Notes: generated by a model not told the origin, from the sequence alone. Shown: positions 1 through 12,613, numbered from the stretch's first letter. The stretch: DNA of 12,613 bases from Elainellaceae cyanobacterium (GCA_051117555.1 JBNPEG010000118.1:1-12613), one strand, 5' to 3'. Program-made: numbers and translations.

Positions 1-491
1 CTAAGTTCATATAACAACTTTCTAAATCTATCTGGCATTTCAGCATCACTATATTTTACCTCCATTTCGTCTAGCTTCCCTTCCACTCTTTCAAGTTCTT
101 CGACCAATCGCGCGATATCAGACTTTTCAAATTTTTCATTTAGTTCTTGTATAACCCATGATCTTACTTTAAGAAGGAAAACTTCATTACTTCGATACTT
201 AATATAATCTTTAATTCTTTGCTCTTCATCTTTCGCTGATTTGAGATTTTCAAGAGTTTCTTCTTCATAAGTAAGCAATACTTTGTCTACAGCCACTGAC
301 ACATCTTTTTTGTTAAAAGGTTTGTTAGCAAATAAACCTAAGATGCCCGCTAGAATAGCAATCACTCCTGAAAGTATTGCAAAAATCCTATCTGATACAT
401 GATTAAAGTAGTAGGCAACTGAAATAACGACAACCAGAGCAAGACAAAAAAGTGTCAAAAATCTGAATATCTGATAAGGCTGAATTCTCAT
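1..491 (-). CDS. Partial AT-rich hypothetical membrane protein (two N-terminal TM segments plus coiled-coil region); runs off the left edge
   Basis: Manual translation from ATG at 491 stays open for 163 codons to the edge: MRIQPYQIFRFLTLFCLALVVVISVAYYFNHVSDRIFAILSGVIAILAGILGLFANKPFNKKDVSVAVDKVLLTYEEETLENLKSAKDEEQRIKDYIKYRSNEVFLLKVRSWVIQELNEKFEKSDIARLVEELERVEGKLDEMEVKY... Not in the ORF track because there is no stop in the window. Confidence 0.8.
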   Translation of the reverse strand, partial: MRIQPYQIFRFLTLFCLALVVVISVAYYFNHVSDRIFAILSGVIAILAGILGLFANKPFNKKDVSVAVDKVLLTYEEETLENLKSAKDEEQRIKDYIKYRSNEVFLLKVRSWVIQELNEKFEKSDIARLVEELERVEGKLDEMEVKYSDAEMPDRFRKLLYEL

Positions 492-647
492 ATTTTGGAC
501 TCATACAATTGCTTGATAAATGTCTAACAAGTTTAAAATAGCTAACTAAAATTTCCTTGTCGAGTTCGTGATGACACTACTCTGAAAACTCCATACAGTT
601 TTTAAGGCCAAGGCAACTAATATTTAGACTGCTTTTCCTCTCTCTAG

Positions 648-767
648 TCTGTCTAACTATATGTAGGCAGATTACCTCTGTCTAATCCTCCGGCCTAAGG
701 TATATAGACAGAATCCTAGCTTCGCATTAAAGATTCGCTTCATCGCATCAGTAAATCTTCACACAGA
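648..767. other. Cluster of TCTGTCTAA-type boxes; possible site-specific (tyrosine) recombinase site
   Basis: TCTGTCTAA 648-656, 6-bp spacer CTATAT, inverted GTAGGCAGA 663-671; further copies TCTGTCTAA 677-685, inverted ATAGACAGA 704-712, degenerate inverted TCACACAGA 759-767. The repeats are seen directly; the function is inferred. Confidence 0.45.
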
Positions 768-784
768 AGACGAAATCATCGTGT

Positions 785-819
785 GCGATGGTCAAAGACC
801 AGTCCCAAAGGACCATCGC
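785..819. repeat. Small structured element inserted in a HIP1 site (SDR-like)
   Basis: GCG + 27 nt + ATCGC; deleting 788-814 restores GCGATCGC. Outer stem GCGATG/CATCGC encloses hairpins GGTC-AAA-GACC and GTCC-CAAA-GGAC. Confidence 0.6.
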
Positions 820-827
820 CTTAATCG

Positions 828-994
828 GGGCATTGCTCATCGGCAAATGATTTTCGGAGGGGCATGAATGATTTTCGGAATTTTCGGAGGGGCAATAGCC
901 CTATGGGCATGGCTTCGCTAAGGCATTGCCATGCCCGTACAACGGGTGGTTGGTGAGCTAATGGTTTTCCTACATTCATCAATTTCGCAACGCC
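828..994. mobile_element. MITE/REP-like dispersed repeat, copy 1
   Basis: 828-972 is a near-identical inverted copy of 11262-11397. Internal hairpin GGGCATGGC..GCCATGCCC next to GTAC; imperfect termini GGCATTGC (829-836) / GCAACGCC (987-994). Confidence 0.75.
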
Positions 995-1106
995 TTAACC
1001 TTGGTGACGGAAGCGGGATGCTTCAATGTATTCTGCGTACGTCCTAATCTTTGTAGTATTGGATTAGAGCCGTTTATGTACTAACTAGGAGTGATGGATA
1101 ACCCTG

Positions 1107-1886
1107 ATGATTCCGTATGTTTCTCGGCTAGCAATTTTCCCAATCAAAGCTCTAGACGGGCTCACTGTTGAGCGTGCCATGCTTCTTGAATCTGGGGCGC
1201 TCCAGGGCGATCGCGAGTTTGCCATCTTTGATGAGGCAGATCGTTTCGTCAACGGCAAACACAACCCGCATGTCCACTCGCTCCGTGCCCACTATGACCT
1301 GAGTGCGGGCATCGTCTCCCTGCACAAACAAGGAACCGACTCTGCGACATCTTTTCATCTAACAAACGAGCGGAATGCTCTCGAAACGTGGCTGAGTCAA
1401 TATTTTGGCTTTCCCGTACAGGTGAGGCAAAACCTCACGATGGGCTTCCCCGATGATACAGACTCTTCAGGCCCCACCCTTGTGAGCACGGCTACTCTGG
1501 AGGCGATCGCCTCGTGGTATCCAGAGCTGACGGTTGAGGAGATTCGTCGTCGCTTTCGCACCAATATCGAAATTTCAGGCGTGCCTGCCTTTTGGGAAGA
1601 TCGGCTATTTTCAACGCCCGATAGCCCCGTCACTTTTCAAATCGGGGATGCTACGTTTATGGGCGTCAATCCATCTCAGCGATGCGTGGTAATCACCCGC
1701 GATTCTCAAACTGGAGACGCCTATCCAAACTTTCAAAAAACATTTGTCGCACACCGACGAGAAACTCTACCCTCGTGGTCAGAGCGATCGCAATTTAATC
1801 ACTTCTATCGACTCGCGGTCAACACGCGAGTGCCCCCCTCGGAAGCGGGCACGGTCATTAAAGTAGGAGATCCAGTTCGTCTGTAG
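1107..1886 (+). CDS. MOSC domain-containing protein (YcbX/mARC-like) with N-terminal beta-barrel
   Basis: N-terminal IFPIKAL and GDREFA, MOSC motif RRFRTNIEISG, AFWED and C-terminal (P)SQRCVVITRD. Confidence 0.9.
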   Translation: MIPYVSRLAIFPIKALDGLTVERAMLLESGALQGDREFAIFDEADRFVNGKHNPHVHSLRAHYDLSAGIVSLHKQGTDSATSFHLTNERNALETWLSQYFGFPVQVRQNLTMGFPDDTDSSGPTLVSTATLEAIASWYPELTVEEIRRRFRTNIEISGVPAFWEDRLFSTPDSPVTFQIGDATFMGVNPSQRCVVITRDSQTGDAYPNFQKTFVAHRRETLPSWSERSQFNHFYRLAVNTRVPPSEAGTVIKVGDPVRL

Positions 1887-1978
1887 CCATGATTGGGGTG
1901 CCATCTTGAAGGTGACGAGTATTTCTCGCTAGGCTGGATACTCTTGACGAACGATTACGAGGAATGTGAATCAGTCTA

Positions 1979-2215
1979 ATGCCATTGTCTCATCCACAAT
2001 TATCCAATCAGCACCTCTCTAATCTCAACCCTCTGTCTGCCAAAACTCGATATGAATGTCTAGAAGTCTACGCCGAACAGGACGCAATTTTTGGCAGTCC
2101 CAACCCGCGATATAAGCAGTCCTCGATTTATTGCAATGCCTACCTAGACTTCCGCACCCGACTCGTCGGTGAAGACGGTCTGACAGATATGGAGTGGGAT
2201 CTAACTATTTTTTGA
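1979..2215 (+). CDS. Small hypothetical protein (78 aa)
   Basis: ATG ORF co-oriented with the MOSC gene, fills the intergenic space, GAGGA upstream (about 1959-1963), protein-like composition (YAEQDAIFGSPNPRY..GLTDMEWDLTIF). Confidence 0.7.
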   Translation: MPLSHPQLSNQHLSNLNPLSAKTRYECLEVYAEQDAIFGSPNPRYKQSSIYCNAYLDFRTRLVGEDGLTDMEWDLTIF

Positions 2216-2269
2216 CACGCTCATGCTTGACACGCTCATGCTTGACACGCTCATGCTTGACACGCTCAT
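2212..2269 (+). repeat. 15-bp tandem repeat TTGACACGCTCATGC, about 3.9 copies
   Basis: Perfect units at 2212, 2227 and 2242 plus a 13-bp partial unit at 2257; the first unit contains the TGA stop of the 78-aa ORF. Confidence 0.95.
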
Positions 2270-2338
2270 CTGGCACCGACGTCAGCCGTTCAAACGCTGC
2301 GAGACGCTGCAATACGTTGGCGATCGCTTGGCATTGAG

Positions 2339-3913
2339 TTAAGCCACCGACATGGGTTGATGGGCCTTGAGTGTTTCCTCCTGAGCCTTAACATCTGCCA
2401 ACTGTGATTGAATTTGGTCTTTCACAATCTGGCGATACTCTAGGAAGTGCTCATTGTGAGCGCAAACGGCAAGATAGCGATCAAACACGCTGGGATTGTG
2501 TTTGATGATGCTAACGAGATGATGCCAAAACATCCAGCGAGTGTCTCGTTTGATGCCCTGCCGCCAAATGACAATCAGCAACGCCCTCAAATCGACGCGG
2601 CTCGGCAACTTAAAGGGGGCTTTGCATCGGGGCGCACCCAACTTTAAGAAGTGACGATATGTGCGATCGAGATACTTTTTCGGCTCATAAATTTGCCAAA
2701 AGGCATCCACGTATTCATAGGCGATGTCTTCTAGCGGACGGCTTGGAACAAAGTTCATTAAGGTAGTCTGGTTGATATTGCCATCTTTGCCATCTCGCAA
2801 GCGACCTTCCTTCTCAAGCCGATGCCATAGGGCAGTGTTGGGCAAAGCTTGCAGCATTGCAAAGGTTGTCGTGGGGATGGTGGTTTGTTCGACAAACTGG
2901 ACGATGCGATCGCCCGCTCCTTTTTTCTCGCCATCAAAGCCAATAATAAACCCAGCCATCACTCGCAACCCTGACCGGGTAATCGTATCAACCGCGTCTA
3001 CCAAAGGACCACGGGTATTTTGAAATTTCTTTGTAAACGAGAGACTGTCTTCGTCGGGGGTTTCAATTCCTAGAAATACTGCATTGAAGTTACACTCCAT
3101 CATCAAATCCATTAGTTCTTGATCTTGAGCCAAATCGACTGAGGCTTCCGTATCAAAGAGAAATGGATACTGGTGCTCTTTCTGCCAAACCTTTAGCTCT
3201 TTGAGCAGCAGCTTGACGTTGCGCTTGTTGCCGATGAAATTATCATCGACCATGAAAATGCCCCGTCTCCAGCCCAATTCGTAGAGACAGTCGAGTTCTT
3301 TGAGGAGCTGAGCGGGAGCCTTGGTTCGAGGTTTGCGCCCATAGAGCACGATGATGTCGCAAAATTCGCACTGAAACGGACATCCTCGTGAAAACTGAAT
3401 CGACATAGAATCATAGGCATCAAATTCGAGCAAATCAAAGCGAGGAACGGGGGTCTCAGTAACATCAGGTTTTTCCCCGTTGGAGCGAAAAATGCCCTGC
3501 GTCTCTCCTTGGGCGATCGCCTCGACAAACATGGGTAAGGTAATTTCTCCCTCATCCAAAATCAAAAAGTCTGCTCCTGCCGCTTTCGGCACATTTGGAA
3601 CAGAGGTTGGATAGGGGCCTCCCACTGCAACTTGCTTTCCGTGTCGCTTGGCCTCTTGGATCTGGTCAATCAAGTCCTGCTTTTGCACAATCATGGCAGA
3701 GAGAATCACCAGGTCTGCCCAGGCCCACTCGTCATCAGTAACAGCGCGAACGTTGCGATCGACCAGCTTAAACTCCCAGTCTTGGGGCAAAATGGCTGCA
3801 ACGGTCACTAAACCCAGCGGCGGGAGTAAAACTTTGCGATTCACCAACTCTAAAATCTTTTCGTACGACCAAAATGTTTTAGGAAATTGGGGATAAACGA
3901 GTAGAACGCGCAT
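2339..3913 (-). CDS. Cobalamin-binding radical SAM protein (class B methyltransferase-like, HpnP/BchE-related, C-terminal DUF4070-type region)
   Basis: B12-binding domain (PPLGLVTVAA, VAVGGPYPT, LDEGE), CxxxCxxC motif SRGCPFQCEFC, VDDNF, FLGIET. Start placed at MRVLLVYP (ATG 3913). Substrate cannot be assigned. Confidence 0.92.
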   Translation of the reverse strand: MRVLLVYPQFPKTFWSYEKILELVNRKVLLPPLGLVTVAAILPQDWEFKLVDRNVRAVTDDEWAWADLVILSAMIVQKQDLIDQIQEAKRHGKQVAVGGPYPTSVPNVPKAAGADFLILDEGEITLPMFVEAIAQGETQGIFRSNGEKPDVTETPVPRFDLLEFDAYDSMSIQFSRGCPFQCEFCDIIVLYGRKPRTKAPAQLLKELDCLYELGWRRGIFMVDDNFIGNKRNVKLLLKELKVWQKEHQYPFLFDTEASVDLAQDQELMDLMMECNFNAVFLGIETPDEDSLSFTKKFQNTRGPLVDAVDTITRSGLRVMAGFIIGFDGEKKGAGDRIVQFVEQTTIPTTTFAMLQALPNTALWHRLEKEGRLRDGKDGNINQTTLMNFVPSRPLEDIAYEYVDAFWQIYEPKKYLDRTYRHFLKLGAPRCKAPFKLPSRVDLRALLIVIWRQGIKRDTRWMFWHHLVSIIKHNPSVFDRYLAVCAHNEHFLEYRQIVKDQIQSQLADVKAQEETLKAHQPMSVA

Positions 3914-4240
3914 GTTGGCTGATCTCACACCTAATACAAAAAACTGTCAATTGCGGGATTTGATAAATGAATGAAAAAATTGTCAACCAATGTGACCAGG
4001 TTACGCCGATTTAAGCACATTTTTTGAATATTAGGTAATTCTCTCACTCTATGCAATGCGGCGGTCAGATATTGCTGATGAGGCTAGGGGATTAGAAACG
4101 TTAACCCGTGCCAGATTGCTTCCCTTTCTAACTGAGCATGTCAGGGTAGCGAAACTGTTGAATCTTTTTGAATCCTTAGTTAAGTTTGCCATCTGTAAGT
4201 GGAAAGCCCTATTTGTTTGTAGGTTATGCCTAACAGCCCC

Positions 4241-4699
4241 CTACGTATTTTGGGTCGCTAGTTGATATAACCAAGTCAAGTCGTAGAGCACCACCCATGC
4301 TAGGTAAATCAGGCTAATGCCAAACGATAGGCGATCGCCACGCCTGATACTAAATGCTTGCACCAACACCAAACCGGCAAACCCGACCGTAATCCAAAAT
4401 GTCAGCATCAGGTTGCGTGTGCCAAAGAAGAAGGCATTCCAGACTTCATTACCCATTACGACGGCGGCACTCAGGGCGACTGCCGCCCATAAATGCTTGA
4501 CGAACGCCCTAAAAATGATGATGCCGTAGCCGATATATACCAAAAGGGCAACAATCGCTGCCCCCCACAGGGGAAGCTGAAACCACGGACGGTTAAGGCG
4601 TTCATACCAAATCAGTGCGTTTTCTGAAATAAACGCATTGCCCAAAATAGCCGCCAACAATGGGATGGCGATCGCCAGAGAGAGTGCACGCCATTCCAT
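4241..4699 (-). CDS. tspO: TspO/MBR family tryptophan-rich sensory protein
   Basis: Five hydrophobic segments; WYERLNRPWFQLPLW, NEVWNAFFFG and YLAWV motifs. Start placed at MEWRAL (ATG 4699). Confidence 0.85.
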   Translation of the reverse strand: MEWRALSLAIAIPLLAAILGNAFISENALIWYERLNRPWFQLPLWGAAIVALLVYIGYGIIIFRAFVKHLWAAVALSAAVVMGNEVWNAFFFGTRNLMLTFWITVGFAGLVLVQAFSIRRGDRLSFGISLIYLAWVVLYDLTWLYQLATQNT

Positions 4700-5067
4700 A
4701 TCATGACCAATCCTGTTATTCACATCATCAGACGGCGCTTCTACCTGACTTATCCCATAAAGCGCCCTACGCTTCAATCACCACCCGCACCTCATCTTAT
4801 TACTTCGCGGATACCCAATGAAGTAGGACTTGGGTTGGAAAACCGTACTTAGGATTGGCGAGGAAACACTCCTTTTTTAGGTATGTTTATTCTCAAAGAG
4901 ATTTGCTATACCTACTATTCTGTACTTGACGCAATTGCACATTGCTATAAATTTGCGAATGATTTCATAATCTGGCATTCATGAATTGATCTCTGTATTG
5001 ATCTCTGTGCGAGCATAACAGTTGGTCTCCCACATTACTTATAATAGGGTCTGGTCAATTGCCTGAC

Positions 5068-5433
5068 CTAATCAAACTTCCCATTGATACACTGTTGGGC
5101 GACATCCCTCAAACCTTCTTCTATCCGTTCACCACCAGGACATTGGGGATTGGTTAACGTCAGGGTCTCGGAGGTCGAATCATAGTTAAAATCAACGCTC
5201 CCTCCCCAAATATCAAGAACCTGGGAATAGGCATCAATAGTACCGCTATTCTCACTAGGGAATGATAGATAACCTCGTTCGTTAGAGTTGTGCTCTTTCA
5301 TGCACTGAAATACATCTGGGGACACATTTTCTATTTCCGAGGCTTCTACAGGAAGGGCAAAGCCTAAGAGAGAAAAACTGAGAGTCGCTACTGGCGCAAA
5401 TGAGCGAAATGCTTTAGATAAAGTATTATTCAT
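5068..5433 (-). CDS. Secreted hypothetical protein (121 aa)
   Basis: Sec-type signal peptide MNNTLSKAFRSFAPVATLSFSLLGFALPVEA followed by a small acidic domain with three Cys; start placed at ATG 5433. Confidence 0.75.
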   Translation of the reverse strand: MNNTLSKAFRSFAPVATLSFSLLGFALPVEASEIENVSPDVFQCMKEHNSNERGYLSFPSENSGTIDAYSQVLDIWGGSVDFNYDSTSETLTLTNPQCPGGERIEEGLRDVAQQCINGKFD

Positions 5434-5647
5434 GGCTGGATGATCTTGAAACGACATGTTTGAATACCAATTCATCGCTATTCATTCTGCGAAGAAGCAA
5501 CGACTGAATAGACGAAACAATCGGTTAAAAGAATTCACTTTTGAGCATCGATTATGTCACGCTGATTTGGACTCAGGCATCTATCAGAAGCAAGAAAGTT
5601 CTTGACTTGAGTTGGATATCAACGGCTACTTAAAATCGTGGTGTTAG

Positions 5648-6214
5648 TTTGCAGACATCGAGGCATTACAACATCGGAATCGGTGGCAGGAAGCGGCAGA
5701 TTTGATGGTTTCAGCCGCACAAAGCGTTGAACGTGCAGGCGCAGATTTTGTGGTTCTCTGCACAAACATGATGCACAAACTCGCAGATGAGATTGAAGCA
5801 ACTATTCAAATTCCGTTCCTTCATATTGCGGATGCAACGGCTGAAAAGATTCAGTCTCGAAACATTCAAACGATCGGCTTGTTGGGCACTCGATTTACGA
5901 TGGAGCAAGATTTCTATCGAGGGCGACTGGTCAACAAACGCGGACTAGATGTGATTATTCCCAACGACAACGAACGAGAGTTAGTGCATCAAATTATTTA
6001 CGAAGAACTGTATCTTGGAATCATCAACCCAGAATCAAGAAAGCAGTACACTCAGATCATGAATCGATTAGTTGAATCAGGGGCAGACGGCATCATTTTA
6101 GGGTGTACAGAAATCGAACTACTCGTTCGCGCTGACGATACGACAGTAGAATTGTTTCCAACGACGAGAATTCATGCGGAAGCAGCCGTTAAAAAAGCGA
6201 TAACTGCCGGATAA
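5648..6214 (+). pseudogene. 5'-truncated aspartate/glutamate racemase family gene (YgeA/RacX-like)
   Basis: LCTNMMH, FLHIAD, LLGTRFTMEQDFY and ILGCTEI motifs. Homology extends in frame upstream of the called start to FADIEALQHRNRWQEAADL at 5648, preceded by TAG (5645-5647). The family N-terminus (GLxGGMSWES, about 45 aa) is absent. Confidence 0.8.
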
Positions 6215-6342
6215 CACGTTTGTCCTTGCCAATCGTCATCCCGACATACCGACAAAACGATTGAGTAGAATGGGTGAACCGTCTCTACATCAGTCGGCTG
6301 AGTTGTCCATGTTTTTCTCTCATTATTCTTGAAGGATCATGT

Positions 6343-8253
6343 ATGGTAAGCCCGTCGTCTCAATCGTCCTCTAATTTGCCAAATCAACAGCTTGATGAGT
6401 TAAAGTCGCGATCGCCATCCGATGATGATGTTGACCTAGAATTTCTCTACACACGAGATATCGAGTTTCGGCAAGAAACAATCTACTTTATCGTCGTCGA
6501 TCGCTTTTGTGACGGTGATCCAAGTAATAATGAAGGGCCAAATCCTGAGCTATACGATCCGACCCGCACCGAGTGGGGCAAATATTGGGGAGGTGACTTG
6601 CAAGGAGTCATTAGTAAGCTCGACTACCTCAAAAACATGGGCGTGACTGCTATCTGGCTCACCCCGCTATTTGAGCAAATTGAAGATTTATTCATCGAAA
6701 GTGCTGCTATTCACGGATATTGGACGCAAGACTTTAAGCGCATCAATCCCCGGTTTATTCGCACGGACGACGACCCATCTCTCAACACTACGCAGGAAAC
6801 TCAGAACACGATTTTTGACGAACTCATCGAAGCAATGCATCAGCGAGATATGAAGCTGGTACTCGATATTGTGTGCAACCACAGCAGCCCTGATGTTAGC
6901 GGTATCAAAGGCGTTCTCTATGATGATGGAGAACTGATTGCCGATTTTAACAACGATGTCAATCACTGGTATCACCACTATGGAGAAGTACAGAATTGGG
7001 AAGACGATTGGCAGGTGCAAAACTGCGAACTGTCGGGGTTAGCCACCTTCAACGAAAACAACACCAACTATCGCCGCTATATCAAGGCTGCAATTAAACA
7101 ATGGCTCGATCGCGGCGTAGATGCACTCCGCGTGGATACGGTGAAGCACATGCCCATTTGGTTTTGGCAAGAGTTTTGCGCCGATATTCAAAACCATCGA
7201 CCTGACGTATTTATTATGGGCGAGTGGATCTATGCCCACCCTGACGACGATCGCTCGGTAGAATTTGCCAACTCGTCGGGCATGACCATTCTCGATTTTG
7301 GTCTAAGTACTGCCATTCGGGGAGCGCTGGCCCAAGGTGCTGAAGCTGGGTTTTTCCTAGTTCAAAACATCTTTGATTTAGATCATCTCTACTCAGGGGC
7401 AACTGAGCTGATTACGTTCATCGACAATCACGACATGCCCCGCTTTCTGACGCTGAACCCCGATCCTGATATGTTGCGGGTGGCGATCGCCCTCGTGATG
7501 ACCTGTCGCGGCATCCCCTGCATCTATTACGGCACCGAGCAATATCTCCACAACGATACCGACTATGGCAACGATCCCTACAACCGTCCGATGATGGAGT
7601 CGTGGGATATAAGTACCGATATCTATCGGACGATTCGCCTCTTATCCGGAGTGCGGCGACTCAATCCAGCCGTGTCGTTAGGCAGCCAGTGGCAAAAACA
7701 TGTCACGCCTGACGTGTATTGCTATACCCGTCGATATGGAGATTGCGTGTGCTTTGTGGCGATGAATCGAGGCGAAAAAACCGTCGTTGAATCGGTTGAA
7801 ACAGATTTGCCCGATGGTGACCATACCTGCGTCTTGACTCGCCGCAAATTCCACGTCAAAGAGGGCTATCTCACCGACTTGGAGTTAGGGGCGCGCAATG
7901 CGTTTGTTCTCAGTCATGTAGGCGATCGCGCCAAAGGTCAAGTCATCGTCCGAGCGCAGCTCAACGGCGTAGATACTCAACTGGGTGAAACGATTGTGGT
8001 CACGGGAGACTGCCCCGAATTGGGCAATTGGGATATTTCCAAAGCCTATCCGCTGGAATATATCAATTCAAATACGTGGTTTGCAGAAATTCCGTTTGAT
8101 GAAAGCGCAGGCAAGCTGATCACCTACAAGTATGGAATGTGGCGAGACGGGCGATCGCCCCTGCGAGAAAACCTAGTCGCGCGGCGGTGGGTGCTAGTCA
8201 GCGAAGGCATTGTGAAATGGCGCGACACATGGGCATCAGGGCGAGAATCCTAG
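6343..8253 (+). CDS. GH13 alpha-amylase / cyclomaltodextrin glucanotransferase-like enzyme with C-terminal CBM20
   Basis: YWGGDLQG, LDIVCNH, catalytic RVDTVKH, GEW and FIDNHD; CBM20 signature VVTGDCPELGNWD..YKY. GAAGGA precedes ATG 6343. Confidence 0.93.
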   Translation: MVSPSSQSSSNLPNQQLDELKSRSPSDDDVDLEFLYTRDIEFRQETIYFIVVDRFCDGDPSNNEGPNPELYDPTRTEWGKYWGGDLQGVISKLDYLKNMGVTAIWLTPLFEQIEDLFIESAAIHGYWTQDFKRINPRFIRTDDDPSLNTTQETQNTIFDELIEAMHQRDMKLVLDIVCNHSSPDVSGIKGVLYDDGELIADFNNDVNHWYHHYGEVQNWEDDWQVQNCELSGLATFNENNTNYRRYIKAAIKQWLDRGVDALRVDTVKHMPIWFWQEFCADIQNHRPDVFIMGEWIYAHPDDDRSVEFANSSGMTILDFGLSTAIRGALAQGAEAGFFLVQNIFDLDHLYSGATELITFIDNHDMPRFLTLNPDPDMLRVAIALVMTCRGIPCIYYGTEQYLHNDTDYGNDPYNRPMMESWDISTDIYRTIRLLSGVRRLNPAVSLGSQWQKHVTPDVYCYTRRYGDCVCFVAMNRGEKTVVESVETDLPDGDHTCVLTRRKFHVKEGYLTDLELGARNAFVLSHVGDRAKGQVIVRAQLNGVDTQLGETIVVTGDCPELGNWDISKAYPLEYINSNTWFAEIPFDESAGKLITYKYGMWRDGRSPLRENLVARRWVLVSEGIVKWRDTWASGRES

Positions 8254-8279
8254 AATTCCTGACCCTTATTCCTATCTGC

Positions 8280-9047
8280 TCACGGTTCTAACCCCGCAGC
8301 TCTCAGCTTCTCAAGCAATGCTTCTTTTTCCTGTCTCTCTTGTTCCAGAGCAGCTTCAGCTTCTTGGGCTCGATTTTCAGCCTGACGCGCTCGTTCCTCT
8401 GGCAACGGCAGCATAATGCCATCCACATTCCACCAGCGCAACCAGCGACCTGTGCGGGTGTCTCGCTGTCCATCCCAGATGCCTAGGGACAAATCTAAGT
8501 AGTCTATCCAATACTGATTATGCGCGTCGGGCGTCTGCTTTTGGTAGAGCTTTTCCTCTAGATGATAGACTTCAAGCTCGCCCGAAGCAGGCGCAAAAAT
8601 GACATAATACGGAGCCTGAATTACCCGCTCATAAAAGAACCATTTGCCAATTTTCTGTCCCGACTCCATTGAATATTCTCCGCCATCGGTTTCGCAGAGG
8701 AATTCCATCACGATCAGGGGAATAGGCCCTTCCGCATGAGGCGTATAGCTGCGACGCGGTTTGGATTTGGGTTCTACAGGTTTGACATACATCCAGTCAG
8801 GCGCTTTGCAAATGGTGCGTCCGTCAATTCCGGCGCAGAGAGAAAAGTTGGATGTAATGAGCGCATCATGCAGGAGAGCAGGGACTGCTGAGAGCGATTG
8901 GGTGAGCGCATTGGCTAGCGGTGGATGGTCTTCGTTTTCCACAGGATCATCGGGTAAGGGAAAATCGTCGGGTAGCGCCGACCAGGTAATCTGATGAGAT
9001 GAAAGTACTGACTGGGAAAAGGCAATCATATCCTTGCTCTCCTGCAT
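8280..9047 (-). CDS. Uma2 (DUF820) family putative endonuclease with coiled-coil tail
   Basis: LPDDFPLPDDPVEN, KAPDWMYV, IVMEFL, GKWFFYE, WLRWW and an ERARQAENRAQEAE tail typical of cyanobacterial Uma2 proteins. Confidence 0.9.
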   Translation of the reverse strand: MQESKDMIAFSQSVLSSHQITWSALPDDFPLPDDPVENEDHPPLANALTQSLSAVPALLHDALITSNFSLCAGIDGRTICKAPDWMYVKPVEPKSKPRRSYTPHAEGPIPLIVMEFLCETDGGEYSMESGQKIGKWFFYERVIQAPYYVIFAPASGELEVYHLEEKLYQKQTPDAHNQYWIDYLDLSLGIWDGQRDTRTGRWLRWWNVDGIMLPLPEERARQAENRAQEAEAALEQERQEKEALLEKLRAAGLEP

Positions 9048-9087
9048 GGTCTTGTTGGATGTTGCGGATCAGACGTATGAACGGGTG

Positions 9088-9154
9088 AGATCCCCGGCTT
9101 CTGTATCGGGATATTTTAATGGTAGCTAAGGGAAAATCGAGAAGCCGGGGATCT
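9088..9154. repeat. 15-bp perfect inverted repeat (dispersed palindromic element)
   Basis: AGATCCCCGGCTTCT 9088-9102 and AGAAGCCGGGGATCT 9140-9154, 37-nt spacer, between divergent Uma2 and GNAT genes. Confidence 0.9.
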
Positions 9155-9326
9155 ACCAAACCCTATTTATTACTTAAGGCATAGATGTATCCATTGGTAT
9201 TACTGTAAATTAGCTTAGGCTACTACAATCTTTTAAGAAATCTTCCAACAAAATCCATACACCCAACATCGCAAAGATGCGTCACCATAATTAACTCTGC
9301 CACTTTAAATTGCAGGGATGCTATTC

Positions 9327-9821
9327 ATGACACTCTCCTATCAGGACTATCAGATTCGACCATGGCAACCAGGCGATCGCCAGTTAGTTGCAGACTTAGT
9401 TCGCACGGTCTTAGGCGAATATGGAATGAGCTTTGATCCTGACCACACCGATCGAGATGCCGTTCACATCGAAGACGCCTATTGGAATACGGGCGGCGAG
9501 TTTTGGGTCATTGAGTGGAATGGCAAACTAGTCGGCAGTGGAGGGTTTCATCCGATTGAGCGAGGAGAGCAAAGCGTCGAACTTCGAAAGATGTTTCTCT
9601 TACCAGAAGCACGAGGACATGGACTTGGGCAATTCTTGCTCGAACAGATCGAAAAAGCCGCGATCGCCAAGGGGTTTAAGCACATGTGGCTAGAAACCGC
9701 GACGGTGCTTACGGAAGCCGTGCGGCTCTATGAGAAAAACGGATATCGCCCACCCGCTGACAACGCAAAAGGCTGTGTTGCCCGGTGCGATCGCCTGTAT
9801 GTCAAAGTGTTGGCTCTTTAA
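9327..9821 (+). CDS. GNAT family N-acetyltransferase
   Basis: VELRKMFLLPEARGHGLG acetyl-CoA motif, LET..EAVRLYEKNGY. The start could also be 9318. Confidence 0.9.
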   Translation: MTLSYQDYQIRPWQPGDRQLVADLVRTVLGEYGMSFDPDHTDRDAVHIEDAYWNTGGEFWVIEWNGKLVGSGGFHPIERGEQSVELRKMFLLPEARGHGLGQFLLEQIEKAAIAKGFKHMWLETATVLTEAVRLYEKNGYRPPADNAKGCVARCDRLYVKVLAL

Positions 9822-10899
9822 TAGACAAATACCCAGTCAACAAAACATCTGAGCCCACCCCGCGCCACGTGAATCGATCGAGCAGTAGCGCATCGGTCAT
9901 TTGGGTATAGCCCAGGTCTCCGATGGGGGAAGGGGCATCGTGTCCGCCAATGATCTTGGGAGCTACAAATGCATACAGCTTCTGAATCACGCCATCGGCG
10001 ATCGCGCGTGCAGCCAAGGTGCCCCCACACTCCCATAACACCGCCAAACATCCCCGGTCATACAAATGCTGCATCACCTGGGCAGGCGTTAACGCGGCCA
10101 TACGTATCACCTCTACGCCCTTCTGCACCAGTGCCTGTTGAGTGTGAGAGTCTGCACCCGTCTCCGTAAGCACTAGAGTCGGCGCGATGCTCGTATCCCA
10201 AAGCTGAGCGTCAGTTGACACATTCAGCTTGCGGCTCATGACCACTCGCAGCGGCTCTCGCCCCATGCCTCGACTTGTGAGGAGCGGATTATCCGTTCGC
10301 AGGGTGTTGCCGCCGATGACCACCGCATCGCACGCTGCCCGCAACTGATGCACCTCGGCTCTCGCAGGCAGGCTCGTCACCCAAGCGCTGTGCCCTCCGG
10401 TGGCTGCAATCTTGCCGTCGAGAGTCATGGCATATTTGAGAATGCCAAACGGACGGTGATACCGAATCCGATGCACAAATGCCTCATTTAACTCCTGACA
10501 GGCGGTTTCTTCAACACCAACCACCACGTCAATGCCTGCATCCTTGAGTCGTGCAATGCCGCCGCCCGCCACTCTCGAATCAGGGTCTATCATGCCGACT
10601 ACTACTTTGGTGATTCCTGCTTGGATGAGGGCTTCAGAACAGGGTGGCGTTCGCCCGTAGTGATTGCAGGGTTCAAGGTTGACATAGAGGGTCGCACCAT
10701 TTGCGCGATCGCCCGCTTCCCGCAATGCAAACACTTCAGCATGGGGCTGCCCTGCCCCCGGATGAAACCCCTCCCCGATAATCTCCTCACCCTGAACAAT
10801 CACCGCACCCACCAGCGGATTGGGCGCAGTCTGCCCTGATGCTCGTCGAGCTAGCGCTAAGCAATGGTGCATCATGTGGCGATCGAATTCAGAGGTCAT
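9802..10899 (-). CDS. ribD: Bifunctional riboflavin biosynthesis deaminase/reductase RibD
   Basis: PNPLVGAVIV, HAE, LEPCNHYGRTPPC zinc motif, KYAMTLDGKIA, DNPLLT, ECGG, APKIIGG. Start placed at MTSEFD (ATG 10899). Confidence 0.97.
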   Translation of the reverse strand: MTSEFDRHMMHHCLALARRASGQTAPNPLVGAVIVQGEEIIGEGFHPGAGQPHAEVFALREAGDRANGATLYVNLEPCNHYGRTPPCSEALIQAGITKVVVGMIDPDSRVAGGGIARLKDAGIDVVVGVEETACQELNEAFVHRIRYHRPFGILKYAMTLDGKIAATGGHSAWVTSLPARAEVHQLRAACDAVVIGGNTLRTDNPLLTSRGMGREPLRVVMSRKLNVSTDAQLWDTSIAPTLVLTETGADSHTQQALVQKGVEVIRMAALTPAQVMQHLYDRGCLAVLWECGGTLAARAIADGVIQKLYAFVAPKIIGGHDAPSPIGDLGYTQMTDALLLDRFTWRGVGSDVLLTGYLSIKEPTL

Positions 10900-10930
10900 C
10901 GGTAATGCTCCAGCCTTTATCCCCGATAGT

Positions 10931-10965
10931 CTAACAGGCAAGAAGGATAGCTCGTTGCCTGTTAG
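10931..10965. promoter_or_regulatory. 11-bp perfect inverted repeat about 30 nt upstream of ribD
   Basis: CTAACAGGCAA 10931-10941 / TTGCCTGTTAG 10955-10965, 13-nt loop. A regulatory role is inferred from position only. Confidence 0.4.
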
Positions 10966-10997
10966 TTCTTCTCTAGACGCGATGTGCAACTATTTTG

Positions 10998-11045
10998 CCC
11001 TCACCTCCCCAACCCTCACCTCCCAAATCTGGGCGAGGAGGGGGC
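10998..11045. repeat. C-rich/G-rich palindromic intergenic repeat
   Basis: CCCTCACCTCCC(C)AA twice, then ATCTGGGCGAGGAGGGGGC, which can pair imperfectly with it. Confidence 0.55.
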
Positions 11046-11122
11046 TTGAAGCAACGCCCTCCTCGAAGAGTGGGTGAGTGCAGAATTTATCGGCGTTCTA
11101 GAAAAGCTGCACATCGCCTTAG

Positions 11123-11260
11123 TTAAGTATTCAACCCCCGGATGCGTTTGGTGAGAATCCGCATGACTTCATTCGGATTCACCGTGGGCAAAGGTTTCGA
11201 CCATTCACCGGGTTCGGCATAGTCGAGTTGATACATCTGCATGATGTGATGGTTGACGAC
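11123..11260 (-). pseudogene. 3' fragment of a small cyanobacterial hypothetical gene, 5' part lost at a repeat element
   Basis: Manual translation VVNHHIMQMYQLDYAEPGEWSKPLPTVNPNEVMRILTKRIRGLNT*. It resembles, from memory, a cyanobacterial family with YAExxxWSxxLPTxxPxEVMxIL. The frame is closed upstream by TAA (11273-11275) inside the repeat. Confidence 0.6.
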
Positions 11261-11261
11261 A

Positions 11262-11397
11262 TAGAAAAACCATTAGCTCACCAACCATCCGTTGTACGGG
11301 CATGGCAATGCCTTAGCGAAGCCATGCCCATAGGGCTATTGCCCCTCCGAAAATCATTCATGCCCCTCCGAAAATCATTCGCCGATGAGCAATGCCC
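11262..11397. mobile_element. MITE/REP-like dispersed repeat, copy 2 (inverted relative to 828-972)
   Basis: Reverse complement matches 828-972 with three substitutions and lacks the extra ATTTTCGGA duplication of copy 1. Confidence 0.8.
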
Positions 11398-11696
11398 AGA
11401 TATTCACAGGTGAACCTCAGATATTCACAGGTGATGCTCAGATATTCATTCACCATGCTCAGATAATCAGCGGTGATGTGTGGGATATTGACTGGCGATG
11501 ATTAGACATTCACGTGTGATGCTCAACTATTCACAGGTGATGCTCAGATATTCATGGATGAATCTCAGATATTCATGGATGAATCTCAGATATTCGCAGG
11601 TGATGCTCAGATATTCACAGGTGATGCTCAGATATTCACGGGTGAACCTCAGATATTCACGGGTGAACCTCAGATATTCACAGGTGAACCTCAGAT
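11398..11696. repeat. Tandem array of 14 x 21-bp units, consensus AGATATTCACAGGTGA(TG/AC)CTC
   Basis: Units start at 11398, 11419, 11440, 11461 (22 nt), 11483, 11504, 11525, 11546, 11567, 11588, 11609, 11630, 11651 and 11672, plus a partial unit at 11693. Confidence 0.97.
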
Positions 11697-11749
11697 CAAT
11701 TGAACAGGACTTACGCACATGGAATCTTAGATGCTAGATATAGCGTGAT

Positions 11750-11800
11750 AGATCCCCCCTTCCCCCCTTGATAAGGGGGGTGCCGCAGGCGGGGGGATCT
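11750..11800. repeat. Branched palindromic element inside the MITE
   Basis: Outer AGATCCCCCC/GGGGGGATCT encloses CCCCCCTT-GAT-AAGGGGGG and GCC-GCA-GGC. Confidence 0.85.
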
Positions 11801-11879
11801 TGCAAAGCGCATACATTTACCACTACTGCGTAAGTATTTGATTGACTGACAAAACTTACCAGAACCCAGACCATTCAAA

Positions 11880-11940
11880 GGGTCAGGTAACCTGACCCCT
11901 ACATTGTCCGAAATTCCGTAGGGGCGAGGTTTCCTCGCCC
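11880..11940. repeat. Inverted pair of GTAG-type REP palindromes (REPIN-like)
   Basis: Minus strand GTAG-GGGTCAGG-TTA-CCTGACCC (11902-11880) and plus strand GTAG-GGGCGAGG-TTT-CCTCGCCC (11918-11940), 15-nt spacer. Confidence 0.85.
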
Positions 11941-11948
11941 AATGCAGC

Positions 11949-11972
11949 AATCCAAAATCCAAAATCCAAAAT
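11949..11972 (+). repeat. Heptamer short tandem repeat (AATCCAA) x3.4, STRR-like
   Basis: AATCCAA AATCCAA AATCCAA AAT. Confidence 0.85.
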
Positions 11973-12022
11973 TGGTCTAAGTCCTGTATAGATTCTCTGC
12001 AAAATCTAACCCCACGATCGCG

Positions 12023-12514
12023 CTAACTCGATGCTGACTCATTCTCTTCATTAGGCTTGGGCGATCGCCCTTTTATTGCTTTGAATAAGCTTCCGAGTTG
12101 CTCGGCGATCGCCTTGAGTCCGGGGGTTTTCTTGGCGGCTGTCTTCACGTAGTCATAAACCGTCAAACTGCTGCCCATCGCTTCACTGCCGACTGCCATC
12201 AGGGTGTCGTCGACTTGCTCGGTGAGCTGGCGTAATATCATCAAGAGTTCGGCGAGGTCGCTGGCAAGACGGTAATCGTTAGCATAGCCGTCTAGGTCAA
12301 AGCTGGCTGGCAGAATGTTGCGATTGCTTTGCGCAGCGCTAAAGCTGGTTTGGACAAAGGCAAGGCGCTTATCGCCCATTTTATAAAGCCGTCTGCGTTC
12401 GTCAACGGAGAGTGTCACCAAGAACGGCAGCTTTGCTTGGATAGTCTGAATGGCTTCCTGGATTTCTAGACGATCTTCGGGGGTGAGGGTGGCGTCAATA
12501 TTTTGATAAGGCAT
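12023..12514 (-). CDS. Hypothetical helical protein (163 aa), unknown function
   Basis: Clean ORF from ATG 12514 (MPYQNID) with AAGGA upstream; amphipathic helices; LPFLVTLSVDERRRLYKMGDK and VGSEAMGSSLTVYDYVK motifs, recalled as a conserved uncharacterised family; basic/acidic C-terminal tail. Confidence 0.88.
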   Translation of the reverse strand: MPYQNIDATLTPEDRLEIQEAIQTIQAKLPFLVTLSVDERRRLYKMGDKRLAFVQTSFSAAQSNRNILPASFDLDGYANDYRLASDLAELLMILRQLTEQVDDTLMAVGSEAMGSSLTVYDYVKTAAKKTPGLKAIAEQLGSLFKAIKGRSPKPNEENESASS

Positions 12515-12530
12515 TGTCAATGCATCCTTG

Positions 12531-12557
12531 TGGGAAAGTTCTTTTGTAAGTTTCCCA
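12531..12557. promoter_or_regulatory. Inverted repeat immediately upstream of the RBS of the 163-aa gene
   Basis: TGGGAAA 12531-12537 / TTTCCCA 12551-12557 with a 13-nt spacer. Confidence 0.35.
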
Positions 12558-12613
12558 AGTTAAGCCAATGTGCAACATTTCCTGCTATTGATTCAGGGTG
12601 GGTGATGCTGACA

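What the first reader, a model, noticed from the sequence alone, without database searches (positions are those of the whole stretch)
11398..12557. Candidate undescribed module: unknown 163-aa helical protein followed directly by a 14 x 21-bp repeat array
Seen: a co-located gene (12514-12023) and a 21-bp array (11696-11398). The 282 bp between them (11705-11986) is a secondary MITE insertion; without it the array starts about 45 nt after the stop codon, so it could be co-transcribed. There are no unique spacers (not CRISPR) and the protein has no nuclease, recombinase or HTH motif I can recognise. Established: 21 bp is two B-DNA turns and seven codons. Inference: protein and array form a unit, as a protein coating phased DNA sites, a protein binding a repetitive RNA (comparable in layout to type III toxin-antitoxin arrays), or a partner heptad peptide. 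I recall this protein family occurring in cyanobacteria and Bacteroidota without assigned function, which is unverified here.
Basis: partly seen in the sequence, partly recalled or inferred. Interest (0 to 1): 0.82.

Follow-up and report, generated by a model that had tools for sequence, protein, structure and literature searches.

The report
Unknown protein with cognate 21-bp array
A small, highly conserved helical protein of unknown function in a filamentous cyanobacterium is almost always followed by a non-coding array of 21-base repeats, which makes it a candidate partner protein for a class of bacterial repeats that has been described but never explained.

Summary
The array (11392-11696, 14.5 x 21 bp) and the 163-aa gene (12514-12023, minus strand) are real.

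The pairing is conserved.
- A period-21 array of at least 4 copies lies within 1.5 kb downstream of the gene in 64 of 75 relatives' loci, and upstream in 0 of 76.
- 10 of the 11 exceptions still show lag-21 or lag-42 periodicity.
- All 10 loci of a subfamily only 34% identical carry a 21/42/63-bp array.

The protein has no family and no fold match, despite a confident model (pLDDT 94.9).

The array is not private to this gene. The same unit family occurs twice elsewhere in the genome without the gene. The genome holds 79 period-20-22 arrays in about 34 sequence groups, the published "constant-size, variable-sequence" repeats.

In 201 genomes of the phylum, 21-bp-phased arrays are frequent almost only where the protein family is present (12 of 15 against 2 of 186).

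Array orientation relative to the gene flips. No RNA structure or covariation is detectable, and no reading frame runs through the array. I therefore favour sequence-specific binding of phased double-stranded DNA sites. This is inferred, not shown.

This scan found the same pairing before on other DNA (e1-5203795). My literature searches found no paper linking a protein to these repeats.

The parts
12023..12514 (-). Gene for a 163-aa all-helical protein (P0001) of a large uncharacterised family; the stop codon is at 12023-12025
   Evidence: Translation. 778 homologues and 2167 clusters at 50% identity. AlphaFold2 pLDDT 94.9 with five helices. No Pfam, NCBIfam, PHROG or PADLOC family.
11392..11696 (.). 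Non-coding tandem array, 14.5 units of 21 bp: conserved core CTCAGATATTCA (plus strand) and a variable 9-nt part; one 1-nt phase slip near 11473-11500
   Evidence: TRF. Units in register. No frame open through it. One extra whole unit after 11569 in a related strain.
11697..11838 (.). Spacer between array and gene; holds a G+C-rich palindromic stretch (about 11751-11799); unique in this genome
   Evidence: Sequence. blastn against the genome gives only a 47-nt partial match.
11839..11952 (.). Small dispersed repeat (MITE-like) inserted in the spacer
   Evidence: More than 15 copies at 85-97% identity on other contigs. In a related strain's contig, 11834-11948 is replaced by 72 other letters.
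11949..11972 (.). Heptamer run AATCCAA x 3.4 (STRR-type)
   Evidence: TRF. Many short matches genome-wide.
11261..11396 (.). Second dispersed repeat abutting the far end of the array; its 3' part also precedes the sister array on contig C231
   Evidence: blastn. It contains a perfect 21-bp duplication at 11340-11380.
12571..12610 (.). 40 bp upstream of the gene, 82% like the DNA that directly follows the sister array on C231
   Evidence: blastn, E 1.5e-5 in a small search. Weak; not above controls as an array unit.

Best explanation
Shown: the 163-aa helical protein and the 21-bp array downstream of it are a conserved two-part module. Each lineage of the protein family keeps its own array sequence family.

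Inferred: the protein recognises the conserved core of the unit (here CTCAGATATTCA) on double-stranded DNA. It binds once per 21 bp, which is two helical turns, so all copies sit on one face of the helix and coat the array cooperatively. The gene-linked array is its home site. The dispersed arrays of the same family (contigs C231 and C221) are further loading sites. The outcome would be a structural or silencing nucleoprotein block, not an RNA or a peptide.

More speculative: the family's presence favours the genome-wide spread of period-21 arrays.
For: 1. Linkage. A period-21 array of at least 4 copies lies within 1.5 kb downstream in 64 of 75 relatives' loci with at least 600 bp of flank, and upstream in 0 of 76. 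Of the 11 misses, 9 show raised lag-21/42 self-similarity just after the stop (0.44-0.65). L075 has a period-42 array. Only L039 shows none.

2. A subfamily 34% identical (P0196). All 10 metagenome loci have a 21/42/63-bp repeat starting 82-211 nt after the stop.

3. This genome. 5 of the 6 family genes or fragments have an array within 400 bp. The background chance is 0.017 per gene, binomial 8e-9.

4. Cognate pairing.
- Orthologues in a sister species (97% and 96% identical) keep the same array family and the same side of the gene.
- In a complete genome, 5 of 6 paralogues each have a different array.
- The core CTCA[GA]A..TTC stays recognisable from Nostoc to this genome.

5. Orientation is free. 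The core lies on the gene strand in 19 arrays, on the opposite strand in 31, and is unclear in 16 of 66. L074 and L087 are exact inversions of the main Nostoc unit.

6. No sign of RNA.
- Fold z-scores are +0.67 and +0.22.
- Pairs formed 69.6% against 67.7% in shuffles, reached by 79 of 500 shuffles.
- No G-U against A-C strand asymmetry, 100 against 86.
- No Rfam match.

7. Genome-level co-occurrence. Four 21-bp-phased TCARA words give at least 6 hits in 12 of the 15 genomes with the protein, against 2 of 186 without. Within one family (f7):
- with the protein: 19, 8, 6, 7, 253, 81, 1, 80, 91
- without: 0, 1, 4, 0, 2, 0, 1, 0, 0, 0, 1, 0, 3, 17, 0

8. Whole-unit copy-number change between strains.
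Against: - No DNA-binding motif or fold was found. Foldseek gives nothing at E<=1e-3. The wide structural search peaks at Z 5.9 on generic helical hairpins.
- The protein is acidic (pI 5.1; family median 6.45), with only two short basic patches.
- There is no extra unit-like site in the gene's own promoter region. Only 3 of 65 loci beat all their control windows, which is no more than chance.
- Two array-rich genomes (G166, G101) have no family member even at E<=1.
- A 36%-identical homologue on a Thiodictyon megaplasmid has no array.
- This genome has about 34 array sequence groups but only 5 full paralogues. One protein per array family therefore cannot hold for all arrays.
- The reversed control pattern is as frequent as TCARA in array-rich genomes. 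That count measures array load, not the core.
- Genomes of one family are kin, so the contrast is not a clean statistic.
- No binding was tested.
Confidence: 0.45

Rival explanations
1. RNA reading. The array is transcribed, by read-through or from its own promoter, into a repetitive RNA that the protein binds or processes. That RNA would act as a sponge or antitoxin-like regulator, comparable in layout to type III toxin-antitoxin arrays.
For: - In the main Nostoc class each unit holds a short inverted repeat: mean stem 4-5 bp around a 7-nt loop CTTTGAT. The first three pairs are Watson-Crick in 85-93% of 161 distinct units.
- Transcription of bacterial 52-nt satellites is reported for Bacillus coagulans (PMC8625621, passages read).
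- The array lies close behind the stop codon.
Against: - Orientation relative to the gene flips, 19 against 31.
- The window's array folds no better than shuffles on either strand.
- No covariation above shuffles and no G-U strand asymmetry.
- No ToxN-like or other RNase family.
- Hairpin potential is weak outside Nostoc: mean stem 1.5-3.7.
Confidence: 0.2
2. Selfish or mobile reading. Gene plus array is, or was, a mobile or self-propagating unit, and the protein promotes the formation or spread of arrays. Arrays without a gene would be remnants, and there would be no benefit to the cell.
For: - Patchy distribution: 15 of 201 genomes of the phylum, 9 of 24 in one family.
- 1-7 copies per genome.
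- 70-80% protein identity across cyanobacterial orders.
- Many loci lie near contig ends.
- Neighbouring genes vary.
- The sister array on C231 looks like this locus without the gene.
- Arrays cluster with MITEs.
Against: - No transposase, integrase or terminal repeats.
- The six copies in a complete genome share DNA only over the gene, and in one pair the array.
- No hits in 50,697 phage records and one in 72,556 plasmids.
- The flanks are housekeeping genes.
Confidence: 0.2
3. Coincidence. The gene merely sits in repeat-rich junk DNA, and the array is an unrelated slippage product.
For: The genome has 79 such arrays and many MITEs. The same unit family occurs without the gene.
Against: - 64 of 75 downstream against 0 of 76 upstream.
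- 10 of 10 in a distant subfamily.
- Binomial 8e-9 within this genome.
Confidence: 0.02
4. The array encodes a heptad-repeat peptide that partners the protein.
For: 21 bp is seven codons, and many arrays elsewhere have an open frame.
Against: - No frame is open through this array.
- An open frame in at least one of six is expected by chance for a 21-nt unit.
- Orientation flips.
- Unit sequences differ between lineages.
Confidence: 0.01

Closest known systems
Constant-size (20-21 nt), variable-sequence non-coding tandem repeats of bacteria. Subirana and Messeguer, J Bacteriol 2020 (not held here); Int J Mol Sci 2021, PMC8161180 (abstract and passages read).
   Same: Period of 21. Non-coding. 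Several sequence families with the same period in one genome. Reported in Cyanobacteria. The authors themselves propose a protein that needs a constant repeat size to polymerise on the DNA.
   Different: No partner protein is named in the passages I read. Here a specific protein family is genetically linked to one array per gene copy.
Centromere-like arrays next to the gene of their binding protein. Recalled examples: F plasmid sopB-sopC; parR-parC of R1 and pSK41, with 20-bp repeats.
   Same: The gene is followed directly by a tandem array of phased sites of about two helical turns. Orientation does not matter for a DNA site.
   Different: Chromosomal and multi-copy. No ParA-type ATPase among the neighbours examined. 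Almost absent from plasmids. No ribbon-helix-helix or ParB fold detected.
Type III toxin-antitoxin systems (ToxIN, recalled)
   Same: A protein gene adjacent to a short tandem repeat array without spacers.
   Different: There the array precedes the toxin on the same strand and is a processed RNA of about 36 nt. Here the array follows the gene, its orientation flips, no RNase family is found, and no RNA structure is detectable.
Earlier finding of this scan, e1-5203795 (another genome): 'Unknown protein with cognate 21-bp array'
   Same: A related protein (3 of 35 shared words) and the same pairing.
   Different: That note describes mini-hairpins with variable loops. In this window's array family, hairpins are not supported.

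Membership tests
Constant-size 20-21-nt variable-sequence tandem repeats (Subirana and Messeguer) | Repeat unit of 20-21 nt | tested here: met
   Period 21, 14.5 copies.
Constant-size 20-21-nt variable-sequence tandem repeats (Subirana and Messeguer) | Non-coding | tested here: met
   No frame is open through the array. It lies between ribD and the 163-aa gene.
Constant-size 20-21-nt variable-sequence tandem repeats (Subirana and Messeguer) | Several families with the same period but different sequence in one genome | tested here: met
   79 arrays of period 20-22 with at least 4 copies, in about 34 single-linkage groups. 161 of the 1367 TRF rows have period 21.
CRISPR | Repeats separated by unique spacers of similar length | tested here: not met
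   Units are head to tail with no spacers.
Type III toxin-antitoxin (ToxIN-like) | Array upstream of the toxin gene, on the same strand | tested here: not met
   The array is downstream. The core lies on the gene strand in 19 arrays and on the opposite strand in 31.
Type III toxin-antitoxin (ToxIN-like) | Toxin of a known endoribonuclease family (ToxN, AbiQ, CptN) | tested here: not met
   No Pfam or PADLOC match. The model is all-helical.
Plasmid partition cassette (centromere plus centromere-binding protein) | Tandem sites adjacent to the gene of the binding protein | tested here: met
   Layout met. Binding itself was not tested.
Plasmid partition cassette (centromere plus centromere-binding protein) | Adjacent ParA- or ParM-type NTPase gene | tested here: not met
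   None among the window's genes or the neighbours in L011, L022 and L028. The window ends 99 bp upstream of the gene, so that side is unseen here.
Plasmid partition cassette (centromere plus centromere-binding protein) | Carried on plasmids or prophages | tested here: not met
   1 of 72,556 plasmid records and 0 of 50,697 phage records.
Plasmid partition cassette (centromere plus centromere-binding protein) | Ribbon-helix-helix or ParB/HTH fold of the binding protein | tested here: inconclusive
   No such fold appears among the matches listed. Absence from a list does not exclude it.
MITE (for the spacer element 11839-11952) | Many dispersed near-identical short non-coding copies | tested here: met
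   More than 15 copies at 85-97% identity. Variable between strains. Terminal inverted repeats and target duplications were not examined.

The most novel reading that the evidence does not exclude
This protein family is the missing reader, and possibly the maker, of the constant-size 21-bp satellites of bacteria. Each paralogue recognises its own core word and polymerises with a two-turn, 21-bp footprint. Genomes that acquire the family then accumulate period-21 arrays of many sequences, giving a bacterial counterpart of satellite DNA with a dedicated binding protein.
Probability: 0.3. Interest if true: 0.9.

Novelty: categorically new. Interest (0 to 1): 0.78.

Why it matters
Tandem repeats with a fixed 20-21-nt unit and unrelated sequences are published as enigmatic, and their authors guessed at an unknown protein that polymerises on them.

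This work gives a concrete candidate: a large family (2167 clusters at 50% identity) with a confidently predicted fold that matches no solved structure. It is genetically tied to such arrays across cyanobacterial orders and in a distant low-G+C lineage.

That makes the question directly testable by gel shift, ChIP-seq or knock-out in Nostoc. If the reading is right, it would reveal a new way in which bacteria mark or organise chromosomal DNA.

Tried and rejected
- Family and fold searches gave nothing: Pfam, NCBIfam, PHROGs, PADLOC, PDB sequence profiles, Foldseek and a wide structural search. Rfam gave nothing on 10900-12613.
- Operator copy in the gene's promoter: only 3 of 65 loci beat all their control windows, and the window itself does not. 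The idea that the contig end enters a second array is therefore dropped.
- Hairpin or RNA structure for this array family: no support.
- Strand of a putative RNA from G-U asymmetry: none found.
- Strand rule for the next gene after the array: co-oriented 33, opposite 19, none called 14 (crude ORF calls).
- Position of the genome's arrays by intergenic type: no clear bias. The count is unreliable because 29 of 79 arrays create spurious ORFs.
- RNA evidence: no RNA holder listed among the public runs.
- Complex prediction for a homodimer: queue full, then not available. No result.
- The founding paper PMC7549362 is not held. I know it only through PMC8161180.
- An alignment-based metagenome scan failed because no stretch was conserved enough. 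A single distant protein was used instead.
- The 'PQLLE' motif of another scan note is absent from the 80 aligned family members.
- Literature searches for a protein linked to these repeats returned only the Subirana and Messeguer papers and unrelated work.

Full report
**1. What is in the window**

The window is a whole 12.6-kb contig (C23) of a 6.06-Mb filamentous cyanobacterial genome. It carries ordinary chromosomal genes: a MOSC protein, a radical-SAM protein, TspO, a racemase, an alpha-amylase, Uma2, GNAT and RibD.

Tandem Repeats Finder reports an array at 11392-11696: period 21, 14.5 copies, 78% matches, no indels. In register, each unit has a conserved 12-nt core CTCAGATATTCA and a variable 9-nt part. 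Neighbouring units are often identical pairs, and there is one 1-nt phase slip in two degenerate central units. No reading frame is open through the array.

The gene at 12514-12023 on the minus strand encodes 163 aa.

The 326-bp spacer between gene and array is composite.
- 11839-11952 is a dispersed element with more than 15 copies.
- 11949-11972 is a heptamer run.
- 11697-11838 is unique in this genome.

In a contig of a related strain from a soil metagenome, 11834-11948 is replaced by 72 other letters. The same contig has one extra whole 21-nt unit after 11569, and it bridges array and gene. Orthologous loci in other genera do have the array 52-64 nt after the stop.

**2. The protein**

No family matches it in Pfam, NCBIfam, PHROGs or PADLOC, and no solved structure matches by sequence.

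It is nonetheless one of 778 homologues at E<=1e-3, many of them 70-80% identical. They come from Leptolyngbya-like genera, Oculatellaceae and Nostocales, and all are called 'hypothetical'. It also belongs to a superfamily of 2167 clusters at 50% identity, 837 of them at E<=1e-10. The Atlas lists look-alike clusters whose commonest phyla are Cyanobacteriota, Bacteroidota and Pseudomonadota.

With an 80-sequence alignment, AlphaFold2 gives a confident all-helical model: pLDDT 94.9, pTM 0.77. The helices are 12-28, 37-42, 48-63, a 53-residue helix 74-126, and 133-148.

Foldseek finds nothing at E<=1e-3. The wide structural search peaks at Z 5.9 on generic helical hairpins. I cannot assign the fold.

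The protein is acidic (pI 5.1; family median 6.45). It has two conserved basic patches, at residues 40-50 and 141-150.

**3. Is the pairing real?**

Yes.
- Of the 80 loci kept from 319 relatives in reference genomes, a period-21 array of at least 4 copies lies within 1.5 kb downstream of the stop in 64 of the 75 with at least 600 bp of flank. It lies upstream in 0 of 76.
- Of the 11 misses, nine show raised lag-21 or lag-42 self-similarity right after the stop (0.44-0.65, against mostly 0.40 or less at other lags). L075 has a period-42 array. Only L039 shows none.
- Most loci are Nostoc and are not independent. Tildeniella, Myxacorys, two Leptolyngbyaceae, a Lyngbya and Komarekiella are among them.
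- For a subfamily only 34% identical (P0196; low-G+C metagenome contigs, phylum not determined), all 10 loci carry a 21/42/63-bp repeat starting 82-211 nt after the stop. Eight of these span at least 100 bp. Their core is T[TC]CGGA.
- Within this genome a family profile finds five full paralogues and one fragment, and five of the six have an array within 400 bp. It is downstream for C23, C29 and C47, upstream for C248 and C200, and absent for C61. The chance for a random gene-sized interval is 0.017, which gives a binomial of 8e-9.

One counter-example: a 36%-identical homologue on a Thiodictyon megaplasmid has no array.

**4. Cognate arrays**

- In a sister species, the 97%-identical orthologue of the C29 paralogue keeps the same array family downstream. 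The 96%-identical orthologue of C200 keeps its own array family upstream.
- In a complete Nostocaceae-like chromosome, five of six paralogues are each followed by a different array. DNA similarity between copies is limited to the gene, plus the array in one pair.
- Across genera, the units next to P0001 orthologues keep a recognisable core, CTCA[GA]A..TTC. This is notable for non-coding DNA at that evolutionary distance.
- Because gene and array are physically linked, co-inheritance alone would also give this pattern. It shows lasting linkage, not binding.

**5. The array is not private**

The same unit family occurs at C231 (between convergent katG-like and ribonucleotide-reductase genes) and at C221 (upstream of a GH63-like gene). 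Neither has a family gene nearby.

The C231 copy shares with C23 the left flank, two degenerate central units, and 40 bp that in C23 lie upstream of the gene. C231 thus resembles this locus without the gene.

Genome-wide there are 79 arrays of period 20-22 with at least 4 copies, in about 34 loose sequence groups. 161 of the 1367 TRF rows have period 21.

This is the published class of constant-size, variable-sequence repeats, reported also for Cyanobacteria. Its authors suggest either a protein that needs a constant repeat size to polymerise on DNA, or transcription (PMC8161180, abstract and passages read; PMC8625621, passages). The founding 2020 paper is not held.

**6. Genome-level link**

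In 201 genomes sampled from the phylum, 15 have the family. A pattern of four TCARA words spaced 21 bp apart gives at least 6 hits in 12 of these 15. One of them, G050, scores mostly from a heptamer run. Only 2 of the 186 genomes without the family reach 6 hits.

Within one taxonomic family (f7) the hit counts are:
- with the protein: 19, 8, 6, 7, 253, 81, 1, 80, 91
- without: 0, 1, 4, 0, 2, 0, 1, 0, 0, 0, 1, 0, 3, 17, 0

The reversed control pattern is about as frequent in array-rich genomes. The count therefore measures the load of 21-bp arrays, not this particular core.

G166 and G101 have arrays but no family member even at E<=1. The genomes are kin, so I give no test statistic.

**7. DNA, RNA or peptide?**

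- The core lies on the gene strand in 19 arrays, on the opposite strand in 31, and is unclear by my crude motif in 16 of 66. L074 and L087 are exact inversions of the main Nostoc unit. This argues against a co-transcribed RNA or a peptide. It is no obstacle for a double-stranded DNA site.
- The window's array folds no better than dinucleotide shuffles on either strand (z +0.67 and +0.22).
- On 32 units of the C23 and C231 arrays, the only plausible helix pairs 69.6% of cells against 67.7% in shuffles, a value reached by 79 of 500 shuffles. Covariation is not above the shuffles.
- A short inverted repeat is clear only in the main Nostoc class: stem 4-5 bp, loop CTTTGAT. It shows no G-U against A-C strand asymmetry, 100 against 86. 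It reads as well as a palindromic operator as it does as a hairpin.
- No unit-like site recurs in the gene's promoter region (3 of 65 loci).
- The next gene after the array has no fixed strand.

**8. Verdict**

Gene plus array is a real, conserved module of unknown function.

My best reading (0.45) is a sequence-specific protein that coats its phased array as double-stranded DNA, one unit per two helical turns, with dispersed arrays as further sites. A 53-residue helix is about 80 Å long and 21 bp of B-DNA is about 71 Å. This would suit a ruler-like footprint, but that is my inference only.

The rivals are a repetitive RNA partner (0.2) and a selfish, array-spreading unit (0.2). Coincidence and a heptad peptide are excluded in practice.

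The family is nearly absent from plasmids and absent from the phage records. No partition ATPase, RNase, transposase or integrase accompanies it in the neighbourhoods examined.

The scan found this pairing before on other DNA (e1-5203795). My literature searches found no paper that links a protein to these repeats.

Noticed in passing
L024-L090 (for example L028:5051-6553); G000 contigs C29:81218-81881, C47:720-1697, C61:646-1549; L101:2415-3598: The gene-array module often sits next to a gene for a solenoid repeat protein whose internal repeats are 80-96% identical. In Nostoc loci this is a HEAT-repeat protein with 93/102/105-bp repeats just after or before the module. In this genus it is a TPR protein with 120/126-bp repeats. 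Whether this is part of the module or just repeat-rich neighbourhoods is open.
   Followed up: partly
window 11112-11261, 11261-11396, 824-972: Two more dispersed small elements lie between ribD and the array, each with many copies genome-wide. A 91%-identical copy of the second lies at 824-972. The second carries a perfect 21-bp duplication (11340-11380) and occurs elsewhere with that part shortened.
   Followed up: partly
window 2212-2269: A perfect 15-bp tandem repeat, 3.9 copies (TTGACACGCTCATGC), between a 78-aa ORF and the radical-SAM gene.
   Followed up: no
G158 locus L105:1565-2813: Two family genes in tandem with a single 21-bp array between them (gene, array, gene). 'Upstream' arrays of some paralogues may therefore once have been 'downstream' arrays of a lost neighbour.
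   Followed up: no
G166 and G101 (phylum sample): Two cyanobacterial genomes have many 21-bp-phased arrays but no detectable family member. They may use another partner. Other notes of this scan (e1-5245909, e1-4532530) name different proteins beside 21-bp arrays.
   Followed up: partly
window 3-491 (minus strand): A 163-aa ORF running off the contig start, with no Pfam family. It is not related to P0001 by tblastn.
   Followed up: no
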